DNA of 36,638 nt from Armatimonadota bacterium (GTDB taxonomy: Bacteria; Armatimonadota; Fimbriimonadia; Fimbriimonadales; GBS-DC): NCBI GenBank assembly GCA_037445735.1, contig JBBIJY010000025.1, positions 1 through 36,638 on the forward strand, in the 5' to 3' direction. The notes beneath the pieces are model-generated. The model was not told the DNA's origin and made no database searches. It saw nothing but the letters and a program-made list of their open reading frames with translations. The first letter of the stretch is position 1. The number at the start of each line of letters is the position of its first letter. Shown piece by piece: positions 1 to 36,638 of the stretch. Made by a program: the position numbers and the translations under genes.

Positions 1-255
1 GGGTAGGGGAGAGATGGGAAGACTTGAATGAGGTTTATGGCTGGTTGCTGGAGGGCTGGTTGCTGGAGGGTGGAAGATGGTCTGACATTCATGGGATGTC
101 GTACGATGGGCGTTATCTTTTGGGGTGGGTGGAATTCGTCAGGCGAGTTGTTCATACTGGACACGGTGCCGGAGGTGTCGTCGGTGTGGGTGCTGGTGGG
201 TGGGTTGGGTTTGTGTAGTTGGTGGCGGTGGGGCGGGCGCAGGCGCCCAAGTTAG
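1..255 (+). pseudogene. 3' end of a PEP-CTERM-type secreted protein (HAF-repeat-like), frameshifted near 129; 5' part lies outside the window
   Basis: Frame 3 reads WEDLNEVYGWLL...GMSYDGRYLLGW; frame 1 continues WNSSGELFILDTVPEVSSVWVLVGGLGLCSWWRWGGRRR* (VPE motif, TM helix, Arg tail). A 15-bp tandem duplication lies at 39-68. Confidence 0.6.
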
Positions 256-377
256 TCGGATTTGCTTAACTCTCTTCCTCTTGCGTTGACAGCCCGACGC
301 GCTGGGCGGTGGCTAACAGGTGGCGCAGGTGATGCTCCAGGTTCAGGCAGGAGTTAGGGGGTGTTCAGAAGGTTCTG

Positions 378-692
378 TTAGACGGGGAATCCGAATGCGC
401 GCAGGGCTTCGCGCCCCTCGTCGGTGATGCGCTCAGGTGTCCAGAGCGGGTCGAAGGTCAGCTCCACACGCACATCTTTGACGCCCGGCAGCGCCAGCAC
501 CCGATCCTGAATCTCCTGCGCAATCAGGTCCCCGACGGGGCAGCCCGGCGCGGTCAGCGTCATCAGAATGAAGACCTCGCCCTCGTTGGAGACCTGCAAA
601 TCGTAAATCAGACCCAGATCGACGATGTTGAGCGGGATCTCCGGGTCATACACATCGTGCAGGATTTCCAGCACCTGCTCGCGCAGATTCAT
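378..692 (-). CDS. DUF59 / metal-sulfur cluster assembly factor (SufT/PaaD-like)
   Basis: Motifs VYDPEIPLNIVDLGLIY, MTLTAPGCP and FDPLWTPERI; start overlaps the htpX stop. Confidence 0.92.
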   Translation of the reverse strand: MNLREQVLEILHDVYDPEIPLNIVDLGLIYDLQVSNEGEVFILMTLTAPGCPVGDLIAQEIQDRVLALPGVKDVRVELTFDPLWTPERITDEGREALRAFGFPV

Positions 693-1546
693 CGCGCTAC
701 CTCCAGTTGAGCGGGCATCGCCATCAGGCGGCGGATACGCTCCTGCACGGGCGGATGCGTGCTGAACAGCGCCATCAAGCCGTCCCCGCGAAGCGGGTTC
801 ACGATATACATGTGCGCCGTGGCGGGCTGGGCATGCTCGGCAGGAATCTGCTGGGCGGCAGCTTCAAGCTTGCGCAGGGCGCTCGCCAGCCCCAGCGGTG
901 TGCCCGCAATCATCGCGCCGATGCGATCCGCTTCATACTCGCGCGCCCGCGAAATCGCCAGCTGAATGAGCATCGCGATAATCGGCGCCAGCACGGCAAA
1001 GGCAAGCGCCGCCAGCGGATTGCCGCGCTCATCCCGACTGCCAAAAAACAGTGTGGCGTAGTAGATAATATGCGCCAGCGCGGAGATGGCGCCCGCAATC
1101 GTCGCGGCGACCGCCATAATCAGCGTGTCGCGATTGCGAATGTGCGCCAGCTCATGGGCAATCACACCCTCCACCTCCGGGCGATCCATCAACTGCAGCA
1201 GCCCCTGCGTGACGGCGACCACCCCATGCTGGGGATCGCGCCCCGTGGCGAAGGCGTTCGGCTGCATCTCAGGCACCAGATAGAGACGGGGCATCGGCAG
1301 TCCCGCTCGCTGCGCCAGACGACGCACCATCGCATACAGCTCCGGCGCCTCCGACTCGCTCAGCGGCTGCGCGCCCGACATCGCTATCACCAGCCGATCG
1401 CTGAACCAGTAGGAACCCAGATTCATCAGCGCAGCAAACACCAGCGCGATAATCACTCCTGTGGAACCACCCAGCCAGTTACCCAGCGCAATCAGCAGGA
1501 GCGTCAGCACAGTGAGCAACAGCCCTGTCTTCAGCACATTCCACAC
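689..1546 (-). CDS. htpX: Zinc metalloprotease HtpX (M48)
   Basis: PNAFATGR, HELAH (HExxH), SRAREYEAD and FSTHPP motifs; GTG start at 1546 follows a GGAGGT RBS. Confidence 0.95.
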   Translation of the reverse strand: MWNVLKTGLLLTVLTLLLIALGNWLGGSTGVIIALVFAALMNLGSYWFSDRLVIAMSGAQPLSESEAPELYAMVRRLAQRAGLPMPRLYLVPEMQPNAFATGRDPQHGVVAVTQGLLQLMDRPEVEGVIAHELAHIRNRDTLIMAVAATIAGAISALAHIIYYATLFFGSRDERGNPLAALAFAVLAPIIAMLIQLAISRAREYEADRIGAMIAGTPLGLASALRKLEAAAQQIPAEHAQPATAHMYIVNPLRGDGLMALFSTHPPVQERIRRLMAMPAQLEVAR

Positions 1547-1615
1547 GGCGAACCACCTCCTCACCCAGAGGATACCCGATAGCAGGCGTGAAAGTTCCCT
1601 GTGTGAGGTGTGGTC

Positions 1616-1933
1616 TCAGGGGGTGAGGGGCGCAATCAGCATCAGGCGATAGAGGGGGTTTGGGGCGGGATAGCGGAACTCCAGCATGCGCAGTACCCGA
1701 TAGGTCTCACCGCGCCACTCCAGCGTCTCCTCGGGCAGCGGATACACATCGGGCAGAAACAGCACCAGCCACAGGGGGCGCGGCAGGGTCTCCAGCTGGG
1801 TATCGCTGTAGAGCCAGCGTAGCAACCCAGCCGATGGCTGCACGAACAGCCCCTGCTTCGTCTGGGCGCGGATTACGAACGGCTCGCCATAGCGGTTCAG
1901 CCAGTAGCGCAGGCACAGATGCAGCGCCATCAC
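1616..1933 (-). CDS. Hypothetical protein resembling a phage head-closure (stopper) protein
   Basis: About 105 aa, beta-rich, with LNRYGEPFVI and ETLEWRGETYRV patterns; start overlaps the upstream stop. Resemblance judged by eye. Confidence 0.5.
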   Translation of the reverse strand: MMALHLCLRYWLNRYGEPFVIRAQTKQGLFVQPSAGLLRWLYSDTQLETLPRPLWLVLFLPDVYPLPEETLEWRGETYRVLRMLEFRYPAPNPLYRLMLIAPLTP

Positions 1934-2328
1934 TCGCCCTCCCCTTCCGAATCGCCGCGACTGATGACCTGCAGGCGGGCGTTGCGGCGCAGGTAGGGCG
2001 CGAGCCGCCGCAGCCCCTGCGCCTTCAGCCCGCTCGGATCCAGCGGGTTCAGCGACTGCGGCGGGAACACCTGCAGCCAGCCGAATCGGAAGCCGACCAG
2101 CGCGCCCACCTCGCGCCAGAGCGTCGCCAGCATCTCGCCCGCTATCACCTCCAGCGCACCCAGATTGAGCGTCGCCAGCAAGCCCGACTCAGGCTCCTGC
2201 AAATAGAGCGGGTCAATCGCGTACTCAATCACGGGCAGCATCTCGGCAATCAGCGCGTCGATCTCCGCGTCATACTCACTTCCCAGCCGCGTCTTGCGCT
2301 TCACATCGTCGCGTGTAACGGTCAACAT
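1930..2328 (-). CDS. Hypothetical protein resembling a phage head-tail connector (HK97 gp6/SPP1 gp15-like)
   Basis: N-terminus TVTRDDVKRKTRLGSEYDAEIDALIAEMLPVIEY matches the gp6-like pattern (VTLEEVKxxLRI..DDALIxxLI); GGAGG RBS. Confidence 0.6.
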   Translation of the reverse strand: MLTVTRDDVKRKTRLGSEYDAEIDALIAEMLPVIEYAIDPLYLQEPESGLLATLNLGALEVIAGEMLATLWREVGALVGFRFGWLQVFPPQSLNPLDPSGLKAQGLRRLAPYLRRNARLQVISRGDSEGEGE

Positions 2329-2608
2329 AAGCCCCCTCCGACTCCATCAGGACCCATTCCTGCACTGCCTGGCGCAGGCTCCAGAGCGATTCCTGCAGGT
2401 CGTTGAGCGCACGCTCCAGCCGTTCATGCCAGTGGTCGGTGCGGTCGAGCATCGTCTGCAGATAGGTGATGAACTCCCCGGTGATGGCTGCCTGCTGGCG
2501 CTGGGCGGAATCGACGAGGCGATCCATCCGCTGCAGTAGCTGGCGCGTGAGGATGAAACTCCAGCCAATCAGCGTGCTGACAATCGTCAGAAACTGGCTC
2601 CACTCCAT
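2276..2608 (-). CDS. Small single-TM plus coiled-coil protein (BhlA-holin-like architecture)
   Basis: N-terminal hydrophobic helix (FLTIVSTLIGWSFIL) followed by a heptad-like region; GGAGG RBS at 2618-2622. Confidence 0.55.
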   Translation of the reverse strand: MEWSQFLTIVSTLIGWSFILTRQLLQRMDRLVDSAQRQQAAITGEFITYLQTMLDRTDHWHERLERALNDLQESLWSLRQAVQEWVLMESEGAYVDRYTRRCEAQDAAGK

Positions 2609-2623
2609 CAGGGGATGCCTCCT

Positions 2624-2830
2624 TCAGGGTTGCCACTCGCGCAGTTCGCGCAGCACGAACTCACGCAGGGCATTCTCGACGGTCTCGATGGCGCGAATAT
2701 CAACATACAGCTGGCGGGCAAGTCGCTCGCGCTGCGCTTGCGGCAGGCGCAACGCCCGCTGCTCCAGCCATTCACACAGCGCTGGCAGAATCAGCCGCCA
2801 GAGCCAGCGAAGAATCGAACGCTTCATCAT
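2624..2830 (-). CDS. Hypothetical 68-aa helical protein, first gene of the phage-like operon
   Basis: ATG at 2830 after a GAGGAGG RBS; amphipathic N-terminus (ILRWLWRLIL). Confidence 0.65.
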   Translation of the reverse strand: MMKRSILRWLWRLILPALCEWLEQRALRLPQAQRERLARQLYVDIRAIETVENALREFVLRELREWQP

Positions 2831-2876
2831 GAGCCTCCTCCCGTCAAGGGGGACGCAACGGCTTTCAACGGTCAAC

Positions 2877-3009
2877 GAGGCTGCTCGAAAAATCCACCTA
2901 AAGGCAAGGATGCCCCTCACCCCTACCCTCTTCCCAGAGGGAAGAGGGAGTTTATCAGCCCCTCTCCCCCTTTGAGGGAGAGGGTACGGGTGAGGGGGCG
3001 AACAGCCTC
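2877..3009. mobile_element. MITE-like element with palindromic CCCTCT(C/T)CCC..GGGA(G/A)AGGG units
   Basis: Terminal IR GAGGCTGCTCG (2877-2887) / CGAACAGCCTC (2999-3009), 10/11 match; flanks ACGGTCAAC / AAGGTCAAC (8/9), a possible target-site duplication; the interior is itself an inverted repeat. Confidence 0.6.
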
Positions 3010-3028
3010 AAGGTCAACAGAATCGGCA

Positions 3029-5644
3029 CTACACCACCACATTCACCAGCTTGCCTGGCACAACGATAACCTTTTTGGGCTGACCGCCGTTGAGGTACTG
3101 CTGCACGCGCGGGCTTTGCAACGCCAGCCGCTCCATCTCCTCGCGCGAGATGTCGGCGGGCACGCGCAACCGATCGCGCACCTTGCCGTTGACCTGAATC
3201 ACCAGCTCGATCTCCTCCGCCCGCGCCAGCGATTCGTCATACTGCGGGAACGGCTGATTGAGCGTGAATCCCTCGAACCCGTAGCGCTCCCACAGCTCAT
3301 CCGCGAGGTGGGGCGTGAAGGGCGCCATCACCAGAATGAAGCGCTCCACCGCCTCGCTCAGGACCGCCATATCGTCGGCGCAGCACATGCCCTGATTGCT
3401 CGCCCGCCAGAACTCCTCGATGGCGTTGAACCACTCCATCAGCGCGGCGACCGCCGTGTTGAACCTGAAGTCCACGATGTCCTGACCGACCTTTTTGATG
3501 GTGGCGTGTGTGCGGTGGCGCAGGTCGCGAGCCGACTTGCTCAGCTCGCGCGGCTCCGTCAGGATCGCGCGCCAGTCGCGAATGAAGCAGGGCTGAAACT
3601 CCATCATCAATCGCCACACGCGGTTCAGGAATCGGAAGCAGCCCCGCACGCCCTGCTCCTCCCACTGGAAGGCGGCGTCGAACGGCGCCACGAACAGCTC
3701 GTACAGGCGCAGTGTGTCCGCGCTGTACTGCTCCACAATCTCGTCGGGCGTTATCACATTATGGAGAGACTTGGACATCTTCGCCCACACCCAGAGGAGG
3801 TTCGCCTTCTCCTGCTCGCTCATCTGTTCCAGTTGTTCGCGGCGCACCAGGATGCCCGGCTCGCCCGGCTTGAGGGTTTCGTCCTCGCGCGGTGGGCGGT
3901 AAGGGGTCAGCGCCAGCACCATGCCCTGATTGCGCAGGCGATAGAAGGGTTCTTTGACGGGCGAGATGCCCGCATCGTAGGCGACCTTTGTCCAGAATCG
4001 GGCATAGAGCAGGTGCAGCACAGCATGCTCCGCGCCACCGATATAGTAGTCCACGGGCATCCAGTAGTTCACCTTTTCGCGGGCGAACGGTTCGCGGTCG
4101 TTGTGCGGGTCGCAGAATCGGAAGAAGTACCAGCTGCTGCAGGCGAATCCGCCCATTGTGTCGGTTTCGCGCTGGGCGGGTGCGCTGCATTGCGGGCAGG
4201 TGGTGTTGACGAATTCCGGGATGTTTGCAAGGGGGGATTGACCCGTGCCCGACGGTTCGTACTGCTCCACATCGGGCAGCAGGACAGGCAGCTGTTCTTC
4301 TGGCACGGGCACTTCGCCACAGCGCGGGCAGTAGACAATCGGAATGGGTGCGCCCCAGTAGCGCTGACGGCTGATGAGCCAGTCGCGCAGGCGGTACTGC
4401 ACCGTGCGCTGTCCGATGCCCCGCGCCTCGAACCAGTCGGCGAGTCGCTCCATTCCCTCGCGATTCGGCAAGCCGCTGAACTCGCCTGAGTTGACCATGA
4501 TGCCATCGTCCACATAGGCGTCTTCAAGCGGCTCGCCGTTCCAGCCGGGTGGGGCAATCACCACGCGAATGGGCAGGTCGTGCTGTTTGGCGAAATCGAA
4601 GTCGCGCTTATCGTGCGCGGGCACTGCCATAATCGCGCCCGTGCCGTAGCTCATCACCACATAGTCTGCGACATAGAGGGGCACTGGCTCGCCGTTCACC
4701 GGGTTGATGGCACAGGCGCCTGTGAACACGCCCGTGCGCTCGCGTTCGGCGGAGAGCCGATCGGCTTCTTCCATTCGCATCGCCCGCTCGCGATAGGCGT
4801 CCACCTCCGCCCTGCGATCGGGCGTGGTGATGGCGTCCACCAGCGGGTGCTCCGGCGCCAGCACGGCGAAGGTCATGCCGAACACCGTGTCGATGCGGGT
4901 GGTGAACACGCGGAACTTCAAATCGGGTCGCCCCTGAACCTGCATTTCGAACTCGACGCCCTCGCTGCGTCCAATCCAGTTGCGCTGCATCTGCTTGATG
5001 CCCTCGGGCCAATCCAGTTCGTCGAGGTCGTTCAGCAGGCGGTCGGCGTAGGCGGTGATGCGGAAGAACCATTGCTTCATCTGGCGCTTCTGGATGGGCG
5101 TGCCACAGCGCCAGCACTTGCCCCCTTCCACCTCTTCATTTGCCAGCACGGTGCGGCACGATGGGCACCAGTTGACCGGCGCCTCCGCGCGATAGGCTAA
5201 CCCGCGCTTGTAGAGCAACAGGAACCACCACTGCGTCCAGCGATAATATTCGGGCGTGCTGGAGTTGATCTCGCGCTCCCAGTCGTACGACAGCCCGATG
5301 AGGTTCATCTGGCGCTTGTAGTTCGCCACATACTGGGGCACGGTATATTTGGGATGCGAGCGTCGCCGGATGGCTTCGTTCTCGGCGGGCTGACCGAAAG
5401 CGTCCCAGCCCATCGGGTGCAGCACATTGTAGCCCTTCATGCGCATATAGCGCGCCAGCACATCGGCGGGCACATAGTTGCGGCAGTGCCCGACTGACAG
5501 CCCGTCGCCCGACGGGTACGGGAAGAACTCCAGCACATAGCACTTGGGCTTGCTGGGGTCTTCCTGCGTGCGGAACAGCCGTGCCTGCTGCCACCGCTCC
5601 TGCCACTTCGGTTCAATCGCTTTCGGATTATAACCCTCGCTCAT
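3029..5644 (-). CDS. leuS: Leucine--tRNA ligase
   Basis: FPYPSG..GH (HIGH variant), GWDAFG, CP1 editing motif GTGAIMAVPAHD, KMSKS, C-terminal VPGKLVNVV; ATG at 5644 after GGAGG. Confidence 0.98.
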   Translation of the reverse strand: MSEGYNPKAIEPKWQERWQQARLFRTQEDPSKPKCYVLEFFPYPSGDGLSVGHCRNYVPADVLARYMRMKGYNVLHPMGWDAFGQPAENEAIRRRSHPKYTVPQYVANYKRQMNLIGLSYDWEREINSSTPEYYRWTQWWFLLLYKRGLAYRAEAPVNWCPSCRTVLANEEVEGGKCWRCGTPIQKRQMKQWFFRITAYADRLLNDLDELDWPEGIKQMQRNWIGRSEGVEFEMQVQGRPDLKFRVFTTRIDTVFGMTFAVLAPEHPLVDAITTPDRRAEVDAYRERAMRMEEADRLSAERERTGVFTGACAINPVNGEPVPLYVADYVVMSYGTGAIMAVPAHDKRDFDFAKQHDLPIRVVIAPPGWNGEPLEDAYVDDGIMVNSGEFSGLPNREGMERLADWFEARGIGQRTVQYRLRDWLISRQRYWGAPIPIVYCPRCGEVPVPEEQLPVLLPDVEQYEPSGTGQSPLANIPEFVNTTCPQCSAPAQRETDTMGGFACSSWYFFRFCDPHNDREPFAREKVNYWMPVDYYIGGAEHAVLHLLYARFWTKVAYDAGISPVKEPFYRLRNQGMVLALTPYRPPREDETLKPGEPGILVRREQLEQMSEQEKANLLWVWAKMSKSLHNVITPDEIVEQYSADTLRLYELFVAPFDAAFQWEEQGVRGCFRFLNRVWRLMMEFQPCFIRDWRAILTEPRELSKSARDLRHRTHATIKKVGQDIVDFRFNTAVAALMEWFNAIEEFWRASNQGMCCADDMAVLSEAVERFILVMAPFTPHLADELWERYGFEGFTLNQPFPQYDESLARAEEIELVIQVNGKVRDRLRVPADISREEMERLALQSPRVQQYLNGGQPKKVIVVPGKLVNVVV

Positions 5645-5725
5645 CGGCTCCCTCCAGAATCTACAGTATACCTGACGGAGGCGCAAGCAGGAATCGCGCG
5701 TGCAGGCGCGAACGATTACCCTGCG

Positions 5726-6937
5726 ATGCAGGCGCTAACCGTGTTGATAGCGGACAAGTTCGAGCAGAGCGGGCTGGATGGGCTGAAAGCGCTCGGTTGC
5801 ACGATTATCTACGACCCCTCGCTCAAAGAGGCGAGCCTCGTTGACGCCCTGCGCCAGCATGACCCCGATGTGCTGATTGTGCGCTCCACGCAGGTCACTG
5901 CGCCGATGCTGGAAGCCGCCCGCAAATTGAGTCTGGTCATTCGCGCCGGCGCAGGGGTCAACACCATCGATGTGGCGACCGCCTCCCGACGCGGCATCTA
6001 TGTGGCGAACTGCCCAGGCAAGAACGCGATTGCCGTCGCTGAGCTGGCGTTCGGGCTGATACTCGCGCTCGATCGGCGCATCCCTGACAATGTGCAGCAG
6101 TTGCGCGAGGGTCGCTGGAACAAGAAGGAGTTCAGCGAGGCGCGCGGGCTTTATGGCGGCACGCTGGGGCTGATTGGTCTGGGCAATATTGGGCGCGAGA
6201 TGATCCCCCGCGCGAAGGCGTTCGGCTTGCGCGTCATCGGCTGGAGCCGCTCGCTGACCTCTGAACGCGCCGAGCAGCTCGGCATCGGCTACCGCGCCAC
6301 GCCGCTCGATGTCGCCGCCGACGCCGATATTGTGAGCGTCCATGTCGCCCTCACGCCCGACACACGCCAGCTGTGCAACCGCGCCTTTTTCGAGGCGATG
6401 AAGCCCGGCGCCTACTTCATCAACACCGCCCGCGCCGAAGTGGTGGACGAAGAGGCGCTCGCATGGGCAGTGCGCGAGAAGGGCATCCGCGCAGGGCTGG
6501 ATGTGTTCGATGGCGAGCCATCGAGCGCAGAGGGCAGCTTCGAGAACCCGCTCGTGCAGCTGCCCAATGTGTACGGCACGCACCACATCGGCGCGTCCAC
6601 CCGCCAGGCGCAGGAAGCCATCGCCGCCGAAGTGGTGCATATCGTGCGAACCTACCTGCAAACGGGGCATGTGCCCAATGTGGTGAACCTCGCCACGCGC
6701 ACGCCCGCCCGGTACCTGCTGGTGGTGCGCCATCTCGATCGCGTGGGCGTGCTGGCGCATGTGTTCGACTGTCTGCGCGAGGCGGGCATCAATGTGCAGG
6801 AGACCGAGAATGTGATTTTTGAGGGCGCGGAAGCCGCTGTCGCCCGCATCCAGCTTGATAGCCGACCGCCCGCCAGCACACTTCAGCAGATTCGGGCGCA
6901 TGAGGCTATCTTCGCCGCCGTGCTGGTGCCGCTATGA
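5726..6937 (+). CDS. serA: D-3-phosphoglycerate dehydrogenase-like protein with C-terminal ACT domain
   Basis: RAGAGVNTID, GLIGLGNIG, INTAR, LDVF and HIGAST motifs; ACT-like HLDRVGVLAHV. Confidence 0.85.
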   Translation: MQALTVLIADKFEQSGLDGLKALGCTIIYDPSLKEASLVDALRQHDPDVLIVRSTQVTAPMLEAARKLSLVIRAGAGVNTIDVATASRRGIYVANCPGKNAIAVAELAFGLILALDRRIPDNVQQLREGRWNKKEFSEARGLYGGTLGLIGLGNIGREMIPRAKAFGLRVIGWSRSLTSERAEQLGIGYRATPLDVAADADIVSVHVALTPDTRQLCNRAFFEAMKPGAYFINTARAEVVDEEALAWAVREKGIRAGLDVFDGEPSSAEGSFENPLVQLPNVYGTHHIGASTRQAQEAIAAEVVHIVRTYLQTGHVPNVVNLATRTPARYLLVVRHLDRVGVLAHVFDCLREAGINVQETENVIFEGAEAAVARIQLDSRPPASTLQQIRAHEAIFAAVLVPL

Positions 6938-7926
6938 GAGCGATGGTGCTGGAGCAGGTGGGGCAACCGTTGCAGCTGCGCGAGCTGCCCATCCCGCAGC
7001 CTGCGCCGAACCAGGTGCTGGTGCGCGTGCGGGCGTGCGGTGTGTGCCGAACTGACCTGCATGTGTTCGATGGCGAGCTGCCCAACCCGAAACTGCCGCT
7101 CATTCTGGGGCACGAGGTGGTGGGCGAAGTGGTTCAGCCCGGCGCCGCCGTGCAACATTTAGCGGTGGGACAGCGTGTGGGCATCCCGTGGCTGGGCGCC
7201 ACCTGCGGCGAGTGCCTCTACTGCCGCGCCGGACGCGAGAACCTGTGCGACCGCGCGCAGTTCACCGGCTACACGCTCGACGGCGGCTACGCCGAGTATG
7301 CCGTCGCCCGCGCCGATTATCTGTTCCCCCTGCCCGACAACTACGCCGATGTGGAGGTCGCGCCGCTGCTGTGCGCAGGGCTGATCGGCTACCGCTCCTA
7401 TCGCCTGGCACGGGAGGGCATGCGGGGCAATCGGCTCGGCATCTACGGCTTCGGCGCGGCGGCGCATATCCTGGTGCAAATCGCCGCTCGCGAGGGCAAG
7501 CGCGTGTTCGCCTTCACCCGACCGGGCGATTTCGACACGCAGGACTTCGCGCGGCAGCTGGGCGCGTGGTGGGCGGGCGGCTCTGACCAGATGCCGCCAG
7601 AGCCGCTGGACGCCGCGATTATCTTCGCGCCGGTGGGCGAGCTGGTGCCGCGTGCCCTGCGAGCCGTCGCCAGAGGCGGAGTCGTCGTGTGCGGCGGAAT
7701 CCATATGAGCGATATTCCCTCCTTCCCCTATCGCTTGCTATGGGAAGAGCGCGTGCTGCGCTCCGTCGCTAACCTCACGCGCAGAGACGGCGAGGAGTTC
7801 CTTCAGAAAATCAGGCAGTTTCGAATACAGACCCACACGCAAGTGTTCCCGCTGGAGCAGGCAAACGAAGCGTTGCAGGCACTCCGCGCAGGCAAACTGC
7901 ACGGCGCCGCCGTCTTAGTCCCATAA
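6934..7926 (+). CDS. Zinc-dependent alcohol dehydrogenase family protein
   Basis: CGVCRTDLH, GHE, CGECLYC..C structural Zn site, APLLCAG, GFGAAAH; ATGA overlap with serA. Confidence 0.93.
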   Translation: MRAMVLEQVGQPLQLRELPIPQPAPNQVLVRVRACGVCRTDLHVFDGELPNPKLPLILGHEVVGEVVQPGAAVQHLAVGQRVGIPWLGATCGECLYCRAGRENLCDRAQFTGYTLDGGYAEYAVARADYLFPLPDNYADVEVAPLLCAGLIGYRSYRLAREGMRGNRLGIYGFGAAAHILVQIAAREGKRVFAFTRPGDFDTQDFARQLGAWWAGGSDQMPPEPLDAAIIFAPVGELVPRALRAVARGGVVVCGGIHMSDIPSFPYRLLWEERVLRSVANLTRRDGEEFLQKIRQFRIQTHTQVFPLEQANEALQALRAGKLHGAAVLVP

Positions 7927-7938
7927 CCTCAAAGAGCC

Positions 7939-8062
7939 TCCCTCTCCCCGCTGGGGAGAGGGAGAAACGAAGCCCCTCTCCCCGCCTGCGGGGGAGAGGA
8001 TACGGGTGAGGGGGTTTCTGAAGCCCCTCTCCCCGCTGGGGAGAGGGTACGGGTGAGGGGGC
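7939..8062. repeat. Cluster of three palindromic CCCTCTCCCCG..GGGGAGAGG repeats (REP-like)
   Basis: Three hairpin units in tandem; shares GAGAGGGTACGGGTGAGGGGG with the 2877-3009 element. Confidence 0.85.
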
Positions 8063-8113
8063 TTCACTCAGGTCGATATTATGCCCCGAATTTTCGAACA
8101 CCCGCGGATGGAC

Positions 8114-8144
8114 TTGACAATTCGCTGCAGGAATGTGGTATAAT
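8114..8144 (+). promoter_or_regulatory. Sigma70-type promoter for the 8201 gene
   Basis: TTGACA 8114-8119, extended -10 TGgTATAAT ending at 8144 (19-bp spacer), and an AAAGGAGG RBS downstream. Confidence 0.75.
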
Positions 8145-8200
8145 AAGAGTGCGCGGCGGGAGCTTTCATCAGGCACCCGCCCGCGAAAGGAGGCTCAACG

Positions 8201-9436
8201 ATGAGGTATGCGTGTGTATTCGGGATAGCCACTCTGGTGGCTGGATTGCTGATTGTTTCGGCAGGCGCTCAGGCGATTGCGCCGGGCGCGGTCCTGGCGG
8301 AGGAGACACCTCGCACAATTGTGGTTGACCCTGCAAAATTGCAGTTTCACCGCGTTTATATTGGCAGCGACTTCCGACCCGCTGGTGAGCTGCCCGACCC
8401 ATATGTGTACGCCCAGACGATGCAACTGCGCTGGGCGCCAGATGGCACCGCGTTTCTCAGCTACACCTCGCTTGTAACAGCCACAACCACCACGCGCGCG
8501 GATGATGTGGTGCTGTTCGGTGGCACCGCGGTTGACCCTGGCACCCTGGGCTATGACCTTGTTACTCCTGTTGCCTGCATCAGCGAGATCGATGTGCTGC
8601 TGGTGAATGCAGGCACAGCCGACACAACGGTTAATATCACGCTTGATCTCCATCCATGGACAGGCATCTTTGGGCAAGGGGCGCTCCCTTCCACCTTCAC
8701 CATGACTGCGACAGGGGTCACCCTGCCTGCAAACAGCCTGGTACTGCTCACCTTTGATGTAAAGGCTGCGAATAACAACAACCCGTTGCCCGTGCCCAAA
8801 GCGTTTTGGGTCAAGCTGAGCGCGCCATCGGGTACGCCGTCCACCATTGGCTGGATTATCGGCAACAGCATACCGGGCAACACCTCAACGCTCCCAGGGC
8901 GCGGCTACTTCCGAACGGATCCAACGGCAACAGGCGGTCTCGTCTTCACTGGCTTGCCGCAGGGGAGCCTGGCGATGGCAATTCGCGGCACGCACAACTT
9001 CGTGGGGCAGCTCGACCTGAGCGCGCTGTCTGACCGCGCGAAGCCGAAAGACCTCTGGGACATCGAGTTCGATGCCGATGGCGCCAGCGACCCTGACGGT
9101 AACCTTGTTGAAGAGGGGCTGCGGCGCAACCTCATCGATGTGACGGTCACCAACGATAGCGGCACACCCTTCTCCTCACGGTTTGTGACCTACATCGACG
9201 CGAATGGTCGCTTCACACTCCCGGTTGCCCCTGCAATCAGCCAGATTAAGGTGCGCCGCTGGGATAACGCGCTCGCAGCGACCTTCAGTCGCCCCGGCAG
9301 TGGCTGGAGTACCGATCCGTGCAACCCGACCGACCTCGGCAGCGTGACGGTCACCTTCGGTGATGTGAACGGCGACGGTATCATCGACGACGCCGACCTG
9401 CTCGCCGTGCTGTTCGGCTTCGGTTCAGGCGAGTAA
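8201..9436 (+). CDS. Secreted hypothetical protein with a C-terminal single dockerin/EF-hand-like motif
   Basis: Sec signal peptide (..AGAQA), Thr/Gly/Pro-rich beta body, ends GDVNGDGIIDDADLLAVLFGFG. Confidence 0.8.
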   Translation: MRYACVFGIATLVAGLLIVSAGAQAIAPGAVLAEETPRTIVVDPAKLQFHRVYIGSDFRPAGELPDPYVYAQTMQLRWAPDGTAFLSYTSLVTATTTTRADDVVLFGGTAVDPGTLGYDLVTPVACISEIDVLLVNAGTADTTVNITLDLHPWTGIFGQGALPSTFTMTATGVTLPANSLVLLTFDVKAANNNNPLPVPKAFWVKLSAPSGTPSTIGWIIGNSIPGNTSTLPGRGYFRTDPTATGGLVFTGLPQGSLAMAIRGTHNFVGQLDLSALSDRAKPKDLWDIEFDADGASDPDGNLVEEGLRRNLIDVTVTNDSGTPFSSRFVTYIDANGRFTLPVAPAISQIKVRRWDNALAATFSRPGSGWSTDPCNPTDLGSVTVTFGDVNGDGIIDDADLLAVLFGFGSGE

Positions 9437-9465
9437 ATGCCCACCGAGCCTTCTACCAGCTCAAC

Positions 9466-9491
9466 GCCCCCACCTGTTTTCGGGTGGGGGC
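9466..9491. terminator. GC-rich hairpin between convergent genes
   Basis: GCCCCCACCTG-TTTT-CGGGTGGGGGC. Confidence 0.65.
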
Positions 9492-9492
9492 A

Positions 9493-10251
9493 TCATTTCA
9501 GGCGCGTCCACTCTTGCCGAAACCGCTCCAGCGCGTGCAAAAACGGCTCATCGATGCGGTAGACCATAATCTCGCGCAGGTAGCGGTCGCAGAGGGCGAC
9601 GGGTAGACCCGTGCGCTGCGCCTCGCTGTGAATAATCTCCTCTAAATGCGCTTCGCCCCAGGCGCAGGCGGTGTGCATCAGGTCGGTGAGCGCGTTCAGC
9701 GGCGCGTCGGCATTCGCGAGCCAGACCGCCCACACGAAGGGCAAGCCTGTCCACCGCCACCACGCCTCGCCCAGGTCCAGCACGAACAGTCCCTCACCGC
9801 TCGCGCTCATGCCCGCGTCGCCAATCAGCAGTGCGGCGTCCGCCTGCTGAAACATCGCCTTCAGGTCGGGCGCGTGATGACTATAGTGCGGCTGAACACC
9901 ATAAACCCTGCGCAGCAGGATGCGCGTCAGCGCAGAGGAGGTCAGCGAGCTGTCGTCCAGCGCGACGGTGCGAATCTGTTCAAAGGGCACCTTGCTGAAC
10001 AGGCGCACGCTCAGCACCTCGCGGCGCGTGGCAATTGCCAGACCGGGCACAAAGCGGGTGTCGGGGCGACGGAACCACTCGACAGATGACACCAGCGCGA
10101 CATCGATCGCGCCTGCCTCCAGCCAGCTCGCCAGCAGCGACGGCGGCGCGTACCGTACCTCTGCTACCTGCCGACCCACCGCCGTCTCGAACCAGCGCGT
10201 GAGCGGCGCCCCGTTCATGTAGGGCACACTGCCAATCACAAAGCGTCTCAT
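9493..10251 (-). CDS. mqnA: Chorismate dehydratase (futalosine menaquinone pathway)
   Basis: IGSVPYMNGAPL, VLSVRLFS, SLTSSAL, LLIGDAG and DLGEAWWRWTGLPFVWAVW; ATGA overlap with the upstream gene. Confidence 0.92.
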   Translation of the reverse strand: MRRFVIGSVPYMNGAPLTRWFETAVGRQVAEVRYAPPSLLASWLEAGAIDVALVSSVEWFRRPDTRFVPGLAIATRREVLSVRLFSKVPFEQIRTVALDDSSLTSSALTRILLRRVYGVQPHYSHHAPDLKAMFQQADAALLIGDAGMSASGEGLFVLDLGEAWWRWTGLPFVWAVWLANADAPLNALTDLMHTACAWGEAHLEEIIHSEAQRTGLPVALCDRYLREIMVYRIDEPFLHALERFRQEWTRLK

Positions 10252-11129
10252 CGCAGCCACCTGTCGAACAGACTGAAAACGAACAGCCCGATGCTCACAT
10301 AGCCATTCAGGGTGAAGAAGGCAACATCCAGTTTGCTCAAGTCGTTCGGGCTGACCAGCGATTGCTCGTAAGCCAGCATCAGCGCGGCGAAGCCGACACC
10401 CGCATAATAGAGCCAGCCCGCCTTCAGCGCGACCCCTGCGGTGATAAAGAACAGTATGCAGATCAGGTGTGACAGGCGCGAAATGGCAATCGCTCGCGCC
10501 TTGCCCAGCGTCTCAGGCAAACTGCGCAAACCGTATTGCTTATCGAACTCGTAGTCCTGCAGGCTGTAAAGGATGTCGAAGCCCGCCACCCAGAAGGCGA
10601 CCGCCAGCGTGAGCAGCATCGGCGTTAGTTCCAGCGTGCCCCGCACCGCAATCCATGTCGCACTCGGCGCAATCCCCAGCGACAGCCCCAGCCAGAAGTG
10701 TGAGAGCGGAGTGAACCGCTTGGAGTAGGAGTAGCCAAGAATGATGACCAGCGCGACGGGGCTGAGCCAGAAGCAGAGCCAGTTCAGTTGCCACGCGGCA
10801 TATACGAAGGCGACAATCGCAATCGCCATCAGCGTCGTCATCTGGCGCACGGTCAGTAATCCCGCAGGCAGGGCGCGATTGCGCGTGCGGGGATTCAGCG
10901 CGTCGATATCGCGGTCGGCGATTCGGTTGAACGCCATCGCCGCCGTGCGCGCGCCCACCATCGCCACCAGAATCCAGCCCAGCACACGCGCGGAGGGCAT
11001 CCCATTCGCCGCATAAATCAGCCCCATCAGCGCAAAGGGCAGCGCGAAGATGGTGTGTTCAAACTTAATCGCCTCCAGCACCAGATGAACCCTGCGCCAC
11101 ACGCGCCCCAGATAGGTTCCCGCCTGCAT
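10248..11129 (-). CDS. UbiA-family prenyltransferase, MqnP-like
   Basis: IKFEHTIFALPFA, AMAFNRIADRDID, GFDILYSLQD and AFFTLNG; adjacent to mqnA. ATG at 11129. Confidence 0.9.
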   Translation of the reverse strand: MQAGTYLGRVWRRVHLVLEAIKFEHTIFALPFALMGLIYAANGMPSARVLGWILVAMVGARTAAMAFNRIADRDIDALNPRTRNRALPAGLLTVRQMTTLMAIAIVAFVYAAWQLNWLCFWLSPVALVIILGYSYSKRFTPLSHFWLGLSLGIAPSATWIAVRGTLELTPMLLTLAVAFWVAGFDILYSLQDYEFDKQYGLRSLPETLGKARAIAISRLSHLICILFFITAGVALKAGWLYYAGVGFAALMLAYEQSLVSPNDLSKLDVAFFTLNGYVSIGLFVFSLFDRWLR

Positions 11130-11131
11130 CC

Positions 11132-11920
11132 TCAAGTCCTCACCCGCCGCAGAATGCGATTGAGCAGCCCCGGTGCGAACCGCTTCAGATAGAGGGCAAT
11201 CTTCTCGGGACCGGCGATATAGACCTCCTCTTTGCGTTTGTAAATCGCATTCACCATATGGCGAGCGCACACATGCGGGTCCATGCCCTTCTCGATGGTC
11301 GTGTCCATCTGACCATGCTCGCTGCCGTCGCCGCGCAGGGCGTGAAGGGAGACCTCCGTACGCACCCAGCCGGGGCAGATAAGCGTTACGAAGATGCCCC
11401 TGTCGTGAACTTCGGCACGCAGGGAGTCGAAAAAGCCGTGCAGGGCGTGCTTGGAGGCGCAATAGGCGGAGCGGAACGCGATGCCGAACTTGCCCAGCAG
11501 GCTGCTGACGACCACGATATGCCCCCGCTCACGCTGAAGCATATAAGGCAGCACGGCTTTCGTCAGCGACACCACCCCGAAGAAGTTGACCTCCAGAATG
11601 CGGCGCACCACCTCCAGCTGGGTCTCCTCCACCAGCGAGCGCTGGGAGACGCCCGCGTTATTGATCAGCACATCGATCCAGCCGAAATGCTCAATCGCGG
11701 CGGCGACCATCGTGGAGTGGCACTCGGTCTGGGTGATGTCGAAGGGCAGGATCAGCACCTTGCCTGTGCCCGTGCAGGCGTCGCGCACCTGTTCGAGCCG
11801 ATCCTGGCGGCGAGCGGACAGCACCAGATGCGCGCCCTCGCGGCTGAAGGCGTATGCCAGCGCCTCACCGATGCCCGACGACGCGCCCGTGATCCAGACA
11901 ACCTTCTCTCGAAAGCGCAT
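11132..11920 (-). CDS. Short-chain dehydrogenase/reductase (DHRS7-like)
   Basis: ITGASSGIG, NNAG and YCASK motifs. Confidence 0.93.
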   Translation of the reverse strand: MRFREKVVWITGASSGIGEALAYAFSREGAHLVLSARRQDRLEQVRDACTGTGKVLILPFDITQTECHSTMVAAAIEHFGWIDVLINNAGVSQRSLVEETQLEVVRRILEVNFFGVVSLTKAVLPYMLQRERGHIVVVSSLLGKFGIAFRSAYCASKHALHGFFDSLRAEVHDRGIFVTLICPGWVRTEVSLHALRGDGSEHGQMDTTIEKGMDPHVCARHMVNAIYKRKEEVYIAGPEKIALYLKRFAPGLLNRILRRVRT

Positions 11921-11921
11921 G

Positions 11922-13025
11922 CTAAATCGCCTGTCGCGCTAATGCCGTTTCGGGCAGGGTCTCGCCCAGACGGGCGGCAATCTCCTCCGGGTTTTGCGCC
12001 ACGCGATACATCTCCTCGCGCGAGATGAGCTTGTGCTGATACAGGAACAGCAGATGGTTGTCCAGCGTGATCATACCGAGCTGATGACCCGTCTGGATAG
12101 CCGACTCGATGCTGTGAATCTTGCGCTCGCGGATCATGTGCCCGATGGCGGGCGTGCAGATCATGATTTCGAAGGCAGCGACGCGCCCGGGTCGGTCCGC
12201 CCGCGGCAGAAGCAGCTGCGAGATGACCGCCACAAGGTTTGTGCTGAGCTGCACCCGAATCTGCTCCTGCTGATCCATCGGGAACACATCGACGATGCGT
12301 TCCACCGTGCGGGCGGCGCCAGTGGTGTGGACGGTGGAGAAAACAAGGTGCCCCGTCTCGGCAGCAGTAATGGCAGCCTGAATCGTGCGCAGGTCACGCA
12401 TCTCGCCCACCAGAATCACATCGGGGTCCATGCGCAGCGCGCGAACGACACCCTCCTCGAACGAGGGCACATCGACGCCCACCTCCCGCTGGCTCACCAC
12501 CGACTTCTTCGGCTCATGGAAATACTCAATCGGGTCTTCGACAGTCACGATGTGAGTGTCGCGATGTGTATTGATATAATCAATCATGGTGGCGAGCGTG
12601 GTGGTCTTGCCGGAGCCAGTGGGACCCGTCACCAGAATCAGCCCGCGCGGCAGGTGCAGCAGGCGTTTGACATGATCGGGCAGACCGATCTCTTCGAAGC
12701 TGCGCAGGCGGTAAGGGATGAGACGGAAGTTGATGGCGATCGCGCCTTTTTCGTAGTAGGCGGCGACGCGGAATCGCGCTTTTTCGTGGGTGTAGCCGAA
12801 GTCGGCGGTGCGCACGCGCTCCAGCTCATGGATCGCGCGTGGGGGCGCCACCTCCCGGAAGAGCCGTTCCGTGTCCGCCGGGCTCAGCTCGCCGAACTCT
12901 TCCAGCCGCACCAGCCGCCCATAAAGCCGCAAAGTCGGTGGCTCGTTCGGCACGATATGAATATCCGAAGCGTCGCGCTCATAACAGATATTGAGCAACT
13001 CGTTCGCCGTTGCATATTTACGCAT
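11922..13025 (-). CDS. pilT: Type IV pilus retraction ATPase PilT family
   Basis: ASDIHI, GPTGSGKTTT, TVEDPIEY, DPDVILVGEMRD and AETGHLVFSTVHT; ATG at 13025 after GGAGG. Confidence 0.93.
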   Translation of the reverse strand: MRKYATANELLNICYERDASDIHIVPNEPPTLRLYGRLVRLEEFGELSPADTERLFREVAPPRAIHELERVRTADFGYTHEKARFRVAAYYEKGAIAINFRLIPYRLRSFEEIGLPDHVKRLLHLPRGLILVTGPTGSGKTTTLATMIDYINTHRDTHIVTVEDPIEYFHEPKKSVVSQREVGVDVPSFEEGVVRALRMDPDVILVGEMRDLRTIQAAITAAETGHLVFSTVHTTGAARTVERIVDVFPMDQQEQIRVQLSTNLVAVISQLLLPRADRPGRVAAFEIMICTPAIGHMIRERKIHSIESAIQTGHQLGMITLDNHLLFLYQHKLISREEMYRVAQNPEEIAARLGETLPETALARQAI

Positions 13026-13085
13026 AGCCGACCCTCCTGCATAATTGTGCCGATTTCGCGGGCGGGGTCGCGATTCCTGCCACAA

Positions 13086-13262
13086 AAACCCCGCCGTGCC
13101 GTGTGCCGTTGGGGTCGCGAACCCCACGGGTTCCTTTTGGGCGCTGAGACCAGCCGCGCGATTCGTCGAGCGAACCCGACGCTGCCACTTGGCATGATCC
13201 TCACGCCCTGCCAGTTCTGGCGACGGTTCGACCCACCGCGGGCATCACGCGCACGGCAGGAT
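13086..13262 (-). ncRNA. ssrS: Probable 6S RNA
   Basis: About 177 nt starting just downstream of TATAAT (13274-13269). 5' CCTGCCGTGC pairs with 3' GCACGGCGGG, followed by TTTTT. Contains 6S-like GTGCGCGTGATG, TCGAACC/GGTTCG and CAACGGCAC segments. Confidence 0.75.
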
Positions 13263-13296
13263 AACCCTATTATACCCCAGAAACGGTAGAATCGGG

Positions 13297-13821
13297 ATGA
13301 TGGACTGGCAGGCGATTCGCGACTGGGCAAGCAGCGCCGAAGCCACGCTGGTGCTGACCGGTGTGCTGATAGCGCTGCTGATATGGAACCTGTGGCTGAC
13401 GCTGCGCTGGCGCGCGTTCCAGCAACGCTGGCGCACACTGCTCACGGGCAGCGAGGGCAACTCGCTGGAGCGACTGCTCTACGAAACGCTGCGACGAGTC
13501 TCCCTGATGGAAGAAACCCTCAAAACGCACGGGAACCATCTCCACCAGCTGCAGAGTCAAACCGATCGGTGCATTCAGCAGGTGGGTATCGTGCGGTACG
13601 ACGCCTTTTCGGATACTGGCGGTCAGCAGAGCTTCGCGCTCGCCCTGCTGAACCGCGCGGGCGACGGCATCGTGCTGAGCGGCATTCATAGCCGACAGGA
13701 GATGCGTGTCTATGCCAAGCCCGTCCAGCAGATGCGCTCCACCATCGGGCTATCGGACGAGGAACGCCTCGCCATCCAGCAGGCGCTGGAGCAGGCATCG
13801 CAAATGGAGGCGCGAGTGTGA
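13297..13821 (+). CDS. DUF4446-family membrane-anchored protein
   Basis: N-terminal TM; VGIVRYDAFSDTGGQQSFALALLN..GDGIVLSGIHSR..YAKP..LSDEE signature. Confidence 0.88.
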   Translation: MMDWQAIRDWASSAEATLVLTGVLIALLIWNLWLTLRWRAFQQRWRTLLTGSEGNSLERLLYETLRRVSLMEETLKTHGNHLHQLQSQTDRCIQQVGIVRYDAFSDTGGQQSFALALLNRAGDGIVLSGIHSRQEMRVYAKPVQQMRSTIGLSDEERLAIQQALEQASQMEARV

Positions 13822-14474
13822 ACGGGTTCGAACTGAGCGACGAGTGGCTCATCGAGCGGTTCAAAGAGGGCGATGAAACCGCCTTCGACCAGCTGGTGCG
13901 CCGCTACGAGCAGAAGGTCTACCAGCACGCCTATCGGCTCACCCATAACGCCGACGACGCCGCCGATGTGACGGCGGAGGCGTTCCTGCGCATGTACACC
14001 GCCCTCAAGCGCTTCCGCGGCGACGCCCAGCTCAGCACATGGCTCTACCGCATCGTGCAAAATGTCTACTTCGACTTCTACAAGCGGGAGCGACGCCACC
14101 AGCACCTGCCACTGGAAATCCCTTCCGAGGAAGACGATGAGCCACTGGAGCTGCCCATCGCGGATGAAAGCATCGATCTGGACGAACACCTGCTGGAGCA
14201 GGAGCGCCAGCGCGTGCTGCGCGAAGCCATCGACCAGCTGCCCGACTACCAGCGCATCGTGGTGCTGCTGTTCCATGAGGAGCAGCTCTCCTATGAGGAG
14301 ATTGCCGCCGTCACGGGGCTGCCGCTGGGCACGATTAAGTCGCGACTGAATCGGGCGCGGGCAACCTTGCGCGAGCTGCTGGAACCCCATCGGGAACTTT
14401 TTGAGACGGGAAGCCGTCCAAACCCTTCGGAGACAGCCGATGCGTTGCGAACAGGTTCAGGCTCTGTTGAATGA
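13818..14474 (+). CDS. ECF sigma-70 factor
   Basis: GDETAFDQLVRRY, FRGDAQLSTWLYRI and LSYEEIAAVTGLPLGTIKSRLNRAR; GTGA overlap. Confidence 0.95.
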   Translation: MNGFELSDEWLIERFKEGDETAFDQLVRRYEQKVYQHAYRLTHNADDAADVTAEAFLRMYTALKRFRGDAQLSTWLYRIVQNVYFDFYKRERRHQHLPLEIPSEEDDEPLELPIADESIDLDEHLLEQERQRVLREAIDQLPDYQRIVVLLFHEEQLSYEEIAAVTGLPLGTIKSRLNRARATLRELLEPHRELFETGSRPNPSETADALRTGSGSVE

Positions 14475-15360
14475 CTATCTGGAGGGTGCGCTGAGCGCTG
14501 GGGTCCGGCAGTCGCTGGAGGCGCACTTGAGCGCGTGTGCGGGTTGCCGTCGGGAGTGGCAGTTCCGTCAGGGCATCTGGCGCGCGCTGGCGCGGACCCC
14601 TGTGCCGGACGCGCCACCCGATTTGCACGCGCGGATTCTCACCTATGTGCGCGCGCAGCAGCGGGCACGCCTGCAAAGCCAGCGCATGCTCATCTGGCGA
14701 TGGGTGGGCGCTGCCGCCGCCGCTGCTACGCTCTTCCTGCTGGGCTTCTTCAGCGCGCGCCCTGGCGGCGTGATGGCAGGATTCGACCTCGTTCCGCCCA
14801 AACGCTCTCCAGAAACCGCCATCCCGGCCCCTGTGGAGTCGGGCATCCGCCTGGAGTGGCGGTCGGTGGGCGGTGGGGAGCGCATCCCCATCCTGCAGGC
14901 TGCGCTGAACCGGGAAGCCAGCGCGACGCTCGCGCTCGCGTCGGAACCCGATAGCCCGCCACGCACCGCGCAACGCATCTGGCAGGGTACGCTCCAGCCC
15001 GGCAAAACCGTCGAAATCCCACTGCCACTCATCCAGCGGGCGCCCGCCGATTCTTATGCCGCTACCCTCTGGTGGACGGTGGACGACCAGCATCGGGCGT
15101 TCTTTGTGCCTGACGGCTATCCGCCGATGGCACGGGCAGACCTGCGCCTGCGGGCGAACCTCGCCACCGCACTGGCTCGGTTAGCCAGAACCTATCAGAC
15201 ACCGATTGAGTGGCTGCCTGCGCCCTCGGAGGCGAACCCGCTGGTCGTGCTGGATGTGCATAACGCCACGCTGGAGGAAGCCCTGCAGCAACTGCTGATC
15301 GGCACGCGCTACACAGCGCGAATGGAGAAAGGGCACTGGCGCATCATGCCCCGCGAGTAA
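14440..15360 (+). CDS. Zinc-finger (zf-HC2) transmembrane anti-sigma factor with a C-terminal FecR_C/STN-like domain
   Basis: MRC..HLSACAGC (HxxxCxxC), one TM helix, then LATALARLARTYQTPI..LDVHNATLEEALQQLL. Confidence 0.82.
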   Translation: MRCEQVQALLNDYLEGALSAGVRQSLEAHLSACAGCRREWQFRQGIWRALARTPVPDAPPDLHARILTYVRAQQRARLQSQRMLIWRWVGAAAAAATLFLLGFFSARPGGVMAGFDLVPPKRSPETAIPAPVESGIRLEWRSVGGGERIPILQAALNREASATLALASEPDSPPRTAQRIWQGTLQPGKTVEIPLPLIQRAPADSYAATLWWTVDDQHRAFFVPDGYPPMARADLRLRANLATALARLARTYQTPIEWLPAPSEANPLVVLDVHNATLEEALQQLLIGTRYTARMEKGHWRIMPRE

Positions 15361-15443
15361 GAAGGGCGTAGTCACCGCACTCCGCCTTCGCCTCCCAGAG
15401 CCATCTATGGCACGAAAGTTGCTGCTCTCCCTTTTAGCGGGGT

Positions 15444-16349
15444 ATGGGAATGTTCGCATCACAGCGCCTTTATGCGGAAGAGGAGCCACTTATAGACGAT
15501 TATCTGGAGCCAGATGAGGGGCTGGAGCAGGGGCTGCGCGGCAGCGTGCTGGATAGCGTGCTGGGTGCCGTCCTGCGCCGACCGCTGCTCACTCCCGAAG
15601 AGGAGGCAGAACTGCTTCAGCGCGCTCAGGCAGGGGACGAAGACGCCCGCAACCGACTCGTCGAGAGCAATCTGCGCCTGGTGCTGAGCGTCGCCCGCCG
15701 CTATGCACGACCCGGTCTCCCCCTGGAAGACCTCGTGCAGGAAGGCGCTCTCGGACTGATCAAAGCCATCAACCACTTCGACACCAGTCGCGGGCTGCGC
15801 TTCAGCACCTATGCCATCCACTGGATTCGCCAGGCGATCGGGCGTGCTGCCGATTCGCAAGCGGGTCTGATCCGCCTGCCAAACCACGCCATCGATGCCC
15901 TGCGCCGAATCGAGCGGGCACGCGCGGAGCTGCGCCTGCAACACGGCACGGAGCCAACACCCGAACAGATTGCCACCTATCTGGGAATGCCGATTAGCAA
16001 AGTTCACCGTCTGCTCAAATACACGCAAAGCCATCTGTCGCTGGAACAGAAAAGCGATGACGAGCAGGACGCCCCACTGGGCGCATTCATCGCCAATCCT
16101 GAAGAGGAGGACCCGGAGACGGTGGCGTTCTATCGCCTCTGGCTCTGGGAGCTGCTGGAGCTGGCGCAGAAGCACCTGACGCCGCGCGAGTGCTGGGCAA
16201 TCCATCGCTGGCTGGGGCTGGAAGTCAGCGAGATCCCGCCCGGCTGCAAAGCGCGCCTCTCGCGCGAGCGGGTGCGACAGCTGGAGAAGCGCGCCATCGA
16301 AAAACTGCGCACCCTCGCCCATCAGCACTACATGGTGCCTGGCGGCTAA
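15444..16349 (+). CDS. RpoD/RpoS-like alternative sigma factor (no region 1.1)
   Basis: LLTPEEE, LVESNLRLVLSVARRY, DLVQEG..GLIKA, FSTYAIHWIRQAI and SRERVRQLE. Confidence 0.9.
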   Translation: MGMFASQRLYAEEEPLIDDYLEPDEGLEQGLRGSVLDSVLGAVLRRPLLTPEEEAELLQRAQAGDEDARNRLVESNLRLVLSVARRYARPGLPLEDLVQEGALGLIKAINHFDTSRGLRFSTYAIHWIRQAIGRAADSQAGLIRLPNHAIDALRRIERARAELRLQHGTEPTPEQIATYLGMPISKVHRLLKYTQSHLSLEQKSDDEQDAPLGAFIANPEEEDPETVAFYRLWLWELLELAQKHLTPRECWAIHRWLGLEVSEIPPGCKARLSRERVRQLEKRAIEKLRTLAHQHYMVPGG

Positions 16350-16350
16350 C

Positions 16351-17133
16351 TCAGTGGAGCACTGCGATGTAGGCGGGGAAGCCACGACTTTCCAGCTGCT
16401 GCTTCATCTGCTCCGCTTTGGCGCGGTCGCGCGTCACCAGCACCTGCACCCGATAGCGCGTGCGCCCCTCCACCTGAAACGGCACGATGGTCGCCCCGAA
16501 GCCGCTGGCGTTGAGCGTTTGAACCAGCGCGTTCGCCCGCTCCCGCTGGTCATACACCCCGACCTGCACGCGATAGAGCGTCTGCTCGCCACTGCTGGGC
16601 GGTGGCGGGACTGGTTTCGGCTCTGGCTGGGGCGCGGGCGGCTCCGCCGGCGGCTCGGCGGGCGTTTCGGCAGGTATCTCGGCGGGCGGCGGCTCCGGCT
16701 CCTCGTCAGGCACAAGCAGGGTCTCCTCGTCCGACGGTGCACTCTCATCCGCAGGGGTCTCCACCGATTCGGCGCGCTTCTGCTGGCGCACCTTCTCCCG
16801 CCGCTTAACAAAACGGTCGTAATCGAACGGGGCGACCTCGCGCGTGCCAATCTCCGCGCCTGTCGACGCCACCACATCAGCGGGCAGCTTCTCATACACC
16901 TCCACCTTCGGCATCGGCGGCGGCTGGCGACTTGAATCAGTAGAAGTCTCTACCCCCGCTCGCCAGCGCAGCTTCGGGGTGCCTTCAGGCGTGAAGGTCA
17001 GGCGCGGTCCAATCACATAGTAGCCCAGCGCCAGAAACACCAGAAAGACCGCCACGCCAAAACCCACCGTCTTCAAAAAGCGCCTCATCGAAAAGCCCTC
17101 ATCCTCATCTACTGAACGGAAGTCGAGCGGCAT
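16351..17133 (-). CDS. SPOR-domain membrane protein (FtsN/DedD-like architecture)
   Basis: N-terminal TM, Pro/Glu-rich linker, C-terminal YRVQVGVY..YRVQV SPOR repeats; ATG at 17133 after GGAGGTG. Confidence 0.85.
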   Translation of the reverse strand: MPLDFRSVDEDEGFSMRRFLKTVGFGVAVFLVFLALGYYVIGPRLTFTPEGTPKLRWRAGVETSTDSSRQPPPMPKVEVYEKLPADVVASTGAEIGTREVAPFDYDRFVKRREKVRQQKRAESVETPADESAPSDEETLLVPDEEPEPPPAEIPAETPAEPPAEPPAPQPEPKPVPPPPSSGEQTLYRVQVGVYDQRERANALVQTLNASGFGATIVPFQVEGRTRYRVQVLVTRDRAKAEQMKQQLESRGFPAYIAVLH

Positions 17134-17175
17134 CAGCTCACCTCCTGCAACAGCAGCCACTCGAATTATAGCATG

Positions 17176-19050
17176 TCAGCGGGACACGCCCAGCCACCTC
17201 TCCAGCACCTGATCGATGGATGTCCGAAAATCCCGATGGTTGTCCCAGACGATTCGTCCGCGCGGGTCGACGAGAATCTGGCGCGGGATGGCGTTCACCC
17301 CAAAAGTTTGCGCGGCGGGCGCCATCCACTCGCCGTCGCCTGCCCAGAAGTGCCTACCCAGCGCCCACCAGCCTCTGCTTTTGAGCATCGCGCGGGCGGC
17401 TTCCGCGTTCCTGTCGATGCTGATGGTGATGACCTGCAGGCGATTGCCCCACACGGCACGCTTCTGCGTCAGCAACGAGCGGAGCTTCTCCATGCTTTCG
17501 TGGCACGGCATGCACCATGTCGCCCAGAAATCGAGCAGCACCCATCTGCCGCGAAACTCACTGAGCCGACGCGCTTTGCCGGTTTCCAGATCGATCAGGC
17601 GCACATCGGGCGCGAGGTCGCCCACCTTCGGCGCTGGTCGGAAAATCAGCTCCTGAACCCCATCGCCCGCATAGAGCGTGAAGGAAAAGCGGCTATCCTC
17701 CACCCCCTCCAGCTGGAGCGTGTAATGGGGCGGGTCGAGGAAACCCAGCCGGGTGGCGCGGCGCGGGTTCTCGTACAGCCCGCTCAGACGCAGGCGACCC
17801 TGCGAATCGGTGCGACCCGTCGCAATCGGCACAGACTGGGCATAGCGCGGAAGATACAGCTGCACCGTGTAGCGGGTACTGGCAACGGGGCGACCGCCAT
17901 GGCTTTGAACCCGAATGGTCAGGGCACGCTTGCCCTTATAGCGGTTGGGATCAAAAGGCTCATACCGCAGGCTGAGCGTGCGCTGGGTGTTCGGAGCCAG
18001 CTGTTCCAGCACCACCTCATCTCTATAGAGCGGTCGTTCGCCGGCACCCACCATCAGCTGGGCGAGCCAGCCCGCGCCGCTGGCGAGGTTCTCCAGCCGC
18101 AGTTCGGTTTGCGGCTCGGTCAGCATGCGCGTCTCCAGGATGCACCACTGCGGCTGTCCGTCCACCTCAACGATTCGCGCCACAGCGAGCAGGCTCTGCG
18201 CATCCGCCTGCTTCAGCTGGCTCACATCGACCTGCACACGGAGCGAGCCAGCAGGCGGCAGGGCACGCGCGATGCGACCCGAACGCCACTCCGATTCAGG
18301 CACCGGCTCCAGATAGCCCCGCAGCCAGTCGGCGCGATCGACCTGCACCATCAGGCTGCCTCTGTAATCGGGCGGCAGGGTGAAGCGATAACGCCCCGCG
18401 TCGATGCGCTCGATGCCAAATCGGTCAAACAGCCCCTCCAGCGGCGGCGTGCGCCAGCGTCCCGGCGCCTCGCCCAGCTGCTGCTCGTCATAGGGCGTCG
18501 CGCCGCCGATAGGCGTTCGTACGATCAGCTCGGCTATCGGGGGCGTAAACCGGCGCTGGTACATGTTGACCGGCTGCAGATTGTCCAGATAGGTTCGCGT
18601 GCCGAAATCATCGGGCAGCGGCAGATTGCCCACGCGTGTCAGCGTGAGCTCGATGGGCACACCCCTGCGCAACTGGACGGTGAGCGTGTTCGGCGCAGGA
18701 TAGAAGAGGCTCACCTGCTTGGCAACGAAACCTGGCGCCGTCACCCACACAAACACCACGCCGCCCCGTTCGCCTGTCAATATCTCGGCGACCGCGCGCA
18801 AGCGCTCCGCATGCCAGCGCACACTCAGCTCGCCCTTCGAATCGACCGACTGCCAGAGCGGTTCCGACACGCGGTATCGCCGTCCGATTCGCTGATCATA
18901 CACACCCACGCCGACCATCGCGTTCGGCAGTGGATTGCCCGATTCGTCCGTCACTGTCACGCGCAGGGTCGGCTCCGACACCTGCGCCCTGACGCCTGTC
19001 AGTAGCGCCATACATAGAAGCCCTGCTGTTAGAAAGCTCATGCGTTTCAT
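17176..19050 (-). CDS. Secreted multidomain protein with a C-terminal TlpA-like thioredoxin domain
   Basis: Signal peptide, carboxypeptidase-regulatory-like VTVTDESGNPLPNA, and LDFWATWCMPC..AIPRQILVDPRG. Confidence 0.87.
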   Translation of the reverse strand: MKRMSFLTAGLLCMALLTGVRAQVSEPTLRVTVTDESGNPLPNAMVGVGVYDQRIGRRYRVSEPLWQSVDSKGELSVRWHAERLRAVAEILTGERGGVVFVWVTAPGFVAKQVSLFYPAPNTLTVQLRRGVPIELTLTRVGNLPLPDDFGTRTYLDNLQPVNMYQRRFTPPIAELIVRTPIGGATPYDEQQLGEAPGRWRTPPLEGLFDRFGIERIDAGRYRFTLPPDYRGSLMVQVDRADWLRGYLEPVPESEWRSGRIARALPPAGSLRVQVDVSQLKQADAQSLLAVARIVEVDGQPQWCILETRMLTEPQTELRLENLASGAGWLAQLMVGAGERPLYRDEVVLEQLAPNTQRTLSLRYEPFDPNRYKGKRALTIRVQSHGGRPVASTRYTVQLYLPRYAQSVPIATGRTDSQGRLRLSGLYENPRRATRLGFLDPPHYTLQLEGVEDSRFSFTLYAGDGVQELIFRPAPKVGDLAPDVRLIDLETGKARRLSEFRGRWVLLDFWATWCMPCHESMEKLRSLLTQKRAVWGNRLQVITISIDRNAEAARAMLKSRGWWALGRHFWAGDGEWMAPAAQTFGVNAIPRQILVDPRGRIVWDNHRDFRTSIDQVLERWLGVSR

Positions 19051-20087
19051 CTGGCACCTCCCAGATAGCGTTTCAGCACCGCTTCAATCTGATCGATGGG
19101 GTTGCCCGACCAGACAATCTTACCGTTGGGGTCGATGAGGAAGGCGGTCGGGATGTAGCGGATGCCATAGACGCGGTTGGCGGCACCTTCCTCCGCGTGC
19201 GATGAGCGTGCATCCCAGCAGTGGAGCGCCATCTGCCACCAGCCGCGCTGCTCCAGATGCGGCTTGACCACCGACTCGGTGTCGTCCACGCTGACCGTGA
19301 TCACCTGCAGGCGATCCGCCCACTGCTCACCGTACCGATCCAGCAGCGATTTCAGCTCTTGCAGGGCTGTCTGGCACGGTCCGCACCATGTCGCCCAGAA
19401 TTCGAGGTAGACCCACTTCGAGCGGAACTGCTTGAGGCGCACAGTGCTACCGTCCACAAGCGATTTGAGGGGCACATCGGGCGCGGGATCGCCGGGTTGG
19501 GGAGCGAGCCGAATCTGGTACTGGCGGAGGTTGTCCCCCGCCCGCAGGCTCAGCGATTCTGACCAGTCGCCCACCTGCAGCCAGTACTGCACCTGCTCCT
19601 GGTTCGCCGCCTGCGGTTTATTCTCGTAAAGGTTTTTCAGCACGATTCGCCCCTGCGCATCGGTGCGCCCGCGATAGATGGGTCGCGGCAGATTGGAACC
19701 CACCTGCAACGATAGCATGTAGGGCTGCCACCTGCCTATATAGAACCCCCGCACCGGCACATAGCCGGGCGCAACCGCCTCGATTTGCAGATCGACGCTG
19801 CCCCCCGTTCGCATAACCTTCTCTATCTGTGCTTCGCCATAGACGCTTTCGGGTTCGATGACACAGCGTCCATTTGCGTTAACGCGCCTCCAGGATGGTT
19901 CAGTCAGCGTGTAGCGGATGTTATTCGTTGTGTAAATAACGCGCACACGCGCCTCGGGGATGGGTTGTCCGTCGGGGTCCACCACCTGAATCACAAGGAA
20001 CGGCTCGGCTGTATCCAGCAGGTTTTGAGCCGCCACACTACCATAAACCAGTCCTATGAATCCCAGCACCATCCACTTCAGCCTCAT
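19047..20087 (-). CDS. Shorter paralogous secreted TlpA-like thioredoxin protein
   Basis: Signal peptide, [12 protein letters not shown], and [26 protein letters not shown] overlap with the next gene. Confidence 0.87.
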
Positions 20088-20237
20088 AGCCCACCTCCGG
20101 AAGTTCGCTGGAATCTATTTTCGAGCCGCCAGGAGCCGATTCCTGCTGCAAGCATTGTCCTCTCCCCCACGCTGTTGGGAGAAGGGAGATGGAGGCGCGG
20201 TCGCAAAGCCTACTTTTTCAGATACCCACACGCCCAC

Positions 20238-20266
20238 TTGCAATCGAGGTCGAAGTGGTGTATAAT
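20238..20266 (+). promoter_or_regulatory. Sigma70-type promoter
   Basis: TTGCAA-17 bp-TATAAT, then a GAGGAGG RBS before ATG 20286. Confidence 0.8.
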
Positions 20267-20285
20267 AGAGCACGAGGAGGTCGAA

Positions 20286-21200
20286 ATGAGTGTTCGCAAG
20301 GGCTTTACGCTGATCGAATTGCTGGTGGTGATCGCCATCATCGCCATTCTGGCGGCGATTCTGTTCCCCGTGTTCGCACAGGCGCGCGAGAAGGGACGGC
20401 AAACGGTGTGCTTGAGCAATCTGCGGCAGCTATCCGCAGCTGTCCTGGCATACAGCACCGACTATGATGGGTATTACCCACGGGGCGTCTACGGAGTTGG
20501 TCCTGTGGTCTATCACCTGCTTGATCTGATCCATCCCTATGTGAAAGGCCCGGACATCTACACCTGCCCCAGCTATCCTGGTCCAAATGGTGGCATGGAT
20601 TGGCAGGCGCGACTTGCCCATAGAGGCTATCAGTCGGCTCGCAACTTCCGCTACTTCGCCTATGTGCCCAACTACGGACTGCTGAACTTCGACTTCTGCC
20701 GATCGAATGTGGCTTACAAGCGATACAGCCCGCCGATGAGTGAATCTGCGGTACCACGCCCAGCAGAAACAATTGCCATTGTGGATGGTTACTGGTACTA
20801 CAACGCGGGCACCTACTGGTTTGAATACTGGTTCAAGATCGACATCTGGCCACGCCATACACTGGGGTCCAATCTCGTCTATGCGGATGGGCATGTGAAG
20901 TGGTCTTACCACCTGGGCATCCCAAACGGTGGGCGTCTCATAAGCCCCCCTGCCACCCGAACTTCTTGCCCGCTCCGCTCGCAAAATCAGTTCTACTATG
21001 GCTTCCACTACCCGCCCGGTTTCAATAACCCGCGGCGTGTGCCAAGAACCGAAGCCGAGTTCAATACCGTGAATCCTCATAATAACTGCTTTGGGGACTT
21101 TTTCGGGATTCCCGAAACCGCAATTGCCAATGTGCTGAACTGCCAGTGTGGTTCCGCCAACAACCTTTATCCACCCTGTCCGAACTCGGCGTACGAGTAA
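20286..21200 (+). CDS. Prepilin-type N-terminal cleavage/methylation protein with DUF1559 and H-X9-DG motif
   Basis: [58 protein letters not shown]. Confidence 0.93.
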
Positions 21201-21214
21201 AATGTGAATCCTCA

Positions 21215-21252
21215 CAACCTCCCTTGCCAGCCTGAGCGGGCAAGGGAGGTTG
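21215..21252. terminator. Likely bidirectional intrinsic terminator
   Basis: 14-bp stem CAACCTCCCTTGCC / GGCAAGGGAGGTTG between convergent genes, followed by CTTTT. Confidence 0.8.
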
Positions 21253-21255
21253 CTT

Positions 21256-23580
21256 TTACTGCGCCTTCATGTCCAGTCGCATCGGTTTGAAGAGCCACCA
21301 GCTGGCGAGGTCGCGCTGGTCGCTGAAGTGAGGCGAGCGCGGGTCTTCGCTTTGACCAGGTGGCAGCACATTTTCGCCCATGAGCGGGTTGCTCAGCTCA
21401 ATCACCTGAATATAGGAGCCGCGGTCGGTGTATGGCACGCCGGGCAGATTGTTGCCCCAGTTCATGCGCGGCGCACTGTAGTGCCACTGGCTCATGCTCG
21501 CGCCGTACTTCTGCTTCAGCTGGGTCAGCGCGTCCGCCAGCGCGATCGCCAGCACCTCCTCTTTCGGCTTGCCGTTGAAGTAGTCATACAGGCGCGGCAC
21601 GCTGGCGCGGTTGCCCTGCAGCGCGTAGAGAATATAGCTGGGCTGAATCGCGAGACGGAACAGGTTCGGGTCAAAGAAGTTGCCGAGGTCATCGGCGAAG
21701 ATGCGCGTGCGAGCAGCGTCCAGCCAGGCGTCCCAGATCGCTTTGCCGACGCTACCCTCGCGCTCGTAGCAATCCCACGCCTCCAGCACCTGAATCGCCC
21801 GCCGCATTTCGGGCGTGAGGTTGCGGTTGCGCCTGACGATGGCGAGCATCGCAGGCTTGAGTTTTGCCGCGTCCTCGTCGTACATCGCAATATCGGTGAT
21901 CATCGCCTTCACATCATCCAGTGTCAGCAGGGGCTTGCGGTTCGCCAGCTCAATCAGCCGATGCACGCGGAAGATGGCGCCCCACGCGGGCGTGTCGCCG
22001 TTCTCCCACCAGACGGCGGGCTTGTTGTTCCAGTTCACAATGAAGCCGCGTCGGGGGTTGATCACGCGCGGCATCTGCTCGAAGGGGATGAAGCCTTTCC
22101 AGTCGTATTCGCCCGTGCCCCATACGGGCAGGCGCGGGTCGACTCCATCGGCGCGAATCGGCGCACGCCCGCAGTAGAAGTAGGCGATGTCGCCCGACTG
22201 TGTGGCACAGAAGGCGTTAAACGAGGCGACGATATGGGAGCAGGCACGCTCAAAGTCGGCGACCGTGCGCGCACGCAGGATGCCGTAGTAGGCGTTGATC
22301 GCCTCCAGCTCCCGATCCCAGTAGCTGAGCGACCACGCAATCGCCACATTGTTGCGCCGATCAAAGGCGATTACGGGTCCATGCACGCTGCGGTAGACGG
22401 TCATCTCCACTGGCTCGCGCCCCTTGACCCGAATGGTCTCGGTGCGCTTTTCGAAGCGTCGCCACTGACCCCTGTACCAGTACTCTTCGGGATTGTCGGG
22501 GTTCAGCTTCTCGATGAAGGCGTCGGCGAAGTCGGCAATCCCGGAGGTGAATGTCCATGCGAGATGCTCATTCGTGCCGATGAGGATGCCAGGAATGCCT
22601 GGAAAGCTCATGCCGAGCGCGTTGATGCCCGCGCCCGAAAGATGCACTTCAGCGGCAATATGGGGCAGGCTGAAGCCCATCTGCGGCGCGCCCACAAACA
22701 GCGCGTTCCCTGTGGCGGACTTTCTGGGAGCAATCGCAATCGCATAGCTGCCGAAGTGCGTGTAGAGTCCGTGCTGATGGGCGAACTCGATCTGGACTTG
22801 CCCCGATGCAATGCGCATGGCGGGCAACAGCACATCGAGCCCGATAGTGGGCAGTTGTGCCGCCTGATTCTTGAGGCGCTGCAGGGTGGCTTTCGGGTCG
22901 CGGGGAGTCGCCTTGCGCGAGTCATCTTCAGGGGGCACGGTGGTGGGCGAGGTGGGGTCCTGAAGCCAGAGCAGGTCATTCGCCCACGCTTCGGCGTTCT
23001 CTTTGTTGCGCAGGCGCAGATATTGCAGCAGGGTATAGTTGCGCAGGTCGCCGGCTGCCATCACGCCACCGAATCGGCGCGACATCATCACGCCAATCGC
23101 CACGCTGTCGGTCGGACGCCACGGGCGCGGTTCGATGCCCGCCTCCGCGTAGCCGGGCGGCAGCTGTCCCGTGCGCTTCGCCTCCTCGATCCATGCGTTT
23201 ACACCCTCGGCGTAGGCTTGCAATATCTCCTGCAGTTCAGGCGCGAGGCGACCGATCTGGCGCTGCATCTCCTCTTCGGTGTAGCCTTCGGTTCTGGCAG
23301 CTTTATCCTGCTCCAGCGCGGATGGCCCCATAATCTCTGCCAGCTCGCCGCGCGCCTGCCGCCGATAGCGCTCCATCTGCCAGAGCCGATCCTGCGCCAT
23401 CGCGTAGCCGTTACCATAAAGCAAACCGTAGAGCGAGTCGGCAAACACATGCGGCACACCGTACGAATCGCGCACGATGATGACCTTCTCGCCCCGCACG
23501 CTCAGCTCTATCCGCTGTGCCGAACCGCTTGTTAGCGCGAGAATCAACAAACCCATCACACCTGCGAGAAACCGTCTCAT
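21256..23580 (-). CDS. Penicillin acylase family (S45) Ntn-hydrolase, secreted
   Basis: IVRDSYGVPHVFA, GYAMAQDRLWQME, nucleophile GSYAIAIAP, SVHGPV and NWNNKP. Confidence 0.92.
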   Translation of the reverse strand: MRRFLAGVMGLLILALTSGSAQRIELSVRGEKVIIVRDSYGVPHVFADSLYGLLYGNGYAMAQDRLWQMERYRRQARGELAEIMGPSALEQDKAARTEGYTEEEMQRQIGRLAPELQEILQAYAEGVNAWIEEAKRTGQLPPGYAEAGIEPRPWRPTDSVAIGVMMSRRFGGVMAAGDLRNYTLLQYLRLRNKENAEAWANDLLWLQDPTSPTTVPPEDDSRKATPRDPKATLQRLKNQAAQLPTIGLDVLLPAMRIASGQVQIEFAHQHGLYTHFGSYAIAIAPRKSATGNALFVGAPQMGFSLPHIAAEVHLSGAGINALGMSFPGIPGILIGTNEHLAWTFTSGIADFADAFIEKLNPDNPEEYWYRGQWRRFEKRTETIRVKGREPVEMTVYRSVHGPVIAFDRRNNVAIAWSLSYWDRELEAINAYYGILRARTVADFERACSHIVASFNAFCATQSGDIAYFYCGRAPIRADGVDPRLPVWGTGEYDWKGFIPFEQMPRVINPRRGFIVNWNNKPAVWWENGDTPAWGAIFRVHRLIELANRKPLLTLDDVKAMITDIAMYDEDAAKLKPAMLAIVRRNRNLTPEMRRAIQVLEAWDCYEREGSVGKAIWDAWLDAARTRIFADDLGNFFDPNLFRLAIQPSYILYALQGNRASVPRLYDYFNGKPKEEVLAIALADALTQLKQKYGASMSQWHYSAPRMNWGNNLPGVPYTDRGSYIQVIELSNPLMGENVLPPGQSEDPRSPHFSDQRDLASWWLFKPMRLDMKAQ

Positions 23581-23664
23581 AGTGAGAACCTCCCTGTTAG
23601 TGATTGCTGGCGGGCATCTGCGTCCGCCAGCAGCTATTTTTGACTCGCGGTTCGACTCTCCTGC

Positions 23665-23701
23665 AAAAAAACCGCTCCCTGCTGATAGAAGCAGGGAGCG
23701 G
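23665..23701 (-). terminator. Intrinsic terminator of the lipoprotein gene
   Basis: 12-bp stem CCGCTCCCTGCT / AGCAGGGAGCGG with a T7 tract on the minus strand. Confidence 0.85.
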
Positions 23702-23738
23702 GGGATGAAATGACTACTGCTGTGGAAGCCAGAGCGTG

Positions 23739-24773
23739 CTAAAGCGGAAACTGCAGCGCAATGACTCTATCCTCGATGGGCAAAAGCAGCTCCAGATCCA
23801 CATCTGCCAGTCGTGCTCTGGGGCTGCTCTTGGTCTTGATGACCAGATTAGCGGGTTCGACGCTAACAGGTACCTGCGGCAAGCCAGAGGCGTTCAGTGA
23901 GCCACTGCCCGATTCGGTCAGGGTGATGTTGAAAATCGAGCTGGGCATGTCGGAACGGTTGCTCGCCTGAATGTAGCAGGCAGCCAGCGCCCTACCATTT
24001 ACAGAGGCTAAGGGCGTGGTGACCGTGCCTGTGAGCAGCTGAGCCGCCAGCACCACATCCTCGCGCGTCACGATGACGACTCCTGTCGAACTATCGCGGC
24101 TACGGGAACCGATTGAACCCCTAACTGAAGTGGAAATCTGCTGGGCTGCCGTGTCCATCTGGTTCTCCCACTCGCCAGATGTGGTACGCAGCGGGATAAG
24201 GTCTTTAATGTCTATAGGGAAGCAGACCTTGATGACGATAGGGCCGAAGCGAGCATCCAGGCATGGACCGCCATCCCAATCCACTGTGAGTTTGGGTTTC
24301 TCATTCTCGCGAGCCTGCGTCGTAACTTCCGCGTCGACAGTGGTGGTGTCTCCAGCAAGGTTGCGAATCTGGGCTACCCAGCGTCCGTTATCATTGCGGA
24401 TGTTGACCACGAAAAAGTTGCGATAATCGTCGTCGGTTTGCAGGTAGCAGAACAACACATCGGCGCCGCGGCTCAGATTGTCCATCGTCAGATTTTGCAC
24501 ACCTCTGATGTTGGTGTTGACGACCACATTCCTTTTGCCATCGGAGCCGTTCGTGAGGACTATTCCAGCGAAGTCCTGTGTGTCGACCTGCACGCCCATC
24601 TCCTGTGCGGCCCCTTGCAGGATGGTCTGCGCTCTGGAACGGAAGCTCGCGTTGGAAGCAACAATTTGCTGTTCAGCGGTGAGGGTGCCACCACCGCCAC
24701 CACCACATCCAGCAAGGAGCAGGGCGATAGTGCCGTAAAAAATCCACTGGCTCAGACCGTTTCGAAAACCCAT
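23739..24773 (-). CDS. Hypothetical lipoprotein
   Basis: Lipobox LLAGC followed by a poly-Gly linker; AAGGAGG RBS; own terminator. Confidence 0.8.
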   Translation of the reverse strand: MGFRNGLSQWIFYGTIALLLAGCGGGGGGTLTAEQQIVASNASFRSRAQTILQGAAQEMGVQVDTQDFAGIVLTNGSDGKRNVVVNTNIRGVQNLTMDNLSRGADVLFCYLQTDDDYRNFFVVNIRNDNGRWVAQIRNLAGDTTTVDAEVTTQARENEKPKLTVDWDGGPCLDARFGPIVIKVCFPIDIKDLIPLRTTSGEWENQMDTAAQQISTSVRGSIGSRSRDSSTGVVIVTREDVVLAAQLLTGTVTTPLASVNGRALAACYIQASNRSDMPSSIFNITLTESGSGSLNASGLPQVPVSVEPANLVIKTKSSPRARLADVDLELLLPIEDRVIALQFPL

Positions 24774-24848
24774 CTACCGTTCCTCCTTACCTGCTAATTA
24801 TGGCAGGGGAGGTTAATTTCTGAAGTGCAAAAGAGGACGGCGCGCTTG

Positions 24849-25957
24849 CTAAAGCATGCGCCGATAGAGGCGGGCAGTGTGGGCGACGGTGTGGCGGATG
24901 TCGAATCGGTCGGCGGTGGCGCGGGCGTTCGCTGCCAGCTCGCCTGCCAGCGCACGGTCATTCAGGATGCGCAGGATGGCTTCCGCCAGCGCGGTGGGAT
25001 GATCGGGCGGCACCAGCAGTCCGCTCACCTCGTGCTTGATGAGCCGTTCCAGTGGCGGGATTCGGCTGGCGACCACGGGCAGCCCGCACGCCATCGCCTC
25101 CATCACTGCCAGCCCCAGCCCCGCATCGCGTGCAGGCGCCGCCAGCACATCCGCGGCGGCGTATAGCTCCTCCACATTCCCCCAGTAGCCGAAGAAGCGG
25201 ATATGATGAGGCTGACTGCTCTGCAAACTGAGCTTGACCAGTCGCGCGTTATCGGGTCCGTCGCCTGCCAGCCACAGATCGGCATCAGGCAGCGACTTCC
25301 AGACAATCTCCATCGCCCGGATGGCGAGGTCGAACCCTTTATGCGGCACGAATCGCCCCACGCACAGCACAATCGGGCGCTCGCGCGGCACATGGAACTG
25401 CATGCGCATCGCGATTCGGTTGGGCAGCGTTTCAAACAGCGCCAGATCGATGCCGCCGCGAACGACCTCGATGCGGTCTTCAGGGATGCCGCCGCGCATC
25501 AGCCCCGCCTTCACGCTGTCCGACACGGCGGTAATGAAGGTGGGATAGCGGGCAATCCATCGCCAGACGGCGCGCACCAGCGTGCTTTTGTGCAGCAGAA
25601 GGTGATGCACCGTCCACATCCACGACTGGCGATTGCGCAGCGCCCAGGCGCAGACCCATCCCGCTCGCACGCCATGGCAATGCACAATCGGGAAGTGGCT
25701 CGCTTGCTCGCGCAGGATGCGCACGGCACGCCAATCGGCGAACAGCCCTATGCGATCGCGAATGAAGTCGGGACCGGTGAGCGTGGGCGCGAAGTGATGT
25801 TCGGGCAGGTATTTGATCAGCCCCTGCACATGGCGCAGCATGCCACTGCTGCTGGGGCGCACCACCAGCAGCACGGGGATTCGCGCCACACCCGGCTCTT
25901 CCGTTTCGGGCATGGGTTCCGTGCGCAGTTCCGGCTTCTCCAGGAGAGCGGTCGCCA

Positions 25958-25958
<1 letters not shown>
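24849..25958 (-). CDS. Glycosyltransferase family 4 (GT-B)
   Basis: IVHCHG, AVSDSVK, VGRFVPHKG, AGDGP and GLAVMEAMACGLPVVAS. Confidence 0.9.
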
Positions 25959-26917
<959 letters not shown>

Positions 26918-27078
26918 GGCGTTCCTCCCTGCAATGGGCTGTCCCAGTGTGCATAGCACCTCCTGCGTCGCGCTTCCCGATTCGCCATGCCTGGCACGCT
27001 TCCTGCAAAAAGAGTGCCATCAGGCAGGAATGGCACCGCCCACAGGTGTATTCTGAATCAGCAGGAGGTCAAGCGCCA

Positions 27079-27882
27079 ATGCGAGACAGAGGCTTTACGC
27101 TGATTGAGCTGCTGGTGGTAATCGCCATTATTGCTATTCTGGCGGCGATTCTGTTCCCGGTGTTCGCGCAGGCGCGCGAAAAGGCGCGTCAAACCCAGTG
27201 CCTGAACAATCTGCGGCAGCTGGGCATGGCGTTCGAGATGTATCGCTCCGACTTTGAGGGACGCAATCCCGGTCCGGGCGACAGCGGACACTGCTGGGGC
27301 ACATGGAGCCAGCCCGACTGGCCATGGTGGATGACGGGCTTCATGTCGCGCTTCGAAGCGCAGTGGGTTCATTGCTACCCGGTGCTGCGCAATATCTACG
27401 ACCCCGACTCGCCTGTCAACCAGCTGTGGATACTGGCGGGGAATGTGAAGGCGGGCGTCATCTACCCCTATGTGAAGAACCCCGATGTGTACATCTGCCC
27501 GTCAGATCGGCGTGGGCGTGAGAAGCTGCTGAGCTACTCGATGAACGCGGTGGCGAGCTACATTCCCGAAACGGTGGTGGAGCGTCCAGGTCAGTTCGTG
27601 ATGCTCGTCGATGAGGCGGAGACGCTCAACGACGGCTACTTCTACGCGCTGGCACCCGGCGGCGGCACCGGGCGGTTCGTGGACTGCCCCTCGATCATGC
27701 ACAGCAACGGCGCGGTGTTCCTCTTCTTCGATGGGCATTCGAAGTGGGTGCGGGCGCGGCACACGCGCGAGCAGGCGCGCATCGATCGCTGCATCGACAC
27801 CGTGCCGAAGCATTACTTCTGCCCGAAAATCCCCTTCCCCGAATCGCGCCAGTATCAGGAAGGATGTCAGCGCGATAGCTGA
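27079..27882 (+). CDS. Prepilin-type N-terminal cleavage/methylation protein with DUF1559 and H-X9-DG motif
   Basis: [69 protein letters not shown]. Confidence 0.93.
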
Positions 27883-27886
27883 ATCA

Positions 27887-27914
27887 GAGGGGCACGGGTT
27901 ACCCCGCGCCCCTC
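27887..27914 (-). terminator. GC-rich hairpin with GNRA loop between convergent units
   Basis: Minus strand GAGGGGCGCGGG-GTAA-CCCGTGCCCCTC; only a weak U-tract. Confidence 0.6.
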
Positions 27915-28085
27915 ACAGGTGAAGGGAGTTTCGCGGATGTTGCAGGGCGCGACCACCGCGTCCCCACAGGCTCTTTCAGGCGATGAGCGGAGCCAGCTCC
28001 GCCACGCCTGGGAGCGCGTCCATCCCTGATCTACGCGTTTCAACGCCCACCCGCCCGTGCAAGCGGGTGCAACCACGCCTGTGAG
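27912..28085 (-). ncRNA. Unassigned multi-stem structured RNA candidate
   Basis: Closing stem CTCACAGG/CCTGTGAG, inner stem GTTGCA/TGCAAC, four internal hairpins; G-U pairs mostly favour the minus strand. Confidence 0.5.
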
Positions 28086-28103
28086 TATGGCGAGAAGGCA
28101 GTG

Positions 28104-28340
28104 TCAGGATGCCTTCGCCTTGCGGCGCTTGCGAACATCCTTCAGACCGAAGCGGAAGCGAGTGAACGCCTCCTCGATCTTGCCCTCCATCACCAGTTTC
28201 GCGAACTCCTTCGCGCCCTCCACCTTCGCCTGATTCGGCTTGCGTCTCCGTAGTGCCTTCACTGCATCTGCCATGTCGATCTCACCTGCCTTGAATGCCT
28301 TAAGGATACCCTCGATATAAGCCGTTCGCTCATCTGCCAT
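28104..28340 (-). CDS. Small Lys/Arg-rich hypothetical protein (78 aa)
   Basis: ATG at 28340 after a GGAGGTGA RBS, with a consensus promoter upstream; sequence MADERTAYIEGILKAFKAGEID...KDVRKRRKAKAS. Confidence 0.85.
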   Translation of the reverse strand: MADERTAYIEGILKAFKAGEIDMADAVKALRRRKPNQAKVEGAKEFAKLVMEGKIEEAFTRFRFGLKDVRKRRKAKAS

Positions 28341-28372
28341 AGATCGGTCACCTCCGCAGAATGGACAGCAAG

Positions 28373-28402
28373 ATTGTACCATGCGCATGACACCCATGTC
28401 AA
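28373..28402 (-). promoter_or_regulatory. Strong sigma70-type promoter with overlapping palindromes
   Basis: TTGACA-18 bp-TACAAT with TG extension; inverted repeat TGACA-N4-TGTCA (28388-28401) and palindrome CATGCGCATG (28380-28389). Confidence 0.8.
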
Positions 28403-28449
28403 GTGTTGCACGCACTTTTTGGCAGAAAATCGGTGCGATTCGCCCCGTT

Positions 28450-30417
28450 TCAGATATAGATTCGATAGGTGGGAACCTGAAAGAGCAGTGTAACAAGCGA
28501 CCAGAGCGACCCCATCGTGAAGTCGCCCAGGATCAGCCCCAGCGCGAAGGGCAGCCCGAACCGATGCGCCCGCAACCCGCCCAAACGCATCAGCAGCACC
28601 TTGAAGCACCAGCCCAGAAAGAAAGCGAACCAGAAGTAGTCCACCGCGTAGCTCACGCCCAGTGCGTAGCCTGTTGGGTGGAACGGGAAGCCCGCGAAGG
28701 CGTTGCGCAACGCCCGCAGCCCCAGCACCATCAGCGCACCGCCCGCCAGATAGTACCAGCGGTTCGGATTGCGGAACGGCTCCTCCACCAGCCATGTGTT
28801 CAACCGCCCGAACGACTCGTTGCCCACCCAGTTTTTGAAGCCGCGACACTTCGCCTCCGCGCCATACAGATAGGTCACATGCAGGTTCGCCCAGCACACA
28901 ATCGCGAACGCCAGCACCGACACAGTTAGAATCAGCAGCCCCATTCGCAGCGGCGCAATCCCATAACTCTGCCCCATGCGCAACGCCTCCAGCTGGTTCG
29001 GCATCGGATGGCACCGATAGCCGCGATTGAACCAGTAGAGCGACTGCAACACGGTCAGGTTCTCCACGCCCAGCCCGCGCAGGGTGAACACATCGAACAA
29101 AATCCGCTGCGGGTTCACAAAGTAGATTTCGTGGGGTGCGCCCAGCTCCGCCCGCACGCGCGTAATCGTGAGCGCCAGCAGGAAATAGATGCCAAAAAAG
29201 AGCACGGCGACCCAGCCATCCATGCGCAACAGCAGCATGTTATAGAGAACGAGGATGCCGACGCCGAGCGCCAGCCCCAGCCAGCTGAGGCGGTAGAGGA
29301 AGCGTTCCGGATGAGAAGCGCCCCACGCCAGCTGCCACGCCTCGCGGAAGGTGAAGCGCGCGCTCCACAGCAGCAAGATGCCCAGCATCAACCACGCACC
29401 TGCCGCCTGCTCGTTCAGAAACGGGAAGCCCCGATTCTCCGCCGCGTCCCAGCCCATCACCGCGCCAAACACCTGAAACAGCTTGCGCGCCATAAAGAAG
29501 AACCATGCTGAAAACGCCAGATCGGGCGGCATCAGATACGCCAGCCCAATCGCGAACGGATACGCCGAGATGCGAAACGAACCGACCGCGCTCCACGGGC
29601 GCGTCGTGAAGTAGGGACCTATGTCATACAGTTTAATCCATTCGATATGGGGCAGCGCAGGGAACAGCACATGCAGCCCGTTCAGCCCGCTGATGCTCAT
29701 CGCCGTGCCGAACCCCATCCACATCGCGCGCGACTGCCAGAACACGCCCGACGGCTCCACCATCGCCAGCGGCAACTGAATCAGCGGAAAAGTGAGCCGC
29801 TCATGCTGAGTCCACTGCTTCAGCACCAGAAAGTTCAGGCACAGGCACATCAGCACGAGCGTCAGAATCAGCCCCGCCCATAGCAGCAACGGCTTCACCC
29901 ACGCCATCAGCCAGTCCAGCCGATAGGGCAGCATACCGCCATCATAATAGGGGCGCAGGACGCGCTCGTCCCACACGAACAGCTCGCGCGGGATAAAGGC
30001 GAAGAATCGCTCGCGCCAGCCCGATTCAGGTGTGCCATAGCGCTGCGCGTGCCCGATGGCGCCGAACAGGTTCTGCAGCATATCATGCCCTGCGAACACC
30101 GCGCCCGTCACGATGATAATGTAGATAATCAGCAGCTCTACCGCCGACAGTCGCCACGCGGGTCGCCAGCGCGTCAGAGCCAGATTGAGCATCGCCACAA
30201 TGAACAGCGTGAACACGGGCGTGATAAAGATGGGCAGGCTGGTGACATCGAGGGTGTACCATCGCACCTCGATCACGGTGATCCAGAAGATGTTGAGGGT
30301 CATCAACAGCAGTCCGATCAGCAGGGCGCGTGGGCGCAGACGCGGCGGCTCCCGGCCCGCTTCTGACAACGGCGCCATCAGCACCTGCAACCTCTTCCCC
30401 AGCGGCACACGCGCCAT
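28450..30417 (-). CDS. Polytopic membrane protein, DUF6785/DUF6784-like (putative transporter)
   Basis: About 655 aa with many TM helices; KQWTQHERLTFPLIQLP, TRVRAELG, FPFHPTGY and PFALGLILGDF motifs. Confidence 0.78.
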   Translation of the reverse strand: MARVPLGKRLQVLMAPLSEAGREPPRLRPRALLIGLLLMTLNIFWITVIEVRWYTLDVTSLPIFITPVFTLFIVAMLNLALTRWRPAWRLSAVELLIIYIIIVTGAVFAGHDMLQNLFGAIGHAQRYGTPESGWRERFFAFIPRELFVWDERVLRPYYDGGMLPYRLDWLMAWVKPLLLWAGLILTLVLMCLCLNFLVLKQWTQHERLTFPLIQLPLAMVEPSGVFWQSRAMWMGFGTAMSISGLNGLHVLFPALPHIEWIKLYDIGPYFTTRPWSAVGSFRISAYPFAIGLAYLMPPDLAFSAWFFFMARKLFQVFGAVMGWDAAENRGFPFLNEQAAGAWLMLGILLLWSARFTFREAWQLAWGASHPERFLYRLSWLGLALGVGILVLYNMLLLRMDGWVAVLFFGIYFLLALTITRVRAELGAPHEIYFVNPQRILFDVFTLRGLGVENLTVLQSLYWFNRGYRCHPMPNQLEALRMGQSYGIAPLRMGLLILTVSVLAFAIVCWANLHVTYLYGAEAKCRGFKNWVGNESFGRLNTWLVEEPFRNPNRWYYLAGGALMVLGLRALRNAFAGFPFHPTGYALGVSYAVDYFWFAFFLGWCFKVLLMRLGGLRAHRFGLPFALGLILGDFTMGSLWSLVTLLFQVPTYRIYI

Positions 30418-30454
30418 CGGGGAAGAGTCTACCCAGGGTATAATCTTTGTGAAG

Positions 30455-30778
30455 ATGAAGCGAGCCGTTGTGCTGGAGATACCCGAATCGATTCGGTCAG
30501 CGCTGGAGGCGGCAGGCTATTCTACCGAGACGCTTTCAGCAGAGGCGCGAAAACAGCTGGCAGCCGCGTTGTATCAAAAACGGGTGCTGACCCTCTCGCA
30601 AGCGGCGCAACTGGCAGGGATGAGCCTCTGGGAGTTTATCCCTGTGCTTGCCGAACAGGGCGTGCCGGCTCTCACTTACGATCCAGAGGAACTGGAGCAT
30701 GATTGGAAAGCGATTCAGAGACTGTCTAGGAAAATGAGCAAGCAACGGAGTCGCAGGACGTTTGTGCCAGACGGCTGA
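30455..30778 (+). CDS. UPF0175-family putative antitoxin
   Basis: LAAALYQKRVLTLSQAAQLAGMSLWEFIPVL..YDPEELEHD; TATAAT at 30439-30444; the 3' end runs into a MITE. Confidence 0.85.
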   Translation: MKRAVVLEIPESIRSALEAAGYSTETLSAEARKQLAAALYQKRVLTLSQAAQLAGMSLWEFIPVLAEQGVPALTYDPEELEHDWKAIQRLSRKMSKQRSRRTFVPDG

Positions 30779-30899
30779 AGCCGTTCCTATCAGACGAAGC
30801 CGACCTTCGTCGGCTAAAAGAGCCAGCGCAGGCTGGCTTTGTTTTATAGGAGCGGGTTCACCCGCCTGAATTCCCAAGAATTCCTAGACAGCCTCTGAA
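30714..30899. mobile_element. MITE-like element containing an inverted REP-like doublet
   Basis: 19-bp IR TTCAGAGACTGTCTAGGAA / TTCCTAGACAGCCTCTGAA (18/19); internal inverted units at 30769-30790 and 30846-30867. Confidence 0.75.
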
Positions 30900-30963
30900 A
30901 GCGTGGAGGAGCAGCAGCGCCAGCGTCGTATACTGGAGTGGGTGATTGGAAATAAGGGCCTGG

Positions 30964-32514
30964 ATGGTCGGTAAATGGCAGCGCGTGGGCGCCTGCTGGA
31001 TAGCGGGCGTCGGGCTTGCCATTGTGTCGGGAATGTGTGGCTGGGCACAGCTCCCGTACAACACCTCCCCTGACTGGCGCTCGGCGGATCGACACTATGC
31101 AACGGGCGGACTCTTTGCCGACATCAACGGCGATGGCTGGCTCGATTTTGTGGTCTCGAACGGCAACGACATGCGCCGCGAGCGGGTTGCCGTCTACTAC
31201 AACATTAATGGCGTGCTTGAGACCACTCCCAGCTGGGAATCGAGCGATACTGGCTACCATGGTCACCTGACGGTGGGCGATATTAACGGCGATGGCTGGC
31301 TCGATGTGGTGGTGGCAGTGCTGCTACCACAGGGTGGTGCTGGTGTTAAGCTCTATCTCAATCAAGGTGGGACTCTCTCATCAGCGCCGAACTGGGTCTC
31401 GGCGGTCTCTTTCTATGGCTGGCATCCCGCGCTGGGTGACCCAGATGCAGATGGCGATCTGGACCTGGCTATCGGCGGGTTCTGGCCCTATGGCAGTGGA
31501 CAAACACGCCACTTCATCTTCTTCAATCGGAACGGCATGCTGGAGACGACACCCAGCTGGGAGGTAACCACCGTGCGCGATGTTGCCCACATGGAGTTTG
31601 GCGATGTCGATCGCGACGGTGATCTGGACCTGATTGCCATCGCGCGACAGGGCAATCTGATCTTTCGCAATCAGAACGGCGTCATCAGCACCACTCCTGA
31701 CTGGGTTAGCACTGACAACAATCGCCAGTTTGCCAACACGCTGGCGCTGGGCGATGTGACGGGCGACGGCTATCTCGATCTGATTATGAGCGATAATAAC
31801 CAGCTGAGCGGCGGGTCGGGATACCACAAGCTTTATCGCAATCTGGGCACGGGCGTTTTTGAATCGATCCCTAGCTGGCGCTATTACGACGGCTATGTTT
31901 CGGGTGTCGCCCTGGCGGATGTTAATGGTGATGGGCGCCTTGACCTGGCGGTGGGCAAGTGGTGGGGCAGTATTCACCTTTTCCTCAACACAGGAACGGG
32001 GCTGTCGTCTACGCCCATCTGGAACTCGGCTGTGCAGCCAGTGGCGGAAGCCATCTGCTTTGGGGATTTGAACCGCGACGGCATTGTGCGGGCAACTTAC
32101 ACCTCCTCACAGGGGCAAAAACTGCACTATCTGGGGCATCAGCCAATCGAGCGCATCCTTCAGGTAGTGGCGGATGGACGGAGCCTGTCGCCCGCTGAGT
32201 ACTGCTATAATCTCACCAACGGCTGGATCTCGCTGCGCAACAGCCCTTCACAGAGCCTGATTGTTGAATATGAATACTCCACCCGACTGGAAATGGGCGT
32301 TACGGATTGGGACAACCGCGGCAATATCATTTTCTATCACCGTCAGCCAGGCGATGTGGACGGCAACAGCTGCGTGGACGACAGCGATCTTCTGCGTGTG
32401 TTGTTTGCCTTCGGTCAGAGCGGCACAGGACTGGCAGAAGACCTGAACCTTGACGGCGCTGTCGACGATGGCGATTTGCTGATCGGGCTGTTTCACTTCG
32501 GTGAGGGTTGTTAG
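30964..32514 (+). CDS. Secreted FG-GAP/VCBS-repeat protein with a C-terminal dockerin-like domain
   Basis: Signal peptide; repeated (A/G)DxxGDGxLD motifs; ends GDVDGNSCVDDSDLLRVLFAFG..DLNLDGAVDDGDLLIGLFHFG. Start uncertain (30946 or 30964). Confidence 0.88.
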   Translation: MVGKWQRVGACWIAGVGLAIVSGMCGWAQLPYNTSPDWRSADRHYATGGLFADINGDGWLDFVVSNGNDMRRERVAVYYNINGVLETTPSWESSDTGYHGHLTVGDINGDGWLDVVVAVLLPQGGAGVKLYLNQGGTLSSAPNWVSAVSFYGWHPALGDPDADGDLDLAIGGFWPYGSGQTRHFIFFNRNGMLETTPSWEVTTVRDVAHMEFGDVDRDGDLDLIAIARQGNLIFRNQNGVISTTPDWVSTDNNRQFANTLALGDVTGDGYLDLIMSDNNQLSGGSGYHKLYRNLGTGVFESIPSWRYYDGYVSGVALADVNGDGRLDLAVGKWWGSIHLFLNTGTGLSSTPIWNSAVQPVAEAICFGDLNRDGIVRATYTSSQGQKLHYLGHQPIERILQVVADGRSLSPAEYCYNLTNGWISLRNSPSQSLIVEYEYSTRLEMGVTDWDNRGNIIFYHRQPGDVDGNSCVDDSDLLRVLFAFGQSGTGLAEDLNLDGAVDDGDLLIGLFHFGEGC

Positions 32515-32543
32515 CAGGCTAACTGGATCTGTCAGGAGCGGCT

Positions 32544-33290
32544 TTACGCGCTTTGGTTTCCCAGCAGCCGACTTTTGAGGCGGCAGTATGCCAGCTCGGC
32601 GAGCGGCTTGAGATTCACGATGTCTTCGCGATTGTAGCGCAGGAGCGTCTCCAGCGCGGCGGTGTGCCCCGCGCAGTGGGCTTGCCAGAGGCGCACCGCC
32701 GCCCAGCCGTCCAGCCCGTCCACATCGGGGTCACGAATCAGCCCCAGCGTCTGCTCGATGCGCTTCAGCCCGCCCCGCAAGCCCAGCCGCCGCAAAGTCG
32801 GACACAAATCCAGATGGAGCTGATCCAGCATCAAGCCCGCAAAGTTGCGCTCCAGCATCGGCAGGTCAAAGTTCAGCCCGTTGAAGGTCACCAGCAGCGC
32901 GAAGGCGCGAATAAAGTCAGGGAACTCCTGCAGGTTGATGCCCCGCACAAACTGGTAAACCTCTACGCCATCGTAGACGCCAATCACGGTGATGGTTGTG
33001 CCGCCGTCGGTTTCAATATCGAGATAGGCGGCGCGATGTCCGAACTCCAGGAACGCTCGCCAGTGTTCACTGACGCGCAGTCGCCTTGCGAAGAAAGCGT
33101 GGTCGCCCTGCTGGAGCGCATCGAGCGAGCGTTCCGCCCCACGCAAAATCGCCGTTCGGTACGGCTCAGCAATCACCCAGCGGTCAGGAATCTCCAGCAG
33201 GGTGTGCCAGTCGCGGGCGCCCTGCGCCCAGAGCTGGCGCTCCAGCTCGTCGCTGATGCCCGATAGATGAATATAGGTGCTGGTCAGCAC
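32544..33290 (-). CDS. YprB-like RNase H-fold (DnaQ-like) exonuclease
   Basis: YLDIETDG, TFNGLNFDLP, GGLKRIE and YNREDIVNL; GTG start at 33290. Confidence 0.88.
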   Translation of the reverse strand: MLTSTYIHLSGISDELERQLWAQGARDWHTLLEIPDRWVIAEPYRTAILRGAERSLDALQQGDHAFFARRLRVSEHWRAFLEFGHRAAYLDIETDGGTTITVIGVYDGVEVYQFVRGINLQEFPDFIRAFALLVTFNGLNFDLPMLERNFAGLMLDQLHLDLCPTLRRLGLRGGLKRIEQTLGLIRDPDVDGLDGWAAVRLWQAHCAGHTAALETLLRYNREDIVNLKPLAELAYCRLKSRLLGNQSA

Positions 33291-33353
33291 AGCGTAAGGA
33301 TACCTCTTTTCGGGTGCGCACACAGGGTATAATCTCTCTGTGAGGTGAGAGTG

Positions 33354-34274
33354 ATGGTGACGACGACCCCGGTCAAGCGATTGTCGCTGAATGAGATGGT
33401 GCATCTGAACACGGGCAAGCGCACGCGCCTGTATCGGATGATGTATCAGTTCGGACCCGCGAACGGCACGCTGATGGTGCTGCCCTACGATCAGGGGCTG
33501 GAGCATGGACCGCGCGACTTTTTCCCCTACCCGCCGTCAGCAGACCCCGAATACATCTGCCAGCTGGCGATGGAGGGCGGCTTTTCGGCGGTCGCGTTCC
33601 AGTACGGCATCGCCGAGAAGACCATCGCGAAGTTCGCGGGGCGCATCCCGCTGATCCTGAAGCTCAACGGCAAGACGGAGATTCCGTCCGACGCGCAGGC
33701 GCTGTCGCCGCTGAACTCGCGGGTGGAGGACGCAGTTCGGCTCGGTGCCGATGCGGTCGGCTACACGCTCTATGTCGGCTCGCCACGCCAGGATGAGGAC
33801 TTCCGCCAGTTTATGGAGGTGCGTGAGGCGGCGGAGCGATACGGCATGCCGCTGATCGTGTGGTCGTACCCGCGTGGCGAGGCAGTGGAAGCGAAAGGTG
33901 GGCGCGATAGCCTCTGGGCGGTTGATTACGCGGCGCGCGTGGCTGCCGAGCTGGGCGCCGATGTGGTCAAAATCAACTTTCCGAAGCTCGCCCCGCCCGA
34001 AAAACGCGCCCTGCACCCCAGGCCGTACAACGAGCTGGAAGAGAGCGACGAGGAGCGCATCCGCCGCGTCATCGCCTCCGCGCCCAGCACCTTCGTGATT
34101 ATCTCCGGCGGCGAAAAGGGCAACGATGAGGATGTGCTGAACAAGGTACGCCTGTCGATGGAAGCGGGCGCCACCGGACTCATCTTCGGGCGCAATATCT
34201 GGCAACGCCCCTACGAGGAGGCGATGCGCATCATCGGGCAGATTCGCGACATCCTGCTCCAGTACCCGCGCTGA
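33354..34274 (+). CDS. fbaB: Class I fructose-bisphosphate aldolase (DhnA/FbaB family)
   Basis: [41 protein letters not shown] (Schiff-base Lys) and [14 protein letters not shown] at 33328-33333. Confidence 0.92.
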
Positions 34275-34284
34275 CCACAACAGG

Positions 34285-34965
34285 ATGGAGCTGATCGCAC
34301 CCTCAGCGGTCGTTCTGCTTTCGGGCGGGCAGGACAGCACCACCTGCCTCTACTGGGCGAAGCAGCGCTTCACCCAGATCTATGCGCTGACCTTCGACTA
34401 CGGTCAGCGCCATCGCATCGAGCTGGACGCCGCCCGCACAATCGCGCAGATGGCAGGTGTGGCGCAGCACCGCATCCTGCGCATAACGGAGCTGGAGCAG
34501 CTGGGCGGCTCCGCCCTGCTCACCGATATGCCCATTCAGGAGACCGGCGGGCGCGGCGGCTTGCCCAACACCTTCGTGCCCGGACGCAACCTGCTCTTTC
34601 TGGTGCTGGCAGCCGCATGGGCGTACCAGCTGGAGTGCCACCACCTCGTCGGCGGCATGTGTCAGACCGACTATTCGGGCTATCCCGACTGCCGCCGTGC
34701 CACCATCGACGCTCTGGAGCAAGCCATTCGGCTCGGCATGGAGTGGGACATCACCATCCACACCCCGCTGATGGATCTCACGAAAGCAGAGAGTGTGCGC
34801 CTGGCGATGGCGGTGGGCGCGATGGAGGCGCTCGCGTACTCCCACACCTGCTACGAGGGGCAGTTCCCACCCTGCGGAACCTGCCCCGCCTGCCGCCTGC
34901 GCGCCCGAGGCTTCGAAGAAGCCGGCGTTGAAGACCCGCTCCTCGCCCGCGCCCGCCACATGTGA
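34285..34965 (+). CDS. queC: 7-cyano-7-deazaguanine synthase
   Basis: LLSGGQDST, FDYGQRH, TFVPGRN, DYSGYPDCR and CY..CGTCPAC. Confidence 0.96.
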   Translation: MELIAPSAVVLLSGGQDSTTCLYWAKQRFTQIYALTFDYGQRHRIELDAARTIAQMAGVAQHRILRITELEQLGGSALLTDMPIQETGGRGGLPNTFVPGRNLLFLVLAAAWAYQLECHHLVGGMCQTDYSGYPDCRRATIDALEQAIRLGMEWDITIHTPLMDLTKAESVRLAMAVGAMEALAYSHTCYEGQFPPCGTCPACRLRARGFEEAGVEDPLLARARHM

Positions 34966-35006
34966 ACCGTCAGCAGGTATACTCACACCAGCGGAGGAGA
35001 ATAACC

Positions 35007-36470
35007 ATGCCATACATCACCGAATCGGGCAAAAAGCTGATCACGGTCATTCCAGGCGACGGCGTTGGACCCGAATGCATCGGCGCCGCGCTGCGAATCC
35101 TGGAAGCGGTCGGTGCACCCATCGAGTGGGAAGTGCGCGAGGCAGGCGCCAGCGTGTTCAAAAAGGGTCTCGAAAGCGGCGTGCCACCCGAAACCATCGA
35201 ATCGATCCGCAAAACGCGCGTGGTGCTCAAGGGTCCACTGGAGACGCCCGTCGGCTACGGCGAAAAGAGCGCGAATGTTACCCTGCGCAAACTGTTCGAA
35301 ACCTACGCGAATGTACGCCCCGTGCGCGAGATGCCCAATGTGCCCACGCCCTACAGCGGACGCGGCATCGACCTAGTGGTGGTGCGCGAAAATGTGGAAG
35401 ACCTCTACGCCGGAATCGAACATATGCAGACACCTGGCGTCGCACAAACGCTCAAGCTCATCTCCCGTAAAGGCTGCGAAAAAATTGTGCGATTCGCCTT
35501 CGAACTGGCACGCGCCGAAGGGCGCACAAAAGTCCACTGCGCCACCAAGTCGAACATCATGAAGTTCAGCGAGGGGATGCTCAAGCGCGTGTTTGAAGAG
35601 GTCGCGCCCGAATACCCCGACATCGAAGCGAACCATATCATCGTGGACAACTGCGCCCACCAGCTGGTCAAGCGCCCGGAGCAGTTCGAAGTGATTGTGA
35701 CCACCAACATGAACGGCGATATTTTGAGCGATTTGACCTCCGCGCTGATTGGCGGGCTGGGCTTCGCGCCATCAGCCAACATAGGCAACGAGGTCGCCAT
35801 CTTCGAAGCGGTTCACGGCTCCGCGCCCAAATACGCCGGAAAGAATGTGATCAACCCAACGGCGGTCATCCTGTCGGCGGTGATGATGCTGCGCTATCTG
35901 GGCGAGTTCGAAGCGGCGGCAACCATCGAGAACGCCCTCCTCTATACCCTTGAAGAGGGCAGGGTGCGCACCGGCGATGTGGTCGGCTACGACCGCTGCA
36001 ACACCACCACCGAGTACACCGACGCCATTATCGCCAATCTGGGCAAGAAACCATCCACCACCTTCGTGCGGGAATACCGCCCCATCCAGCTGCCCCCGGT
36101 GCCGCCCGACCCGGTGAGCGTTCGCCCCCATAAGCGGCGTGTGGTGGGCGTGGATCTGTTCGTGGAGACCGAGCTGATGCCCGAACCACTGGGGCAACTG
36201 CTGGAGACGCTCGCCGCCGAATCGCCCTTCTACCTCAAAATGGTCTCCAATCGCGGCACGAAGGTGTACCCGCCCACAGGCGCCATCACCGATGTGGTGG
36301 ACCACTATCGGTGCCGATTCCTGTTGCGCGACCCGGCAGGCGACGCCACCGACACGCAGATTCTCGTGCTGGTTCAGCGCATCGGCAGCCGCCTGCGCTG
36401 GATGCACATCGAGAAGCTGAATGAGTTCGACGGCGCACCAGGCTTCACCAAAGCACAGGGCGAAGATTGA
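35007..36470 (+). CDS. icd: Isocitrate dehydrogenase, long form with C-terminal extension (Thermus/Rickettsia type)
   Basis: IPGDGVGPE, KGPLETPVG..SANVTLRK, NMNGDILSD, FEAVHGSAP, and C-terminal SNRGTKVYP..FTKAQG; ATG at 35007 after GGAGG. Confidence 0.95.
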   Translation: MPYITESGKKLITVIPGDGVGPECIGAALRILEAVGAPIEWEVREAGASVFKKGLESGVPPETIESIRKTRVVLKGPLETPVGYGEKSANVTLRKLFETYANVRPVREMPNVPTPYSGRGIDLVVVRENVEDLYAGIEHMQTPGVAQTLKLISRKGCEKIVRFAFELARAEGRTKVHCATKSNIMKFSEGMLKRVFEEVAPEYPDIEANHIIVDNCAHQLVKRPEQFEVIVTTNMNGDILSDLTSALIGGLGFAPSANIGNEVAIFEAVHGSAPKYAGKNVINPTAVILSAVMMLRYLGEFEAAATIENALLYTLEEGRVRTGDVVGYDRCNTTTEYTDAIIANLGKKPSTTFVREYRPIQLPPVPPDPVSVRPHKRRVVGVDLFVETELMPEPLGQLLETLAAESPFYLKMVSNRGTKVYPPTGAITDVVDHYRCRFLLRDPAGDATDTQILVLVQRIGSRLRWMHIEKLNEFDGAPGFTKAQGED

Positions 36471-36501
36471 CGCGCTCCGCTCACGCTTCTCTCATACCGC
36501 T

Positions 36502-36529
36502 GCGGGCAAGAGGGTCACCCCTTGCCCGC
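36502..36529 (+). terminator. Hairpin downstream of icd
   Basis: GCGGGCAAG(A)GG-GTCA-CCCCTTGCCCGC; no clear U-tract. Confidence 0.5.
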
Positions 36530-36638
36530 CCGCATGCTATGGGTAAAAAAGTTCCATCAAGCACCACCCCTCTGGAAAAAGAAGGACACAGGCAGCAAAA
36601 CAAAAACATCCCCAATCCCGACTAATCCTGACTGACCG

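Follow-up and report, generated by a model that had tools for sequence, protein, structure and literature searches.

Does the 174-nt segment at positions 27912 to 28085 encode one structured RNA, or is it made of parts with separate histories? The window, that is, the whole 36.6-kb stretch of DNA that was analyzed, carries housekeeping genes only, and the host genome (G000) is assembled in 59 contigs at 99.2% completeness. The initial annotation placed the segment between two stop codons and proposed that it was a novel noncoding RNA or a functional 3' UTR. The location was correct: the segment lies in a noncoding gap (27883 to 28103) bounded by two convergent stop codons. The following features frame this gap.

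26947..27882, plus strand: open reading frame, gene for a DUF1559 (H-X9-DG), prepilin-type N-methyl protein, with its stop codon at 27880-27882
28104..28343, minus strand: open reading frame of a small conserved gene, encoding 78 aa with its start ATG at 28343
28373..28402, minus strand: predicted sigma-70-like promoter upstream of the small gene (TTGACA, 18 nt, TACAAT, with TG; 11/12 matches)

The product of the plus-strand gene matched N_methyl (2.2e-10) and SBP_bac_10/DUF1559 (3.2e-12) in Pfam, and it had pseudopilin-type matches and the HX9DG domain in NCBIfam. Pfam and NCBIfam searches with the small gene gave no match, and homologues of it were found in 26 of the 28 family genomes. Between 27600 and 28600, the site at 28373 to 28402 was the sole promoter-like one (1 found versus 0.2 expected), and a consensus scan of the same region gave no terminator-like site. 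The hairpins of the gap have no T-run, whereas relatives in other genera do carry a hairpin with a T-run after the same small gene. A repeat search of the window returned nothing useful for the gap region.

The gap was then compared with those of related genomes. A homologue was found in 1 of the 60 relatives searched, the sister species G002. Downstream of orthologues of the small gene, the gap turned out to be common to G002 only; at the 25 other small-gene loci, the downstream DNA was mostly a simple hairpin with a T-run or other DNA. The alignment with G002 divided the gap into a shared part and a part found only in the window. The shared part contains three hairpins.

27887..27914, minus strand: strong hairpin adjoining the DUF1559 stop codon, with the GNRA loop GUAA (GCAA in G002)
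27942..27967, minus strand: hairpin B, common to the window and G002, with pairs at columns 35-61 of the alignment
27977..28010, minus strand: hairpin A, 14 bp, also in G002, with the arm 28002-28010 lying within direct repeat DR1 (see below)

The GNRA-capped hairpin of the minus strand had been seen correctly, running from 27914 to 27887. Its folding energy was -24.1 kcal/mol (z of -5.81, with 0 of 200 shuffles as good), and it is kept in G002 with one compensatory GC<->AU pair and one GU/GC change. Hairpin A was stable on either strand (-23.9 kcal/mol on the minus strand and -25.3 kcal/mol on the plus strand). Two pairs of hairpin B are kept only as G-U wobbles on the minus strand, and the hairpin forms a 12-bp stem in the G002 fold. 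Over the 36 pairs predicted for the window and compared with G002 (two sequences), 1 change was compensatory, 5 were one-sided, and no pair was broken. The G002 homologue, 101 nt in length, was still structured, with z of -2.95 on the plus strand and -4.30 on the minus strand.

The part found only in the window is described by the following features.

28002..28072, no strand assigned: 71 nt present in the window and missing from G002 (71-column alignment gap)
28002..28014, no strand assigned: direct repeat DR1, CCACGCCTGGGAG on the plus strand
28073..28085, no strand assigned: direct repeat DR2, CCACGCCTGTGAG, also the 3' arm of the outer stem with 27912-27921
28037..28073, minus strand: solitary CRISPR repeat of a type I-C-associated 37-nt family, GTTGCAC..GTTGAAAC on the minus strand
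28015..28036, minus strand: spacer-like stretch of 22 nt, matched nowhere among the sequences searched

DR1 and DR2 match at 12 of 13 positions and are 71 nt apart; G002 has a single copy. Owing to these direct repeats, the 71-nt piece could alternatively be placed at 28015-28085. It consists of a full-length solitary CRISPR repeat (28037-28073, minus strand) and 35 nt that resemble a spacer. Two of the four hairpins that had been described fall within it, as does one copy of the sequence closing the outer stem. When this unit was removed from the window sequence in silico, z was -3.77 on the plus strand and -2.19 on the minus strand. In a G002-like contig from another run of the same study, 27933 is linked to 28073 by 66 letters of other sequence. 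No RNA run with this sequence was listed, and the four DNA runs, all of that study, contained, apart from one possible source of the window DNA, the G002-like form only. At this indel, the outgroup G001 has different DNA past the small gene, and the contig of the outgroup G003 ends within the gene. We infer that the window copy arrived by insertion once the two species had separated; alternatively, G002 may have lost the piece by a deletion between its 13-nt borders.

Next, the identity of the repeat was examined. A blastn search with the gap returned CRISPR arrays with a period of about 72 to 73 nt in 5 genomes of the family. The 37-nt repeat family forms type I-C arrays in sister genera, and in G009 the array is located between cas3 and cas1c-cas7c-cas8c-cas5c. 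The sum of 37 nt of repeat and 35 nt of spacer-like DNA is 72 nt, which equals one array unit. No Rfam family matched the window at the gathering threshold. Below it, CRISPR-DR9 matched 28037-28073 on the minus strand with 25.2 bits (E of 0.0034; gathering score of 45). A covariance model, R1, was built from 16 array variants gathered by a pattern fixing 29 positions, and it matched the window end to end (positions 1 to 37 of 37) with 43.5 bits and an E value of 1.5e-9, the next match in the 36.6 kb having 10.9 bits. The statement that the segment carried no known signature was therefore overturned by the Rfam match and the agreeing array repeats of relatives; a known family covers part of the segment, below the Rfam gathering threshold and confirmed by the purpose-built model. 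The window repeat is identical to array repeats of the same family at 31 to 32 of 37 positions. Among the matches listed (at least 121 metagenome loci with at least 15 variants), no array repeat was identical to the window copy, the best listed one agreeing at 32 of 37 positions.

On the minus strand, the repeat consists of a hairpin (28069 to 28048; -16.6 kcal/mol, with two G-U pairs in the stem) and an 11-nt handle-like tail (28047 to 28037). The tail, GGCGTTGAAAC, ends in TTGAAAC and agrees with the consensus, AGGATTGAAAC, in 8 of its 11 nt. The repeat lies 30 nt past the stop codon of the small gene and has the same orientation. No second repeat was found in the gap, where the best local alignment score was 22 versus 19.1 ± 2.8 for shuffles; a mini-array with a degenerate second repeat was dropped as a candidate because this alignment was no better than shuffles. 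A CRISPR array has two or more regularly spaced repeats, and the 36.6-kb window gave one R1 match above 11 bits.

Taken together, these results make it probable that the 174-nt structure is a composite, in which 3'-UTR/terminator hairpins common to the sister species were joined by a lineage-specific inserted orphan CRISPR repeat of the type I-C-associated kind. The first layer would comprise the GC-rich hairpins A and B and the GNRA-capped hairpin, all shared with G002. Most likely they act as the 3' UTR and the 3'-end or terminator hairpins of the small-gene transcript started at the promoter 28402-28373. The hairpin at 27887-27914 probably comes last among the 3'-end or terminator hairpins of this minus-strand transcript, and it may work in both directions. 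A terminator role of the gap hairpins is putative, since the scan gave no terminator with a T-run. The second layer, specific to this lineage, would be the 71-nt insert, composed of the orphan repeat and 35 nt of spacer-like DNA, with the 13-nt direct repeats at its borders. The insert would add two hairpins and duplicate the sequence that pairs with 27912-27921, and because of this duplication the segment would take on its closed, multibranched appearance. The window copy would most likely be a passive passenger of the 3' UTR of the small gene, contributing at most one more RNA hairpin.

We then searched for further solitary copies of the repeat. A blastn search of the host genome with the gap found only the gap itself, but R1 and nhmmer each detected seven solitary copies, the window copy and six others that blastn had missed. 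Dispersed copies, which the initial annotation had regarded as a mark of a MITE, were thus found for one part of the segment: the genome has seven copies of the 37-nt core, and the whole 174-nt unit is single copy. The flanks of the seven copies are unrelated. Five of the six other copies are missing at the matching site in G002. Three of these (C5:46756, C11:24584, and C30:11390), representing all the copies that could be tested with outgroups, are absent from G002, G001, and G003 at sites that are otherwise alignable; they are therefore insertions, since both further members of the genus lack them as well. The other two, on C13 and C15, are absent from G002. Most of the seven copies were inserted since the split from the sister species, as the outgroups show for three and as is probable for the window copy. 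The C5 copy is accompanied by an 11-nt target duplication; apart from this copy and the window copy, the junctions show no duplication or a target overlap of 1 to 6 nt.

All seven copies are in the sense orientation relative to the nearest gene and lie 0 to 30 nt from a gene boundary. Solitary copies were also found in five sister genomes. In 20 solitary copies from the host and sister genomes, 92.6% of 176 stem cells were paired, versus 42 to 55% in slid controls, and compensatory changes occurred in 5 of the 9 pairs. Because the hairpin is kept and the orientation is biased in seven of seven cases, selection on the RNA or a directional mechanism is hinted at, and regarding the window copy as a passive passenger may be too modest. 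We consider as a tentative and rather doubtful extension that, across the family, the solitary type I-C repeats make up an RNA element that spreads among the gene boundaries of the chromosome in sense orientation and that has been inserted time and again in a lineage lacking type I-C cas genes. Such an element would keep its hairpin, would land a few bases past stop codons or ahead of start codons, and would in one case supply a ribosome-binding site. If this were true, a CRISPR repeat would have been co-opted as a signal for mRNA ends or processing, or there would be an undescribed route by which repeat-sized DNA leaves arrays. As a co-opted signal, the repeat could possibly be cut by the type I-B Cas6 of the host, given nearly identical 3' tails, and the 71-nt unit of the window, with its repeat, part of a spacer, and 13-nt duplication, would be a fresh record of the event.

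Solitary repeats have been described in phages and plasmids, where they serve as RNA anti-CRISPRs, and within cas operons, where they serve as regulatory crRNA-like RNAs. The copies described here are set apart by their housekeeping chromosomal context, their number of seven, their mostly precise insertion after the species split, their uniform sense orientation, and the failure to find matching cas genes. The pairs of filled and empty sites are raw material for studying how repeats exit arrays and whether cells reuse repeats as RNA signals.

An unlikely alternative is that the solitary repeats constitute a small MITE- or REP-like mobile element, a palindrome derived from a CRISPR repeat and mobilized by either a transposase or the Cas1-Cas2 integrase, with the window copy being a recent hop. 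The presence of seven copies with unrelated flanks, the sites that are empty in the sister species for five of the six other copies, with three being insertions according to two outgroups, and the solitary copies in five sister genomes agree with this possibility. The 11-nt (C5) and 13-nt (window) duplications resemble target-site duplications, and the host owns a Cas1b-Cas2-Cas4 module and one Y1-transposase gene. However, the junctions are not uniform, with duplications in these two cases only, and the window insert has 22 extra nt. The copies also differ from one another at many positions, although the flanks are 84 to 96% identical between species, and recent copying from one master is disfavored because of these differences. 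The Y1-transposase gene was single copy in all five genomes tested and was not flanked by these repeats; a Y1 (REP-type) transposase was rejected as the mover on these grounds.

REP elements are palindromic units of about 35 to 40 nt that are located at gene ends or between cistrons, are transcribed within mRNAs, and are associated with Y1 transposases. The solitary repeats are likewise palindromic and scattered at gene ends, in a host with a single-copy Y1-transposase gene. Unlike REP elements, they are true CRISPR repeats that form arrays beside cas genes in relatives, and they number 7 versus the 242 copies of the real REP-like family of this host, with no solitary repeats flanking the Y1 gene. 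Ectopic integration by Cas1-Cas2 inserts short DNA outside arrays, duplicates the target, and prefers palindromic sites, and the window insertion similarly abuts hairpin A. In ectopic integration, however, it is a spacer that is inserted, and the resulting duplication should be of repeat length, whereas here the repeat itself is inserted and the duplications measure 0 to 13 nt; this was counted against mobility driven by an integrase.

To relate the repeat to the CRISPR systems of the host, its cas genes were surveyed. The host has a type I-B locus, with an adaptation module consisting of Cas1b-Cas2-Cas4 and arrays with different repeats. The Cas6 of the host is encoded on contig C2 at about 49.3 to 50.1 kb. 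When Cas5c (from contig C66), Cas8c, and Cas7c of the type I-C system of G009 were used as tblastn queries, nothing was found. The Cas5c HMM (TIGR01876) detected no match in four genomes of the genus versus four of five positive controls, and the Cas7c HMM (TIGR02589) matched none of the four genus genomes and was positive in G009. In an assembly that is 99.2% complete, this does not prove the absence of type I-C cas genes from the host, and a locus on an unbinned element is possible. Most solitary copies end in 13 nt (TGAGGATTGAAAC) that are nearly the same as the 3' end of the 30-nt repeat of the host (TGAGGGATTGAAAC, reverse complement).

Searches with the spacer-like DNA found no target. 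The 22-nt spacer-like part and the repeat-family pattern each had no match in viral contigs, and a blastn search with 27990-28090 gave no match in phage and plasmid collections. No copy of the spacer-like part with up to 2 mismatches occurred in the 28 family genomes. In a PAM-aware seed scan of the host genome, no seed next to a TTN PAM reached 10 pairing positions, and the best seeds there had 10 pairing positions without a TTN PAM, a chance level; a regulatory guide with a self-target was therefore dropped as a candidate. When the spacer-like 35-mer was compared with 218 loci, the best match was 26/35 and merely overlapped repeat starts.

These results bear on the proposal that the unit produces a working crRNA-like RNA (crlRNA), which we regard as quite improbable. 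According to this proposal, the small gene and the unit would share a transcript, and a Cas nuclease would cleave it within the repeat, this nuclease being the type I-B Cas6 of the host or a Cas5c whose type I-C system is missing from the assembly; the 3' part would be loaded into Cascade, and the guide would repress a promoter or soak up Cas proteins. Type I-C crlRNAs made from solitary repeat units (SRUs) are reported to repress promoters of defense genes; they are built of a hairpin resembling a repeat, a handle of 11 nt, a stretch resembling a spacer, and a 3' hairpin with the RNA ending at its loop, 48 to 50 nt in all (bioRxiv 10.1101/2024.12.27.630466). The minus-strand layout of the window resembles that of these RNAs: the repeat (28073-28037) is followed by about 26 unpaired nt and the hairpin at 28010-27977, and the handle at 28047 and the hairpin loop near 27995 are about 53 nt apart. 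The repeat class and the order of the elements are like those of the crlRNAs as described there, whose repeat is processed 3' of the hairpin so that an 11-nt handle is left. A strong promoter is predicted upstream on the same strand, the hairpin is kept among solitary copies, and the tail of most of them nearly equals the 3' end of the host repeat. On the other hand, because the 3' hairpin already exists in G002 without the repeat, the crlRNA-like layout may be accidental. The sister species lacks the unit, 3 of the 11 handle positions of the window copy deviate from the family consensus, and type I-C genes were not found in the host and three other genus genomes under working positive controls. 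As the same source describes them, crlRNA units are part of type I-C cas operons, with cas3 on one side and cas5c on the other, and have a 16-bp-type match, next to a TTC or TTA PAM, within a nearby promoter (bioRxiv 10.1101/2024.12.27.630466). The window unit, unlike these, is neither within nor near a cas operon and has no Cascade genes and no target in its own genome or in the 28 family genomes.

The study of SRUs and RNA anti-CRISPRs (Racr) of phages and plasmids places these elements on viruses, proviruses, and plasmids, usually directly after their own promoter, and reports that the cas subtype of the host was matched in 83% of GTDB prophage cases (PMC10651486). Like them, the window repeat is full length and single, lies outside arrays and away from cas genes, and has no partial repeat within about 100 bp. 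One type I-C SRU candidate of that study shares its transcript with a small gene and lies 11 nt past it (Camara-Wilpert et al. 2023, PMC10651486), a position resembling that of the window repeat, 30 nt past a small gene on the same strand. The window repeat differs from the SRUs and Racr of that account in several respects: it is in a housekeeping chromosome, with no match in phage, plasmid, and viral collections; the window gap has no promoter of its own; the host is type I-B, with matching type I-C genes not found; and the small gene is a conserved family gene (26/28 genomes), not an anti-CRISPR candidate. Orphan or degenerate arrays and mini-arrays have at least two repeats around a spacer (PMC8616872). 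The window sequence resembles them in that it is distant from cas genes and its repeat deviates from the consensus, and it differs in having one repeat only. The passages of this review that were covered do not mention multiple solitary copies inserted at different gene boundaries of a chromosome (PMC8616872). A literature search for chromosomal dispersal of solitary CRISPR repeats found no direct precedent in the texts covered; the supplementary tables of the two SRU papers may list chromosomal cases.

Another explanation, which we consider highly improbable, is the one first put forward, that the 174 nt are a single novel structured noncoding RNA or 3'-UTR domain in which a four-way junction is combined with a pseudoknot. 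In its favor is the stability of the segment. The minimum free energy (MFE) of the plus strand was -88.3 kcal/mol versus -66.2 ± 4.2 kcal/mol for dinucleotide shuffles (z of -5.23), with 0 of 200 shuffles as stable, so that folding held up against these controls. The MFE was below those of 60 random 174-nt windows of the same genome (lowest MFE of -86.1), which had a mean z of -0.68 (standard deviation of 1.44), 1 of 60 being at or below -5. The minus strand of the segment had a z of -3.40; because the plus strand beats shuffles by more than the minus strand does, folding does not indicate the transcribed strand. In the MFE structure, the ends pair as described, over 10 bp (27912-27921 with 28076-28085), and three of the four described hairpins appear (27977-28010, 28011-28041, and 28048-28069), while the first, at 27945-27964, is replaced by a pairing of 27932-27960. 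The lack of an Rfam family at the gathering threshold and the pairing kept in the hairpins of the two species would also suit a single RNA.

The elements that would hold such an RNA together fared less well. The inner stem (27939-27944 with 28068-28073) is complementary, yet it is in neither the MFE nor the centroid structure, where 27939-27943 pairs locally with 27949-27953. The 5-bp pseudoknot of 27923-27927 with 28023-28027 is likewise complementary and missing from both structures, but its length is that expected by chance, and its 3' partner falls inside the 71 nt that the sole homologue lacks. That homologue, one among 60 relatives, is without two hairpins as well, a 22-mer of the conserved flank had no match in JGI metagenome contigs, and the window-specific part is a CRISPR repeat unit. 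What stands of the original proposal is a noncoding, hairpin-rich, and stable region 3' of a small gene, with a possible role as a functional 3' UTR for the hairpins common to both species; what falls is its unity as one conserved domain. The composite reading accordingly calls for no new RNA family, and the four-way-junction look would reflect a palindromic CRISPR repeat unit landing in a hairpin-rich gap.

A chance likeness to CRISPR repeats in GC-rich DNA, which the Rfam score below the gathering score and a genome rich in GC palindromes might have suggested, was rejected in view of the end-to-end R1 match far above the next one, the identity to arrays of the same bacterial family, and the correctly placed hairpin and TTGAAAC tail.

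One further hairpin was predicted at the edge of the gap.

28089..28119, minus strand: hairpin across the small-gene stop codon, loop of 9 nt (-14.0 kcal/mol; z of -2.54 on the minus strand)

The structured region (27912-28085) is contained in a 221-nt gap between two genes, 27883-28103. The features of the gap and its flanks were as follows.

27880-27882, plus strand: stop codon of a prepilin-type DUF1559 gene, which flanks the gap on one side
28002-28014: 13-nt direct repeat DR1, CCACGCCTGGGAG, bounding a 71-nt piece
28073-28085: 13-nt direct repeat DR2, CCACGCCTGTGAG, bounding the same piece
28343-28104, minus strand: small gene of 78 aa with no family assignment, the other flank of the gap
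28402-28373, minus strand: near-consensus sigma-70-type promoter with an extended -10 (TTGACA, 18 nt, TG, TACAAT), upstream of the 78-aa gene

This promoter was the sole promoter-like site within 27600-28600, and a consensus scan of the same interval gave no T-run terminator. The remainder of the 36.6-kb window was of a housekeeping nature (leucyl-tRNA synthetase, menaquinone synthesis genes, isocitrate dehydrogenase and others), and no cas, phage or transposon genes were found in it. A 131-nt direct repeat with 86% identity (20301-20431 and 27091-27221) lies in two paralogous DUF1559-type genes, where it covers the prepilin (N-methyl) segment at the N terminus.

The fold of 27912-28085 is real. 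On the plus strand its MFE was -88.3 kcal/mol, compared with -66.2 ± 4.2 kcal/mol for 200 dinucleotide shuffles (z = -5.23), and on the minus strand z was -3.40 by the same kind of comparison. For 60 windows of 174 nt taken at random from this genome, the mean z was -0.68 (sd, 1.44), one reached a z of -5 or below, and every MFE was higher. The initial annotation, which proposed a single multi-branched RNA with four hairpins, was partly confirmed: the MFE structure had the outer stem together with three of the named hairpins and lacked the fourth. The sequences of the proposed inner stem and 5-bp pseudoknot are complementary, yet both were unused in the MFE and centroid structures. The GNRA-capped hairpin placed on the minus strand was indeed present (27914->27887, loop GUAA; -24.1 kcal/mol, z = -5.81), and no other single element was as strong.

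The reading of the region as a novel 174-nt RNA was not supported, and the region is not a conserved RNA. When the gap was compared with 60 relatives by blastn, homologous flanks were found only in the sister species of the same genus, G002, and a 22-mer of the flank had no match in JGI metagenome contigs. The 78-aa gene is kept in 26 of 28 family genomes. In other genera the small gene is mostly followed by a plain GC hairpin with a T-run and then by different genes, and in G001, of the same genus, by a REP-like element. Alignment of the window's own genome (G000) with G002 showed that exactly 71 nt, 28002-28072, are missing from G002, which has a single copy of the 13-nt direct repeat where the window has two. 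Contigs from three other sequencing runs of the same study had the G002-like form, and in a contig of one such run 66 other letters separate 27933 from 28073. The region is composite: two of the four hairpins lie wholly inside the 71 nt, and the second direct repeat pairs with 27912-27921, closing the structure. In G002, the single direct-repeat copy must pair in either hairpin A (27977-28010) or the outer stem. The shared part was still structured in G002 (z = -2.95 on the plus and -4.30 on the minus strand), as was the window after in silico removal of the 71-nt unit (z = -3.77 and -2.19, respectively). Across 36 predicted minus-strand pairs, the two sequences differed by one compensatory and five one-sided changes (all involving G-U), with no pair broken, and the terminal hairpin loop stayed GNRA (GUAA in the window, GCAA in G002).

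No Rfam family matched at the gathering threshold. In E-value mode only, a sub-threshold match to CRISPR-DR9 appeared on the minus strand at 28037-28073 (25.2 bits, E = 0.0034; gathering score, 45). The same 37 to 40 nt matched arrays with a 72- to 73-nt period in five family genomes. The window repeat reads GTTGCACCCGCTTGCACGGGCGGGTGGGCGTTGAAAC on the minus strand, and the array repeats of the relatives read GTTGCACCCGCCCCCACGGGCGGGTGAGGATTGAAAC or near variants, identical to the window copy at 31 to 32 of 37 positions. In G009, another family genome, the array is located between cas3 and cas1c-cas7c-cas8c-cas5c and therefore belongs to a type I-C locus. A covariance model, R1, was derived from 16 variants of the array repeats and matched the window copy over all 37 positions (43.5 bits, E = 1.5e-9); the next-best match in the window scored 10.9 bits, and no second repeat was found in the gap. 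The distance from the start of DR1 to the repeat is 35 nt, the spacer length of the relatives' arrays, so the unit is as long as one period of an array (37 + 35 = 72 nt). Searches with the 22 nt belonging to neither repeat nor direct repeat gave no match in viral contigs, phage and plasmid collections, the own genome, 28 family genomes and 218 loci. The region represents a known type of element, the solitary CRISPR repeat, although its setting is unusual. In a pattern scan with one genome per species, Armatimonadota/Fimbriimonadales MAG records contributed 14 loci with the repeat family, and a Trueperaceae MAG one lone match. The family was absent from viral contigs and present in at least 121 metagenome loci; the matches listed comprised 15 variants, all of them different from the window copy. 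The Trueperaceae copy, on the minus strand of a chromosome record from a different phylum (L091, locus positions 301-337), runs into the end of one ORF and is 18 nt ahead of the following one; no further repeat is present within 300 nt of it.

The repeat core is also dispersed, which again speaks against a single RNA unit. With R1, confirmed by nhmmer, seven solitary copies were found in G000, namely that of the window and six others (loci L226-L230 and L232):

C15:7839-7875, solitary copy
C13:75798-75831, solitary copy
C5:46756-46792, solitary copy
C11:24584-24620, solitary copy
C30:11390-11425, solitary copy
C14:10019-10055, solitary copy

A blastn search of the own genome with the window copy missed these six because the copies differ from one another at many positions. 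G002 had two or three solitary copies by R1. The seven copies have unrelated flanks. Simple ORF calling placed all seven in sense to the nearest gene, with a gene boundary 0 to 30 nt away; five lie 0 to 30 nt past a co-directional stop codon or within the last codons, and four lie 3 to 57 nt ahead of a co-directional start. At C15 (C15:7839-7878, L226:501-540), the GAGGA of the repeat is 10 nt ahead of the ATG of a 396-aa ORF (start, MKYVLIVPDGMADW). No GAGGA-like motif was found at the empty site of the sister species; thus, the ribosome-binding site of this gene may come from the inserted repeat.

Each of the six other copies was aligned with the orthologous site in G002, G001 and G003, the last two being further genus members. 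Five were missing from the sister species, and three of those also from G001 and G003. The C5 repeat, missing from all three genomes, is flanked in G000 by an 11-nt target duplication, GCCTGTAGCAG, that includes the upstream stop codon. The C11 and C30 repeats were likewise missing from all three, with a gain of 33 nt; their first three bases, and at C11 also the last, come from the target. The C13 and C15 repeats were missing from G002; similarity in G001 and G003 begins directly after the C15 repeat, and C13 had no alignable site in either. The C14 copy is common to G000 and G002 and has decayed differently in each, and at the best copy of G002 only a partial relic was found in G000. These alignments indicate that the repeat was gained by insertion in the G000 lineage in the three of three cases judged by two outgroups. 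By analogy, the window unit, whose own outgroups were uninformative on indel direction, is probably an insertion as well. The junctions were mixed, with 11- and 13-nt duplications in two cases and elsewhere none, the target/repeat overlap being 0 to 6 nt. Duplications made by Cas integrases would be expected to equal the repeat length. The junctions fit neither these nor a single transposase, and the one Y1-transposase gene of G000 showed no association with the repeats.

Family-wide, R1 matched in 16 of 29 genomes, mostly within arrays. Ten isolated matches were fetched, each solitary within ±600 nt. Several again lay in sense orientation between co-directional genes, two consisted of a leader and one repeat, and one was antisense to its neighbours. 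For 20 solitary copies, 92.6% of 176 stem cells were paired (slid controls, 42 to 55%) and five of nine stem pairs had compensatory changes, in an alignment fitted to R1 and with covariation that may be inherited from different donor arrays. In two loci of G015, another family genome (L254, C132, repeat 601-636; L252, C185), the conserved array leader ..GGGTAAAATTTGTGCGTAGCTCTACC precedes a single repeat; L254 is in mid-contig and is thus an orphan leader with one repeat.

Contig C2 of G000 carries a type I-B locus (Cas6, Cas5b, Cas3, Cas4, Cas1b and a Cas2-like ORF). The repeats in the arrays of G000 are unrelated and 30 nt or 36 nt long, and these arrays are mostly at contig ends. In this assembly (99.2% complete, 59 contigs; type I-C genes may lie on an unbinned element), tblastn with the G009 proteins gave no type I-C effectors. 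HMMs detected Cas5c in none of the four genus genomes (positive controls, 4/5) and Cas7c in none of the four (G009 positive). Most solitary copies end in 13 nt almost identical to the 3' terminus of the 30-nt repeat in the host arrays, making cleavage by the host Cas6 conceivable.

We propose that a minus-strand transcript would start at the promoter of the small gene and run on across the repeat and the hairpins shared with G002. These hairpins would end or protect the transcript, and the window repeat would contribute one hairpin without any separate function. In layout the unit is similar to type I-C crRNA-like RNAs (repeat, spacer-like stretch and 3' hairpin; bioRxiv 10.1101/2024.12.27.630466), but the 3' hairpin occurs in G002 without the repeat and probably predates it, so the layout may be accidental. 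No Cascade genes were found, nor any targets in the own genome or 28 family genomes. Solitary repeat units are described as RNA anti-CRISPRs where viruses and plasmids carry them (PMC10651486) and as regulators where they lie within type I-C cas operons (bioRxiv 10.1101/2024.12.27.630466), and orphan arrays are reviewed in PMC8616872. In the literature searched, no report was found of several solitary repeats having been inserted at chromosomal gene boundaries of a genome without the matching cas genes.

Other repeats were seen in G000. A three-repeat array of the host 30-nt repeat (C45:10536-10673, L096) has a first spacer of just 21 nt, which repeats 17 nt of the DNA immediately upstream of the array, AAGGAATGGTTAAGCGC; it could be a mini-array in which the guide is self-matching. 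At C41:14123-15163 (L099), a gene for a SAVED-domain protein adjoins a 30-nt-repeat CRISPR array at a contig end. A REP-like palindromic family (window 2913-2999 and 7940-8062; 242 core copies in G000) has the core CCCTCTCCCC, 2 to 8 nt and GGGGAGAGGG, often followed by TACGGGTGAGGGG; many copies are at contig ends, and one is that 3' of the small-gene orthologue in G001.

What the first reader, a model, noticed from the sequence alone, without database searches (positions are those of the whole stretch)
27887..28402. Compact unit of strong promoter, small basic protein, structured RNA and closing hairpin: candidate ribonucleoprotein or nucleoid-protein system
Seen: a near-consensus promoter and an ideal GGAGGTGA RBS drive a 78-aa Lys/Arg-rich protein with two similar helical segments (ILKAFKAGEIDMADAV and FAKLVMEGKIEEAF), each followed by a basic patch (RRRK, RKRRKAK). 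The structured element begins 18 nt after the stop, and the first terminator-like hairpin lies beyond it. Inferred: an abundant nucleic-acid-binding protein co-transcribed with, and perhaps binding, its own RNA.
Basis: partly seen in the sequence, partly recalled or inferred. Interest (0 to 1): 0.75.

Follow-up and report, generated by a model that had tools for sequence, protein, structure and literature searches.

The report
Small basic gene plus stray CRISPR-repeat
A small, positively charged protein gene with very strong expression signals is real and confined to one family of Armatimonadota bacteria, but the folded RNA behind it is not its partner: it is a species-specific trailer made of ordinary hairpins plus a recently inserted lone CRISPR repeat.

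Summary
The unit lies on the minus strand. The promoter (11 of 12), the GGAGGTGA ribosome site and the 78-aa basic ORF are real. The gene is under strong purifying selection (median dN/dS 0.08) and occurs in 26 of 28 other genomes of its family, but nowhere else that I searched. It matches no protein family, solved structure or fold. It has only a weak TPR-like two-repeat look.

In 22 of 26 orthologous loci a hairpin with a T-rich tail starts 9-38 nt after the stop codon. Only one sister species shares the GC-rich trailer.

The trailer holds three hairpins and a 71-nt piece that the sister species lacks. That piece carries a 37-nt solitary repeat, 31 of 37 identical to the repeat of type I-C CRISPR arrays in sister genera. 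This genome has no type I-C cas genes and no such array. It has six scattered lone copies, all in sense orientation to the flanking genes, and five are missing at the same site in the sister species.

The protein's function is unproven. My best guess is an abundant nucleic-acid-associated protein in a lineage without detectable HU. A second, order-wide 63-aa basic protein fits the role of HU substitute better. Interest is moderate.

The parts
28373..28402 (-). Sigma-70-type promoter TTGACA-18-TACAAT with TG upstream of the -10 hexamer
   Evidence: Matches 11 of 12 consensus positions. The equivalent promoter scores >=10 of 12 in 24 of 27 orthologous loci. It is one of 51 sites this good in the genome.
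28348..28355 (-). Shine-Dalgarno sequence GGAGGTGA, 7 nt before the ATG
   Evidence: Read from the sequence. GGAGG lies within 17 nt of the start in 27 of 27 loci.
28104..28340 (-). CDS of a 78-aa basic protein (P0001). It is predicted to form four helices and has a Lys/Arg-rich C-terminal tail. It belongs to an orphan family.
   Evidence: Translation. Found in 26 of 28 other genomes of the family. Median dN/dS 0.081 over 269 pairs. AF2 model with helices at 4-17, 23-30, 37-51 and 55-61, pLDDT 72.7, pTM 0.41. No family, PDB or fold match.
28037..28073 (-). Solitary type I-C-like CRISPR repeat: 4 nt, a 9-bp stem with two G-U pairs, a 4-nt loop and an 11-nt tail ending in TTGAAAC
   Evidence: Rfam CRISPR-DR9 scores 25.2 bits over the full length, below the gathering score of 45. 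It is 31 of 37 and 30 of 37 identical to array repeats of G009 and G013/G015. There is one copy in the window. It is one of six strong lone copies in the genome.
28002..28072 (-). 71-nt piece absent from sister species G002. It comprises the repeat, 21-22 further nt and a 13-nt direct duplication (CTCaCAGGCGTGG / CTCcCAGGCGTGG). Its placement is ambiguous by 13 nt, up to 28015..28085.
   Evidence: Pairwise alignment with G002. A contig of run X2 also has the short form, skipping 139 nt with 66 nt between. There is no other copy of the piece in the genome.
27970..28015 (-). GC-rich hairpin H1 of the trailer (-28.0 kcal/mol)
   Evidence: Fold. The hairpin is also predicted in G002. It is absent from the other 24 loci.
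27941..27968 (-). GC-rich hairpin H2 of the trailer (-16.1 kcal/mol)
   Evidence: Fold. The hairpin is also predicted in G002.
27887..27914 (.). 12-bp hairpin between the two convergent genes, with no U-run on either strand. It is a probable shared 3'-end or terminator hairpin.
   Evidence: Fold at -27.6 kcal/mol. The terminator scan does not call it. G002 keeps it with changes on both arms. The convergent ORF 26947..27882 (N_methyl + DUF1559) ends 5 nt before it.

Best explanation
The conserved functional unit is only promoter + Shine-Dalgarno + a 78-aa basic helical protein + its own terminator. It is a monocistronic, probably strongly and constitutively expressed gene, confined to one family of Fimbriimonadales-like Armatimonadota.

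The folded RNA behind it in this genome is not a partner RNA. It is a genus-specific 3' trailer in the gap between two convergent genes. It is built of three GC-rich hairpins, the last of which is shared with the convergent gene. It also holds a 71-nt insert found only in this species. The insert's core is a lone copy of the 37-nt repeat that forms type I-C CRISPR arrays in sister genera.

This genome has no type I-C cas genes and no such array. It carries six scattered lone copies, which come and go between sister species and always lie in sense orientation in transcribed spacers.

Inferred, not shown: the protein folds as two TPR-like helix pairs. It uses its invariant RxRKPNxxK linker, RFGLKxVR motif and Lys/Arg tail to bind nucleic acid (nucleoid DNA or ribosomal or other RNA) without sequence specificity, in a lineage that lacks detectable HU. 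I give this functional part about 0.35. I give the structural statements about 0.85.
For: The gene is real and autonomous.
- It occurs in 26 of 28 other family genomes. With the single-protein query it was found in 0 of 32 genomes of other families of the order.
- With the family profile, 300 other genomes of the phylum gave only 3 hits, at E 0.002-0.01, each inside an ORF of 252-458 aa. I do not take these as orthologues.
- Median dN/dS is 0.081 over 269 pairs.
- The promoter is kept in 24 of 27 loci and GGAGG in 27 of 27.
- Flanking genes differ between genera.

The trailer is not conserved.
- A hairpin with a T-rich tail starts 9-38 nt after the stop in 22 of 26 loci.
- Only G002 shares the trailer, and it lacks the 71-nt piece. 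The short form is also seen in a contig of run X2.

The repeat is a CRISPR repeat.
- It aligns over the full length of Rfam CRISPR-DR9.
- It is 81-85% identical to arrays with a 70-76-nt period in G009, G013, G015, G017 and G014.
- In G009 the array sits between cas3 and cas1-cas7(Csd2)-cas8c(Csd1).
- Csd1 is found in 10 of 29 family genomes and in 0 of 4 genomes of this genus.
- This genome's only cas locus is I-B-like, with Cas6, and its arrays use a different 30-nt repeat.

The lone copies are scattered and turn over.
- There are six strong lone copies plus one weak one.
- Five of the six are missing at the orthologous site of G002.
- All six lie in sense orientation to their neighbouring genes.
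- The stem is paired in 93.8% of cells, with 3 pairs changed on both sides; 6 of 500 shuffles reach this.

For the function guess.
- pI is 10.2.
- The protein is one of very few non-ribosomal hits among 20 small, SD-preceded, Lys-rich basic ORFs in the genome.
- HU (PF00216) is found in 1 of 61 genomes of the order, marginally, although the control rings in 9 bacterial genomes and 81 of 201 genomes of the phylum have it.
- The histone fold is found in 0 of 61.
Against: On function.
- There is no expression or binding data. No RNA run holds the locus.
- Codon usage is not like that of ribosomal-protein genes: it sits at the 32nd percentile of the background and the 4th of ribosomal genes. The contrast in this genome is small.
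- The protein is confined to one family, whereas HU is missing from the whole order. A different 63-aa basic protein is found in 60 of 61 genomes of the order and fits an HU-substitute pattern better.
- The TPR-like look would suit protein-protein binding as well.
- The model is only moderately confident (pTM 0.41).

On the trailer.
- With only two genomes sharing it, I cannot exclude a genus-specific role for the hairpins.
- The 71-nt difference could be a deletion in G002 between the 13-nt direct repeats.
- The repeat scores below Rfam's gathering score (25.2 against 45).
- The six own copies were part of the training set of model R1, so their R1 scores are not independent.
Confidence: 0.6

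Rival explanations
1. One reading: the small basic protein is co-transcribed with a structured RNA, binds it, and the two form a ribonucleoprotein.
For: The trailer follows the stop on the same strand, and no canonical terminator lies between them. It folds far better than shuffles, z = -4.48. The protein is very basic.
Against: The protein is conserved in 26 of 28 other family genomes, but the trailer is shared with only one of them. In 22 of 26 loci a terminator-like hairpin follows within 38 nt of the stop. Part of the trailer is a recent 71-nt insert. The rest is typical hairpin filling between convergent genes.
Confidence: 0.03
2. The protein is a lineage-specific ribosome-associated or ribosomal protein, comparable in kind to small basic additions such as bTHX.
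For: It is small, basic and highly conserved, with strong promoter and SD signals, a monocistronic layout and a basic tail. In the screen of small, basic, SD-preceded ORFs, nearly all other hits are ribosomal proteins.
Against: Codon usage is unlike that of the ribosomal genes. It does not stand in for bS21, which is present in 59 of 61 genomes. It matches no ribosomal family or structure. Its family-level restriction would be unusually narrow.
Confidence: 0.15
3. The protein is a small TPR-like adaptor or regulator that binds another protein, for example RNA polymerase or a chaperone client, and does not bind nucleic acid.
For: The profile search's only hits outside the family are a TPR-repeat protein with 5 matched stretches (E 1.4e-4) and a coiled repeat protein. 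hhalign aligns 50 columns to one and a half TPR units. The four predicted helices fit an A-B-A-B pattern. The KPN turn sits where TPR motifs have their conserved proline; that placement is recalled.
Against: No Pfam TPR model hits any of the 19 members even at E <= 10. The hhalign probability is only 32%. No fold match reaches above Z 2.9. There is no conserved neighbouring gene to suggest a partner.
Confidence: 0.25
4. The lone CRISPR repeats, including the one in this trailer, are functional RNA modules. They could be processing or stability hairpins, perhaps cut by the resident I-B Cas6 or Cas5, or they could be mobile elements spread by an integrase. On this view they are not neutral debris.
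For: All 6 of 6 copies are in sense orientation to the flanking genes, and 5 of 6 lie 3-55 nt before a start codon or between co-directional genes. The stem is kept by G-U and compensatory changes. Five of six are recent gains relative to G002. Direct duplications of 13 and 11-12 nt flank two inserts. Three copies keep the tail GAGGATTGAAAC, which resembles the end of the resident 30-nt repeat.
Against: Six sites is a small sample. Orientation bias can arise from replication or strand effects. No cognate type I-C Cas is present. Three inserts show no duplication. The window's copy has the most altered tail and no downstream gene. There is no RNA data.
Confidence: 0.2
5. The 71-nt difference is a deletion in the G002 lineage, by slippage between the 13-nt direct repeats, and not an insertion in this genome.
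For: 12 of 13 nt are identical in the direct repeats that flank the piece. One other lone copy (C14) is shared by both species, and the G002:C8 copy has a partly deleted counterpart here. So lone copies are also lost.
Against: A 13-nt duplication needs an origin of its own, most simply a target duplication at insertion. Four other copies are likewise absent from G002, and for two of them (C11, C5) the G001 and G003 matches are also shorter by about the insert length; those were not aligned base by base.
Confidence: 0.25

Closest known systems
Type I-C CRISPR arrays of sister genera (G009, G013, G015, G017, G014)
   Same: 37 nt long. The same GTTGCACCCGC...GGGCGGGTG stem and a TTGAAAC end. 30-31 of 37 positions are identical.
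   Different: It is a single copy with no second repeat. No leader is recognised. There are no type I-C cas genes in the genome. It lies in the 3' trailer of an unrelated gene.
Solitary repeat units (SRUs) and RNA anti-CRISPRs (Racr) of viruses and plasmids. I saw PMC10651486 as title and start of abstract in a search listing, and one passage of PMC8616872.
   Same: Lone copies of a CRISPR repeat outside any array. They are transcribed from a nearby promoter and come and go between close relatives.
   Different: These copies sit in ordinary chromosomal spacers, not in a recognised mobile element. They do not mimic the host's own (I-B, 30-nt) repeat, and the genus has no type I-C system to inhibit.
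Small basic chromatin or ribosome-associated proteins of prokaryotes (HU, Sul7d/Sac7d, bTHX); names recalled
   Same: Size of 8.9 kDa, pI 10.2, strong expression signals, monocistronic layout, and strong conservation within its clade.
   Different: No sequence or fold relation to any of them. It is all-helical. It is confined to one family. No abundance or binding data exist.
Tetratricopeptide (TPR) repeats
   Same: Two helix-turn-helix units of about 34 residues with small residues at the turn and a Pro-Asn after the second helix. There is a weak profile match to a TPR protein.
   Different: No Pfam TPR model matches. It has only two units, plus a basic tail. The predicted packing matches no solved TPR.
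Intergenic palindromic repeats (REP / BoxC-type) of this genome (earlier notes e1-5072792, e1-2102707)
   Same: Short GC-rich hairpins that fill gaps between genes. One such element takes the place of the trailer behind the orthologue in G001.
   Different: The trailer's hairpins H1-H3 and the 71-nt piece are single-copy in the genome. The lone CRISPR repeats form a separate, much smaller family of 6-7 copies.

Membership tests
CRISPR repeat, type I-C class (Rfam RF01322 CRISPR-DR9) | Sequence and stem-loop match to the repeat family | tested here: inconclusive
   The alignment is full length (37 of 37) with the 9-bp stem, but scores 25.2 bits, below the gathering score of 45. Against real arrays of the same bacterial family it is 31 of 37 and 30 of 37 identical. 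R1 gives 50.6 bits, but this copy was in the training set.
CRISPR repeat, type I-C class | Repeats clustered and regularly spaced with spacers | tested here: not met
   There is one copy in the window and no further copy in 27800..28450 with filters off. The k-mer scan finds no array of this repeat in the genome. The six copies lie on six different contigs.
CRISPR repeat, type I-C class | Cognate cas genes (cas8c/csd1, cas7/csd2, cas5d) in the genome | tested here: not met
   Csd1 is found in 0 of 4 genomes of the genus and 10 of 29 of the family. This genome has a single Cas5 hit and a single Cas1 hit, both in an I-B-like locus with Cas6.
CRISPR repeat, type I-C class | Processing of the transcript at the base of the stem into a crRNA | not testable with these tools
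   No RNA run holds the locus.
Viral/plasmid solitary repeat units acting as RNA anti-CRISPR (Racr) | Carried by a mobile genetic element | tested here: inconclusive
   The neighbours are a DUF6785/DUF6784 membrane protein, a prepilin-like DUF1559 protein and a MoxR ATPase. I did no dedicated prophage or plasmid search.
Viral/plasmid solitary repeat units acting as RNA anti-CRISPR (Racr) | Mimics the repeat of the CRISPR-Cas system it meets | tested here: not met
   The resident arrays use a different 30-nt repeat, and the cas locus is I-B-like. No type I-C system is found in the genus.
TPR repeat proteins (Pfam TPR clan) | Match to a TPR profile | tested here: not met
   No TPR family is among the hits of any of the 19 members at E <= 10. 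There is only an indirect likeness to a TPR protein: E 1.4e-4 in a search of 1.84 billion proteins, and hhalign probability 32%.
HU/IHF (PF00216) or histone-fold nucleoid proteins | Sequence or fold membership | tested here: not met
   There is no Pfam hit. No PDB sequence hit is better than E 0.095. Foldseek's best is E 2.3 and VIA's best Z is 2.9 (the fold searches alone would be inconclusive).
Ribosomal protein bS21 | Profile match, or absence of another bS21 gene | tested here: not met
   P0001 gives no Pfam hit. A separate bS21 gene lies at G000:C5:42632-42790 and is found in 59 of 61 relatives.
VbhA antitoxin (PF18495) | Profile match above the cut-off and a FIC-toxin partner gene | tested here: not met
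   The score is 13.8 bits against a cut-off of 25.9. Sub-threshold hits occur in 16 of 19 members, over 20 residues only. There is no adjacent partner ORF, and the flanks vary between genera.
Intrinsic (Rho-independent) terminator | GC-rich hairpin followed by a U-run | tested here: not met
   In the window there is no such site between 27850 and 28110 on either strand, and hairpin 27914..27887 is followed by UGAUUCAG. In orthologues the feature is met in 22 of 26 loci.

The most novel reading that the evidence does not exclude
Type I-C CRISPR repeats live on in a lineage that has lost the type I-C cas genes. They persist as a small family of orientation-specific hairpin modules that insert into transcribed spacers: 5' leaders, gaps between genes of one operon, and this gene's 3' trailer. 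Sometimes they insert with an 11-13-nt target duplication. They act on RNA, as processing sites for the resident type I-B Cas6 or Cas5 or as stability elements. This would be a domesticated or self-spreading use of CRISPR repeats in a cellular chromosome.
Probability: 0.15. Interest if true: 0.75.

Novelty: new variant of a known kind. Interest (0 to 1): 0.45.

Why it matters
The report has three consequences.

1. It removes a false lead. There is no conserved protein-RNA pair here.

2. It leaves a clean, testable orphan. This is an 8.9-kDa basic protein with some of the strongest expression signals in the genome. It is conserved at dN/dS 0.08 in one family of a lineage that lacks detectable HU and histone-fold proteins. 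Whatever organises DNA or decorates ribosomes in these bacteria is unknown. This protein and the order-wide 63-aa basic protein noticed in passing are the obvious candidates.

3. It documents lone type I-C CRISPR repeats scattered in an ordinary chromosome without cognate cas genes. Five of six were gained since the split from a sister species, and all are in sense orientation. Lone repeats are mainly discussed for viruses and plasmids. A chromosomal set with this much turnover gives a way to ask how repeats leave arrays and whether cells reuse them.

Tried and rejected
- **Protein families.** NCBIfam gave no hits. PHROGs gave only E 0.035-0.3.
- **ESM Atlas.** No usable hit.
- **PDB sequence profile.** The best hits were a designed protein (E 0.095) and a 21-residue stretch of methionine synthase (E 0.1). 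I judged both to be chance.
- **Fold searches.** Foldseek against PDB had its best hit at E 2.3. VIA-wide had its best at Z 2.9.
- **Longer or fused homologues.** None found, which is weak evidence.
- **Internal repeat.** hhalign of the two halves gave probability 0.6%.
- **Expression.** No RNA holder is listed for the locus. Only DNA contigs could be laid.
- **Codon bias as a proxy for expression.** No signal.
- **A multi-copy element as the source of the trailer.** blastn-short of the 237-nt trailer and of the insert against the genome found only the locus itself and 13-19-nt chance matches. The best were 17-mers at C20 and C2, E 0.031.
- **Arrays elsewhere with this exact repeat tail.** The 20-mer found one non-CRISPR coding match in 185,579 species genomes.
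- **A decayed mini-array in the trailer.** No second repeat scores above 9.4 bits.
- **Replacement of bS21.** Rejected.
- **Literature.** A search for 'Armatimonadetes' + 'nucleoid-associated proteins' + 'histone' found 0 papers. A search for 'bacterial histones' / 'absence of HU' / 'nucleoid-associated' listed nothing on this lineage among the 10 shown. I did not consult supplementary files.
Full report
**Where the feature is.** Everything in the finding lies on the minus strand.
- The promoter TTGACA-18-TACAAT, with TG upstream of the -10 hexamer, is at 28402..28373 and matches 11 of 12 positions.
- GGAGGTGA is at 28355..28348, 7 nt before the ATG at 28340.
- The ORF runs 28340..28104 and encodes 78 residues.
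- Upstream on the same strand, a DUF6785/DUF6784 membrane-protein gene ends at 28450.
- Downstream, a convergent + strand gene for a prepilin-like N_methyl/DUF1559 protein ends at 27882.
- The window is contig C25 of a 2.78-Mb, 62% G+C draft genome. Sources name homologues of the small protein as Armatimonadetes / Fimbriimonadales.

**The gene is real, autonomous and narrowly distributed.**
- A six-frame search of 60 relatives found the protein in 26 of 28 other genomes of the same family. One of the 26, G003, shows only the first 25 residues at a contig end. The search found it in 0 of 32 genomes of the other four families of the order.
- A profile of 19 members, run over 300 further genomes of the phylum, gave only three hits at E 0.002-0.01. 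All three lie inside ORFs of 252-458 aa, and I do not count them as orthologues.
- The 5.8-billion-protein search returned 29 proteins, all at least 70% identical to the query.
- The HMMER pass over 1.84 billion representatives found two family clusters and two weak repeat-protein hits.
- No longer or fused form was found, which is weak evidence.
- Over a 63-codon ungapped core of 24 loci, 269 of 276 pairs were usable. Median dN is 0.073, median dS 0.719 and median dN/dS 0.081.
- The promoter scores at least 10 of 12 in 24 of 27 loci, and GGAGG precedes the start in 27 of 27.
- In this genome only 51 sites on both strands reach 11 of 12 with a 17-18-nt spacer, and 20 of them are followed by GGAGG and a start codon.
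- Flanking genes fall into three different arrangements by genus. The conserved unit is therefore the gene with its own signals.

**What the protein looks like.**
- It is 8.9 kDa with pI 10.2, 21 K+R and 12 D+E.
- The invariant residues include R31, R33, P35, N36 and K39, and R63-F-G-L-K67, V69 and R70.
- AlphaFold2 with the 19-row alignment gives four helices (4-17, 23-30, 37-51, 55-61) at pLDDT 72.7 and pTM 0.41.
- Nothing known matches. Pfam gives only sub-threshold VbhA and HTH_62 hits. NCBIfam gives none. PHROGs gives none better than E 0.035. The PDB sequence search gives none better than E 0.095. Foldseek's best is E 2.3. VIA-align's best is Z 2.9. The Atlas gives no usable hit.
- The one lead is a TPR-repeat protein that matched in five stretches (E 1.4e-4). 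hhalign aligns 50 columns of the family to one and a half of its TPR units at 32% probability.
A direct test of the two halves against each other failed (probability 0.6%), and no Pfam TPR model hits any member.
- I therefore describe the protein as TPR-like in pattern. I do not file it as a TPR family member.

**The RNA partner idea fails.** I extracted the DNA after the stop codon in all loci.
- In 22 of 26 loci with enough sequence, a GC-rich hairpin with a T-rich tail begins 9-38 nt after the stop.
- The four exceptions are the window, G002, L018 (a hairpin with a T-poor tail) and L027.
- Nothing resembling the window's trailer occurs outside the genus.
- Within the genus, G002 has a protein that is 99% identical. 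It shares the trailer and its three predicted hairpins.
- G001 (94% identical) instead has a copy of the genome's common palindromic repeat.
- The G003 contig ends inside the gene.
- The trailer does fold well (z -4.48). That is expected for hairpin-rich filling between two convergent genes.
- The last hairpin (27914..27887, 12 bp, -27.6 kcal/mol) begins 5 nt after the convergent gene's stop and has no U-run on either side. It probably serves both genes.

**The stray CRISPR repeat.**
- Rfam gave one sub-threshold hit in the trailer: CRISPR-DR9 at 28073..28037, 25.2 bits against a gathering score of 45. It aligns over all 37 positions with the 9-bp stem.
- The hit lies inside a 71-nt piece that G002 lacks. 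The piece is bounded by a 13-nt direct duplication with one mismatch.
- A contig of a related population in run X2 also has the short form.
- The piece is single-copy in the genome.
- A search of the family's 29 genomes with 96 nt around it hit, over exactly the 37-nt element, real CRISPR arrays in G009, G013, G015, G017 and G014 at 79-85% identity. These arrays have a 70-76-nt period.
- The window's copy is 31 of 37 and 30 of 37 identical to their repeats. Its two stem changes make G-U pairs on this strand.
- In G009 the array lies between cas3 and cas1, cas7 (Csd2) and cas8c (Csd1), which makes it a type I-C system.
- Csd1 is found in 10 of 29 family genomes but in 0 of 4 genomes of this genus.
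- This genome's single cas locus has Cas6, Cas7, Cas5, Cas3, Cas4 and Cas1, which makes it I-B-like. Its arrays use a different 30-nt repeat.

**A small family of lone repeats.**
- A fuzzy search found six lone copies on six contigs, 2-8 mismatches from the array repeat.
- A covariance model built from them and five array repeats also found a weak seventh, at 28.2 bits on C30. The six were training sequences, so their scores are not independent.
- The stem is paired in 93.8% of cells. Three pairs are changed on both sides, and 6 of 500 shuffles reach this.
- All six lie in sense orientation to their neighbouring genes. Three sit between co-directional genes (C5, C14, C15). Two sit in 5' leaders 16-20 nt before an SD and start codon (C11, C13). 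The window's copy sits in a 3' trailer.
- At the orthologous sites of G002, five of the six are missing: the window's copy, C15, C13, C11 and C5.
- The C14 copy is shared, and it is degenerate in both species.
- G002 has a copy of its own whose counterpart here is partly deleted.
- The C5 insert is flanked by an 11-12-nt duplication, like the window's 13-nt one. I saw no duplication at C15, C13 or C11.
- The copies therefore turn over quickly. I cannot say by what mechanism.
- The trailer holds no second repeat, so it is not a decayed mini-array.
- Lone repeat units are described mainly for viruses and plasmids. I saw PMC10651486 as a listing with the start of its abstract, and one passage of PMC8616872. 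Earlier notes of this scan report them mostly in phages, and once in a chromosome.

**What the protein may do.** This part is inference.
- In a screen for SD-preceded, Lys-rich, basic ORFs of 50-130 aa, 20 passed. Most are ribosomal proteins, and P0001 is one of very few that are not.
- The order lacks detectable HU. PF00216 was found in 1 of 61 genomes, marginally. The same search rings in 9 control bacteria, and 81 of 201 genomes of the phylum have it, in a family-by-family pattern.
- The histone fold was found in 0 of 61.
- bS21 is present in 59 of 61, so the protein is not a stand-in for it.
- These facts make a lineage-specific nucleic-acid-associated protein plausible.
- Three things speak against ranking P0001 as the main nucleoid protein. 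It is confined to one family. Its codon usage is ordinary (32nd percentile of the background). A different 63-aa basic protein is found in 60 of 61 genomes of the order.
- In the phylum sample that 63-aa protein occurs in 21 of 201 genomes, all in families where one search found no HU.
- I therefore give about 0.35 to non-specific nucleic-acid binding (nucleoid or other RNA), 0.15 to ribosome association and 0.25 to a protein-binding adaptor role. The rest is unknown.
- G054, flagged unpublished, is one of the 61 relatives.

**Verdict.**
- The ribonucleoprotein interpretation is refuted by comparison.
- What remains is an orphan, strongly signalled basic protein of unknown function, and an unexpected chromosomal set of lone type I-C CRISPR repeats, one of which created part of the 'structured RNA'.
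- No expression data were available.

Noticed in passing
whole genome G000 and 60 relatives of its order: HU/IHF (PF00216) was found in only 1 of 61 genomes of the order, as two marginal hits in G031. The control rings in 9 bacterial genomes, and 81 of 201 genomes of the phylum have it, family by family. The histone fold (PF00808) was found in 0 of 61. The main nucleoid protein of this order is unknown.
   Followed up: partly
G000:C1:179369-179557 (-), locus L058:504-692: This is a 63-aa Lys-rich ORF with a strong SD, GC3 of 0.89 and no Pfam hit.
- It is found in 60 of 61 genomes of the HU-less order.
- In the phylum sample it occurs in 21 of 201 genomes, all in families with no HU hit.
- The single-sequence AF2 model has five strands and a C-terminal helix, pLDDT 89.
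- Foldseek gives nothing significant. Sac7d and a Sac7d-derived affitin appear only at E 0.3-1.1.
- It is a candidate HU substitute.
   Followed up: partly
G000: C15:7839-7875(+), C13:75798-75834(-), C5:46756-46792(-), C14:10019-10055(+), C11:24584-24620(-), weak C30:11390-11425(+): These are the other lone type I-C-like repeats of the genome. In four of the five strong copies the next gene downstream begins with a signal-peptide-like sequence. At C15 the repeat sits about 10 nt before the start of a phosphoglycerate-mutase-like gene, judged by eye and not scanned.
   Followed up: partly
window 2913-2997 and 7940-8062; L004 (G001) 38-65 nt after the small gene's stop: Copies of the genome's abundant GC-rich palindromic repeat (CCCTCACCCC box plus a GGGGAGAGGG hairpin). 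Earlier notes of this scan call them BoxC-type. One copy takes the place of the trailer in G001.
   Followed up: no
G000:C45:4385-4480: A two-repeat, one-spacer mini-array of the resident 30-nt repeat lies in the middle of a contig, next to what reads like coding sequence. The other arrays lie at contig ends (C20, C41).
   Followed up: no
L005, L006, L007, L019 (genus g5 orthologues): Here the conserved promoter lies 103-107 nt before the ATG, compared with 24-32 nt in other genera. These orthologues therefore have a long 5' leader of unknown role.
   Followed up: no
window 28012-28028 vs G000:C20:51708-51724: A 17-nt exact match links the non-repeat part of the 71-nt insert to a site 2.7 kb from the C20 CRISPR array. 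At E 0.031 it is about chance level. A second 17-mer from hairpin H2 matches C2.
   Followed up: partly
window 30185-30778 (+): An ORF with a UPF0175 domain, a family that often holds antitoxin-like proteins, lies just upstream of the DUF6785 membrane-protein gene.
   Followed up: no
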